From Trichosphaerium sp. ATCC 40318 (Eukaryota; Protista; Tubulinea): a stretch of 64,000 nt of DNA. The stretch spans positions 99,663 through 163,662 of the forward strand of contig JALMLS010000341.1 of assembly GCA_038496445.1 (NCBI GenBank). Direction: 5' to 3'. Shown here piece by piece: positions 1-64,000 of this stretch. The notes beneath the pieces are model-generated. The model saw only the letters and a list, made by a program, of their open reading frames with translations. It was not told the DNA's origin and ran no database searches. The position numbers and the translations under genes were made by a program. Within the stretch, counting starts at the first letter, position 1, and the number at the start of each line of letters is the position of its first letter.

Positions 1-582
1 TCCAGTTTTGTACCATTCTTTGTACTCACCATTTTTTTTCCCTGAAACATACATACCTTGTGACTTGAGTTGACCATTATCGTACCAATCCTGGTACTCA
101 CCATTCCTTTTATCATCAACAAATGTAGCTTGTACAAAAAGTTTACCATTTTCATGCCACCTCTTTAATTCACCATGACGCAAACCTTCAACATACAGAG
201 CCTTCCACTCAATTTGACCACCTTCATACCAATCTTTTTCCTCGCCATGCTTCTTATCATCAGCATAGAATGCTTGTGTCTTGAGTGATCCACTCTCATA
301 CCACATTTTCATTTCTCCATGCTGTTTTCCATCACACATCATAATTGTCATGTATAAACGGCCATTCCAATACCAATACAGCCATTTTCCTTTTTGTTCT
401 AGCTTGTCATTGTAATGTGTGTTAATTGCAGCCACTTTTGAGAGCACATGGTACTTTGAAAACGTTTCTCTGTTAAAAGTACACAAATAGCATTGAATAT
501 CATTTGGGAGTCCCAATAGAGTACAATGAGAGTTATTAGAGAGAAAACCCTTGTCATTGTTTGCCCACGCTCGCTTTTGCAT
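1..582 (-). CDS. MORN-variant (YwqK-like) repeat protein with an F-box-like N-terminus; runs off the window edge
   Basis: Uninterrupted ORF from ATG 582: MQKRAW...LLGLPNDIQCYL, then repeats such as KHGEEKDWYEGGQIE, RHGELKRWHENGKL, RNGEYQDWYDNGQLK. No introns. Confidence 0.8.
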   Translation of the reverse strand, partial: MQKRAWANNDKGFLSNNSHCTLLGLPNDIQCYLCTFNRETFSKYHVLSKVAAINTHYNDKLEQKGKWLYWYWNGRLYMTIMMCDGKQHGEMKMWYESGSLKTQAFYADDKKHGEEKDWYEGGQIEWKALYVEGLRHGELKRWHENGKLFVQATFVDDKRNGEYQDWYDNGQLKSQGMYVSGKKNGEYKEWYKTG

Positions 583-1106
583 TGTAATGATCACAAATGT
601 CTTTAAAATAAGTTAATAACATCTTTTTCAGGCATAACTGCGTTTTTGTGATTGTTTAGATGAGCAAACAAGAAGGCGTACCTAGTTTCGGCAACTGTAA
701 TATTGTAGCAGTTCGAAAGAAGAAAATAAGAGAACACGTGTAAGAGAAGAACCTTTTCGAAACAGATGTTTCTAAACCAGCATTGACTTTTTGGTTACTT
801 GGTATATTTTATCTTTGGCGCTTTTTGTTAATAAATCGGTCTTTGAGTAGCATATACAGCTACCTGGTGCGCTCTAGATACCAGTACACACAAAATAAAT
901 AGCAGTGACCAAATCTCTACAAGCCAACTTTGACTGACCATTATTTTATTTGACAATATTTATCTCAAGTTTTTTAGTTACAGCGTCTTTTTAGTTACAA
1001 TTTACGTTGTACGGCGGAATATCTTTCAGAATAAGTATTAGGACTAGGAAATCCAATAACACTTGCAAATATCCACCACACACCCTACACATCCACAACT
1101 TACTCT

Positions 1107-3939
1107 TTAAACCTTGCCAGAAAATAGATTATTCATAGAAAGAGAGGAGAAAGCTAAACAAAAAATCCGTCAATAACGAATACACAAAAAACACCAAAAA
1201 AAAAAAAAAGAATCGTACGATCAGGACCAGATGGTTTTTGTACTGTATTACCAGGTGTTAAAGTAGCACCACCGTTAGGAGCCATTTGTTGTTGATTATA
1301 TCCATTGGCGTTACCATTCTGCATTTGTTGTTGCCCATACATTTGTTGACCATTAAAATTTCCATTCGCTTGTCCATTGAACTGCTGGTTCTGGGCACCG
1401 TTAAATTGCTGTTGCTGGCGTTGCTGTTGTTGATTGTAAAATTGTTGCCCTCCTTGTGCTCCAAATTGTTGTTGCTGTCCTCCAAACTGTTGAAAGCCTA
1501 CAACATAACTTTAACACAAGAGAGTTATAATTAAATCGGAAAGAGAAAGACCGCATGTATCTATTTCGTACCTTGCTGTCGTTGCTGTCCGTTAAAGTTT
1601 TGTCCATTATTCTGCTGTACAAACTGATTCCCAGCGAAACCTTGATTACCTTGAGCTTGCATATTCACATTTCTAGAAACATTTGGATTTTGCCCAAATT
1701 GATTTGCGCCAGCGAACTGCTGTTGGTTCTGCATTTGCGCATTCATAGCAGGCGTAGAATTTGCATGTCTAAACTGCTGTTGATTACCTGCAAATCCTTG
1801 ATTCATCTGTGGCTGTGGCATTGAATTCTGTCTCTGCATGTTCGTCCCTTGCTGTCCGAACTGGTTTGAAAATCCTTGAGTATTCTGACTTTGAACTCCT
1901 CCAAACATTTGGTTCTGGTTTTGCGTGAACCCTTGGTTTTGCTGCATACCATTTGGATTACCACGGGCCATATTCTGGTTACCGTTCTGCATACCAAATT
2001 GGCTATTAATGAAACCTTGATTTTGGTTAGCGACAGGTTGTCCACCAAATCCTTGGTTATTTTGTTGCATGCCATTCGCTCGAGGAGAGACCATGGACAT
2101 GTTTACGTTACTACTACTATTCTGACTACCAAACTGTTGGTTACCTGCAAATCCTTGATTCTGCATAGGCATGCCACCACCATTTTGAGTTGGAAGACCC
2201 ATACTACCATTTGAACTATGTAATCCAACGCTTGTGTTCGATCCTTGTCTTTGTATACCGGTGTTAGCGTTTACATTCTGTGTACTACCTCCAAACTGTG
2301 CAAACTGATTTTGGGCTTGTGGCGTTGCTGTCTGTTGAGAAAACGCGCCAAAACCAGAAGCTTGATTTGGTTGCATTGTTGATGCTGTTGTGACTTGGTT
2401 TTGTTGTGGTGTCATCGCTGGAGTGCCGCTCGCTGGCAACAATGTGTTACCAGACTTGCTAAACACATCTAGAGGATTTGTGCTAGGTTTCAGAGGGGAT
2501 TGTGCGACTGCAGGTCCGCCAAACGCACCAAATAGGGCTGCTTGTGAATTTCCCTGCTGTGGCTGAGCTGGAGTTTGTCCAAATTGTCCAAAAGCTTGTT
2601 GTTGCGCTCCATTTGTCTGAGGTGTAGCAGCAGGAGCCCGCATATCAAAGCCATCAAGAAGAGAAGGCGTTGCTGCAGGTGCTGCTTGTGCTGCTGCTGG
2701 TGGTTGATTGAATGCAGCAAACCCACCTTGGCCTGGTGCAGCACCGAAAGGATCCCAACCGCCTAAAACAACGTCAGCTAAAGAACTTGAATTTTTTTCA
2801 AATAAAAACAAACTATTTTCTTGCCTTGTTGTTGTTGTGCGGCTGCTGGAGCTGTAACTGGAGCACCAAAAGGGTCTCCAAATGTGTTTGACGCTTGAAT
2901 CGCTGTTGGAGCGGCTGTAGATGACCTAGCTTTCTACAATGAGTTAGTACAAAAAAAAGAAAAAATATTTTTTCCGGTTTTTGATTTTTTTTTCTGAAAT
3001 TGATGTAAAAAAAAAACGACGTTGCATTTAATTAATAGTGGCGAACATACATCGACGAGCTGTATTTCGGGGATATTGTTACCAAGGAGATTTGAAAGCG
3101 GCTCAGGAGTTGGAGTCTAGTGGCCACAAATAAGAAGATTTGGTTTTGGGTGCGTTTACTGTTTTTATAATAAAAAGCTAAGAGGTATATCGGTAGATAG
3201 GTGCATAAGCCATTCCGGCTTTTACGTCACTTGGCGTGCCTTTATCTTTTTGCTTTTTCTCTTTTTCTTTGTTCGTTTCTTTTTTTTTTTAACTGTGGCT
3301 ACCCACTGCTTTTCTACGTATGTTTTCAGTATGAACTCTTTAATTTTAGCTCTGTCATCGGGTCCTGGCTTTGGAAAAGACTGTGGTGTCCAACTAGCCC
3401 TCCATTTAGCTATGGCAACCTAATAAAACGGTTACAAGGCGACTACGACGCAAATAAGTCACCTCATTGCCACCTTCACAAATAGCATCAACCTCGGCGT
3501 CAGTGAATGTTGTGTGATGTATAGATTTGACGCGAATGGAGCTAGTTGGAGCGTATGGAATTTCGCGCCTTTGAGTGTCAGAATAAGCAGTTAATGGCGT
3601 TGTCATCGTACATTACGCCACTACATAGTGTGCACAGTACGGTGTTGAAGGTTGTACAAATATAAGTGCAACTCTGTAGGTGTGTTAGTTAAATAGATAA
3701 GCGGGTAAATAATGGTATGGGTACCCTTGCGGTGCAATCCATACACTCTTTATTGGCTACAGGTAATTAGCAAGTGATCTATCAAAGAGGAGCAGATAGT
3801 TTCGGTTCTGCGTTAAAACGATAGCGCAAGCGATTGTAATAACGCTGTGCTAACGGCGTATCAAACGCGTACCTGGTTCACGCAATTTGGTTCGGACCCT
3901 GTCCATATTAATTTTCTCCTTTGAGGCGAACCTACTCAT
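1107..3939 (-). CDS. ArfGAP-domain protein (AGFG/Hrb-like) with a long Q/N/G- and FG-rich low-complexity tail; multi-exon
   Basis: Spliced N-terminus ...REPANKECMDCTAR SCTYICTTFNTVLCTLCSGV..RVKSIHHTTFTDAEVDAICEGGNE (CxxC-x16-CxxC ArfGAP zinc finger), followed by DPFG/FGQ-rich exons. Confidence 0.85.
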
Positions 3940-4119
3940 GGTGTTTTAACGCCTTGGGTGCCTAATACAATTTATGAACTTTAGTCTCAATTTTTCTACA
4001 CAAAAGTGGTCATAATACAGTATACTTTTGGCAATGTGTAGCGTATAAAAAGCTTGCCAAACGAGCGGTATAAACTATAAGTTGTGTCGCAAAGTTTTTC
4101 CGCCATCAATCTTTTTTTA

Positions 4120-5832
4120 TTAATTTAGATGAGGTAGACCATCATCTTCGTCCACTTCTGACATTTCATCATAATCTTGTTCATCTAGTTCCTCTAAATC
4201 ACTCTCATCATCAAGAGAGTCATCGTCCGAGTCCAAGTTAACCTCTTGCCAAGGCTCTGCGGATTTACTCATAAATCGTGTTGAAAATCGTTTTGACAAA
4301 TCCCGTATTGACGCAGTGATGGCTAAACGCCCCTCTTTCTTCTGTGGAGGAGCTAGTGCTGCTACACGATTGTTCTTTGGCGCTGGGCCATCTGGAAACT
4401 TAGGCTCTCCCAGAGCTCTAAGATCTACTTTTGGTTCAGAGACTTCAGAACTTAATTCAGAAAGCTCTAAGCCGCTATCAGACGAGTCAGAGTCAATTTC
4501 TGATAGTAATTCAGAATCATCTGACTGATTTTTTAATACTGCTGGTTGTGTGTATTTTGTGTGTTTATCGCCGCGATGTACACGACTTTTGGTTTTCCTC
4601 ATTGCAATGAAACATATGCCAAAACCTAAACGGAGAGGTTATGTAAAAGTGAATCAATTATATTGAGTGTGACTTACTGACAATGTTAAGCACAAGCAAA
4701 CCAGCAAGTATTATACCAATGATTATACCAAGAGGTAGTGCGAATCCAAAATGATGGCTAGGCGCACGCTGAACTGCCTCCGCTCTAGTAGGTGGACTTT
4801 GTGTTATAGGTACACTTTGTGCACTTTGCGTTGGTGCAACGGGAGGAGGTGAGGTTGTAGGTTGGGCACTGGAACATGAGTTAAAAATACAGGAACTAAA
4901 GAAACAATTTGCTTACGTTGGCGCTAGAGTATCTGTCAACTTGTTGGAGCCATCACACTTTTATCTGCTTTAGTAATACACTTTTGACATCTATACGTAC
5001 TCTAGTAACGGTATGGAAGGAGAAAAATGATTCTGTAGGGCAAGCGTCGAAGAAAAATGGTTCTGTTTTACCCAGAATACATTTACCAGTTGTTTCACAA
5101 TACCCACAAATTTGGTTCAATGGGTTGTCTGTCAATGTAACACATTTATCGCAATCTTGTTCTGGTACTTGTACTGCACATGGGTCATCTTCTGTGACTA
5201 TAAGCCATTGATCGAAATCATTATCATTACAAGGTAACCATTTCAAAGTAAAGTCAGAAAACGCCAAGCACTCATTATTTGTATGAGTGCGTAAATGAAA
5301 CGCTTCGGAGCAATTGAAACCGTTATTAGAAGCAATTGTATCATTGCAAGGTGTCTCTACGAGCTCGAAATCGTAGTCTAAAGCTGAGTGACACTGTGTT
5401 AGGTGTTCCCCATCTACTCCTGAGGAATGTACACATAAATTGAAATTTAAGTAATTTCGCCATTGGAACCATTCATCATCAGCTGACGAGTATGCAAACG
5501 ACCAATATGCGCTGTAGCTTGGTGAGAAGTACTGACTAAAAAAATAAAAAACGCATGAACTTCCTACCTTGGGTTTGTTGTCCCATCAAAGAGGAATTTC
5601 AACGCTAGAGCCTATACGTTTGTAAGTTGGCGTGTTATTTTCGTAGACGTGTTTAGCCGCGTGAGCAACCGTTGTAGTGTTATTTGGCGCGCGTTGGAGC
5701 ATTTTAACGTACGTTATCGGGGTCTACACCAAGCGCATATTCTTGATTACCAGCAGCTTGCAGAGTCCATAAATGGGCACTCAGTACAACTAGTGGTAGC
5801 ACTAAAAACAAAAAAGCGACGGTTCTTGCCAT
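4120..5832 (-). CDS. Type I membrane protein: signal peptide, Cys-rich/PSI-like ectodomain, Pro/Thr stalk, TM helix, acidic cytoplasmic tail
   Basis: MARTVAFLFLVLPLVVLSAH signal peptide; CDKCV...CGYCETTGKC PSI-like motif; hydrophobic LPLGIIIGIILAGLLVLNIV; D/E/S-rich last exon. Confidence 0.65.
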
Positions 5833-5975
5833 GCACTCTTGAGTTGATTACCAAAAGTAAAGTACAATCGCAATATGAAGCCCGCGTAGGTGCTATGGCG
5901 TCTAACGAGATCGGCAGAATTAAACGGCTTAACAGTGCCTTACCAGAAATTCTGTACTTTTTTTATATACAAGCA

Positions 5976-7444
5976 ATGGACAAGGAGAACGTAAATATAA
6001 TGAATGCGCACCAAACCAGTACGTTTGTTTGAGTGAAATTGAGTTTGTAACTCTTATACGTTACAGATTCACCATCACACGCGAAAAAACGACAACGAGC
6101 GAGTGATACTTCGGTTGATGCAATAGAAGCAGGCCTTAAAAAATTAAAAAGCATCGATCAACCAGATACGCCAGCCACACTAGGTAGGACCATTTAGTAG
6201 CTTTGATCTAACATTCTATTACAGAGGATGAAGTAATTTTACGCGGGAGACTACAAAAACAAATAGAGTTCTACTTTAGTGATTCTAACTACTTGGCATC
6301 TACATACATGCGTTCAATCTCCGACGCAAACGAAGGCTGTACGTAAATTTTATTTAAAGTGTCATTTATTTCCAGCCTTTCAAATGATTTATTGCTATTA
6401 GGGTTCCCTATCGCAGAACTATTCAAGTTTAATCGCGTGAAAACCATTGTTAGTGCAATCGAAAGTGAGACGCCAGAAGCGTTTATATTGTCTTCAATAA
6501 CAGGCTCCCAGACACTAGTCGTTTCAGAAGATAATAAAAGTATAAAACGAGTCTCAGCTATCTCACCTGATGCTCTTGAAGAGTCCAAAACCAGAAAAGT
6601 GTTCATGGTACATTCTTTGTAGCTGTCAAAATGGTCCTTACGTAACAATCTATTAGAGCGGCTTTCCAGTCTCTGACTTGAACGTTGAAACTGTAACTGA
6701 CTTTTTTATGGCCCACGGCAAAGTATTGTCCGTAAGGATCGTTAAACCAAGAAAAGAACAAAAGGTACTCTCATTGTATGATTTAATTTCTGACTTTTTT
6801 GTTTTGTAAGACTGGCTCAGCACTGATTGAATTCTCGTCCCAAACTGGAGCAAATGCTATTGTGGCTAAGAATCAATTAGTATACGCACAACGCCATGCT
6901 TTGACTATAAAACCATACCGTGACGACGCGGCCAAAACAGAATATCGTAATAGACATGTCCGTAAACAAGCACAGCAAAAAGTACGTCGCCAAGACGCCA
7001 TAGCTGAGCATGCTTCTATACACGCATATTGTGGTAGTTGTGAAACAAGACTTTGCTCTTCGGTTTCACTAAGGTAAGTGATAACCATGCTCGGTGTTAT
7101 CGCCTTACTTTTGCTGTAGACTACTACCAGATAACTCTATTATTTGTTGGCAAGTAGATCTATTAAAACCGTCAATAATTCTCAAGCCTCATCCGGATGC
7201 CGAAAAGAACCCTAAGAAAGTATATCATATCAAGTGTGCAAAATGTGCTTCTCCGCTGGGTATGGTGTCCAAGTATAAGAGTACAAGCTTGTCATGGTTT
7301 TTGAAGGGAGCTAGAATACAGTTCAAACGTAAGGAGGGACATAAGGAGGAGCAAGACATTTCTGTAGCTGAATGGAAAGAATTCCAAAAATCAAGAAACC
7401 AAAAAAGAGTTGAGAAGCTCAATCTAAAGAGTACCAAACAATAG
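5976..7444 (+). CDS. La-module protein (La motif + RRM) with a C-terminal RIG-I-like receptor CTD-type zinc domain
   Basis: LQKQIEFYFSDSNY...EGWFPIAELFKFNRVK...LVVSEDNKSIKR (La motif); RKVFMSGFP...VLSVRIVK..TGSALIEF (RRM); CGSC...KPHP...KCAKCASPLGMVSKYK (RLR CTD-like). GT-AG splicing keeps the frame. Confidence 0.85.
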
Positions 7445-7691
7445 GGTTCTTAAGCCACGGCGCATTGAATATGTGTTGACAATAGATAACGTACTTGTTG
7501 TTGTCAGTCGCCGTTAAATGGCAATATTCATTGTAATCATTGTACTAATAAAAATCAGCTGTTTACGCTGAAAATATTCAACAAAAAGAGATGTTGAGAA
7601 GTCAATGCTGGTAGACTTGAACCGCAAATTCACGAAACAAGAATATAACGGCGTTAGGTGTCATTGATTGTCATTTGTTTTAAGGTTTGGC

Positions 7692-10334
7692 ATGCTATTG
7701 CTGTTGTTCTTGATTGTGACTGGTACTCATATTTTTACCTCCATAATTCTTTGTTAACGTTACCAAGGTAGTGCCTGTGCTACTGAAGTTAACAGAACGA
7801 GGGAAGGTGAGTATCAACAAATGGTGTGGCAATTGGCGCTAATTTTGTTTAGAATGGGTTTCCTCGGTACAAGTAAAGGATTGGAGGCAAGTTTTGGAGG
7901 AAATGGAGCAGTTTATTGAAGAAAACGCTCAAATAATTGAACAAACTCCAACAGACGCCGAAATAGAGTCAGAATCGCCTATTGAAGGCGAAGAAATACT
8001 TCCAGGATCATTGACAGCAGAAATCAACAAAGCCGATGAGGTACGCCCCAAACGTCATTAACAGGCGTAACATCGCCATATCTCATCACTAGCCACGTGG
8101 CATCACAGTAATCCAAAATCCTATAACGCATTTTCAAAGGCATTAATCTCGCTTGTAGGCTCACACCAGACAACAAGTTAACATCGCAGCGGGTGTTTTG
8201 AGTGATGTATATTTTGGTTTGATAACACCGGGCACCGATCAATCTGCTGTTGTTAAACACAACTGGGCGAAGGCTCGTAAGTACTACGCATACGCAGAGC
8301 GTGGGTACGCGTACCGACAAGAAGCCTTTATTATGCAATATGGTAGTTTCTTTGGAGATAAAGTAGAAACGTCAAATGCAATACCAAAGGTGACGTGTCA
8401 AGTGGTTTTTTTTTGTTGAAATGTTCTGTTTTTATATTTTTATTTATTGTTATTGTAGACATTGACAAAGTTATGGATGTCTGCGAAACATGGGAATACA
8501 GATGCCCAAATCGCCATGGGTTATAGACATTACTATGGTAAAAGTGTTCCTAAAGATTGCCAAGCTGCTGCACAGCATTATATCAAAGCAGCAAGCAAGA
8601 GTAAGCGCAAATTTTAAAAAAAATTAGTTCTTTTTCTTGTGACTGGCGAGTACTTTCTTGAAGCTAATTACTCCTCAGTTGTTGAGGACATCAACGAAAA
8701 TGGTCTCAAGTTTACATCTGACTTTGTTCGGCTTTCTGAGGCATGGAAGAAATCTCGTGATGACTTAACAAGGGAATCCGGTATTATTGATCTATACAAG
8801 TATTCAGCTGATACTGGAGATATTGAATCTCAAGTCACAATCGGTTTATTCTATATGCATGGTGGTCATGGTATTGCACGTGATTATGAGCGTGCTCACA
8901 AGTATTTTTTGATGGCTCAAGGTATGAATAGCGTTGTTTTTGAAACAAGAAAACAAAAACTTCGGCTAACTTTTTTTGTAGAGCAAGGTCATAATGTTGC
9001 AAAGTCTCATAGAGCCCATATGGTACTCAATGGTCTTGGTATAGAACAGGATAATGAAACTGGCTTGGCAATGTTAACAGAAGTTGCTGAGGAGGTGAGC
9101 GAATCAGTTTCTCGTGTATCTTTGTCTAAACAACAACTATAGGGTATCGCAACAGGTCAAGCATACCTTGGGCGTATATACATGAATGGTGGTCATGGCG
9201 TGGAAAAGGATGTGAAACAAGCTATTGTTTGGCTTAAAAAGGCTGCTGAGAAGAATAGCGCAGACGCTTTATTTGATCTAGGCACCCTGTACTTCGGTAC
9301 GTATCCGTGTTGTTGTTTGAACCAAAACCAGTTCTTCCTCGCTTACTGACGCCTCAAATAGACGGCAATGATATCAAAAAGGACTATGGAAGCGCATTAT
9401 TATACTTCCAACGTTCTGCTACAAATGGTAATGTAGAGGCTTTGTATAGAATGGGTTATATGCATTATATGGGATTTGGTACAATCAAAAACTGTGAAAA
9501 CGGCGTTCAAGTCTTGAAAAAGGTCATTGAAAAGGGCTATACACGTCATATCATCCAAAAGGCGTATGGTTATTACAGGGAGGGTAATATAGATAAAGCA
9601 AAGCTTTATTATGTCCAAGCTGGAGACCTTGGTACTGAACTGGCTCTGTCTAATGCTGCATGGCTTTTCGAGCAGGCAAATCATGGTAAAAACTATGAAG
9701 CTGCTATGTACTTTTATAGAAACGCTGCACAACTAAAAAGCGCTACAGCGCATGTAAAGATGGGTGATTATCATTATTATGGCCATGGTACGTTGTTTGT
9801 TTGTTTAATGTTGGTTTTAGTTGAAACTCATTAGCTTGTTGCTTGTTGTTTTTTTCTTGTTTTTCTTTGTTCTTATTTTGTTAGGTGTACCACATGTAGA
9901 CAAAGAACGTGCTGCTGAGTATTATCAAGCCGCTTCGGATCTTAGAAGCCCACAGGCTACATTCAATCTTGGTTTTATGCATGAGTATGGTATTGGTTTA
10001 CCTCATGATTTTCATTTGGCAAAGAGGTACTATGATATGGCTTTAGAGATTAGTGAAGATGCTTATCTACCAGTATCGATTGCATTGTCTGCTCTCAATA
10101 TTCATTTTTGGACAAACAAGTATAAGGTACGTGTAAGCATATCTGTGCGTTTGTTGTAGACAACCAAAAGTGCTGCAGCTTTTGTTCCGGTCTTTTTTCT
10201 TTGGTTTATTTGGATTCTTATCACGTGTTTAGAATGGTGTTTTTGGGTTACAATGGGATACATTGGCTATTATTATATTGCTTGTGTTGTTGACATTAAC
10301 ACTTGCGATTAGGCGAGTAGTATCGAGAGTGTAA
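7692..10334 (+). CDS. SEL1L/HRD3-like Sel1-repeat ERAD receptor with a C-terminal TM helix; start approximate
   Basis: Many Sel1 repeats (AQIAMGYRHYYGKSVPKDC, SQVTIGLFYMHGGHG), AHVKMGDYHYYG, QATFNLGFMHEYGIGLPHDFHLAKRYYDMA, hydrophobic C-terminus. Confidence 0.9.
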
Positions 10335-10729
10335 AGTAAAATATGTAATAAATCTTAAAACTAAAAAAGCCTCCTACTTTCCATCAAACCACTGAAAGTT
10401 GCTGGTGTTGTCACCTGGGTAGAAATCAATGCACAACCGTTGTATGGCATTGATTTTAAAAGTGCACAAGTCAACTAGCGCAGCACGTGTGATGGCTTTG
10501 GCTCATAAAAATTTCGGTTTGCTAGTGCTCTTGAATGCAATTCTTTGTTACGGAATTCCTCATTGTGGATATACTTCACTGGAATATCCAGGTACAATGC
10601 TCAAAATGGATAATATACATTTCAACACAACCGCTTTTGGAATGCCAATTATCATGCATTAAAATAGTATCTGGATAGATCATGTAAAGTATGTGAAAGA
10701 ATTTATTGGTGTTTTTGAGGGGTTTTGTT

Positions 10730-13700
10730 TTATAGTTTAGCGCTTGTGATCGTAACATGACCCATCTTTCTTCCTTTTCTTATTGCACCCTTTCCATAAA
10801 CGTGTAAATGAACACCTTCATTGAGCTGTCTTGTATCTTTCAAGTATGCAACAGCATCATTAATATCAGATCCAAGAAGATTCCTCATTTTAATATGTGG
10901 ACACAATAGAGTTGTTGGACCAAGAGGTAGCCCAGTAATTGCGCGAACCATTTGCTCAAATTGAGATGTTTGACAACCTTTATAAATAAATAAGTATTCA
11001 AAATCACGTGCTAAAAAAACAGAGTGCGAGCACATCAAGAAAAGGAAGAAAAAAGAGAGAAAAAAAAGAGAATAGATTTGTTTACCTTCAATACTCCAGT
11101 GTCCTGAGTTGTGTGGTCTTGGAGCTATTTCATTGACGATCAGAGATCCATCAGGCATTACAAATAATTCAATAGCAATAACACCTTCGTAACAAATAAG
11201 AAACAGACGGAAAAAAACCCAATAGAGTTACCTTCTAAACCCATTCCCTTCGCTAATTTTCTTGCGATTTCATTAGCCGCTTTCTTGACTTGGCTTGTTG
11301 CATTCGCTGGGACTATAGTCTCGCGTAGAATACCACGTTCATGCCTGGACATAAATCAGTACATATCATCGTCATAACCAACGAGTTATTTTCTTGAAAA
11401 AAACAAATAAAAAAAACTTGCCTGTTCTCAACAAGTGGGAAAGTCTTGATGTGTTGATCTCTTATACCCATTGCAACAATGATAGATGCTTCGTATGAAA
11501 AAGGAACAAAGCCTTCTAATACAAAGGACTTTCCTTTTACATTGTACCATATCTGTGATAAGTTTTGTCCAAGCTTTATTACAGTTTGTCCTTTACCATC
11601 ATAACCTTCTGTTGCTGTTTTTAAAATAAACTTTTTACAGTTCGATGGGTGTCCAGAGAGTTCTCTAATACCGTCCTCAAGGTCTAATTGTTGTTAAGAA
11701 TTGATGTGTTTATTGGGCTTGAGGGTACCTTTGAGGCATTCTACAGCTTTCCATGGTGCTGTTTTGATACCAACAGAGTTAATGAACGTTTTTTCTGTAA
11801 CCTAACAAAGCAATTAATATTTGAACAAAAACTCAAGTCAAAAAGTTTGTACTCTGTTTTGGCAGATTTTTAATGCGTTAGGTTTTGGTCTGACTGGTCT
11901 GAATTGCTCTAAATACTTTGCGGTATCTTGAGGTACATTTTCAAATTCATAAGTAACAACATCAACAGCAGCTAAAAGTAATAAAAAAATCAGTATTGGG
12001 CTGTTTGAACAGTTTTGGTTAAGTCGTCTACGCACCAGCAAATGATGCCAATGCTGTCTCATCATGATAACCAGCTACTGTTTTATCTTGTGCAAGCATA
12101 AAAGCTGGAGAGTTAGGATCAGGACAGTATACATGACATCTACAAAACGAATCAATAAAAAAGTTCCATGGTATACTTTTCTTGCCTATAACCCAATTGA
12201 GTTGCTGCTGGAATTATCATCTTTGCTAGTTGGCCACCTAATGTTTCAGCTTAATACATTGTCACATATCATATATTGTAATACTCACCACCGAGGATGC
12301 CAATAACTGATCCTGGAGGAAGGAATTTTCTCTCGTATTCAGGTTGTTTTGTTGGCGTCAATAAGATTTCTTTCCTGAAGTTTTATTAACTACTTGGGAT
12401 GTTGTGGAGTGTCGTACTCTGAAGGTGCTTTTTGTGCGCCACTGATGATGTTTTGTTTATCTACAGGATGCATAGTTACCTTCGATTTTCTAAAATTCTT
12501 TCCGTGAGCAAACAATAAAGTCAGTTAACGTTTTTTTTTAAAGTACGTGTTTTCTCTCCAAACTTGAAGTCTAGCACCAATGTCACGTAAGCCTGCTGAT
12601 TTTCCCAATATTGCAGCTGCTAATAAAGCAGCATTTTTGGCACCAGAAGCACCTATTGCTAGTGTACCAACAGGGATACCTATAGCAAATTAATCAACAC
12701 TCTTAAACGCTGCCAAGGGCGTAGTTTCTACTCTACCAGCAAGAAAGAATTTTATTTTTTAATTTAGTACCTCCTGGCATTTGACAAATTGAGTACAAAG
12801 AGTCAACACCTGATAGAGCACTAAAAAACATGAGTGAATAACAATTAATAACGGTTTGTTTTGGTTTTAACTTACCGTGACTTAACTGGTACGCCTAGAA
12901 CTGGTACATATGTTAAAGCTGCTACCATTCCAGGTAGATGAGCCGCACCACCGGCGCCAGCAATTATGACCTAGTACAAGAATAAAGATAAGAACAAACG
13001 CAAAAAGCCAACTGTTTGTTGATTTTTTTATACCTTGATTCCTCTTCCTTCTGCTCCTTTAGCAAAGGCATACAAGCGTTCAGGTGTACGATGTGCTGAA
13101 ACAATACGCGATTCATAAGGTATTTTTAGTTCTTGTAGGATTGTTATGGCATGCTTCATTGTAGGCCAATCAGACTGCGAGCCCATTATAACACTATTTG
13201 GAAATTATCAGTATGCCTTAGATCCATCTCATTATACGTACCTTACAAGTGGTGATTTATTAGCAACTGTAGGAACTACAGCATCAATCAACTGGCTACT
13301 AGCAGCATCCGCAACCCATTTAGCGCTCACCAACGAACTCTTTGAACCTTTTTTACCTAGTAACAAGAATAAATAAGAAAATACTCAGAACAAAACTTAC
13401 CTCTTTGTCTAACTGTCCATGCGTCATTATCAATAATACCGGATAAAACAATATTCTTATCATTTGTCACACCAAATACCAACTAAGACAGAAAATATCA
13501 AAACTTGATGTTTAAGGAAATCTTGTAGACTTACGTTTAACTCAAAGAGTGAGACATCTAGCTGGTTCCATGCACTCTCTAATGTGAGAAATACGTGTAA
13601 AGCTGTATGTTTGATCTCTTCAAGAACATCTCCGTTGATTTGAACGCCATTTATGACCAAACCAAGCTCTACAATGCTTTCTCCTTTTCGATTGTTAAAC

Positions 13701-14253
13701 ACGCAAAACATTCACGCAATGATGTTACAACACAGATGTGACATATGTTACGTACCTGATTGTGCGCTTCCACTTTCGTTAGCACTGTGGACAACCTCGA
13801 TCAGAGGAAGAGGGCGGAACACGTGGCCTTGAGAAACAGTTCTTTGGCGTTTTGCAGTGGCTGAAGTAGCGGTACGCGTAATAGTGACTTTGCACGGGAT
13901 TGTTGATGTTTTTAGTACACGTATAGTACTAGGTGCTATTTGCTTGACATAGTGAGTGCGAATATGCGTTCCTTGGTGAGCTGTGGCAATTCTGAGGAGC
14001 CGAAAAACGGATGAGTTCGTTTTAATTCGGTTTTGCAGCGCTTGGTCTACTTTGGAAGCTGAAGAATCCTTTACAAATGTTAAATGACACCCATTTCTCA
14101 TTAAGAAATTGTACAACATGCCTTGGCGCCTTGAATACGCTTCAATTGCAGAAAGGCATTACTTTGATCATCAAGAGCTGAGAAAACAATGTAATCTTTG
14201 TCTTCTGCTATTTTCTGGCCTTTAACACGTTCCCAATTACGAGCGTTGGACAT
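10730..14253 (-). CDS. Fusion of a degenerate PAICS-type SAICAR synthetase domain + class I PurE (N5-CAIR mutase) + PurK (N5-CAIR synthetase)
   Basis: PurC-like [24 protein letters not shown]; Pur[42 protein letters not shown]; Pur[43 protein letters not shown]. Both inter-domain linkers splice in frame. Confidence 0.88.
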
Positions 14254-14502
14254 TAAGACCCAATGGGAAAAATAATATGACTGTGGAGCGGTTTTTTTCG
14301 AACAATAAAATTTGTAAAGTCCTCGTTATTCAGTATTCTTTAACACAACAAACAGTGCATCTAAACCCCGCACTTGTCGACACAATAAATATTTTGTTAT
14401 TGTTTGGCTTGCTTACTGTAGTTTTTTGTTATTAGAGTTTTTTTAGCCGTTTCTTTTACGTACCCCTTTTGTTTCCTTTGGACCTAAATAGTCTAATCAT
14501 TA

Positions 14503-17500
14503 ATGTCTGGCGGGCAAATTTATTACCAGGTGCGTTGGACGCGGGCAATGCGAAAGTTAAATAGAAATATTATGTAGTTATTTAAAACCCAATCAACCGC
14601 TAGCAATTCCAGCTCACGCTTTTTTAGTTTCAAGCGAGCTCCAAAGAACAAAATGCCCTAGCGTTCGAAGGACCTATTATTTCCTTAGCTGAATTAAAGC
14701 AAGGTATTGTACATCAACAAAAATTAGGGAGCGCACGCGATTTTGGTCTGGAAATTGTAAATTCGCAAACAAAAGAAGGTACGCACCTAACCAGTACTTT
14801 ATATGCCAGATACGCCTTACATTTGAGCTAAATGGATGAGATCCGGTTTATTTGTGCACTCTTAGCCACTGTTAACGTTTTTTTAGTTTACAAGGATGAC
14901 GCCATACTTATACCGCGTAACACATCTGTTGTTGTTAGACGAATTCCAATTACTGCCGCGAGAGGTGTCGCTCCTCCTCCGGCTCCATTTTCTCGCCCAA
15001 CTAGCTACCAATCCCACACGTACACTAGTGTACCGAAATATGACGCATCGAAGTCCTCTTCAAAAGTCACTGGCGGCGCAAGCAGTGAAGAACAAGAAGG
15101 CATTGACAAGTTACTAAACCAAAAACCAACCTGGACGTACGTGTACCATAGCATTATTGGCGTAGCTATGAAGAAAGGAACAAAGATAATCATTTGCGCT
15201 CTGCGCGTAGTTGAAAATAAAATCTCATCTATTTTTCCTCTCCCTATCACAATTATCCCTCCTTTTCTTTTTTTGACGGTATTGCTGAGTAGATCGAAAA
15301 AAAAAAAAGAGCCAAATAATTGAAGATCTTTATAATCATACACACTAACGCAACAGCGCAGAGTTTATCTTGCCCTTTTCTATGCTTTATTCTACCCTTT
15401 ATTTCTTTTTTTTTTTTTCTTTTCTCGCTTTTATTTAAATGTTTCTAGGCGAAGAGCGTCTGGTGGTAATGTTAGGAGAAAGTGTGAAGGTCCACCACCT
15501 CCTGGCTATGTTTGTCATCGTTGTAACCAACCGAATCATTGGATTCAACATTGTCCAACGAATGGTGACCCTCAGTATGACTTGCCTAAGATTAAAAAAG
15601 CTACTGGTATACCAAGAAGCTTCTTAAAGCCTATAATTGGTGGTGATCATAAATCAGCCTATGTAGTGCCTGGTGGCGGCTTAGCCAAGATGGCGCCGAA
15701 TGAGTACATTATTTTTTTTCAGAATTTTCTGATTTTTGTTTTCTCACGAAAGTCGACTAACACACAATGTAGACATGTTTTTGAACAAGAAATTGCTAAG
15801 GCTAACCCAGTAGATGAAACTAAAGAAGGTGAAGAAGTACCAAAGTCTTTTCAATGCCCTATTTGCAAGGTACGCTCAAAACCAAACTGACTTGATTTTT
15901 TGGAGTGGAATTCTAACTTTTTTGGTTTTAGGATTTATTAAAAGACGCTGTACTTATATCTTGTTGTGGATACAGTTTTTGTGATGAGTGTACGTACCTT
16001 TATAGCTTATGTAACGCTCCAAAACGCTAACTTTGATGTTTTTAGGTATTCGTCCTCAAGATCTTAGTCAAGTCCTCCTTTGTCCTATGTGCAAGAAAAC
16101 AACTACTGCTAATAAGCTTGTACCAAACCACAGTATGCGTACATCTATAACGGAGTACATCAAAAATAAGGAAGACGAGAAAAAAGAAAAGGAAAAAGCT
16201 GAAAGGGAGCGTCAAGCGCAAATCCAAGAGGCTGTGCGTTTAGAACAAGAAAAAGCAGCTCTGGAAGCAGCCAGGATCGTACAGGAGCAGAGAGAAGCTG
16301 AAGAAGAGCAAAAACGCAAAGAAGCAGAAAAAGCAAAGGAAGAAGCCGAAGAAAGGAAGGCAACCAAAGATACTTCCGATAAGGGTACAGAACTGAAGGC
16401 CCATGAATCACCTAGAGACGTAGAGGAAGGAGAAGGTGAAGAAAAGGACCCCAAGTCGATTGATGATGCGTCTAAAGATGATAAATCCGATGAAGATAGC
16501 AAAGATAAAAAATCATCAAAACGGCCTTCATCACCTGATTCAGAGGGCTCTCGTGATAGCAGCAAGAGTAAAAGATCTAGCCGTGGTATTTTTGAACCTC
16601 TACCGGATATGCATATCCCTGATTTTATTAAAGGTACGCAAGCTTTAAGATCATATTTTTTTTTTACGTGGTTCAATTGATGTGCTTACAACGTTTTATA
16701 GAGAAGCAACATGGTAAAGATAGACGTGGTGATCGTCATTCAAGACATCGTAGTCCTCCAAGGAGACATGATTACCCTGGACAAGGCTATGGTTACGCTT
16801 ACCCTCCAGCGCCTTATGGTGTTCCACCGTTTTATCATCCACCGTTTCCTGGTTATTACCCACCACCATATGGCGTACCACCTTACGCACCTGGACCTCA
16901 TCGTGGTAGAGATTATGGCCGCAGAGATAGCTACCGAGATGGTCATAGAAGACGCTATAACAGTCGAAGCAGGGAGCGCCGACATAGAAGCAGAGAAAGG
17001 TTAGTTTTTTTTTTTTGTTTTGTTTTCAAGTTTTGTGCTCATTGATTTTTTATAGAAGAAGTAATCATTCAAGAGATAAAAAAAGGCGTAGTCGTAGGTC
17101 TAGAGACAAATCTCCAAAAGATAGCACCAAGAGCACCTCCCATCGTGATGAAAAAAAGGATTCTGATAAGCGTACTCCTGAACAAGAAGTTAAAACACCA
17201 ACGAGCCCAATGCTTGCAGATAAGAGCCCAGACAGCGTAGATTATAGTCCAAGTCGTGCTCTAGATGTAGATTTTGATGATGCGGAAGGAAATGAAGTTG
17301 AAGAGAAGAAAGATGTATCACCTGTTGCATCTTCTCCGAAGACACCTACAGAGCCTGCAGACCCTGAAGAGGAAGTAATGAAGGTGGAACCAAAAGAGAG
17401 GGAGCATAACACGAAGAAGAGAAGCCGTGATGAGGATGACAGTCGTAATGATAGAGATAAGAAGCGTTTGAGGAGTAGTGATGATAGATCTCGTCGAGAT

Positions 17501-17800
17501 AAGCGCAGACGTCGAGATGACCGAGATCGTAGAGATAAGGATCGTAGGCGCGAGCGTGATAGCAAGCAATCGTCTTCTTCCTCTTCTCATAGACGAGAGA
17601 GGGATAAAACAAGGCGCCGTGGTTCAGAAGATAGACGTGATGATAGGGATCGTCAGCGTTCATCCTCAAGGCGTAGCTATTCTCCTGGGCATGGGCATAA
17701 GCGTAAGCATGAGCGTGAAAGTGAGAGTGCTAGCAAGAGGCGTAGACATCGCAGTGATAAAAGCGATAGAGCTCGTGACCATAGGAAGTCTTCAAGGTGA
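14503..17800 (+). CDS. RBBP6: RBBP6/Mpe1-like E3 ligase / 3'-end processing factor (DWNN, zinc knuckle, RING, RS-rich tail)
   Basis: DWNN YKDDAILIPRNTSVVVRRIP; knuckle PPPGYVCHRCNQPNHWIQHCPTNGD; IKKATGIPRSFL; RING CPICK..LLKDAV..CCGYSFCDEC..CPMC; R/S/D-rich C-terminus. Confidence 0.92.
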
Positions 17801-18032
17801 TTTCCTTTCCACCTTTTTTTGAATTTTTTTTTTGAACTTTTGTTGGCAGCTTGTAAGTTAGAAACTGTAAATAAATATGCTCAACATGTCTACGTTAGTT
17901 CATATTGTTTGCTGTAGTAAAACAGCCTGGTTCTTTAAAGTCATTAAGCGGAGAATTAGCAATTTTTGTTTTTTCAAAAAAACTATCAGTACACAGGTCA
18001 ATTGTGTTCTATCGTTGAGTTTAACGCTAGAC

Positions 18033-19325
18033 ATGATAAGAGCTGCTTGTGTGCGAAGATTACAGTTACGTAGATGCAATAAAAAGACTTTTGGATGTCG
18101 TTTCAAATCAGATGGTGATACGAGGCCAACAGCAGCTATAGTTATAATAGGTAGCGTAAAAACGCGTAACAACCGCCGTAAATTAAAATTAAACTCATTT
18201 AGGTGATGAAATTCTGAACGGCAAAGTTCATGATAGCAACACGCACTGGTACGTGCCAATAGATCTGCGTAATAATAAGATGTTTTTTTTTTGACACTTG
18301 TCTACAAGGCTGGCAAACTTTTTCTTTAAACGAGGCATACACTTGCGCTCTGTTACTGTAGTACCAGACGAGGTATCATAGTTGTTATAACAAATACGGC
18401 GTATTGTTCCCAACATAAAACTAGGAAGACGAGATTATTCGCACAGTGCGTCACGCGTCTTCAAAGTACGCGTTTGGGACTATTAATAACTCACTTTGAT
18501 TATAAGGTTTGACTACACAATAACAACGGGTGGTATCGGGCCAACACACGATGATATCACATACCAATCGATTGCGCGTGCTTTTGACAGAAAACTAGAA
18601 CCACATGCAGAGACTGTTGAAAAACTTACAAAAACACTCTCAGAGCGTAATATAGAGATCAATGATGAGCGTATGCGTATGGCTATATTCCCTACGCCTG
18701 CTAGAGGTATGTAATACTGCCAAATTGTCTATAATAACATTGTTTTTTTGAACAGTTATTCCAACATCATCTTGGGTGCCAATCGTTGAGGTTGAGAATA
18801 TTTATATCTTACCAGGTGTACCTGGTATTGTACGTACTACTAGTTCACCGTAATTAATGCTAATAGAATGTACCTTAGTTAAAGACAATGATGGATGATG
18901 CAGTGTCTTTACATGGCATGTTTAAAGGAGGTAAGAACGTAGCTTTTACCCAGAAAGTTTGCTCTCGTACTAAATTGTACGTAGGTAAAATTCCACACTC
19001 TGAGGCTGTATATACACATAAAAGTGAAGGAGGTACACGTAATTACTTTTAATACTAAAAAGCTAACTTTATTTCCAAGATATTGCCAAAGATCTTGTAA
19101 GAATAAATAAGGAACATGGCGATGTTCAAATTGGGAGTTACCCAAAGTTAGGTAATCAACTCTCATAGTGTTAATTTTTTGCTGACGCTGTATCCCTCTC
19201 TAGACGCAGATGTTGAAGTGGCCGGATATAAAGTGATGATAACCATACAAGGAGAGGATGCAGAAAAAGTGCAGGCTGCACGTGATGTAGTCAAGTCACT
19301 TGTTGACGGCTTTTATAAAGACTAA
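18033..19325 (+). CDS. Molybdopterin-binding (CinA/COG1058, FLAD1 MPTb-like) domain protein, probably mitochondrial
   Basis: AAIVIIGDEILNGKVHDSNTHWL, TTGGIGPTHDDIT, IYILPGVP; Arg-rich N-terminal presequence-like segment. Confidence 0.85.
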
Positions 19326-19512
19326 TAAAATAATAAAAAAACAAGAAACAATAACAATATGTCCTGCTAGCTGTGGATTGCCATCATAAGACCCTTATGT
19401 CAGATTGGTTTCCTTTTGATCTCTGCTATTGACGTTCTTGTCTCTTTCGAATGCAGAATGTTCTTATAACGGAATTACTCACTAAATTCTTATTTGTAGA
19501 ATTATTTTCTTT

Positions 19513-21780
19513 TTATTTTGTTGTAATTGATACAACCTCACTACTGGATCCTTTGGGTATTATTCTATAATGAAACAAGTACAAACATACTAGAATAACT
19601 GTCCATACAGCATTAAGCGCAAGCAACACTATACCCTACTTTTGAGGTTAAAATGTGTGCTAGAACTGAAAAGTACATACCATGTACAAAGCTACAAAAG
19701 GCATAAGTGCAGTACCGCTAGCTACTATCCAACATAAAAGTATTACAGCATAGACTAAGAAAGCACAAGATGAGATAAAGAAGAGGGTAAACAAACAAGT
19801 TGACTACTTGCCTACGCCAAGCCAGAAGCACGTGTTACCAAGTCGCCAAGGAGTGAACAATTGAATGATAGATATTGATGCTAGTATTAATGCCCATACT
19901 CCAGCAGGGACCAGTAGACCATAGATCCATGCTTTTAACAAATTTGTAAGAATTTTATAGGATTTTAAAGGTTGTACTAGGGAATGCTTCAATGTCACAT
20001 GAAGCGTCGTTTCCTGGTTGTCCTCTGAAAAAACAAACTTATTGAGTTCAAACTTTTGCTTAGATTACAGTACGTTTTTACAAATGGAGCACATCCTGAC
20101 CATTGTATAATAGGGTTAGCGTCTTCTCCTCTGTATCCTTTCATATTAACACATAAAGGGCCTGTACCGGAATCTTCAATCTCTAACACACCATATTGAT
20201 TGACGTAGTGATACTCATAACTTTTACAACCTGTTCCAAAAAAAGTCGTAAATTACAAGATGCTTTTGTTTGATGCAAAACATTAATACCTTCAGAGAAA
20301 GGACCTCCTTTGGACGATCCAATGCGATCATATGCTGCAGCTTGGAATATTGGAAACCCTTAAAAACGTGTTAAAAAGTACTGGTGTTGACAGTGAGTCA
20401 AACCTGCTCCGCCACCAGTGGCATAGTCCGAGTTTGAGCCTATTGCTATTAAAACAATAAACATTTATTTATGTCTCACCATCGTCAATTGCAAGCATGT
20501 GAGAATCACCAGATATAGCAATAAGATTTGTTACGCTACAATTCTTTATCATATTAGCAACTCTTGTTCTATCACTTGGATAACTAAACCATTTATCACC
20601 CTGCTGTCGAGTTAGATACTCGAGTGCAGGTTGTGCGTGTGAGGTAGTCAAAGTGACTCACCGCAGATGGTTTTCCTATCCATGGAATAGTATTTGCCCA
20701 GACCACCAGAGAATATGAAGAAGCTGAACACAATTCATTGTTGAACCATTGAAACTGCTCTTCACTCATGAGCGTAACTTCCGAAACTTGCTGCACAAGA
20801 AATGAACAAAACTCGGTAAGTAGTTTCCGCTAATTTTTATCGAAACTATTTTATTACCTCTGATTTTAAATCTGTTATTATAAATCTAACGTTACCAATA
20901 GTATATGCTTGGTTTATTCTTGCTTGAAGATCAGGAGCTAACAAAACATGTGTTAGTCTTTGCATTGGCAACAAAAAAGACTTACGGGCGAGTTCTGTGG
21001 GATAATGTGGAAAGTACATTCTATACGCTGACCTAGCTGCTGGTTTACTAGGCGAGCTTGAGTCAGCATTATTTGGTCCATAATCGTGGTCATCCCAAAT
21101 ATAGCTCATAGGAAGACTTTGGAATAATTCACGTTGTCTGTTTTGTTTAAAGGTAAGTTCATAAGCATCACGGAAAGCTTGAATGCTGTTTGTGGTTATA
21201 TCTGTATAATGTAGGTCACCCAAATGGATCATCAAATCAGCATTTTGATTCTTAATGGCCGAGAAAACTTCTAAACAGAAAAAATTATTTGTTTTTTGAA
21301 AACGACATGGCACGTGATTTTTTCTTTTCAGAAACTGTGTCGTACTGTTGTTTGAAGCAGCGCTAGAGCAAGATCCAAAAACAATCTTTAAATTTTGAGG
21401 ACCTTCACTAAAAGTTGAAAAAGTCCCGACTCTAGCGGTACTTGCGCCATAATAGTACCGTGAGGACGATGTTAAGTTGTGAAATGTAATCTTAAAAGGA
21501 TCGCTTGTTATCGCCGGTGCCCGTATTGGAGAAGTTAGATCCCTTGTTGAACTCAACGATAGTGTCCCTCCTTGATTACCTAACCGGTAATTTGGTAAAC
21601 AGTCAAGAAATTGGCTACAGCACAACAAGCGAAGAGGATTGGCGTACCTGAAATCACTATTGTCGCTTGGCTGTTTGTAACTCCTCCTGCCCACATGATA
21701 AAAGGAGAAACATAGCTAAATAGGCACGTGATAATAAAGAATGTAATATACATAGTGGTGTAGTGAATGAAGTATCGCAT
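19513..21780 (-). CDS. PhoD-like alkaline phosphatase/phosphodiesterase with signal peptide and C-terminal TM helices (copy 1)
   Basis: FGSCS, IHLGDLHY, IWDDHDYGPNNAD, ISGDSHMLAIDDG motifs. Confidence 0.88.
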
Positions 21781-22126
21781 GGTATGGCGGTTATGTAAAT
21801 GTCACATTTTTACTTTTATGATGTCATTAAAATGTGTCATTTTCAAAACATATGAACCCTTTTTTGGGAACCAAAACATCTACTATATTGAACTACATAA
21901 AGCAGGCACCTTAGTTTGTACGCTTCAATATTGTTATCCGGTGAAATCGTCGGACCACAAGTCCGAAATATTACAGGCAATCTTTGTTGTTGCCGAGTAG
22001 TGTGTTCCAGAAAAGAATATTCATCCTGTGATATGGGTTTAGATTTGCGAAGGCTAGGTAAAGTTCTTGATGTCGCGTACTTGTGATTACACTGTAAATG
22101 TTGCATATATTCTGGCTCCCTCTTCA

Positions 22127-22536
22127 GGTAGAGTAGGGTGGGTTTGACGCTTTTTCGATTTTAATTATGTTGACCAAAAACACAGGGTGAACTCAAACAT
22201 GGAATCTATGGTGTTGGTAGAGTGGGTTTGACACTTTTTCGATTTTAATTATATTGACCAAAAACACAAAAGACGGAAGTGTTTCGGTAGACAGCATTTG
22301 AGGTGTTGACGATTTTCGCAAATATCGATTAAGGGAAAGGGAAAAAAAAACCATCTGGGTAGAGGGGGTTTGAGACTTTTTCGATTTTAACCATGTTGAC
22401 CAAAAACACAAAAGACAGAAGTGTTTCGCTAGACAGTTTTTTACTAGGTGGGAGTTGAGACTTTTTCAAACAATAATTGAGAGTGTGTTTATTATTATAT
22501 GTAACAGCGAGAGGGAGTTTGAGGCTTTTTTGAAGG
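22127..22536. repeat. Imperfect direct-repeat array: three 55-80 bp copies plus shorter core copies
   Basis: GGTAGAG(N)GGGTTTGA(C/G)(A/G)CTTTTTCGATTTTAA..ATRTTGACCAAAAACACA at 22127-22184, 22216-22294 and 22358-22436; core copies near 22437-22468 and 22508-22536. Confidence 0.9.
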
Positions 22537-22649
22537 TAAATAAACAATTTTTTTTATTAATACCAAGTAGATAGCGCTGTTGTGTTGTGATCTATCCAGT
22601 GAAGCGCAAGCGAGCCGTTTCCGTGAGTAAACAGTTTTGTGATTGATCT

Positions 22650-23468
22650 CCGCGAAGCCCATGCGAGCGCAGTGCCCTCCAGTTGCCTAGGTAAACCTTG
22701 AGCGGGTATCAAGGTTTAGCGAAGGTAGACCGCACTCTTGTTAAAAATCACATGACTTTTTCTGTTTTTTTACTAGAGGGAAGTTGACACTTTTATATTT
22801 GTGATTCAGAGTGAGGTTATATTATTTCTCCGCATGCGGAATTTTGCAGATTACGCCCTTTGACTACCCGCTAGCAACGCCGAGTCTTCATAATTTTGTG
22901 GGCGCTGGTGATACGGGGTCTATGAAGTGTGCTTTTGTCGTAGATGTATGCTTTGTATCTCGCGCTGGGAAAAAAATTTGTGCCCACGCGCTTTTGAGCT
23001 CCAAACCCTCACCAGATACGTTTATTTCGCCAATGAAGAGCGCTCCTTCAAGGAAGTATGCGGGATCGGCACTGTGCGACGAGAAAATTTTGCTATTTTT
23101 TCGTGTCGTTGATAACAAGCGTTTTAAAGCTTCTTTTACGTAACAAACCACATAATAAACGCTTTTCAAGCTGTAATTGCGTGTCAATAAAATAGTGACA
23201 CGGTAAAAAAGGCAAACATGTGCTTAATCGCAATAAACGCGTTGTTTCTACCGTTTCCAAGCATTCTCGTTCCCGTAATTGCGTTTAAACCTCATCAAAA
23301 CTGATTAAGTGAGCATTTTGTCAAAATGACTTAACGAATTCCGCTACACCCTTAACACACTTCCCACCCTATAGCAAAACGTGTGGTACATTAAACGCCA
23401 AACCTTGCTACCAGAGCAAGGTTGTGTCTAGCTAACTCAGGGGTAGTGGCTCGCTTGGGCTTCGCTGG
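22650..23468. repeat. Pair of ~72 bp imperfect inverted repeats, each with a GCGAAGC motif and an AACCTTG-loop-CAAGGTT hairpin
   Basis: ~22650-22721 aligns with the reverse complement of ~23396-23468. Confidence 0.8.
22888..23295 (-). CDS. Hypothetical small spliced protein inside the repeat island; exon structure uncertain
   Basis: ATG 23295 MRFKRNYGNENAWKR splices via GT-AG in frame into ORF 22888-23187. Shares an upstream TGCTCACTTAA motif with the neighbouring nuclease gene. Confidence 0.4.
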
Positions 23469-23591
23469 TATTGGTTATCTTGTATGCTGTTTGATTGAAT
23501 AGTGTAGAAATTTACTAAAATACAATGATTGATAAATGTAATACTGTCTAAATACACTTAAGCAAGTGCACTTACACAGTTCCCCACCCTA

Positions 23592-24122
23592 TTAAGTTGG
23601 TACGCTTAATACAGTTTACCACCCTATAGCAAAAACTACTCGTTGTCAAATAATAAAAAGTTTATTCGTTTTTAGCGAAAATACAGTCACGCATTCTGCG
23701 CCAGGCACCATAGTAAAATGCAAAATGGCCTTCGCAATATCCTCGGTGCTCGCACTTTCTGCGCGAATTATTAACGTAATTCGGCTCTAACACAATATGA
23801 TCTGGGTTCGTGCATGCCTTACAATGGCACAAATGCGAGGCGTCAACCTCGCAACGCTTTAGCGTTGGATAATACAAATAATACCCTAGTTCATCACGGT
23901 CACGCAGAGTGATGCCTTTTTGCGTGTATAACACGTAATGAGCTAGATTGAATTTCATATTTTTACATCCGTTCTGGAATGTTGCATAGATATAACCTGA
24001 ATGATTTATAGAGCCTCTCTTACACACACGGCATCCAGTTTCTGTTGTTTTAAGTTAGTTTTGGTGTGTTTTGTTGTTAAGTTGGTACGCTTAATACAGT
24101 TTCCCAACCTATAGCAAAAACT
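23592..24122. repeat. 46 bp direct repeats bracketing the nuclease coding exon
   Basis: TTAAGTTGGTACGCTTAATACAGTTT(A/C)CCA(C/A)CCTATAGCAAAAACT at 23592-23637 and 24077-24122; partial copies at ~23352-23380 and ~23570-23595. Confidence 0.92.
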
Positions 24123-24164
24123 GTAAAGAAAGGTACCTGGTTTTATCTCTTCTCCATAGCGCAT
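23662..24164 (-). CDS. His-Cys box / His-Me finger endonuclease (I-PpoI-like), two exons, ~135 aa
   Basis: Exon 24164-24137, GT-AG intron 24136-24042 with CTAAC branch site, exon 24041-23662: MRYGEEIKPETGCRVC..SGY..DASHLCHCKACTNPDHIVLEPNYVNNSRRKC..C..H..C. Confidence 0.85.
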
Positions 24165-24284
24165 TGAGTGTAACTTTAAGTGAGCAATGTCCCAAGGCTA
24201 CTCTTCAGGAGTTACTCTCGTTTAAGTAAGGTAGGCGTTAAGTCAATTTCGCTGACTCATCACTCAAGATATCCCTGTTTTACA

Positions 24285-26056
24285 ATGAGTACTACTGTAG
24301 TGCTGTTTTTATGTATTCTTTCCCTTGCGAACAGTGTGAAGCTTAAAATAGACAGTTCAGACGCATCTTTAGCAACAAACCGACAATTGAACGCTATGCC
24401 AAATAGCCAGCTGTACATAGTTTCCAACGAACTCTCCAAACGTATGTACATTGTGGAATGAAAAACAACTTACTTCTTTAGTACCAATTCAAATTGATGC
24501 CGAAGGAGATTGCGATGAATCATGCGTCTTTGATGTTAGAATTGAGGAAGAAAACAACTCATGGTAAGTTGACATTTGTTGATACACTTATTAAGTTGAC
24601 GAAGGAACTATGATGTTCCGCCTACCCCACACCAGAGAGCACAATACTCAACCTACGTCCCTGAAGAAAGTCTGTATGGTAATACACATAATCAGAGAGC
24701 CTATAAGAGCGGTCAATACTATGTTATAGAGCCAAGCATCTCAAAAGAGTTCGCCAGTGTGATAATATCAATGAAACATCCAAATGGTTCACGGTAAGTT
24801 TTGAAGTTTCTACTATGTAATTCTTACAAAGTAGTATGTCCGGCGTACAACCGAAAGAGATACTTATTGTAAGAAAGAAAGCGTATGACGAAAAATTAAA
24901 GGTGGTTGAGCAGAACGTTGCCTCAAAAAGACAAGAGAAACATGTGTATGAGATCGAATACAAACGAAACAAGACTCAGATATCAGAAGCATACGAGCCC
25001 TTACGCCTTCACCCAGAGATTTTCACGTTTTCAAGTGATTTCTTGGATCCTATTCTAAAGGCCAAACTTGAAAGTAAGCAGCTAGATCTTGACGTTGTAG
25101 CTGAATCAGGTATTTTTGGGCTACCAATGTTCACGCCTGAATTTGTTGCGAAATTCCTTGATGAAATAGCAAACATTAAGGCTTCCAATGTTGAGACTTC
25201 TCGTCCAAATAGGTAAGTGCCAACGCTAAAACTAATCTAATCCTGTATAGTATGAATAATTATGGAGTGATACTGGACTACTTAGGATTCGAACGCTTCT
25301 TTGACGTAAGAAAAAATAAGAAAATACTTGCTAACACTTTGCCAGGAATTTATAGATCAAGTTATACAACCTATCGCAGAACATTTATTCCCTGGCACGA
25401 ATTAATCCGAAATGTATCTAATACGAACATAGAGTGGATATCACCTTTCTTTAAACTTGATAGTGTACAGACAAAGTACCGCTTAAACGTACTTAGACTG
25501 TTTTTAGCACCGTGCTTTTATAGTAGAATATGAGATTGGGAATGATGAAGATTTGGACTTTCATATGGATCAAGCAGAGGTAGTTTGCGCAATACTATTG
25601 ATAAGTGCTTATATTATTTGTTTAGATTACACTCAACCTATGCCTTGGCGAAGATTTCACAGGTGGTGAAGTGTACTTTAAAGGAGTCAGGTAATCATTT
25701 ACACTTCGTAAGTGGTTCTAAGTTCTGTTAGGGATACACCACTCGAGAAAGTTGAGAACTTTGAGTATCCACATACTGTAGGTAGAGGTATATTACACCT
25801 AGGTAAGATTGTTTTTCAGGAAAGCTTGTTCTCTTAAAAATAAACAGGACAACACTGGCATGGCGCTAAAAAAATCAAAAGTGGAAAGCGATACAACCTG
25901 ATATGTAAGTAGTACTTACGTTTTTCCGTTGTTTATTCTTGTGAAGTATGGTCAAAAAGCTCAAGCTATCGAGAGAGCGCAGCTGAAAGAGTCCTCAGAG
26001 CTCACAATGCCATCAACTTTGAAAACGATTTTTCCTCGCCAAAAATAGAATTATGA
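24285..26056 (+). CDS. 2OG-Fe(II) dioxygenase (OGFOD2/PLOD C-terminal-like) with signal peptide and KIEL C-terminus
   Basis: RPNSMNNYGVIL, DFHMDQAEITLNLCLGEDFTGGEVYF, HLGQHWHGAKKIKSGKRYNLI (HxD...H...R). Confidence 0.85.
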
Positions 26057-26276
26057 ACCCAGTACATTCTCAATACCTTTTGATGTATATTTTAATAGCG
26101 CTTATATATTATACTACGTATGTGATTACCATGTTTATTAGTTTTCATTATTGTAATGTACAATTTTCTTCATTTTTTTTTTCTTTTTTTTTTTTTACAT
26201 TCTTAGTATGGATTATCTTCTTCAACTTCATCACTATTAGATTTCTTGTTCTTTTTCTTGTTTTTCTTAGGTTTTC

Positions 26277-28401
26277 TCAAAAAATCTTCTGCGAATGGAT
26301 TATCTTCTTCATTTGCACTCAAGTCTTGAATCTAAAAAACCCCAAAAATCAGAAATCAAGTGAAGTTTGAGAAAGCATGCAATTTAAAAGTATTTTAACG
26401 TACACCATGTGCCTTATCTAATTTCGCTTCTTCCCAATTACTTTCTATTTCCTCAGCTTCACGCTCTACAAATAAGTTAGTCAACAAAGGAATTCCCAAG
26501 TACATTATGAAGAAATCTATGAAATTTTTAACTGTTCCACAAAAACAAGTTTTGACATTTTCAAATAAACACAAATTCCATCTTGTATGCCTTTTTTTCA
26601 AGCTCGAAAAGAGGTAAATTCAAAAAGCGCAGTACCTCCTTTTGAGTCTGCCAAGTTTGGCTTCACACAACACTTCTCATTAACCCAAAAACTTAGAGCA
26701 TTTGCAACATCATATAAAACCACACTTGACCATTTACTTCTATCATCTTCACATAATTTCTTATGAACAGCCTTTAAGTGCGTCATAATAGGTCTACCAT
26801 CAAGTGGTAATCCAACTAATTCTTTCTCAAGAATTTCTTTCGCTTCAATAAAAACCTACATACAGCCGTTAACAAAATGCAATAACTGTTCACACAGTCA
26901 CGTTTTATCCCTTCATATCACGTACCTTGTCTAATTTTATGCGAATGCCTTTGGATACGTGCATTGTCTCATATTCTTTACTTTCTGGCTTAGTGGCTTG
27001 CTTAACAACAGCGCTATGAATAATTCCTTTACGAATATCAAAATCTATTGACTAAAGCAGGCTCGTTAGATGGCATTACACTAGTGATATAACTAGCATA
27101 CAATTCTACCAACATCTGTGGCTTGTTGAGATATCCATTGTACGGTGAAAGGAGGATTATGTGCGTACGTCTAGAAGGGAATGTTAGGCAACGTACATAG
27201 TTTTTTTTTTGAATTTGGTCAAAGCGTACCCAGTCCCATGTCTGGAAATACTCATACATCTTTACTACTTCAGGTATGCTTTTCATTTCTTCTTCTGTGA
27301 TAGTTTTTGGCTATTTCTAAAATAAACATGCAAATATAGGAGAATGTAATTAAACTTACAACAAAATCCAAATGATCAATAGTTGTGTTTGTAACAAGAA
27401 ATGAGTCAACGATAGCTGAACAGACTTTAGTAACATCAATAGTCCTCTTTTTTGTATGATCAGATAGTATAGTAACTTTAGATCTAACACTTTTTGTTCC
27501 CTTATTCTTTAAAACGCCAGTAAGTCACTCAACTGAAAAAAATTCGGAAAAAAATGAGAAACACAACTTACTGTCATTGTCGTGTTTATAGGTGATTGCT
27601 TCAGCGCTTTACCAAGATTCTTAAGATCTGAGTCAACAAGGAGAGTCATATGATGGTAAGCGCGTTTTCCAGAGATACGGTAAGCAGATCCTGAGACTTT
27701 CATGCCATCAACAAGTATATCGCTTAGTGCTCGTCAACCCAAGTGATTTTTTGTATTTCTATTAGCGTACTGTTTCTGAGATACTGTGGTTTTAATTTTA
27801 TAGCGTCGCCTTAGCGCATCTATAACAATCTGCGTGTTTTTCTCTTTTTTCAGTTCTTCACCGTAGAAACACAAGTTGAGGTTGTCATCATCCTTGGGCA
27901 GAGGTTAATAGTGTAATGTTTGCGAAAAAAAGATAGATGTCTATACGTACATGGTACACAGTGCCTCCTCCACTTTCACGGCGTATGAGGAGTATTTCCT
28001 TCGCGTCAAGTGTACGTATATCGCATTCAGCCCAAACATGCTGATTTCTGCCAATTATAACCTAAATGAATTAGAAAACAATCGTAAACGCGTATAGTAC
28101 TGTTGGTTGATTTAAGTAGAAAAAAGCTGTAGGAACGCTTGTATCAAACGTCTTGTGAAGATATGACTCGAAAGCGAGGTTCCAGTAGGGCGAATAAGAC
28201 GCTGATTCATAAATTAATGCTGTATCTGCTTTTTCCGCCTGTAATACACATCTTAGGTATAATATAGTGATATACTACGCCAGGCAGCCTAAAAGCAAAT
28301 TAAATGCCTACCTCAACATTTTTAGTGCTATAAGCTCTTTTGACGCGCTGGTAGCGTCTAGATATAAATAAAGATCTACTGGTAGTAGCGGTGCGCAACA
28401 T
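26277..28401 (-). CDS. Lipoate-protein ligase A / lipoyltransferase, probably mitochondrial; 3' end approximate
   Basis: NLAFESYL, VIIGRNQH, RRESGGGTVYH, KVSGSAYR, HHMTLL, TKSVRSKV; Arg/Ser-rich presequence. Confidence 0.88.
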
Positions 28402-28614
28402 AAAAGTGCTTTACAGAGATTGCAAGGTCAAATTCATTGACCTCACTTTAGCGGTTAAGTGAAACGTTGTGGCTTTGTTATTATTTACTTAGCAGCCAAT
28501 CGAATGTATTAATAACTCAATGGAACGCGACGAAAAACACATGAAGAGCTTGGAACGACAAAATAAACGATTTTTTTCATTTGTAGCCCCATGGGGTTTT
28601 TATTTTTAGCTGAT

Positions 28615-29173
28615 TTATCTGTAGTAGTCAATGATTGTTAGTTTACCTCCTTTGGTCATTGCCGCCTTTATGAAAAAAAAAATAAGGAAAATTCGCTACA
28701 GATCACGTGATTGTACTGAAAAAACCGTTTGGCTGCTTAAACAGCAAAAGTGCACGTACCTGAATCTCAGGGAGTAACTTTATTGTGAGTTCTCCAGCAG
28801 CAAAAGTTGCTGTAACCTTATCATTGATTTCTTCGCCTAGTAGTGGGTTAGAGGTGCACCACGAGATCAAAGAAAAGTGCGTTGACAAAACAAAAAGATC
28901 AAAGTATTTTTTTTTTTCGGTTCTCGGAGTACGTACCGTCCAGTAGTAGGCCCTCCATTGGTAGTTTTCCGCCTTGCATTGTCCAAGGTGACAGTTTGAT
29001 TATTTCAGCGTTAAAACCTGCTTGCAGCGTCAAACCAACGATACCTATCGGAAATTAACTATTTGGTGTTAACGTTATTATTTAAAGTTACCAGTTTGGC
29101 AAACCACTGATAGTACACCATCAGTAATATCTAATGAAGTCGCTCCTTTCTCAATTGTTACGTTTGTTGACAT
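28615..29173 (-). CDS. Small protein, possibly HSP20/alpha-crystallin-like fold
   Basis: Four short exons splice into ~100 aa; KVTATFAAGELTIKLLP resembles the A-x-x-x-x-G-x-L strand motif. Confidence 0.45.
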
Positions 29174-29249
29174 CTTACAATGAAAAACAAAAAAACAAAA
29201 TTCAACGTTAGTCTTTATGAGTCGAAAATCATTTATCAATTTATCGATT

Positions 29250-29849
29250 ATGAAGTACTTGTTGCTCATATCGGTTCTTGCCTTCGTGGCACTATCCGTC
29301 GTAGGAGACGAGACTGATATTACCAGAGCCGAACTCCACGTACGAACAAACTTTTCGAATACACTCAAAAAATTTGCTTACGTTGTCTACTTAGAGTTGC
29401 TCCGGGTGACGATTGAACAGGTTTCATGAACTTCTAACAAACTTTTAAAATTAACTCTTCATAGACTTCCTAAAGTCAAATCGTTCATCAGAGAACATGC
29501 TCCCAAAATGTATCCTCAAAATAGCGCTATCTAAATTTGAGTTTGTTATTTTTTTGCCTTGACACGTCAAAGCGCGAACTTGGAAGTAAAATATGTCGGT
29601 GGCGACCCTAGACTCGTTTTCTTCAATGACGGAGACGAAGAGATTGAAACAATCAACGTCAGCACAATGGACGAAAGTACGTGGCTACAACGCGCTATTA
29701 AACCTCGTGAATTACATACCACAGCTAACAGCGAACTTTTAGGCCAAATCATTGACACTCTTGCCGAAAGAGGTATCATGAAAGAGGGCGAAGAAGCCAC
29801 TGAAGCCATTGAAGCCACTGACGATGAACCTCAAAAGAAAGAACTCTAA
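29250..29849 (+). CDS. Selenoprotein M / Sep15 family ER thioredoxin-like protein (CxxU, Sec codon TGA 29407-29409)
   Basis: Signal peptide; exon 2 AGT TGC TCC GGG TGA CGA TTG AAC AG gives SCSGURLNRLPKVKSFI; NLEVKYVGGDPRLVFF; ends KKEL; SECIS downstream. Confidence 0.92.
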
Positions 29850-29904
29850 AAAGAGCCGTAAAGACGGTTATCTAACTTTTTAAATTTATCGCTAATTTGC
29901 GCGT

Positions 29905-29968
29905 ACGACATTATGATTGCGTGTCTTGTAACCAAAAATATGGAGAGACGCGCTTGAAAAAACCTCGC
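29905..29968 (+). promoter_or_regulatory. Eukaryotic SECIS element (type II-like)
   Basis: ATGA 29913-29916; GCGTGTCT pairs with AGACGCGC; unpaired AA; CCA/TGG mini-stem; GA 29956-29957; ~60 nt after the stop codon. Confidence 0.88.
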
Positions 29969-30345
29969 GGGGTTGTACAAGTGAACAAAGTAAAATTTAA
30001 ATAAAATCATTTCAAAAAAAAATATTGTTTGCCTTGATACTACCTTACTTTTTACCTCAAGGATGTGTGGGTGCTAACAACGATCCCGTTAAAAACTCTC
30101 TTATCTGTAGAGACGGCTATAAATCTATTGCACGCGTTGTAGCGCTTCAACAGATTTCGCTGTTCTTTACATTGTTTTGTTGCTTAGTATGAATATGAAC
30201 GCACTTAGAAATCGATAACATCTAAACCATCGAACTAAAAACCACAGTAGCAATTGCAAACAACACTGCATGTTTGTTGTGAAAAAGGGAGAAATTGAAC
30301 TTTCCTGTTTCGGTTGAACGAACTGCCTTTTTGTTCATTTTCACA

Positions 30346-31537
30346 ATGGCAACACAGCAAAAGCACAACACTCAGTACGGCATCACACCAACAAATTAAC
30401 CTCATTTACGCTAGTGATACTAAACAGAACTGGTTTAAAGCTCTACCAGTTGAAATAATAGCACAAATACTAAAACAATGTCCAAAAGCGCCTAATGTTA
30501 CAGGCGCATGTCATTTATTGCGAAACGTCTTTCAAGAGCATGTTGGGTACTCCGGTTATCGTCTTCCCTGTTACACACGCCATTGCACGACATTTTATGA
30601 TAGTAGGATACTACAAAGTGCACAAATAGTAGTATTTGATGGCGTTAGAGATGAAGCCATTAAACTCCTTCGAAATGTTAGGTCTATATCATTCGGTGAA
30701 AGATCACGTGTTACAAATGACGGCTATAAGTATCTTGCAGGTGTTCACACAATAAACCTTAGACATAATAAGAGTATAAGAGATGATGGTATACGCTCTT
30801 TAGCAGGTGTACATACAATTGATCTTAAGAAAACATGTGTTACTGACTATGGTGTAAAAGCTCTTTCTGGTGTTCATAATATTAATCTTAGCGAAACTGA
30901 AGTTACAGATGTTGGCATTAAAGCTCTATCTGGTGTTCACACAATAGACTTATCGGAAACTAAGGTTACAGATGAAGGTATTAAAGCACTTACAGGAGTA
31001 AATACAATATTCTTACGGCGATGTCGTTACATAACTGATGAAGGTATAAAATCTCTTGCGGGTGCCACAAAGGTTTTTTTAACCTATGTGCGTGGGATAA
31101 CAGATAAAGGTATACAAGCACTGGCTGGCGCTAAAGTCGTGGATCTAAGCCACGCTAATGTGTCTGACAAAGGTCTGAAAGCGCTAGCAGGAGTACAAAC
31201 AATAGGTCTTCGAAATGCCCAGAGAATTACAGATGAAGGTATCAAAGCATTAGCAGGAGTTAAAGTTATAGATCTAGCTCTCACTAACGTAACTGATAAA
31301 GGTGTTAAGGCACTATGTGGAGTTCACCAAATTGGGCTATGGCGTACTAATGTGACAGATGAAGGCATAAAAAAACTGAGTGGTGTGCAGACTTTGTCGA
31401 TTGCTCAAACTTTAGTAACAATTGAAGGCTTACGACCACATGTCAATACCCTAAAGAAACTTCAAATAGGCTATAAGTTTGGTGATGTTGGTGAGCTTTC
31501 CAAAGTATTTAAAAACACAACAATTCTTCGCCAATGA
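30346..31537 (+). CDS. F-box + leucine-rich-repeat protein
   Basis: Short first exon MATQQKHNT, one intron, then WFKALPVEIIAQIL and about 12 repeats of GVHTIDLSxTxVTDEGIKAL. Confidence 0.85.
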
Positions 31538-31771
31538 TACAAACAAAGTACCTTTTCAAAAAAGACAATAACAAAATTCAACAAAAAACTGCAGTACTTG
31601 ACTAGTCGCCAGACACTATATGACTGTAATTATTCATTCTATGAAATAATCATTTACTTAACATGTTAATAAGCTTATAATTTGTACCATGACTTTACTA
31701 CTTGTTTGTTCAGTAGCGAAGTTTGTGTCCAACAAAAAAAAAAAAAAAAGACTGCTGACGACTTTTCTTGT

Positions 31772-32470
31772 TTATTCGTTCCTGAGTTTATAAAACACAG
31801 CAGCTATAGCGCCATTGAACCCATCGCTTGTAGTGGTCCAAGCAGTGGAGGTAGTTATACGTTCATACTTGAAGTTCAATAGAAAAAACCTTAGTGCTTC
31901 TAAATTCACAGTATCTAAAGCGCAAGTTGGTGATTTTCCACTACAGTCCATATTCTTATAAAAGATATTCCACATCACACGTGGCTGGGAATCACGTGAT
32001 TGTGACGCAATCGCCGTAGAAGATTTATCTTGACATGCTAAAAAGACAATTTAGCAAGGGCGCTTGAGAGGAGTTTGCTGAAAACGGAATAAAGTAGTTA
32101 CTAAAAAAGCAAATTTTAGACATACTTTCAGCGCCATTGACATCTATGAACGTTAAGGTAGTAATGCCTGCATTAGATCCTTCTGAATCAGCGCTCCAGC
32201 TGATATCCACGTCAATGAATTCAAATTCAGGGCTGTGAGGGCCATTTAGGCATTTCATTGCTGCACTGGATGAAAAGAAAGAAGATTAGATATGTCATTG
32301 GAATTTTTCAGTACTACGTACGCAATGGATTGGTTTACTGCCCTATCGCATGTTGAAAGATCACTTGCGCATGGTACATTCGCATAAAAAGTTTTTGTCT
32401 GTATTGGGTCGTTTTGAGCATAAACAACTGCTAAACTGATGCAAGCGATGAAAGACAATATGAGTTTCAT
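31772..32470 (-). CDS. Small secreted Cys-containing protein of unknown function
   Basis: Signal peptide MKLILSFIACISLAVVYA; three exons. Confidence 0.6.
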
Positions 32471-32639
32471 TATTGCTGACTATTAAACCCACGTGTAAAT
32501 GTTGTGACGGGTGAAAGATAATGACAGTTAAGTCACTATAACTGATTTGGATAGTACGTTGTGTCCTATTGCGATTATTGTTCATTTCATACTTCGCTAT
32601 CTCCTTAGAGACTATTTAATCTCTACAGTGGCACTTTTT

Positions 32640-35557
32640 AGTCTACCTTGCAGCTTGCACTTCACAAAACGCTGCAATCTCTCAACCATGCCAACGTGAA
32701 ACCAAGTGGTAGTAGTTCTGTGGTAGTAATACAAAGGGTTTTATTACAGACTGCGTCTGTTTGGTTGTCAATGCCACGGCACTTTAGGTTTTCAGTATTT
32801 TTAATACAAAAACAACCCAAAGAACTATGTTTCTCGTAACGAACACTCATATCTTTCTGCAGCTATCTCGTTTTTAGTTTTTTGCGGTTCAATATCAATA
32901 TGCTCTGGTTCTGGGGATTGACTCTGTCCAGACTGGTTGCTACTACCTAAAACACCAGAAGTATTATAGATATCTCTTATAGGCGTAGCAAGCTCTTCCT
33001 AAGGTAAAAAAATAAGTCAAGATCACGTGACAGCCGACGAAATGAGTTTTTTTTTTTTCGATCTGTTTTGTAATTTTGATGCGTACTCCTGCTTTAGTAT
33101 GTGCTCTTATGAAATCTGGGTGGTTGATAGGTTTATCAGGGTAAACTGTTCGAAGTTGATCCAGGTTGTTCTTTTTTAAAACATCCTTTAAGGACTTACA
33201 ACGGACATCTCCAAGTATGAAATTAGCGTGTTTTCTGTCTACTTCTATAAGAATTGGACGTCTTAGTTTACCACTATGAAAGCCTGGTAACCATATCAAT
33301 ATGTTAAATAAAGGTACTAATGTAGTAAAAATAAAATGATCATTTTATCGTACAGTTTATAGCGAGGTTACCAGGTTGAGACTTTGAAAAACGAATAATA
33401 AATAATCCATTCTTATTTTTTTCTTTTAATAAATCAGCAACTGTTGTTGAGCTTCCAAATCCATAGATAAATCTACAACATTAATTAGCGTCATAGCAGG
33501 TTTAATGCGAGCACTTACCCAGATTGCCATAATGGTAATAATTTTTGGTGCATGAATAACGCTTCTGTAAGATGGTACCTTCAAAAAAAACTAAGTCTAC
33601 TTCAGTTCGTTTTGTTTCTTACCATTTCCAGAACTTTGCAAACTTAGACAAGTGTATTTTTTCCTTAGAATCAGCTCCGCCACTACCTATAAATGTTTTA
33701 GTACACTAATTGGTAATATAAAATACGTTGTGGCTCCTCAACATAACTGGGAAAAATGGATTGTTTGTTTAAAATTACCTAGCAAAGAAGCCAAGAAACT
33801 CTTGTGGTTGTCATCAAGAGTCACTAGAGATTGTTTTTTTATCCTTTCTACAATAGCGGATAAAACATTTGGTAGAGGTACAGAAATTCTGGTGTAGTCA
33901 AACGTAAAAAACTAAACAACAAGGTAAGCAATCATTCCTAAAAAAAGAAACAGAAAACAAGTACAGGAAGCGATAACTGAAGCCAAACTTTACAACCAAG
34001 TTCAGCTTTTGCATTCCAATGGCCAAGTGCCGTTGTAAGTGAATTTTTTACGAGTCCTTCAAATGCATCTAAACCGGTATGAATCTTTGTAAGTTTACTC
34101 ATGACCTAAAAATAAAGGTGAGCAAACAACTATAAATAGTGGTAAAACCAATGGTGTACAAGTTCAGTTGTTGGTCGTTCTGATGGTTCTTCAGCAATAC
34201 ACTCAAGAGCAAGATTGACTAGTTGTGGTGGACATGTAGATATTTCTTTAGCGAACGCGTCACGTATCATCTCGGGACGGCAACCTACAATACTTTAAAA
34301 AAAAACCCACTTAAAAGGTTGTTTGCAGGTCACATACCGAACGATATCTCACCATCTTTTTTCTTCATATAACTACAATTAATACGAATATCCTCACCAA
34401 GACCTACGCAATGTTACTACATACATAGACTAGAAATTCGTCTTACACAAAGTTATAATTTCCAACAATAATATGCCAAAACTAAAGATATCTGCAGAAA
34501 AATCATAATGACCAGTATGAATTTCTGGTGCTCGCCACCTTGTAACTTCAGTTAACAAAAAACAAAGTAAGATGAGTCATCATTACCAAGGTGTTCCTAC
34601 TTCAGCAAGTTGGTCATTCATATGAAGCTCTTTTTTAAATAAACGAGCAAGTCCAAAATCAGCAAGTTTACATTTACCAGAAGCGTCAATCTAAAGTTGA
34701 TGTTAAAACTCGCAAATGACGTCAAATTTCGTGCCAATATATTTTCGCCTAAAACAAAGTCAGTAACATCACTACTACGAACCACGTGTTTAACGTACAT
34801 TTCAAATCCCTATGCATACACGACCTTCCGTGTAAATACATCAAGGAGCGTGCAATCTCAAGAGCCATTCTATACGACAATATTTTAATTGGAAATAAAA
34901 AATCAAATCAAAAACAAAAAGTTTATCCCAAAGCTCATCGACATCAACAATTAATAAAACCAATAAGTAAAAAATAAACACAACAATACCTTGTGCGTTC
35001 ATTCCATGATATGTTCTTATTTTTTTGTAGTTTCGATAGCAGTGATCCACCTTGTACAAACTCCTTTTGGTTTTTTTTGTTAAATTAAACTCCTATTATT
35101 GCGGTATCACGTGCTTGTACTATATACATGTGACCAGCATCTGTATCGCGTGAGATGCCCATGAATAGCACGACATCTGTACAATAGCGTTACATAAACT
35201 TTAAAGAGATGTAGGAGTACAAAACGACAACGTACTTGGATGTCTCATACATTTTAACATATTTACTTCGTGCTCAAAGTCTTCTAATAGATTTTCTCTT
35301 GTTGTGTGCTCTGCGTTAATCTATATAATCTTTAGCTCACATTGACGCTAAGAGAGCGTTATTTGCACCTTTTTAACAGCAACTTCGGTTCCGGCGTATT
35401 TACACAAGTATACGACGCCAAAGGAGCCAGCACCTAATACCCTTTGCTTTTTAGGATCATCTTTCGCTGTTAAAAAATGTATATCGCGTAGAGGGATTTC
35501 AAATGAGTTTCTCTCTGCTTCTCCAGGAGATACTAAGTCTCCAACGTGTATACTCAT
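32640..35557 (-). CDS. TKL protein kinase with a C-terminal STAT-type SH2 domain (Dictyostelium Shk-like); 3' end approximate
   Basis: LGAGSFGVVY, VAVKK, MHRDLK, DFGLAR, VGTPWWRAPE, ADIFSFG; downstream IYGFGS..LLKEK..GLLLFRFSKSQPG. Confidence 0.8.
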
Positions 35558-35730
35558 GTTTTGATTCTGATAATCTGTAGTTTAGACTGTGTTTGAAGTA
35601 AAAATACAATTTTTTACACGCCGAATCACTTTGACTTTGTTTGTACTGAATAACTCCCAAATCACTCAGAATATCGTTTTGGAGTTTGTAGTGGGTGTTT
35701 TACAGGCTTAGGAGTTGAATTCTATTGCGT

Positions 35731-38511
35731 ATGGCCCATAATGCGTCAAAGAAGTTTAAAAATTGGCTTAAACACAAGAAGAACATACGCAAGGAGAAGT
35801 TAGCGCCAGTACCTAAATCTCCACAGAAACGAGTCCGTAAAAAAAAAGTAGCCGTTGCTTCCACATCCAGCGGACCTCGGAGGAAGTCACTGATAATTAA
35901 AGCAAAAACAAAGATAAATTACAATTCGCGCAAGCGGAAACGCGATGAGCCTAATAGTGAAGATGAGGACGCAGACTATGTTGATAAGAACTCTTCCAAC
36001 AACTTTTATCGCGATAGACCAACGAGAAAGCGTTCTAAAGTAACAAACGATTTTATCGACTTTGCATCAGACTCTGATGAGGATAAACGCGCATTTATAC
36101 CTACAGACGCTCCATTACCAACACGACGAGCAAAAGCTGCTTCAAAAATGGATGAATACGTTACATTACAGAAAAAAAAGGTCTCAGCGTCATATGAGTC
36201 GTTATTACAAGATGCAGACAGTTCGTTCTTACTCGTACGCAGTTTTATTGCAATTCCAGAGAATAACCGTTTTTGACGTTTAAAACTATTTGAATTACTT
36301 TATTTGTCTATTAAACTAATCGTGCAACGAAGCCTGAGGGGAATATAAGGCAGATACGCGCAGCTGAGCTCTCAGTAGACTATTTAATTCAAACTAGATT
36401 CAACAAACCAGTGCTCATCAGAGTACGTTCTTTATACCGTTATCAAATAGTTTTCGCGTATGCGACGATAATTAATTGCAAATAAAGGACAAAGGAGTAG
36501 TATGGCTTAAAATACCAAGAGAAAATTGGAACTTGGATGTTATAAATACTCTTGTTGGTACGCTTGCTCATAGTTATTTTATTCTGCACTACTCATATCA
36601 TTCAATAACACATTTATATTATTTTTATACCATTTTATGCTGTACAGTACGAGTTGAAGCGCACTACCCACCTTTTAACTGTCAAAAGAAATGAAATTTC
36701 GCTTTTTTTTCAGAATTTTTTTAAATTTGTTTTAAGGCCCTAATGAGCAGATTGATGTTATGGACGTTAAAAACCAGCAAGAAGTACGTTTAAAAAATTG
36801 GAGTACACGATTAGACTGATCAATCCAAATAATATTCTATTAAAAGGTTCTCCCAAAGTGGAATATGCAAAAATGGCGTGATTATTTTGTTAATTCAAAT
36901 AGAGATGTTTTGTATAATTGTATATCTCTTGAATTCAGCCACACAAAACTTTCAGGTTATGTTAGAGCGCCAGGTATACTTTTATTAAACAAAAGAAGTG
37001 TACTAAGTGGAGTTTCAGAGATAGTTCAGGAGCTTGATTGGGTTAGTAAATATTGGCCTGACGATAGAAACAAGTTGTATAGGTAACGTTTTATATCAAG
37101 TACTTTGTACGGTTTGAGCCTATCTAATATTATACTTAGGAAGCCTAAAGTACAATATTATTGTCTTATGAGCCCTGCAGGATGCTACACAGACTTCCAT
37201 ATTGATTTCGGTGGTAAGTATTATGGTTTGGTAAGAACTTTGTTTTTGATCATTTTTAGGATCTTCTGTATGGTATCACCTTGTTAAAGGACAAAAAATA
37301 TTTTATTTGATACCCCCAACAGAAGATAACCTGTTACATTATGAAGAGTGGTCCAATTCGGAGACGCAGGTTAGTAGAATTTCTTTTGTTCAACATTTGC
37401 CATAGGGACATTCTATCTTTTTTTTGTTTTTTTTCCTTCTAAGTTTTTAAACCACAGGAGCACCGTTTTCTTCCTGAGGAGATATCAGGAGTAATCAAGG
37501 TTGTTGTTGAAGCAGGAAATACATTATTAATACCATCTGGTTGGATCCATGCTGTACATACCACAAAGGATTCAATTGTACGCAAACTTTTTGGAAAAAA
37601 AAATAACTTTGCGATTTACTCTTTTGTGCGTGACTCACACGTTGATTTATTTATTAGGTTTTTGGAGGTAATTTTTTGCATGATATTGGTATTTCTATGC
37701 AAATTCGTGTAAGCCGCATTGAAGAGAAAACACAAGTACCAAGTAAATTCAGATTTCCATTCTTTGCTCATTTGGTGTGGTATACAACTCAATCGTTCTT
37801 TTCAAAGATTCTAAGTACGTACAGCTGCTAAACACGTGAATATATGCAAAACTAACCCTAAGTAAGACAATGAAGAGATCAGCGTTGTTGACAGGCCAGC
37901 ACTTTGCGATTTAAAGGATTGGACTGGACTACACAAAAAAGTGAATCCACAAGATTTGAGTACGTTTTTTTCTTCCCGTTTGGCTTTTTGTGTTAACCAT
38001 GTTTAGAGCATCACCCTGACTATATTGTTGATGTTATAGAAGCTTATATTAAAGATACTGAATTACCAGACTATGAGAACTACAGAGGTAGAAAGACAGT
38101 TATTGAGCCTTTGTATTGTATTTGCAGGCAGCCTTGGAACCATTTATCTGACAAAGACCCAATGATTGGTACGTTTTTCAGCTCTTTATATGACACTGTC
38201 ACGATAATAAAGGTATTTAATGTTACAATAGGTTGTGACGGATGCAGTGAGTGGTATCACTATAAAGTACGCGTGATGGTGTTCGATAGTTCAACATTTT
38301 TTGTTTTGTTTTTTTTTCTTTGAAGAAAAAATATTGGTAGTTGTTTTGTTTGTTAACTTTTTTTGTTTAGTGTATTGGCATGACCGCTGCTATAGCGAAG
38401 GGTATTTCTAGCTTTAAATGCAAACAATGCAGATCCACTGAAGCCAAAGCAGAACAACCAAAAACCATTAAAACAATGGTAAAAATTAAAATGAAGAATA
38501 AGCATTTTTAA
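35731..38511 (+). CDS. JmjC histone demethylase (KDM2/KDM7/JHD1-like) with a C-terminal PHD finger
   Basis: [43 protein letters not shown]; [24 protein letters not shown]. Confidence 0.92.
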
Positions 38512-38874
38512 ATAGCTTCTTTAACAAATCATAAACAAGTAATCTGCCTTTGTAAATAAAAAGTATAAAGTAACTATTACACATAACGTTAACTAAAGAT
38601 GGACAAGATTAGTCAACAAAGTGAGTCTTGTTGTTGTTACGGTCAATTTATTTATACACAGACATTTTCTCACAGCGCCTTAAATCACATTCCTACCTTA
38701 GTTGTTGAGATATCTGTGTCAGTGAGTGTCTTTGAGTTTTCTGGCGTTGAGTATCAACAATAGAGTAAAATAATCAGCCAATACTGAAAAAAAATCAAAA
38801 ATATTGAGCATGAAAACCACATAAAACGAATCAAGCTAGTCAACATAGTTATCATAATGTTGAACACAACATCA

Positions 38875-39675
38875 ATGGCAACAAAACGCAAGGTATGGAT
38901 AAATATAAATATGAACTTCAGGGTCTTGTGCATAAGAGCGAGTCCTCAACCGCTAGCAGAAAGCAAACTGCTTGTCTGTCATGAATTTGAACTTTTTTGA
39001 ACTTGTATTGTACCGGTTTGGTAAATTCTGCTATTTCAATCAGCCGATTCACTTACTATTTTCAGTATAAATCACGATTCTTTGACTAATTTCTACTGAT
39101 AGATAACTACATCCAAAGTAAATATTGGTCATCTTTTTGACCTTCCAGTGGAGCTACATCTCGACATTATCGATCTATATCACGAATTATGTAACACATG
39201 GCCGCTACTATCAAAACACACAGCAATGACCACAAGGTTTGATGGTGACTTGAATAAGCACGGCAAATGGAAAAAATGGTATGATAGTGGATCACTGAAA
39301 TCTGAGTGTAACTATGTACACGGTGCATGTCATGGAGAATACAAAAAGTGGCATAAGAACAGCAAAATACATCAAGAGTGTATGTACATCAACAACAAAC
39401 TTGAAGATGGAGTGTACAAAGAATACCATGAAAACGGTCAAGTGGCTAAACAGTATCACGTTGTTAATTCCAAGGTACAAGGAATGATGATTCAATTGCA
39501 TAAAAATGGCAAAAGAAGGAGCTTTCGTAAATACGTAAATGACAGAAAAGAAGGAGAGTACTTGGAGTGGTATGATAATGGTAACTTGAAAATGAAGTGC
39601 ATATTTGCCAATGGCGTAAAGACAGGGCCGGTATTGGAACGGTGGAGTTCAGGTGCTCTCAAAAGCCGCATCTAG
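38875..39675 (+). CDS. MORN-variant repeat protein with an F-box-like segment; first exon tentative
   Basis: HLFDLPVELHLDII, then KHGKWKKWYDSGSLK, DGVYKEYHENGQV, KEGEYLEWYDNGNLK; possible first exon MATKRK at 38875. Confidence 0.75.
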
Positions 39676-39859
39676 TGACATTGAGTTTAGAGGGTTTTTG
39701 AGGTGTGTATAGCCAAAAGTAGGCAATTCAAGTCTTTTCGTTAATGGCGAAAACGAACACCTAGTATGGCAAGATTCAACAGCGTACCACATAGGCTCAA
39801 ACTCTTTATTTAACACTTTATACTAAGTATAAAAGTATAAAACAAGCAAACACATAAGG

Positions 39860-41043
39860 TGCACAATCTACTTTGCATAGTTTACAGCAAGTCTAGCGAG
39901 CATAGCTCTGGTTTTAGGCAAGTATCTTGATCTATTTGTTTTCTTAAGCACTTTTAGTACCATCTCTTTATCTCCACTTATTGTTATACAAAATGTATAC
40001 CTAAAGCCTTGATAAGTTTACGCTGTCATATCTTTTTAGGATACCATAGCTTGTCCACAGCTTTAATTTTGCCTGTCAATGCGCAATTCTTATGTAGAAA
40101 TTTGAAGCATTCGTTAGAATCTAGATTCTGTATTGCATATCTACAAGCCCTTTCAACTACATCACTCATATCATGTGTTATGTTAAAAATACTATGTCGA
40201 ATTGTAAGCAAACAGCATTGTTGAATTGGTCGTACAAGTCCCTTTCTGTTTTGGCAATTGCATTGTATAGAGTCCTGTCTCTTAGCTTAGAGTACAACTT
40301 AATGAATTGCGGTGATGTAAAATCATCTTCAATCCCATAGTTGGTAGGAATGTCGAGCTTTTTAACACAAAACCCAAAAGCCCTGGCTATGGCACTCCTA
40401 TTTATTTTGGTACCAGGATACTCCACATAGCTCTTGAGAGTGTGGATGAGCATATCTTGCCTCACATAATATGGGATTTTCGAAAAGTCTGCTTTCTCAA
40501 ACTGTTTACCAATATTACTTTGGGCTAGCACATTTTCAAAGTCATCACTCAGTAACGCAACCCCAATTGTGTACTTTTCGTATTGCTCCTGACAGCAGTT
40601 AGCTAACACATTAATGAAGTATAGTTTTACTTGACAACCCAGCCAATCAGCAGCAGCCATTGCTTCTTGCAATCTTTCCACTTTTTGTTTGTCCGTTGTA
40701 ATGGAGCCTCTATCGATATCTTGCAGTACTCCTAAAGGACTTTAGCGTTTCATGGAAATGTTCTATTCATCAGTACGTTTTATGCCTTCCAGTGTAACGT
40801 TATGTCCAAGGTTAAGGACGATTGACTTTTCGCCACTGTTGTCAGCTTTGAGCTGATTCATCATTACTGGAACCATCTCAACCACTTTTGATGGGCTTTT
40901 GAATATTGCTAGTACTTCTTTATCCTTTGATACGGCTAATAGTGCATGAGTGCGGTAGATTATAAAGGCATATTTAACTTACTAACGTGAAACATATTTC
41001 GTCTCTGAGAGGTAAGTGACTTCGTCGATGCGTTTTCATACAT
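39860..41043 (-). CDS. Hypothetical protein with a BTB/POZ-like N-terminal domain; ends approximate
   Basis: Spliced exons give ..SIVLNLGHNVTLEGIKRVLQDI..LQEAMAAADWLGC. Confidence 0.5.
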
Positions 41044-41534
41044 TTGAGTATCAATAGCAGTCAACTCTGTAACAATTTTAGCGAAAAGAGAATTGAGACC
41101 ATTCTTTGAATCACTGGTGATGGTATGTGGTAAAACCAATCAAAAGCAGTATGTCGTACAGGAAACTAATGAACGATAGTAGTTATATTCACAAAGGTAC
41201 AGTTTAACCATACTTTTTCGTTAAATCGCTTTTAGTTTGTGGAATGCACTCTAACTGCGCTATTGCCATAAGAGACGCTCACAGAACAAAAAATGAAAAT
41301 GTTTACAAATCTCTACAACAAAAGGTACATTTGTCCAACTAACCGCGTTTATACCTTGTATACGCGTATGGCGTTTGGACTTTCAATAACTGACGTTCAA
41401 TTTCAGCTTCAAGCTAAAATGAACGATTCTACGCTCAGCTTCGGCTTTATGGTTGGTGGCGCTATGAAGGATGAATACGTAGCATCAGAATGTTCAGAAG
41501 GTAATTTTTTCTTTCCTCACCTGCGTTTTGCGGG

Positions 41535-41892
41535 CAGCACAGTTTTTGTGTAATTTGTACAATTTGTACAATTTGCCGAATTGCCTGAAATTAGAGAATT
41601 TGCGAAAATACCTAAAATTACAAGGTAGAAAATAAATTGGCAGCACTGGCAATACCTTTTCTCACCACTGCATTAACGAAATAATTTCTCACTACTTCAC
41701 AGTACTCTATAGTATATTGTATACTATGACGTACAATCAAAAGTACAACAATGATTGCAGTGATGAGAAATGGCATTGTAAAGATTCCATAAAATGCAGT
41801 AAAAGTAGCAAATTGCCATTTTGCGAATTTCTACAAGTTCTGCAATTTCTACAATTTTGACAAATTGTAAACTTTGTGCAAAAACTGTGCTG
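41535..41892. mobile_element. MITE-like non-autonomous DNA element (~358 bp)
   Basis: Perfect terminal inverted repeats CAGCACAGTTTTTG / CAAAAACTGTGCTG, with ~9 bp subterminal repeats (TACAATTTG-like) mirrored on both arms. No clear TSD seen. Confidence 0.7.
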
Positions 41893-42834
41893 GCCCTTGT
41901 ACACCACCTATCGCTTAACCAATGTCAGATGTGGTTGTACAATTATTAATGGATGTCCAAAATATTGATTCTAAGATGATAACATTTATAAGTACTCGTG
42001 TACGTTGGGCACGTGAAAATTTCCTCATTTTTTTGAAATTTACTTAAGTTGTTTTAGTTATCTGCTGACATACAAAACAATGTCTTTAATGCGTTATACA
42101 AGTATGATGCTACTCAATAAAAATAATAGCATTAATGTTATCAACAAACATACAATGGACTCCAGTAATTGTCGAAGGCCCAAAAAAATTTGCAACAACT
42201 TTCTGAAAGGAAAAACACCGCGTGTTACTCCTGTGAGAATGAGAAATATACAAGACATAAAGTAAAGAGCAAGCTAAATCATAATACGAAGCCATAGCAA
42301 CAACTAGCAGAAATAGAGGGTTGTTCTCTCCTACCTAGTTACTGTTTAATGAATTGTAACCAAATAACTCAGTGACTCTGACACGAACACCCATTTCCTT
42401 CGCAGTGACATCCATGGTAAAAGACTTAACATAAAATTTTTATTACTCGATGGATGACGCCGTTACATAGAAAGATACCCGACACCAGATGTTGTTTTTT
42501 AGAACATGGTTTTCAAAAACCGAAATTCTCTTACACATTTTAAAAGTTAAGAATTACTGTTTTGAGATGTATTAATAGCCCGTTTGTAAAGGAACTACTA
42601 GTAGTTATTTTTCAAGCTTTCTGACGCAATACATGGCGCCAATGTACCTTACCTACCAAAAATTAATAATACTACAATCATCACTGATAGCCTGAGCAGC
42701 TCACTATAGTTTTTTTCTACTTTTTTTAAAGGATTCGGTTGATATCCTGTGCGCAAGCTAATCAGAATAAGTCATCTAACGCGGTTCTTGTCCGGAACTT
42801 CGGATAATCTTGTAGCGAAGCGTCCACAGATCGT

Positions 42835-42901
42835 CAGTTCCCTTTCACAGAACACGTGTGCAGTTCCCTTTCACAGAACACGTGTTCAGTTCCCTTTCAC
42901 A
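42835..42901. repeat. 26 bp tandem repeat, ~2.6 copies
   Basis: CAGTTCCCTTTCACAGAACACGTGT(G/T) repeated. Confidence 0.9.
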
Positions 42902-43709
42902 AAGTACGCTTAATTCATTTCTTAAACAACCTCCAAAATGACACTCATACCTCCCATCTTCACTCCACTTGACTCTATAAAACAGCATTCAGGCTGCCGT
43001 TCATCAGGTATGACATCCAACCACTCTCGCTTGTGTAAATCCCGCAGTACCTCTTGTTCTAAAAATATAGTCGCGCCGCGTATACAAACAAATCGTAAGC
43101 GTCACAGAGCGCCGCAAACTAAAGACATACGGAAAATCTGATTTTCCTACATTCCGTTCATTCATTTATTAAAAATGCTCTTAGATTCCTTCAACAAGCC
43201 TAGTAGCGTAGTTATATCGCTTAAGACAAAAGGAATATGTAGTGGATGCAATATGGAAATGACCAAGTACCTTAACCACGTGATAAGGATAACCTTATTA
43301 ATTCTTCTGCTAGTTGCAAATTTTTATGTCATTTAATCAAGAAATACTGCCCCAAACAGATCGACGAGGCCTTAGCCTATCAAACGGAGAGGATGCAGAA
43401 ACTCGAATTACTAAATAAGCGCCTCAAAGCGATGTTACAGCGATGCGAAGAAAAGAAAAGCAATGCTCCAGCTGACTGAGTTGCTGTGCTACCTGTGCAT
43501 CACACTATCGCATTTAATCATGAAATGAATATTCCCATGTGCTGTGCAAATATGTTGCAAGAACAAGCATTTATTGTGAAACAAATAAAAGCTATGTACT
43601 ACACAAGACTACGAAACTCGCAACTATTTTTAGTTCCATTCACAATACATTATGGTTTAGTACTCTTTACGTTTTTTAAAGGACTACAAAGCTTAGAGCA
43701 AAGTATGAG

Positions 43710-44296
43710 TTATAGCTTCACCACCTTTGGATCTGATTTTTGGGAGACAATAACTTCAGTGAGCTCTTTCTTTTTTTGTTTCTTAGGTTTTTCTTTGATG
43801 CAAGGACCCTTATATCCCAAAGCAAGAATGCATGAAGCAAATGGAAATTGAAGATTCCTCACAAATAGCTCTTTTGTTTGCAAATAATCCTCCTGTACTT
43901 TTGTCACATGATGCTTTTCATGCACTGTACGTACACTATCAAAGACCTCAAAAGAAGCTCTATGAATGAAATGAATGCCCACAAAGCGTATAAGAGCAAC
44001 AGCAGTTACAAAAGCTGCTATCAAGCGCCATATATTATTTGTTGTTTCCGTTCTCAATCGTACGATATCTGAGAATCCCCACGTCGCTCCTATCATATCA
44101 TAAGCGTTTTCAAATACATAGACTAGTTTAACATCAAGCCACCAAATTGAAACGCTCTGAGAAAGGCAATACCATCAAAACCCTTACCTCCTGCACCTAG
44201 GACTTCTAGCGTGAACAACAGCAGTATATCAACAACTGCTATTAAAACAAGAAAATATCGTTTCGAAACTCTTCCACAACTACTTTTGAGCGACAT
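43710..44296 (-). CDS. Small membrane protein of unknown function
   Basis: ATG 44296, hydrophobic exon with a GTAAG donor, second hydrophobic exon, lysine-rich tail. Confidence 0.45.
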
Positions 44297-44863
44297 TACT
44301 GTTTAATTTTCGCATACAAGCAATCACGTGAACAGCACTTTATCTCAAACGACGTTCAAAAACGGAAATCGAAGGAATGTTTATCCGAAACATTTTCTGC
44401 TATCATTCTTGAAAATTTCGTGGATGACAGTTCCTTTTTAATCAAAAAGTTCACCAACAGCTAGCTCTTAAGGCAAGTAGATAAGCTCTAAATACTCAAT
44501 AGAATTGACATGGATTTACGGTAACTTTCGTTACATAAAAATATCCATTACAGCCTATCATTCTTATCAAACTGTGCTATATAACAAATGTCAATCCCAT
44601 ATTCTTTTTTGGATAGAGGAATACAATAACAATTGGTTGGTGTCACCAACAACAAAGCACATGATTTACTTCATCACCCTTTGAACATGCAGCAGAAATA
44701 GTTCTGGATGAGTATTCGCTTTTTACCTGTTAAGCTTGTTCGAAACGATAATCAATATTTTTTGGTTAAGTAAGCTCCAATCAAGGTAAGTTGTTCTTGA
44801 GAATGTAGTACTAATTCCTCTTTATTCACGACAACTCTACAAGAAACAGAAAAACTCACCTAC

Positions 44864-47170
44864 AATGCTACTTGTTATTGCAGTGGTTTCGCTTCTCGTT
44901 ATTGTACTATGGATCATTTCTCTGTATAGAAAGCGTATGTACGCAGGAATACCACCATCAGACTACGGTAACGCTATCTAAGTGTAAATAAAAGCAATAA
45001 AACTCTAACAGTTATTAGGCGCACCAGTAGTGGGTAGAACGCCCAAGTTATTGACACAAGACCATATAAGCTTTTCAAGGATTCGTTTGAGCGCCTAGGA
45101 CCTGAGTTTGCAACTAACCTGTTCCTAACAGATTGTGTTGTAACTACGAACACAAAATTCGCTTTCCGTGGAAAGGTACTGCTAACAGACAAGTTTAATT
45201 CCGTCATTCCTAAAAGTGACACATTTCTTGAAGTTGGAAAAAGTGCAAGTGTTTTTTCTCATCACCATCAATATGCTTGTTATTACCCTACCGAACTATT
45301 AGTAATATAGTACCGACTTTTTAGCTACGATAGGGTTAGATTGTCTTTGGTGTATGAGAAAACAACGATTGCACTTTTTCCAACTTCAAGAAATTCTTCT
45401 GTCTTTTCTTTTACCCGAATGAAGCTTACATACGTTGAAATAGAATCTCGATGTTGGTTGGCCAAAACATTTCTTCAAGTTGATTGGTCATGAATCGCAC
45501 TCAGCGTGTCCTCTTGGGAAGCAACACAGGAGTCAACGCCAATTACTCAATTTCGCATTCACAACAAAGTAATACACTAGTTTCATGATGTAAGCGGCTT
45601 AGGTACTAAACTAAGATTTAGAGCACTCCGTGCATCTGTTCCTAGAGTATACGCCATCGCTGAAAAAATATTCGATGAATGGGGAGAAAAAACAGGTTTC
45701 TTTGAAGTGTTACCTGCATGCAGAGTCCTGACGTTTAGCATTGTGAGTATAGTTGGCAGTGTAGACTTGTCGTTAGTCTGATATTATATCACAGGCCAGC
45801 CAAGTGCTTTTGGGTGGAAACTTGTCACGAGAAGAGATTGACAAAATGCTAGCACAATTTGTAATTTGGGTATGTTTGTTGAAGAAAAATGTTTCAACAG
45901 ACTTGATCATGTGTTGTGCTTACTTTTTTGTTGTATAGAACGTTGGTTTTGGTGCCTTTTTGTTTCCATATGATGTTCCAGGTACAGATTTTGGTAAAGC
46001 TATGGATGCAAGACGTAAAATGCAAAAAAAGATAGGCGAAGCTATTGATTCAAAAAAACTGTTACCAGCTGTATGCAATTCACCTTTTCTAGCAGTTCAA
46101 ACAGTCGTTCTTACTTCGCTTTAGGACAGAGAAAAAACCTCAATTTTAGACAACCTACTGGCAGCTGTGTACGATTAGAAAAAATTACTTAATCTCACTT
46201 TATTACCAGGGATGAAGCCGGTAATAAACTGTCTCGTCAAGCGTTGCTTGACCAGAGTCTAATGCTACTATTTGCTGGTATGACACTTGCACAAGATTAG
46301 TGCTCACGTTGATTAATAGGATACGATACTACATCTGCTTCTTTATCTTCTATACTATGGTATTTGGCCAGTAATCCTGAGCATATCTCAATGCTATACG
46401 AAGAAGTAAAACACCTTGATAAGCCACTCGATGAAGGTGACTATGATGCAATACGTGAATTGCCAATGCTAGATGCTACAGTTAAAGAGGTAACAAGACT
46501 CCCTTTTAGACAAGTTTGCTTGATGGCTATTGAATGACATAAGCTGTCCTTTGTAATCATTGCCCTGGGCGACCTCTAGTCAGGTCCTTTCGTATAATGT
46601 ATCAACTTACCATCCATAGGTTCTTCGTTTAACACCTCCTTTGGTCGCAATTGGTAGAACAGCAAAGAAAGACGTAAAGACACCTAATGTTCGTTGACGT
46701 TAGTTAAATTGTTTTCTCACTCTTTTACACAGGGAAGCACTGTTCCAGAATCATGGTCTGTTCAAGTTCCTATCAACCATATCCATCATGATCCAAAGAA
46801 TTTTAAGGACCCTGAAAAAGTGAGCATTCAGCTTTTTTTTCTTTTTTGTAATAACATGCGACTGTAGTTCAACCCACAACGTTTCATTGATAACAAAATT
46901 TCGAATGATATCCACGCACCTTATGGTGGAGGAAGCCGCATGTGTTTGGGTACGTTCTTAAGGGTCTTGAAATGGCTCTGTTTGCTGACTTGTTGATTTT
47001 TACTAATGCACCTTGTCTTTGTTAGGATACAAGCTTGCAAACTTGGAAATGAAGATTTTTATCCTTAGAGTAGTATGCAAATTTTCTGATCTTACTCACC
47101 AGAATCACGTCGATTTTTACAAACTAGTCAACACACATAATTTTGATGTAAAATTGACTAAAAGGGAATA
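44864..47170 (+). CDS. Cytochrome P450; C-terminus irregular
   Basis: N-terminal anchor, LLFAGYDTT (I-helix), KEVLR (ExxR), DPEKFNPQRF, PYGGGSRMCLG heme motif. Confidence 0.9.
45223..45394. repeat. Intronic ~170 nt foldback hairpin
   Basis: ATTTCTTGAAGTTGGAAAAAGTGCAA (45223-45248) is the exact reverse complement of 45369-45394; imperfect pairing continues inward. Confidence 0.9.
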
Positions 47171-47442
47171 ATAAATCAGTGCCTACATATGGATAACCTT
47201 CTAGCATCAGTTCTGTAGCCACTCCTGCTTCCTAAAGCTGCAAGGAAGCCTATGTTACATCTTCTTGTTGTGAAGCACCCAACAAGTAAATGTACTACCA
47301 CGTGGCTAACTACAAAAAGGTTGCTTGCAAGTCTAGCATGAGTAAACTAGCGTACACAGCCCGAAACTTCCTTTGTCAAACAAAAATGGTGGCAGGGTAA
47401 AACATCCGCATTTCGCTGTTTTTCCAGCCTTTCTATGTATTT

Positions 47443-49341
47443 TATCGTTTTAGTAAAGGAAACAAACTCATTTGAGACACATCAATTTGGTGGCTATTGG
47501 CCTTTTCGCGTGAGTTGATTGCTTGTGGCAATGGCTTGAACGTTTTATAACACCTGTGTATCGGTCAGAGCTCTTATGATTTAGCTGCCCTTCCTCGTCT
47601 TTGATTGTTGAATTAAAGTGTTAAAAAGTTATGGGTTGGTGGTGTTTATTTTTTATCAAGACAATCTACTACTATGCTTACTTTCTCTTTTGATTCTGTT
47701 TTCCATTGTGGCTTACAACCATCTTTGTTCTTGTTGTGAAGTGTCATATTTCCAGTAATATTAACAGCATAAAGTACATCACCAACGAAAAAAGGCCTAG
47801 TACTATAAGAAAACAAAAGTGTTAAGCAATTACCTATCAATGCTATCGTATACAGTAACACCATTAAATGCAATGTTGCCCATTGTCCTGTCATCATTAA
47901 GAGATATGGGATTCATTTCATCAATAGCTACATCGGATAGTGTTACCTTAGAAAACGACATGCTTGAGGTTGGTTTTTTATGGTGTAAATAGATGCCTAA
48001 AGTAAGTCAGTACAATTCTATATAGACAGATTTGTGAAAAAACAAATTAAGGACATATATATGAAGAAATATCTTAATCCTTTGAACTTTGTTTCTTTCA
48101 GTACCTGCACTACTCGAACTCGAAACAGTGGTGTTTTCAATATTTATAAACCCTGTTGCTTCTATAGTTGCCAGGCTAACCAAGATTCCATACGAGGCAC
48201 CATATTGCAGGTTACTATCCTTAACAGTGACAGAGATATCAGCATTGTTAGCAAGTCTGCCAAGATACATTTTGAAGTTGGCGCCAGTATTCTAAATTTT
48301 ACATAACTGTTGTACAGATCGCTACTAGTTAAGCGGTACATTGAAAAATGAACATCTATTGAATACGACATCTACAACTTTGTTGAGAGATGTATCTGGT
48401 TCAATATCAACACCGGCTAAAATCGTAGTTAACACCTGTATTGTGAAAAAAATGCGTGGTTTTTTTGGAATACCTTGTGGCAATGTCCCGTTCGTAATTG
48501 AGAAAACACAATCCTCTGCTAGTAAGTGTTCCGCTGATATTATGGACATGCCCTAATGTGCGATTAACTAACCATCAAACAGCAGCAAAATTGCCCGTAC
48601 TTGTCTGTAGTTTCTATCCGAAACTACATTTTTGATATAAATATTGCTGTCTCCAGGGCCTATAAAAACACCTAAACAATACGTTACGACTATTAAGAAT
48701 ACCACAAGATTTCCTCACCGTCACCACCAGTTTCTGTCACTGTCAAGGGACCCAATATGTTAATGTGCGAAGAATACTCGACCTTAATTCCATGACGAAA
48801 TTCTGACACATTGTATTGTTTTGGATTTGTGTAATCCATTCTATGCATACGTAGTGTTGCCATACTACCAGAAGACATTACTGTGATATTATTCAAGTGA
48901 GATATTGTAAACAAACAGTCATCTAGTCGCTTAAAAGCGTTCTGTTTTGCCAACAATTCAACACCTTGTTCAAATACAATCGTTTGGTTGCTGTGCTTAG
49001 CAAATAAAGGTTGCGTTATCCATGGTTTTCCAACGTAAGGCACGATGACCTAAAACAAGAAATCACGTGACAAAACACTTTACAGCTATAAACAACCTGT
49101 TTTTGCGGCGCTAGTTGTTGTGCTTGCGCATTGTTTTGTATGGAGTGAAAACGCATTATAATGTTCTTGTTTAGTTTACCTTGTAAGTTAACTGGGAAAG
49201 AGATAATTGTAGAAACTCTGTAGAGTCGTCTTCATTAAATCCATAGCACTTTACGTTGACTTCTTGTCGGTTGTAGCAAGGATCAGTTGAAGTAGCACTT
49301 ACCGTTAAAGCGAGGACTAGCAATACAAGGTATTGTAACAT
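47443..49341 (-). CDS. Secreted right-handed parallel beta-helix (pectin-lyase-like) protein; 3' end approximate
   Basis: Signal peptide; DDSTEFLQ, EFRHGI, GGDG, DRNYRQGMSIIS, TNGTLPQAGVDIEPD motifs. Confidence 0.75.
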
Positions 49342-50434
49342 TGTGAATTAGAGTTAAACAAAGTGAAAATACCTTGTTGACCAAAATTGGTCAACAATAG
49401 TCATGTGGTTTTTAGTGTCTCGAGATAAGTCGTAAAAGGGACGACCGTCTATTGGTCTATGAAGAAGGACAGAACAAAACTTTGCCTTGAAGTGATCTTA
49501 ACCAGTTAACAGTACAAATGGACACCTACCAAGCGATAAAGATATCTACAAAAAAAATATGTGAATTCAACATGACATTATCGATTTGGACGCACAAGTG
49601 TACGTACAGTGGCCACTTCTTTCAAACACATAGCAATGATCACGAGGTTAGATAATGTGATGGAAAAGTATGCAACTGGCAAAAAAGAACTGACAATCGA
49701 GTTATGCGTCAAATATTCTACAAACGAAGTACTATAATTCGTAGATGGTATAACGTGAGGGAGAAGGAAAGGTTTGGTACAGCAATGCTCAATTGTAAGG
49801 GGTTTTTACTTATGTCAATAGTGAACATCAAGGACATTAGAGCCATCCTTGTATGCTATTAGTACATTGATTTCGAAGTGTAATGGTAAAAACAGAAAAG
49901 GATTTGTGGAATACTGAGAAACCTTTTTTTTTATAATACCTGCTGCATTCATAGGTTGGAATATACTACCAATAGCCTATCTGAATCATTAAACTCAATG
50001 TACAAAGCTTGCAGGAATGGACTGAGTTCTCCACGTGGTATGTTTTTAGGTATTAATACTATGGAAAGGCAAAGTTTGCGTGGAATCAACGCAGTCTAAT
50101 GTCTAGACACCGTTTGCAATTTGTAGTTTGCTCGTTAAACAACACTTACAAATACCATTGTGTACACCAGACACCTCGTCTACTAAACACTCACAAATTG
50201 AATATTACCAAACTCTTTTTAACACTGAAGCAAGCATGCAAGTTCAAGGTTAAGCTTATTTTATGCAATATAGTATTATCGGGGGTAGCTCCAATAGTTG
50301 TAGGTAGTTCCCAATAAAGCCCATAAGGGCCGAGGATCGCTCCATGTTTGGGAAAACTTAACGCTTTTCAATGAAATACATACCATAAATGTAAAAAAAC
50401 ACGAACTAAAAGGCTCACGTGACCTCTTGAACCT

Positions 50435-52697
50435 ATGTATATTACGTTCATTATTATCGCGTGTTTGCTGAGCAATGTTTCACCTTTTATAATGTGGGCA
50501 GGAGGAGTTACAGACAGCCAAGCGACAATAGTGATTTCAGGTACGCCAATCCTCTTCGCTTGTTGCTGTAGCCAATTTCTTGACTGTTTACCAAATTAAC
50601 GGCTAGGTAATCAAGGAGGGACGCTATCCTTGAGTTCGAGAGCAGATCTAGCGTCCCCAGCACGTGCATCGGCAATAACAAGTGATCCTTTTAAGATTAC
50701 ATTTCAAAACTTAACAGCTTCATCACGATACTATTATGGCGCAAGTACCGCTAGAGTTGGGACTTTTTCAACTTTTGGTGAAGGTCAACAAAATTTAAAG
50801 ATAATTGTTGGCTCTTGCGCTGACACCGCTTCAAACAACAGTACGAAACACCACTTTTTCAGGAAAAAATCGCACGTGTTTTCGGTTTTTTTGACAAATA
50901 CTTTTTTAGAAGTTTTCTCGGCCATTAAGAATCAAAATGCTGATTTGATGATTCATTTGGGTGACCTACATTACAAAGATATAAGCACAAACAGCATTCA
51001 AGCTTTCCGTGATGCTTATGAACTTACCTTTAAACAAAACAGACAACGTGAATTATTCCAAAGTCTTCCCATGAGCTATATTTGGGATGACCACGATTAT
51101 GGACCAAATAATGCTGACTCAAGCTCGCCTAGTAAACCAGCAGCTAGGTCAGCGTATAGAATGTACTTTCCACATTATCCTACAGAGCTCTCTCGTAAGT
51201 CTTTTTGTTGCCAATACAAAGACTAACACATGTATTTTTAGCTCCTGATCTTCAAGCAAGAATAAACCAAGCATATACTATTGGTAACGTTAGATTTATA
51301 ATAACAGATTTAAGATCAGAGGTAATGAAGTTGTTTCAGAAACGTAGTGGAAATACGTAAATGAGTTTTGTTCATTTTTGCTGCAGCAAGTGTCAGAAGT
51401 TGAGGTCATGAGTGAAGAGCAGTTTCAATGGTTCAACAATGAATTGTGTTCAGCTTCTTCATATTCTCTGGTAGTATGGGCTAATACTATCCCATGGATA
51501 GGAAAGCCATCTGCGGTGAGTCACGTTTAGTTCCATATACCTTCTTTTTTTCTTCGAAAAAATATGCTATTGAGAAAATCTAACTCGTCAGCAGGGCGAT
51601 AGTTGGCTTGGTTATACAAGTGATAGAATAAGAGTTGCTAATATAATAAAGAATTGTAGTGTAACAAATCTTATTGCTGTAGCAGGTGATGCTCACATGC
51701 TCGCAATTGATGATGGTGAGCCTTTAATAACTGTTTATTATTTTTAATAGCAATAGGCTCAAACTCGGACTATGCCACTGGTGGCGGAGCAGGTTTGACT
51801 CACTGTCAACACCAGTACTTTTTAACAAGTTTTAAGGGTTTCCAATATTCCAAGCTGCAGCATATGATCGCATTGGATCGGCCAAAGGAGGTCCTTTCTC
51901 TGAAGGTATCAATGTTTTACATATTCGAATTATTTTCTCAGCAACACGATTGACTTTATCGTAACAGGTTGTAAAAGTTATGAGTATCATTACGTCAATC
52001 AATATGGTGTGTTAGAGATTGAAGATTCCGGTACAGGCCCTGTATGTGTTAAGATGAAAGGATACAGAGGAGAAGACGCTAACCCTATTATACAATGGTC
52101 AGGATGTGCTCCATTTGTAAAAACGTACTGTAATCTAAGCAAAAATTTGAACTCAACTAGTTTTTCAGAGGACAACCAGGAAACGACGCTTCATGTGACA
52201 TTGAAGCATTCCCAAGTACAACCTTTAATAATTTTGTTGTAATCTTAAAAAATTCTCACTAATCTGTTTATAGCATGGATCTATGGTCTACTAGTCCCTG
52301 CTGGAGTATGGGCATTAATACTAGCATCAATATCTATCATTCAATTTTTCACTCCTTGGCGACTTGGTAACACGTGCTTCTGGCTTGGCGTAGGCAAGTA
52401 GTCAACTTGTTTACTTGTTTTCTCACCTTATACTTTCTTAGTATACGCTGTAGTACTTGTATGTTGGATAGTAGCTAGTGGTGCTGCGCCTATCCCTTTC
52501 TTACCTTTGTTTATGGTATGCGCATTTTAGTTTTAAGTACATCAGAAATTAGTTTTTTGCCTCTTACTCAAAAGTAGGGTATTGGATTACTTGCGCTTGA
52601 TGCTGTATGGACAGTTATTCTAGTATGTTTGTACTTGTTTCATTATAGTATAATATCCAAAGGGTCCAGTAGTGAGCTTAAACCAATTACAAAATAG
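50435..52697 (+). CDS. PhoD-like phosphatase (copy 2), inverted paralog of 19513-21780
   Basis: Near-identical exons and introns; HLGDLHY, WDDHDYG, GDAHMLAIDDG. Confidence 0.88.
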
Positions 52698-52899
52698 CCA
52701 TAAAAAATAAAAAAAGAGTTTGTCTACTTGATTCTCACAATTTTCTGGTGTAAGTTTGCAATATCTTGTATTCAGCAAAAGTGTCAAGTGAATATCAAGC
52801 GCACTTGTTGTGTATTTTAGCACTGCCTCAATACGAGCATTCAATTGTCACAGTGCACTTTGTGTCTAAATCATCAACAACAGCAAGTATATGTTATAT

Positions 52900-54089
52900 C
52901 TCCCCTGCCACGTGAAGAAAAAAGTAAGTATATCTCCCGGTGATTCCACAGAATTGGTTGGTAGTAAGAGATATTGGTTTGGATTGAAGATTCACAACAA
53001 TACTATAAACCACTCAATTGAGTTTAAGCTGTTGGTTGAGCAACATCTACTGGCTCTGTTCCCAGAGTATGTTACGTGAGGCGAAAAATTCAAAGGGAAA
53101 ATAGATTGCAACAGTAATCAATTCACTTATGGGTATAGTGGTCTCCCAATAGTCCTACTACTTGTTTCACCTCCAAAAAGTGTAGGTACTAATTCATTAT
53201 GGGATACATGATAACAGCTTGTTGTACTGCACAGCATTTATCAGACAGTGACTACCATCTAATACTCCTCCTTATTGCGCTCAGTGTAAAATAACAGTAA
53301 CTCCAAATTTGTATTTTGTTATCAGTTTATTCTACATTTCTTTGTCACTCTAATCACATCCATTCCCATCGAGGTTGGAAAACCTTGTCACAAACGGATT
53401 TAGTTTGTTGAACTCTAAAACATAAAAAAAACAAATGTTGTCTCGTCATACCATGTACAAACGGTCAGATGTCAACTTTTGTGACACCAACAAACATTTT
53501 CTACGTTTGTTGTACTCGTTTGGTGTTATAAAGCCAGCCTCAAGCAAATTAGACAAACCTTTGAGTTCTCTAGTAATCTGTTCATCATCTGCGATAAGAA
53601 TAGGGCTGAAACTATTACGTGTCAACAAGGTTAAGAGACTTTATCTTAAAAAGTAGTTGTATACTCGGATTGTTGCTTGGTGAAATCAACTGGCGCGTAT
53701 TCAGCGGGATTTATCCTTGTTTGTCTGTACAAGCGTTAATTAATTCTAAACTGAGACGATAATCATACGAATACTCAAGAGCCAACGCTAAAGTGATTTT
53801 AAAGAAAAACGTACTTGTTCGTTAAATTGTAAGAAGTAACAGTAGGTTCATATTTTGTTGCCTTAGGCGCCTGTGGGCTGTTTCGTCTGCGGCTATTTGT
53901 TGCTGGGTTGTTTTGCTGTATCGTCTGCATTTTACGTGCGGAAAGGCCGTTGAATATAGGATTTACGGCACTTGCAGCAGCGGGCATTTCTTGCATTCGC
54001 CTTGCAGAGATTTCAGGCACAATATCATTGTACATGGTTGCCATACGCGAAGGCTTTAACCCCGCCGTCTTACGTCTACAAGTTGCCAT
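52900..54089 (-). CDS. Hypothetical protein with a SHOCT-like helix pair; boundaries approximate
   Basis: Exon 54089-53815 and internal ELKGLSNLLEAGFITPNEYNKRRK. Confidence 0.45.
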
Positions 54090-54397
54090 TGGTGTCTGTG
54101 TAAATCAATTTTGAAACAACAGTCACGTTGACCTTGTTTGCACATTGTCTATTTTACCTTGAAAGTACCAATGTACAGTGTACCTAATATATGCAATCTT
54201 CCAACTTGGTTAGAGAAAAAAAGCGAGTTTTCTAAAGGAAAAACGAACAATTTGAATAGAATTGGATCAAAACCTTTGACTACGATTCACTTAACAGTTA
54301 CGCTTTGCAAAGCATGGTTTATTACTTTTACGTGATCTTAACAACAGAGGGAAGTAGAAATGGGTAGGTCTCTTTGCAACGAAGTAGCTGAGGTTTT

Positions 54398-57043
54398 TCA
54401 GAACGCATCATCTACTAGTTGTGTTGTTTTTGATGACTCTGTTGGCTCCCTTCCCATTATGCATACATACGCAAGTCCGTTACTCTGATATACATAAGGG
54501 GTCTTGTTTGTAGTATATTCAGCTCCGTTAATATCAAAGATTCTTTCGAACTCGGACTGGCCACGTTCTTCCTTTGTTGTATATTTGTAGTCACGTGGCG
54601 GGAACAGTTTACCTTCCGATGCGTGGCCTCGAAAGTTTAGAAGGCGGTTACCGGTGATTTTAAGCTGAGGACCATGGTTTCTAAGCTATTCAAAGAAAAG
54701 TGAGGATGTATGTAAGTAAGGAGCTTTGTACTTCTATCTTTGCTTCGATAGTTCCTCCGCGTTGTACATCATTTAGATTTGTTACATGTGAAACACCTGG
54801 TAGATCCAAAACGACCACCATTTGCTTAGGGACGCCTTGAACTTGTTCCGTAGTTGTTGTGTCGCCGTTGACATGAAGAACAGTACACTAAAACAATATT
54901 AGTACTTCTAAGTTTTGGCACAAGATTAGTTTAAAGTGTTTTTCTCCTACCTTTGGAATCCATGGTCCCTCTGCTAGGGTGATGTTGTATCCATCGAACT
55001 TGACTTCGTAAGATGATAATTCGAGTTTATTTTTGACTTTCAGTAGAAAGCTAGCACTCTAAAGAACGTTTAGCTGCGAGAAATACAACATCCAGCAGTA
55101 TTTTAATCACCTTTCTGAGTGCTTTTTGTTCTACTTCACTAGTCTCAGGGTAGGTCCTCCAATCGTTAGGGTCTATTTCTGCATCTGCCGTCTTTGCGAT
55201 TTTAGCAAGAGACACCTGACAAAGAGTCAAAGTGGTTAGCTGCAAGTTGGTAAAAAAAAGTTGTACTATTTGATTGTTGTTGTATTCATCCTTCATCGCA
55301 TCTGGTCTTGGAATAATCTCTACACCGGATACCTAGTACTTAATTAGTTTATCAATATCAATTAAACAAGCTATTGCGTACGTTTTTGCAGAATGTTCTG
55401 AGGGTTACCTCCGTATACTTTGTTATTTGCTCGAGCAATTTCATTCTCTTATCTCTCTTTACAGATTCTAATCTATTACGAAGGAATTCAATAACATACT
55501 TATTCCATTCCCCAGCTTTAGATCCTTCTTTTGCGAGAAAAACGTGTGTAACCCCTTTGTTATGTGTAGTCAAATAGTGAAGAGGAGTTTTCCTTCCTTC
55601 AACTGGATACTCACAAATACTAGTACTATTCCGTCCATAGGCTCGAAGTAAGCTCTTAAAAAAATGTTGGTAAACGCGGCTATTGGTTGTCGACATTTTT
55701 CTTGACGTTTCGTTTTTGTGGTTTTTACAATCTTTTCGAAATCACGTGATTTGGTTTTTTTTTTGGTTTATTTCAAAATTCTTTTCCGACCTTTTTTTTG
55801 CTAAAGTAAAGGTCGCATACAGAGCACTAGCGAAGAGAAGAGTGTCTACCTCACACGCTGGCAAAGAGCAAATAGAAAAGAGAAAACGGTAAATTTTTTT
55901 TTCAAAATTAGAAATTACCTTCCACATAACCAATAGGTCAGAGTCGGTTTCGACATTTACGTAGTTATGTACTACATAGATTGGCATCGTCTGCTTTTCA
56001 ACTAAATCTGATATTCTTGCGTGATGGTAAATTAATTCAATATGTTGCTGTTCCATCCAAGTTAGGTCATTTACTACGACCATTATTGCGTCTGATAAAC
56101 AAAAGACAAGGTCTTTTAGAAACATCTCAGTAGCTTTCTTGTTTACAAGCTTAGTCTCCGAAGACGCAACTAGAAGAAAGTTAAACACATAAATGAGACG
56201 TTTTTAAAGCTAAATAACAACCGTACAGTCTTGTAAGGGCGAGTTTGTTCCGGCAGTATCAATAAACAGAGTGTCTTTTAGCTTTCCTTTACCAATAACA
56301 AAGCTCAGGCCTTTTGTGTTTACCTTTCTGTCTGCTGGTAAGTCTGCTTGCGCGAGTTTGTTCGTAAGGAACGTTTTCCCTTTGTTGAAGAGCCCTGAAA
56401 CAGAAACCTTTGCCACGTCAGCTCGAATTATAATTTAACTTCTCATAAGGTCCCAAAACTCTGAAATAGAGTGTTTTTTTTTTGTGGCTAGCGGTTCACA
56501 CGTGGGACAACGGAGTTGGCCCGTGTTAAGAACAAAAAAGATCAATCCGTAGCCATTGGTGTGAGGCTTGGAAATATTTTGGATATGCGGTATGGAAATG
56601 GTTTAGGGTACGAGTTATGAAAGAACTAAAAATTGATCTTTTTAAAATAAAAATAGGGGTCAACTCCAACTGTAGCGTCCATACCATGTTAGGGTATCCT
56701 AATGAGTCTTCCAGTTGTTTTAGTACTTCGCCTATGTGGTCCACAGCGTCATGAAACTGTTCGCTACCTTTTAACAGTGTTAATCAATCTACAGTTAAAC
56801 AGTACGCTCAGGTGTTGTATTTGTGCTTGCCTTCTTCGGTGTACTCTGCTGTTATTATTTGACGTTGCTTCTCAAATATTCGTTTAGAAACAAATATTGG
56901 CCATCCAAGGTGCCCTTCACAGTTTTAACTACAATAACTGCCAAAAAGGTAGCGTAAGGTACGTCACCTTTTGACACATCATCAATATCTATTACGATGT
57001 CATACTCTTGAGTGCGAACACTGCTTGCCCATGTAGTACCCAT
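54398..57043 (-). CDS. P-loop GTPase-like protein with a C-terminal HSP20-like domain and a possible N-myristoylation site
   Basis: VSVSGLFNKGKTF (G1), IDTAG (G3), VVHN; C-terminal VVVLDLPGV..LKITGNR..EERGQSEFERIF; N-terminus MGTTWASS. Confidence 0.7.
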
Positions 57044-57820
57044 TTGCGTTGAATTGTAAGTTGTAATTGGGACTGTTACTTAAGTGATGACTTAAAGTTG
57101 CAAAACTCATGGGATGGCTAAGAAGGTTGAAGACATCCTTAGTTGACCAAGTAAAATGCAGAGGAGGCGGCCATCATGATTACCAATAAACAAACCAACC
57201 TTATTGACTATGACTTGCAATCCTGTGAAATAAATAGCTATTAAAAACCATTGTATCGCAATTAGATGTGAGAATCGCCTGGAAAGGGTTTTTGAGTCAC
57301 GCTTTCAACTCATACCAATTGAAATTTGGGTTGCATGTGAAAATGGAACAAGCATTTAAGAAATATTGTTATATTCATGTTTGAATTAACAGGTACATGC
57401 GTTAAAGAATTGGCTGGTGTTCAAAAAATAGGTCTTCGATTACCAACGTCGTTTTGTTAATATGGTTGACTTTCCAACATCGCACGTATTTCTTTTTAGA
57501 TGCGCGGCGAACATATTTTATTTCGGTTTTTGGAGGTCATGTCAGCTTATACTGACGAAAACGAAGTAATTGTGCCAAGTATCTTATTTTCATTAGGCAT
57601 TTGTGGAACAGTAAGACCACTTTTCAAATTATCCAAAACATATATTGTCGCCACCTCTTAATAGAAACATTCACTTGATTTGGCTATCGTATGGGTGGTT
57701 ATTACGTCACGTGTTCATTTAAAAACAGGTTAAGCAAACGGTTTTCAAACGCATGAATTATTTGTGCACTCCCCACATACCTACCTTCCGTGTACAGCGC
57801 TGCCTATAATTTGCAGTTCC

Positions 57821-58956
57821 ATGGGCCATAAAAGCAGTAAAGAAGTAAAGCCCACAGCTAACACTCCAGGTAGCTAAACTGATTTTTCTTCTCTATTGCT
57901 CTTTTATTTAACACAGTTGCTGTCGATTTTGATTAACTAACAGCGCACATAGCGCCTACAAAACCTACCAATGTTATCAAAGAGGCTCCAAAAGAATAGT
58001 AAGACACTCATTTCATGTGTATCTATTTACTGACACTTCTTGTTAACCAAAGCGATTATTTATTCAACATAGCACCACTTGGAGATTCTGGTGTTGGGAA
58101 AAGTAGTCTCGTGCTTAGATTCGCTGATGACACATTTACGGAAGCATTCATATCCTCCGTTGGCGAAGAAGGAAAAGTACACAGTTTTACAAGACAAAAA
58201 CTCCAACATGTTTTTACCCTTTGTGTAACTACTTTTTTGTTTGAATTAAATCACGTGACAATGGTTTGTCTTTAACTTTCTACGTTTAGAAAATAAAAGA
58301 TATCAAGATAGAAGACGAAAAGATTCTTAGGCTACATGTTTACGATATTTGTGGTACGCTTCTCTATGGCACTGTACTACCCTTTAACACACGTTTTTTT
58401 AAGGCCAAGAAAGACGTTTTTTAGGCAGATGCAATCCCTATAGAGTTTATCATGGTGTTATGATAACTTACGACATAACACGCCAAGAGACTTTTGATGA
58501 TTTGGTCAAGTGGATGAATGAGCTTGAAAGATATGCGGGAGACGACCTCCAAAAAATACTTGTGGGAACTAAATGCGATCTAACAGATCGCCGTGTTATT
58601 GATACTGATACTGCCAAGGTAAACAAACTCAGTAATGCTTGGCATCATCTGTGTTTTCATTTTGTTTAACACTCACAAACTGTTTCAGGCGTTCGCTGAT
58701 ACTCACAAGATGGAGTTCTTAGAGACATCATCCAAGGACTCAATAAATGGTATGATCTTTATCTACGCATGAACTAGTTTAATAATTTGATTTTGTAGTG
58801 ACAGAAGCCATTGAATTATTGTCATCTAAAATTATGGCAAACATTGTGAAAAAGCAAGAAGAGCAAAATCAGAATAACGAGTCGGAACAAAGCACAAGTG
58901 GATCCAATCGTACCAAAAAAAAAAAAAAAACAAAAAAAAAGAGCAGTAAGCAATAA
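57821..58956 (+). CDS. Divergent Rab1-like small GTPase with an N-terminal MG motif and no C-terminal Cys
   Basis: KEYDYLFN, GDSGVGKSSLVLRFADDTF, DICGQE, YDITRQETF, LVGTKCDL, FLETSSK; ends KKKKKTKKKSSKQ. Confidence 0.88.
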
Positions 58957-60316
58957 ACAACATAAAAATAAACTCAGATACACTTGTGGAGTCATGTTTT
59001 TTTGGTTAGTTGTAGCAACACCAGTATCAGTACTTGGTGGTTGTGCATCGAACATTGGATCATACATACTTATAGCACTTTTTCATTAGCATCATGGCGC
59101 AATTGACAATGAAAAAGCTTCTCCTTTACAACAAGCTTAAAAAATAAAGTATTATACAGCATCCTCAATACCGGATGTTTGAAAGCTGGTACCCTACAAC
59201 TTTGTGAACTATTGTCTGTTTCATTCAAGTTTTGAGACAGACTGACTTTTAGCAAAAAAAATCCAGTTCCTGCCCGATCTGTCAGATCTGACGGATTTGA
59301 CACTTCTGGCAGATCTTGCAAATTGTAATTTTTTAAATGTGAGCTACCCTGTCGAGTGAATCCAACCGTTTCAAACCCACGTGATTTAACAAACCTCATA
59401 GCAACTTTTTTATTTACATATTTTGACACCTAGCAGCATTTACAAAGCCTACAGGTGGTGTTTTGGGGCGGTTTTGACTTTGTTAAACCTTCATTGCTAT
59501 TTGGATGCTACCATGGCACTTCTGTTAGCGTGGTAGGCGCTAGCGTAGCGCTAGTAAGTTATACATGTACGTTGATTTTTTGAAGCAAAACATACTGCAA
59601 ATAGTGTTTGAGGCATTCATACCGTGTTTGGCAGTAATGCGATAGCTTTGTAGGACATCATACCTTTTTAATTCGATTTCTAGCTCATGAGCACTTCTGT
59701 GGTTTGATCGTACCGTGTACAGTTTGCGTAGGTAAAATACTGAGATCATCTTCCATCTATTGAAACTGACATCGAAAAGTTTGTTATTACTTAAGGTACG
59801 TAAGTCACACTATGAAGGACAACATAGTAACGTAAATAGTTCACATTGTGATAGATCTACATCATTTGACAGAAGTGTCAATTTTTGCTAGATCTGCTAA
59901 AAGTGCTACTTTCTAGAAAATATTAGTAAAACTTGAATGACACAGACAATATTTTCTATGAGGTTTTCATGTTATAACACCAGTTGATGTTGTGAGAGTT
60001 AATACCAAGTGCCTTGCTAGAGTACGTATCTATTGTGAGCTTCCTGTCATGTATCTGGTTTTCGCTAATCGTTTACCCAGCTTATTTGAAAAGCACATGA
60101 TCATGGTGTCATAAACACAAATTTGATTTGGGTTTTGGAGCTTTTTGTCGCCACCTCTAAATACACATTTATTTGATTGGATTTCGTGTGGGCTTGTATC
60201 GCGTCACGTGTTCATTTAAAAAAATTTCGCTAACCCGAAAAGCTTTATTTGTTTGCTCACTTCTCTCAGCCTACCCTTGAAAGACACCTACTGCGTTGCC
60301 TATAATTAGCAGAGAT

Positions 60317-61380
60317 ATGGGCGATAAAAGCAGTAAAGAAGCAAAACCCACAACTAAAACTCCAGGTAGCTAAAACTGAATTTCTCTTCTCTTCTATTGT
60401 TCGTTTATTGACGATCGGTTGTTACCTGTCGATTTTGATTAAATAACAGGTTACGTATCCCGCGACCATACAGAGCCTCTAAAAGAATAGTAAGACACTC
60501 ATTTCATGTGTATTTCTATTTACTGCCACTTCTTGTTAGCCAAAGCGATTTCAACATAGCACTGATTGGAAATCGTGGTGTTGGGAAACGTAGCCTTGTA
60601 CATAGGTTCGTTGATGACACCTATACAAATCAGTACCCCGAAGGTGAAGAAAAAGTACGCAATGACTCCAAAGGTGAAGAAAAAGTACGCAATGACAAGC
60701 GCAAAACAACTTTCCACTGCTGTTTGCTCAGACAAAAAAACACGTGTTAAAACTATCAATTGATTTTTAATGCAATCGCTAACTGCTACATTTAGATAAG
60801 TATAAAAGAAATCAATATAAAGGGTGAAAAGATTAGGCTACATGTTTGCGCGAATCAAAGTATGCTTCTCTACAACACTATCCTTTATCATAATGTATAT
60901 TTAGGCCGTCCATCCCAAATGATTAACGCCCACACTCCCTATAGAGGTTATCATGGCATTTTGTTATTGTTTGACATAACACGCCGTGAATCTTTTCATT
61001 ACAGTATGTGGAATTGGCTGCAAGAGATTCAAAGATATGGGAGAGAAGACGCACAAACTATACTTGTCGGAACTAAATGCGATCTAACAGCAAACCGTGT
61101 TATTGGTTATGATACTGCCAAGGTAAACAATGTCTAATAATTGGCAACATAGTGTTTTCATTTGTTTAAAACTTGCTTACTTAAAACTCATACCAACTTT
61201 TTTCAGGAGGTAGCTGACGGTTTAGAGATGTCGTTCATAGAAACATCAGCTAAAAACTCAACAAATGGTATGAAGTTACCTATGCATGAACTAGTTTAAT
61301 AATTTGATTTTGTAGTGACAGAAGCCTTTGAGTTATTGGTCTCTAAAATTATGGCAAAATATAGGAAAAAACCAAAATAA
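60317..61380 (+). CDS. More divergent tandem paralog of the Rab1-like GTPase
   Basis: MGDKSSK, GNRGVGKRS, LVGTKCDL, FIETSAK; same intron positions and upstream sequence as the 57821 copy. Confidence 0.8.
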
Positions 61381-61805
61381 CAGCTTTTTACAAAATACAA
61401 AAAGTTGCCACAACAAATTACTAGAGAATTTTTCGCTAAGCAGTTGAATGTGCTACGGCGTAAGCCCTACATGCCTTGAATCTACACGGTAAGTATAAGA
61501 GCTTAATATACAACTGTAGCCGTGAGAAAAAATAAATACGTTTAACTGTTTTAATGGTATGACGTTATTGTAAAATGTGAAAATCTCCTAGCTAGGTATT
61601 TGTTGTTCATCGCATGTACCTTAAAAGTGTATAAAGAGTAGTAGTGCATCGAACCTGAGCGTACACACTAAAATGATAGTTGTGGCTCCGCTAAAAACGT
61701 TAAGTTCAGCTCATTGATCTTTATTAGCGATAGAAAACCCAGCTAAACGCTTTTCATTTGTGTAGTGCGCTTTTTCCAAAAATGTTTACAGTTTTTTTTC
61801 TCTTT

Positions 61806-61912
61806 CTAACTTATGCAACATCCCAAACAGCCAAAAATGATACTCACATACTACATGCACATTGCGAATACAATACATCGTTTTTGGCTGTTTGGGATGT
61901 TGCATAAGTTAG
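61806..61912. repeat. Perfect 32 bp inverted repeat (hairpin)
   Basis: CTAACTTATGCAACATCCCAAACAGCCAAAAA (61806-61837) versus its exact reverse complement at 61881-61912. Confidence 0.92.
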
Positions 61913-62390
61913 TGAACAAAAATGTTTTCTAAACTGCGTTGTTTGCCACCTCACGTCAGGGATAAGTAGTACATCACTGTTTAAGAGGATTTGGCCTATT
62001 CATTTGGCAGTAAAAGGTGTTGATGCTCTTAAATAAGGAATTAAAAGTTCTTTTTTTGCTGAAAAGATGACGACACATATTTTCTATGATAATTACGCAT
62101 AATGTACATATTGTGCATCTCTTTTAAGATCCTCCCCTTGAAATACAAACCTTAACCTATCATGTACGGCAGTTTCAGGAGAGTAGCTGACTGCTGTGTG
62201 GTTGACACATTTTTTACTTTTTCATCAACTGCTTAGAGAAAAATTCTCTAGTAGATCAGAAGAGTACAACCATACCAAGCCCAAACAAAAAAGACAGTGG
62301 AGTAAAATAAAATAAACTTTTGGTTGAAGGTTTTTTTGTTTATTTTATTGTGAACAACGTTAATGACGTTTTTGCTTGAGTCTTTCTTTT

Positions 62391-64000
62391 TTACGTACAA
62401 GGAAATTTTGAACTTAAAAAAGTCCTTGCTTCCTCAATTATTGACTCTTTGTTAGCGTTAGGGCATATTAATAGTGCCTTAGTAACAAACTTCTCTGACT
62501 TTCTACTTAGTAAATCCCACAACCCTTTTTTTTCTGAGAATTTTAAGGACAACAACACAATGCCAAGAACAGTAACCCATATAGATATACCAAGCTCTTC
62601 TTTCATCAACTCCTTAGGCATTGCACTCTTTATAGTACTAATTTCACACCCAAGTTGCTGTGCAAACTCAAGACAGAGAGAGAAACTTCCATCAGCATTT
62701 TGAAGGAGAACAAAGTTGTCAAATGGACTTTGAGTGCTCGCTTTAAACAATCAGTAAACAGGTGGTTTTAATGCTTGATGTACCTCTTGTTGGTGTTGCT
62801 ATAAGCTTGTATACTCTTCTAGACAATATAGAAGTACTAGAAGAGACATCTTCATTTAACGTGTCGCTAGTGCCAGCTGAACTCCAGCCGGAATCTGTAT
62901 CACTTTCACAAGTATCAAATTGCTCTAGATGAGCAGACTGTGATACAGCCACTGGTGTATGTGGTAATTCAGGCATCATATTTGTAAACGAAGCAGATTT
63001 TTTTACTTGTGTAACACCACTACTAGAACTCCTACAAAAATAATGTCAAAAAAACAAACCGAACTTCTTGTTTCAATTACAAAAAAGAAAAAAAAGAGAA
63101 CCGTACTCCCTGACTACAAGCATTTGAGGTTCTAGTCTATTTTGGTGGTTGGACATAAACGGTTTATAAGGTAAGTCACGCTCTAGATAGAAGATCAACT
63201 AAACGACAACCAGCGAATATCAATGAACGCTTGTAACAATACCTGTAGCAATACGATCCTTTACTGTTTTCTCCTTGCGTTTAAGTTCCATACGCTCTTG
63301 AATTAACCTTGCTTGGAACTGTTCAGAAAGTAAGATCCGAGACTTCTTGGCATCATCATTTATATCAACAGTCTCTAATACCCCAGTCTAAGGAAAGGTA
63401 AGAAAGGTACATTCAAGCACAAAAAATTCAAAATAAAAAAAAGTACTTACCGCAGATTCACTTTGTCGCTCCTCTATAGCAACAAAGGTAGTATACCTCG
63501 ACAGAATATTCCATCTAAGATATAGAAGTCAGATTATGGTAACACATGCACTGGAAAATCAACGACCATGCAACGTCTTAGTCACAAAAAATCGGTCAAT
63601 TTCTTCTTGTAGTACCTTAATGCAATATCAATAATACGTTGTTTGTATTGCTCTCCTTTACTCTCTAAATCTCTAATAAGAGATGATGCAGCCAACCTAT
63701 GTAACATAGCTCCAGAAACAACAGAGCAAGACTTAGACACTAACAACAAATAAAGTGTTAGCTGAGATTAAACTTCAAGCAATATTTCTTACCCGGAATA
63801 GAAAATTTATGATCATCAGCACCAGTAGTTCCAGTAATATTAATGTTTGTCTCTTGAATATCTTCAGCTTTACAAAACGCGTGGACTACAAGCTTTTCTT
63901 TACCAAATATTGGTGCAAGAGAAAGCGGTATTGGTCTCTTTAATACTGGTACTTTACCCAGTCAAGACATACCTAGTACCATCAATAAACATCCAACAAA
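62391..64000 (-). CDS. 3' part of a vWA5A/PARP4-like (VIT-vWA family) protein; continues beyond the window
   Basis: LHRLAASSLIRDLE, ILSRYTTFVAIEER, VLLQNADGSF, IWVTVLGIVLL, WDLLSRKSEKFV. Confidence 0.75.

Follow-up and report, generated by a model that had tools for sequence, protein, structure and literature searches.

[quoted passage not shown] The initial annotation had proposed this layout from a La motif and an RRM, which both score above their Pfam cut-offs, and from an 80-residue spliced C-terminal string, which the 7073/7120 splice junction yields without any difference. La motif (LaM), RRM1 and RLR-CTD-like domain are encoded on one mRNA, and the zinc domain sits where genuine La has RRM2. 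The gene is real, it is expressed, and it comes from an intron-rich microbial eukaryote. That the zinc domain is a beta-tent zinc domain is near certain, and it probably stands closer to RLR tails than to the other beta-tent families. Our preferred reading, held with roughly even confidence, is that the product is a La-family RNA-binding protein with an RLR-CTD-type zinc domain, which would act as a nuclear two-point RNA chaperone. The architecture had been called unfamiliar in the initial annotation, and we likewise found no description, in the papers searched, of a La module joined to an RLR-CTD-like domain. The coordinates of the gene and its domains are given in Table 1.

Table 1. Features of the La and zinc-domain gene (window positions; residue numbers refer to the translation from the ATG at 5976).
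Feature	Position	Strand	Details
Coding region	5976..7444	+	7 exons, 391 aa; start ATG 5976, stop TAG 7442-7444
Exons	5976-6018, 6067-6183, 6225-6338, 6402-6607, 6657-6764, 6811-7073, 7120-7444	+	
KKRQR basic patch, residues 21-25	6084..6098	+	Low-complexity N-terminal region; translation
La motif, residues 64-110	6254..6457	+	Interrupted by intron 6339-6401; Pfam La, 52.4 bits (cut-off 37.1)
RRM1, residues 159-217	6602..6873	+	Interrupted by introns 6608-6656 and 6765-6810; Pfam RRM_1, 27.1 bits (cut-off 20.7)
Basic linker, residues 218-268	6874..7026	+	pI ~11, measured for residues 236-265
RLR-CTD-like zinc domain, residues 269-375	7027..7393	+	Interrupted by intron 7074-7119; Pfam RIG-I_C-RD
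Lys/Arg-rich C-terminal tail, residues 376-391	7394..7441	+	Translation, composition
3' untranslated region	7445..7587	+	Poly(A) addition site after 7587, where a contig of run X3 passes into a stretch of A

When joined, the exons form an open frame of 1176 nt, and the six introns between them are 41-63 nt each and bounded by GT..AG throughout. Expression data consisted of near-identical short contigs from four public runs, aligned to positions 5900-7600. Spliced contigs skipped five of the six introns (6019-6066, 6184-6224, 6339-6401, 6765-6810, and 7074-7119), all with GT..AG ends, and the remaining intron, 6608-6656, had zero contig coverage; if it is retained, an in-frame stop arises at 6620-6622. 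Intron 7074-7119 was bridged by one contig of 247 nt, with 125 nt and 122 nt in the flanking exons, which connects the exon of the RRM with that of the zinc domain. This bridging contig and the poly(A) end at 7587 together show that both exons belong to a single RNA that is spliced and polyadenylated. RNA evidence over this very intron had been suggested as a check on the fusion, and the spliced contig puts the zinc domain on the La mRNA.

It is scarcely credible that the fusion stems from a faulty gene model that reads two adjacent genes, or an exon that is not translated, as one protein, and we regard that explanation as largely refuted. What speaks for it is that intron 6608-6656 lacks read support and that the transcript evidence at its largest extent is made up of separate contigs, none of which covers the full mRNA. 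However, the contig over the 7073/7120 junction reaches over 120 nt into both exons; the zinc domain is itself divided, its first Cys pair being encoded in the RRM exon and the remainder in the last exon; the frame of a transcript that retains 7074-7119 stops at 7075-7077; and the RRM_1 match crosses the one unconfirmed junction. An alternative in-frame ATG at 5895 (window 5895-5975, +) would add 27 aa with no intervening stop; since the reads begin at 5984, either ATG may serve as the start codon. G+C content of the window was 37.8%; in the published Trichosphaerium draft it is 37.69%, introns average 75 nt, and there are 7.7 exons to a gene (PMC10521059). Composition and gene structure in the window are consistent with an origin in this marine amoeba.

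Pfam scores for La and RRM_1 (Table 1) and for RIG-I_C-RD (see below) were each taken on a spliced, domain-sized piece, the three pieces being of 82, 96, and 117 aa. In single-exon runs the half La motif scored 31.4 bits, and exon 6 alone gave zero matches. With a La motif (PF05383) above the cut-off and an RRM directly after it, the protein belongs with the La and LARP proteins. Pfam detected no second RRM in the protein and no helicase core upstream of the zinc domain, LaM and RRM1 being found there instead. The KKRQR patch near the N-terminus is a possible nuclear localisation signal. In having a La motif followed by RRM1, and a basic C-terminal region, the protein resembles genuine La (human, Dictyostelium, and T. 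brucei). It differs from genuine La in that the zinc domain and a basic tail stand in place of RRM2alpha and the short basic motif, and in that RRM1 and the second La-motif half have diverged too far for either to match any PDB sequence by itself.

The best PDB matches of the La motif were the genuine La structures 2m5w (Dictyostelium) and 1s29 (T. brucei), followed by p65, LARP6, and LARP1. Searched by exon piece, exon 3 retrieved La motifs only, and exons 4 and 6 retrieved nothing. The pocket residues Q20, Y23, Y24, D33, F35, and F55 of human La read Q, F, Y, S, Y, and F in the amoeba protein, so that it departs from genuine La by Asp33 to Ser, Y23 to Phe, and F35 to Tyr. In the alignment to 2m5w and 1s29 the Asp33 position is occupied by Ser79 (6299-6301), and the spacing from Ser79 to the EGW motif, judged by eye, is presumably the same as in human La. 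Asp33 of La binds both hydroxyls, 2' and 3', of the final nucleotide (PMC2430598), and in La and LARP7 it determines the 3'-OH-dependent mode of binding (PMC7928032); the six pocket residues are conserved in all LARPs but LARP4 and some plant LARP6 (PMC7928032). With Ser79 in place of Asp33, recognition of UUU-3'OH is therefore not to be assumed for the amoeba protein.

The zinc domain, which the initial annotation had read as a RIG-I-like CTD to be examined with the Pfam profile RIG-I_C-RD (PF11648), scored 37.7 bits on it (E 2.6e-9, profile positions 4-108 of 117). This is above the cut-off of 25.6, and no other profile scored better. Yippee-Mis18 (PF03226) reached 24.6 bits (E 2.9e-5, profile positions 5-76 of 108), below its cut-off of 26.6, and HECT_2 reached 15.2 bits in Pfam. 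RIG-I_C-RD thus led Yippee-Mis18 by 13 bits on the spliced zinc domain, and exon 7 alone, which holds only one Cys pair, scored 24.3 bits versus 14.5. Genuine mammalian RIG-I tails score 128-130 bits on RIG-I_C-RD and have no Yippee-Mis18 match; with 37.7 versus ~129 bits, and with 24.6 on Yippee-Mis18, the amoeba domain is a distant or intermediate member of the family. On a local HMM built from mammalian RIG-I tails it scored 7.9 bits, compared to 0.47 +/- 2.0 for shuffles with fixed Cys positions, which control for Cys spacing and composition and of which 12 in 2000 reached 7.9.

These profile scores bear on the hypothesis that the domain is a generic beta-tent of the Yippee/Mis18 type, used for protein contact or self-association and matching RIG-I_C-RD through shared fold features. 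We consider this unlikely. It draws on the Yippee-Mis18 score, only 2 bits under the cut-off, on language-model features of exon 7, which gave low scores to Eapp_C, At4g08330, Yippee-Mis18, STEEP1, FAM72, and HECT_2 with RIG-I_C-RD absent, and on STEEP1 (E about 0.1) as the sole PDB sequence match of the zinc domain. Against it, RIG-I_C-RD is ahead past a curated cut-off and is still ahead by 10 bits when the first Cys pair is left out, and the domain is basic (pI about 9.6 from composition) and part of an RNA-binding protein. No RNA-end binders are known among Yippee/Mis18 and the other beta-tent families. Weak structure matches, the CxxC...CxxC arrangement, and near-cut-off matches in Pfam and in the language-model features suggest that Yippee/Mis18 and its beta-tent kin (YPEL, cereblon CULT, MsrB, STEEP1, and Eapp_C) have a superfamily fold in common with the amoeba domain, but they score below RIG-I_C-RD and lack the HP...K...KYK...WK pattern.

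Because no relatives were found (see below), AlphaFold was run without alignment depth, and the single-sequence model had a pLDDT of 46.9. In a Foldseek search of the PDB with this model the top four matches were the tails of RIG-I, DRH-3, DRH-1, and LGP2, and RLR tails also made up most of the top 50, PDB 6m6r (DRH-3) being among the matches. Mis18 and cereblon ranked lower, and every match had E >= 0.02 and a TM score of 0.3-0.45. VIA-align, applied to the same poor model, gave Z scores of 4.3 for DRH-1, 4.0 for Mis18-alpha, 4.0 for LGP2, 3.9 for MDA5, 3.8 for DRH-3, 3.6 for MsrB1, 3.5 for RIG-I, and 2.6 for cereblon. By this measure, and on this poor model, the RLR tails (Z 3.5-4.3) are tied with the Mis18 yippee domains (3.8-4.0), a result in favour of the generic Yippee/Mis18 hypothesis. 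The predicted model supports a beta-tent zinc fold and does not separate RLR tails from Yippee-type domains. The combination of AlphaFold and Foldseek that had been proposed for this domain returned RLR tails as top matches and a beta-tent fold, but at a pLDDT of 46.9 and with Mis18 level it left the choice between the two families where it was.

Residues were compared with database fragments of mammalian RIG-I tails, each carrying the PF11648 annotation, that had been retrieved with a 123-aa RIG-I tail bait. With hhalign the zinc domain matched the RIG-I tail alignment at E 0.0056 over 73 columns, and MAFFT extended the match to the C-terminal end. Both programs aligned the putative zinc ligands C270/C273 with C810/C813 and C323/C326 with C864/C869; the second knuckle is CxxC, versus CxxxxC in RIG-I. 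C818 of RIG-I is identical in the zinc domain, as are H847 of the HP motif (H308), K858 (K317), and G874 (G331). The KYK motif at residues 335-337 corresponds to RIG-I 878-880, with Y879 and K880 identical; at position 878 the aligned RIG-I row has Arg, Lys occurring in only some RIG-I sequences. W369/K370 correspond to W908/K909 in the MAFFT alignment. Substituted are K861 (H320), I875 (M332), and K907 (E368), and K888 is matched by R349 or K346 according to gap placement. The stacking F853 of RIG-I is lost: its loop has two residues fewer in the amoeba domain and contains no aromatic residue, the F853 position being Asn or a gap.

The residue claims in the initial annotation are borne out by these alignments. 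The His of the HP motif is kept, as is the Lys at six positions ahead of the third Cys (hhalign/MAFFT), the Lys said to be replaced by His is the one at three positions ahead of it, and the distal basic residue is present. The likeness to the RLR CTD (PF11648; RIG-I, MDA5, LGP2, and DRH-1/DRH-3) comprises an above-cut-off profile, two aligned Cys pairs, the HP motif, the retained K858, G874, KYK, and W908/K909, an overall basic character, a length of ~110 residues, and a C-terminal position. The retention of H847, K858, KYK, and W908/K909, which are RLR-specific, argues further against a generic Yippee/Mis18 domain. Set against this likeness are the absence of a DExD/H helicase, the occurrence outside animals, the score of 37.7 versus ~129 bits, the missing F853, the replacement of K861 by His and K907 by Glu, the CxxC knuckle, and the near-cut-off Yippee-Mis18 score.

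In RIG-I, H847, K858, K861, and K888 form the cleft for 5'-ppp/pp, and the stacking on the 5' base pair is provided by F853 (PMC10681732). By alignment to RIG-I, H308, K317, H320, R349/K346, and K370 are candidates for a basic cleft in the zinc domain. A domain that binds RNA duplexes or stems with no preference for 5' ends or triphosphate, in the manner of the MDA5 and LGP2 tails, and that replaces the xRRM/RRM2 of La/LARP7 as the part of a chaperone that binds structured RNA, is another hypothesis, and one that we regard as rather improbable. The missing end-stacking F853 and the His at K861 are in its favour, as are the position of the domain at RRM2 and the fit of the poor model to the DRH-1, LGP2, and MDA5 tails, which is as good as to RIG-I. 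On the other side, the identity of H847 and K858 and the basic residues at the K861 and K888 positions leave the triphosphate cleft largely intact (PMC10681732), and DRH-3, in which the residues are also not strictly conserved, still reads 5'-ppp RNA (PMC3973318).

Under the preferred reading of a two-point RNA chaperone, the La module would grip a single-stranded 3' stretch of RNA, and the CTD-like domain would grip the 5' end or a duplex terminus by means of its candidate basic cleft (H308, K317, H320, R349, and K370). In human La, the La module binds UUU-3'OH of nascent pre-tRNA, and the 5'-ppp is contacted by a short basic motif in the C-terminal part (PMC9705548). Holding of both ends is thus already known from human La, by a different C-terminal element than the amoeba zinc domain; on the simplest reading, the amoeba protein would have kept the two-point grip, with a folded RLR-type domain making the second contact. 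A clamp on 5'-ppp and 3'-UUU ends, as imagined in the initial annotation, is plausible as pure inference, given that human La already binds 5'-ppp through its basic motif (PMC9705548). From the sequence we infer that the CTD-like domain may bind zinc and RNA, that the protein may prefer 5'-ppp or 3'-UUU-OH ends, and that its location is presumably nuclear.

La modules are housekeeping RNA chaperones, and this counts against a role of the protein in defence, in which the RLR-like domain would sense viral 5'-ppp or duplex RNA in a virus-exposed amoeba and the La module would tether or shield it, the protein being one of several RNA-surveillance fusions. Such a role seems very unlikely to us. The Trichosphaerium genome does contain many giant-virus-derived genes (PMC10521059), but the Pfam matches of the 391-aa protein include neither a signalling nor an effector domain, and no relative was found in viral contigs.

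Relatives were searched for in several collections. When exon 7 was compared by phmmer with 1.84 billion representative proteins, the only matches were two bacterial repeat proteins, both spurious; a word-indexed protein search with the whole zinc domain returned zero relatives, and scans of JGI metagenomes and IMG/VR viral contigs likewise gave none. With no homologue from zinc-domain or exon queries, conservation of the La and zinc-domain fusion is not demonstrable. The 64-kb window contains neither a paralogue of the zinc domain nor any tRNA gene or Rfam family. The origin of RLRs has been placed in early animals, with none reported in fungi or choanoflagellates and none found outside animals (PMC6723221), and the RLR CTD has been called unique to RLRs (PMC8662601). 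Animals do have reversed RLRs (Hydra and Hofstenia) and helicase-less CTD proteins (sea star) (PMC8662601). These shuffled CTDs show that the domain is movable into other architectures; they differ from the amoeba protein in that all belong to animals and have death-fold or helicase domains as partners, with a La module in none.

These observations can be accommodated, tentatively and with considerable doubt on our part, by a scheme in which the RLR CTD is an older mobile RNA-end-binding module. Amoebae would have joined it to several RNA-handling cores, here La, to which it would give a dedicated 5'-end reader, and animal RLRs would be the same module grafted onto a Dicer-type helicase. If true, a helicase-free CTD in an amoebozoan RNA chaperone bears on how the animal RLR sensors were assembled. 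The protein offers a test case for two questions: whether the reading of 5' ends goes far back in the history of the beta-tent fold, and whether La proteins generally hold both ends of nascent RNAs. If the zinc domain is generic Yippee-type, what is left is a La paralogue of an unusual kind.

All six differences that contigs of other strains show in LaM, the linker, and the zinc domain are synonymous; two of them hit the codons of the zinc cysteines C270 and C326. Amino-acid changes among strains number four and were confined to the N-terminal region (A33T) and one loop (residues 359-362). This distribution, small in numbers as it is, agrees with purifying selection.

Several other features were observed in the window. 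A motif scan also hit a stretch rich in Cys (CxxC ... CxC..C) at 24033 (-), which is unrelated to the zinc domain of the La gene. Long open frames at 1561-2811 (-) and 17015-17800 (+) encode 416 and 261 aa, respectively, and have no Pfam match at E <= 1. An exon at 20846-21694 (-) matches a PhoD-like phosphatase with 31.1 bits, and a long exon at 30314-31537 (+) has leucine-rich repeats of the LRR_6 type (91.5 bits). Upstream of the La gene lies a minus-strand ORF (window 5704-5832, -) that starts at 5832 and has a signal-peptide-like hydrophobic N-terminus. The start of this ORF is ~143 bp from the La-gene ATG, which suggests a divergent gene pair with a short common promoter region.

Follow-up and report, generated by a model that had tools for sequence, protein, structure and literature searches.

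A predicted His-Cys box nuclease gene lies within two mirror-image motif arrays in a protist intergenic region

The DNA analyzed here (the window, 64,000 nucleotides in all) is eukaryotic in character, with short exon-like open reading frames (ORFs) that carry LRR_6, MORN, Sel1, U-box, DWNN, topoisomerase I, and PurK domains. The presence of a purine gene of the PurK type speaks against an animal host, and one LRR ORF has its nearest relatives (41% identity) in transcriptomes of marine protists. A scan for bacterial promoters and terminators, irrelevant for a eukaryotic window, returned matches at the level of shuffled sequence. Most of a 2.5-kb gap between two divergently oriented genes is occupied by an island of ~2 kb, in which an intact I-PpoI-type nuclease gene lies within two arrays of a short repeated motif that mirror each other. 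The locus comprises the following features, with motif copies numbered m1 to m10 from left to right.

20846-21755, minus strand: left neighbor, the 5' part of a PhoD-like phosphatase gene, with its likely start codon at 21753
22127-22536, plus strand: left outer array with motifs m1 to m5, including three direct units of 84 nt
22596-22616, plus strand: an additional copy (21 nt) of the module's first block, with 90% complementarity to 23448-23468
22652-22721, no strand assigned: left 70-nt module with a 9- to 10-bp hairpin
22766-22797, plus strand: inner left motif m6, with a T-run before it, 86% identical to m4 over 29 nt
22798-23347: unique center, stop free on both strands over about 300 nt, without gene support
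23348-23379, minus strand: inner right motif m7
23396-23465: right 70-nt module, an inverted copy of 22652-22721
23558-23637, minus strand: motifs m8 and m9 in tandem units of about 35 nt; the downstream 46-nt repeat is 23592-23637
23661-24010, minus strand: predicted His-Cys box nuclease gene, from TATA box to AATAAA
24077-24122, minus strand: upstream 46-nt direct repeat with motif m10
24285-25216, plus strand: right neighbor, with a signal-peptide-like first ORF from the ATG at 24285, a GTATGT at 24442, and an OGFOD2-like exon ORF at 24836-25216

The neighboring genes were searched by reference, exon ORF by exon ORF and without a joined gene model, and the search with the PhoD-like neighbor gave a top identity of 45%. 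The two right-hand ORFs presumably belong to one gene. An initial annotation of this DNA had placed the island between ordinary host genes, and the PhoD-like gene on the minus strand and the OGFOD2-like exon on the plus strand agree with that placement. The left neighbor is part of an inverted segmental duplication of 2.3 kb (19502-21755 versus 50433-52714, 86.5% identity) that carries two PhoD-like phosphatase genes. Similarity between the copies stops at the start codon, their upstream regions are unrelated, and nothing resembling the island was found upstream of the paralogue. The island is thus not part of a conserved promoter of that gene, although the paralogue site is not a true empty site.

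The ORF at 23662-23958 on the minus strand matches Pfam family PF05551 (E 4e-12; 46.8 bits versus a cutoff of 27) over profile positions 13 to 120 of 131. Read from the ATG at 23958 to the stop codon at 23662-23664, it encodes 98 amino acids, or 121 if translation begins at a GTG at 24027; the N-termini of the nearest relatives agree with a start at the ATG. On the same strand, a TATAAAT sequence (24004-24010) lies 46 to 52 nt upstream of the ATG, and an AATAAA (23661-23666) overlaps the stop codon. With its own TATA box, ATG, and AATAAA, the nuclease resembles an ordinary, expressible nuclear gene. An upstream ORF of 10 codons begins at 23985-23987 on the minus strand, 29 nt before the nuclease ATG, which its end overlaps; this short ORF may precede the transcription start.

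An alignment of the ORF with 25 relatives (26 members) has 11 invariant columns, and the predicted protein retains every one of them. Residues S64, H65, H77, E81, and N86 are invariant in this alignment and align to I-PpoI positions 94 to 126, so that the I-PpoI-group signature listed by Kojima and Bao (PMC9587614) is present as the equivalents of S97, H98, H110, E114, and N119. Nucleases of this group have eight His/Cys ligands that form two zinc sites; the candidate ligands C67, H68, C72, H77, C92, C98, and C115 are kept in the island protein, and an invariant H30 lies near the equivalent of the N-terminal Cys of I-PpoI. An AF2 model (pLDDT of 85.5) has I-PpoI as each of its top four PDB matches, with probabilities of 0.92 to 0.99 and a TM score of only 0.36 over 85 columns. 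Since phage HNH models match the predicted fold at TM scores of 0.44 to 0.51, at least as well as I-PpoI does, assignment to the I-PpoI group rests on the sequence signature and not on the fold. Read in this way, the ORF is predicted to be a His-Cys box nuclease of the I-PpoI group with intact catalytic and putative zinc residues, and both the family match and the invariant columns bear out the initial call of an intact nuclease of this type. The protein is a new and divergent representative of an established family, and its surroundings correspond to neither of the settings described for such nucleases.

Exact look-ups of both start variants of the nuclease gave no match, and neither did a word search. 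An exhaustive protein search against 1.8 billion representatives returned 347 relatives at E<=0.001, none of them above 45% identity except for one spurious match; this top match, of 1335 amino acids, is a bacterial repeat protein and was discarded. The closest relatives are small proteins of 95 to 180 amino acids from metagenomes and read assemblies. In one of them (P0003; L002 418-929 and L003), the domain forms one exon of a gene that is spliced, and the short introns on either side of it have nearly the same 3' ends. The repeats around P0003 had been considered as a parallel to those of the island and were dropped as such, since they are these intron 3' ends. Another relative (P0008; L005 1-3524, on a 26.8-kb metagenome contig) lies in one spacer of three paralogous tandem segments of 300 to 380 nt, and the next spacer does not contain it. 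Two further related genes from a single metagenome (P0014 and P0007, on L006 and L033) lie on dense contigs of unannotated small ORFs that are possibly viral, and one of these contigs has a SET-domain gene.

The initial annotation had placed two small minus-strand genes in the island, of which only the nuclease gene stood. The second, at 22888-23187, starts with a TTG, has no in-frame ATG, and has no match in Pfam, PHROGs, NCBIfam, PADLOC, or the PDB. Neither of the stop-free stretches of the center (22811-23143 on the plus strand and 22888-23187 on the minus strand) has a family match. The center as a whole holds no ATG-initiated frame of note and gave no family or structure match, and codon scores fail to set it apart from chance.

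The repeated motif has a 9-nt G-rich core and occurs 10 times in 22127-24122. Six copies lie in the left arm on the plus strand (core starts at 22134, 22218, 22360, 22445, 22509, and 22774) and four in the right arm on the minus strand (23363, 23583, 23618, and 24103), so that each arm is pure with respect to strand. Searches for the motif used short IUPAC patterns and a position-count matrix made from the repeat copies themselves. With at most one mismatch allowed, the 9-mer core has eight matches in the window, six of which fall inside the 2 kb of the island; 4.3 would be expected for all 64 kb. Within the left arm, three direct units of 84 nt begin at 22132, 22216, and 22358 and are 89 to 94% identical (E 1e-24). 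The right arm contains, in addition to the tandem m8 and m9 units, a pair of 46-nt direct repeats, 485 bp apart, which at 96% identity (E 9e-14) is the most similar repeat pair of the island. The interval between the members of this pair exactly accommodates the nuclease cassette, with its TATA box at one end and its poly(A) signal at the other. These identities show recent local copying within each arm, as read from the sequences. The island repeats do not recur elsewhere in the 64-kb window, which contains a single copy of the island.

Both arms have the same order of parts, from inner motif to module to outer motifs. The left and right modules (22652-22721 and 23396-23465), compared in inverted orientation, are 76% identical (E 6e-6), with a global alignment z score of 16.7 against shuffled sequences; at 45.5 bits, this inverted match is outscored by one other locus in the window (49 bits). 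The module contains a hairpin of 9 to 10 bp; at two of its pairs the copies carry different bases that are complementary in both. The arms are alike only in the motif cores (9 to 12 nt) and this one module, and their outermost motif copies have the core alone in common. In the left-right comparison, the outer spacers, the halves of the center, and the sequence past the arms all gave z scores of about 0. The symmetry of the arms is therefore real but patchy. The oppositely oriented motif arrays and the mirrored hairpin module of the initial annotation are both present, and its arm symmetry exceeds that of shuffled sequence in the module and not in the spacers or the center. Cores and module that are kept amid randomized spacers indicate some constraint on these pieces, as expected of iterated binding sites, rather than a young inverted duplication. 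The iterated protein-binding sites proposed at the outset are consistent with this constraint, while binding itself is a conjecture.

Hallmarks of introns, mobile elements, and viruses were sought by several routes. No Rfam family, and in particular no rRNA or group I intron model, was found in the window by searches at gathering thresholds or at E<=10, a tRNA scan of the window found none, and protein-family searches detected no transposase or other element gene in the island. The initial annotation had likewise seen no rDNA, ribozyme, or transposase. At none of the offsets tried did a left motif copy paired with a right one show a target-site duplication (TSD), and none flanks the 46-nt repeats. 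The best flank match in this search, of 7 nt, cuts into a core and is at chance level for about 7000 trials. The inverted pairs in the island, namely the 70-nt module (76%) and a 21-nt pair (90%), are both internal to the motif arrays. Viral contigs scanned for the module block (20 matches) and the motif (4 matches) showed no extended similarity, and these numbers are near chance by a rough estimate of the size of the collection. A protein scan of viral contigs for the nuclease found none. The sole metagenome match has a GC content of 0.535 and was deemed a chance match, and matches to phage families were weak, at E 0.01 or worse. The GC content of the island itself is 0.40, compared with 0.32 to 0.45 across the 1-kb blocks of the window, and thus shows no compositional anomaly.

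The most probable reading, to which we give a probability of roughly 35%, takes the island as a small selfish DNA element, whether still resident or in decay, which lacks a transposase of its own and whose nuclease acts on its own repeats. The motifs would serve as sites of protein binding or cleavage, and the nuclease would break the DNA inside its own repeats. Repair by recombination among the repeat copies, through either unequal exchange or the re-insertion of a one-repeat circle, would keep or copy the 485-bp cassette, and the same repair would account for the amplified tandem and inverted copies. Kojima and Bao (PMC9587614) proposed such breaks and exchanges in the direct repeats of KolobokP elements; for the island, cleavage of the repeats by the nuclease is purely conjectural.

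Several observations argue for a selfish element: the nuclease is intact, its cassette fits exactly between near-identical 46-nt repeats, the motif switches strand between the arms while the order of parts is kept and cores and module are conserved, and the PhoD paralogue has no such sequence upstream. That no relative exceeds 45% identity is as expected for a fast-evolving selfish gene. On the other side stand the lack of a transposase or any other element gene, of terminal inverted repeats with a TSD, and of a second copy in the 64 kb. The arms share little, the viral and metagenome scans found no relative, and the composition is like that of the host. The expression signals are of ordinary host type and would also fit a domesticated gene. 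A more specific form of the selfish-element reading, which we regard as rather improbable, is a nuclear homing-type element outside rDNA that has neither intron nor transposase, whose His-Cys box nuclease would cut its own array of target-bearing repeats, the gene thereby being copied by repeat-mediated repair and able to persist and spread. If true, such an element would be a eukaryotic counterpart of the free-standing homing genes of phages and of the "induced unequal crossover" of KolobokP.

A different account, doubtful but deserving serious consideration, leaves the nuclease as an unrelated neighbor and takes the two modules as divergent paralogous genes for a small RNA of ~85 to 110 nt, the left on the minus strand and the right on the plus strand. 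Here the motif would be a lineage-specific upstream element with a C-rich core and an A/T-rich tail, and its other copies would drive short transcripts. Upstream elements of small-RNA genes also include the plant USE and the animal PSE. The restriction of conservation to the module and the motif cores agrees with such genes, as do the two compensated hairpin pairs. On the strands named, the two copies share a closed fold of 25 pairs with four double-sided changes and five G-U pairs, which make the fold strand specific, and the inner motif ends 20 to 48 nt ahead of it. A precedent exists in DUSE, a C-run promoter element located about 60 nt upstream of noncoding RNA genes in Dictyostelium (PMC7919456). 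Genes of the DUSE type and the island have in common a short C-rich element before a conserved, possibly structured segment of 70 to 85 nt, with several sites clustered together, but the island has no match to a known RNA family and its spacing is not fixed. The inner motif lies 25 nt from the module in one arm and 55 nt in the other, and the outer core lies 117 versus 133 nt away. Short inputs gave no Rfam match even at E 10, and the tRNA scan was negative. Folding energies do not surpass those of shuffled sequences (z of -1.6 to +0.6), and the observed covariation, which comes from two sequences only, was reached by 33 of 500 shuffles. Most of the other motif copies are followed by T-runs within 30 to 45 nt and by no recognizable RNA. 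T-runs after each module favor transcription in the opposite direction, so that the RNA strand given above is itself tentative. Should the modules prove to be small-RNA genes, they would establish a new RNA, together with its promoter element, from a lineage that has received little study.

The island might also be a host regulatory region, a reading that we think unlikely. It would then be a homotypic cluster of sites bound by a single DNA-binding protein, formed by local tandem and inverted duplication upstream of divergent genes, with the nuclease as a domesticated or orphan gene. Its position in the 2.5-kb gap between two divergent genes suits this view, as do its host-like composition, the normal TATA box and AATAAA of the nuclease gene, and the lack of element hallmarks. 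In opposition, the motif is absent upstream of the PhoD paralogue and of all other genes in the window, and a regulatory origin leaves unexplained both the 70-nt module with its compensated hairpin and the near-identical repeats that bracket the cassette.

The remnant of an integrated virus or plasmid suggested by the initial annotation, with iterons and a hairpin as its replication origin, is very improbable. Iterated motifs in both orientations and a hairpin would befit an origin, and the relatives of the nuclease on dense metagenome contigs of unannotated ORFs could be viral. However, the island has no replication, capsid, or integrase gene and no GC anomaly, none of the viral contigs has the motif, the module, or a close nuclease, and the phage-family matches do not improve on E 0.01. 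The "origin-like structure" of that annotation comes down to a single hairpin of 9 to 10 bp. A classical homing element, that is, a nuclease gene in an rDNA group I intron, would explain membership of the I-PpoI group and is refuted at this locus, since no rRNA or group I intron model was found in the window at any threshold and the gene lies between protein-coding genes with signals of Pol II type.

To our knowledge, the described settings of His-Cys box nucleases are two, the group I introns of nuclear rDNA and the KolobokP transposons of animals. An intact His-Cys box nuclease gene in a protist nuclear genome, equipped with Pol II signals of its own and flanked by repeats but lacking both intron and transposase, would be a third, and would offer a simple case of how a nuclease gene alone can persist. 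I-PpoI and its relatives in nuclear rDNA group I introns (His-Me finger group 12) resemble the predicted island nuclease in being small single-domain proteins with an SHLCH...NP.H...E....N..R..C signature. The island gene differs in that it lies outside an intron and outside rDNA, encodes 98 rather than about 160 amino acids, and is equipped with a TATA box and a poly(A) signal of its own. I-PpoI is the best match among solved structures, and the identity of the island nuclease to it is limited to about 33 residues.

[quoted passage not shown] Like the island, they carry on the complementary strand a small gene for an I-PpoI-like nuclease with direct repeats on either side, and the mechanism proposed for them, in which the repeats are broken and then exchanged unequally, could also operate at the island. 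In contrast to KolobokP, the island has no transposase, no TSD, and no inverted termini of its own, its repeats are 46 nt rather than 450 to 660 bp long, and its host is not an animal. Foldback or MITE-type elements are comparable in another respect, in that their arms consist of degenerate direct motif copies inverted around a unique center, to which the island adds its inverted 70-nt module. They differ from the island, whose arms share little beyond the cores and for which neither termini nor a TSD was found. The free-standing homing genes of phages (the HNH_3 or I-HmuI group) provide a parallel for a small nuclease gene that stands alone between other genes, but the signature of the island nuclease is that of the eukaryotic I-PpoI group and its setting is a nuclear genome with introns.

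Several other features of the window were recorded. The ORF at 1561-2811 on the minus strand is stop free over 416 codons, has a low-complexity composition rich in Gln, Asn, and Gly, and has no Pfam match. A MITE-like structure of 835 bp at 61419-62253 has 29-nt terminal inverted repeats (97% identity), a TA at both ends, and a central hairpin with 36-nt arms (61806-61841 and 61877-61912, 97%). One 10-mer occurs at only four sites in the window. The first (22098-22107) is at the island's left edge, the second (23979-23988) lies in the nuclease gene leader, and the other two (61812-61821 and 61897-61906) fall one in each hairpin arm of the MITE-like structure; the pairwise E value of 1.7 is at chance level. 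The island and this structure show no significant similarity, with matches at chance level. Elsewhere, a direct duplication of 1.2 kb (57645-58841 and 60145-61358) has about 70% identity, and an imperfect palindrome of 186 nt at 45223-45394 is 70% self-complementary.
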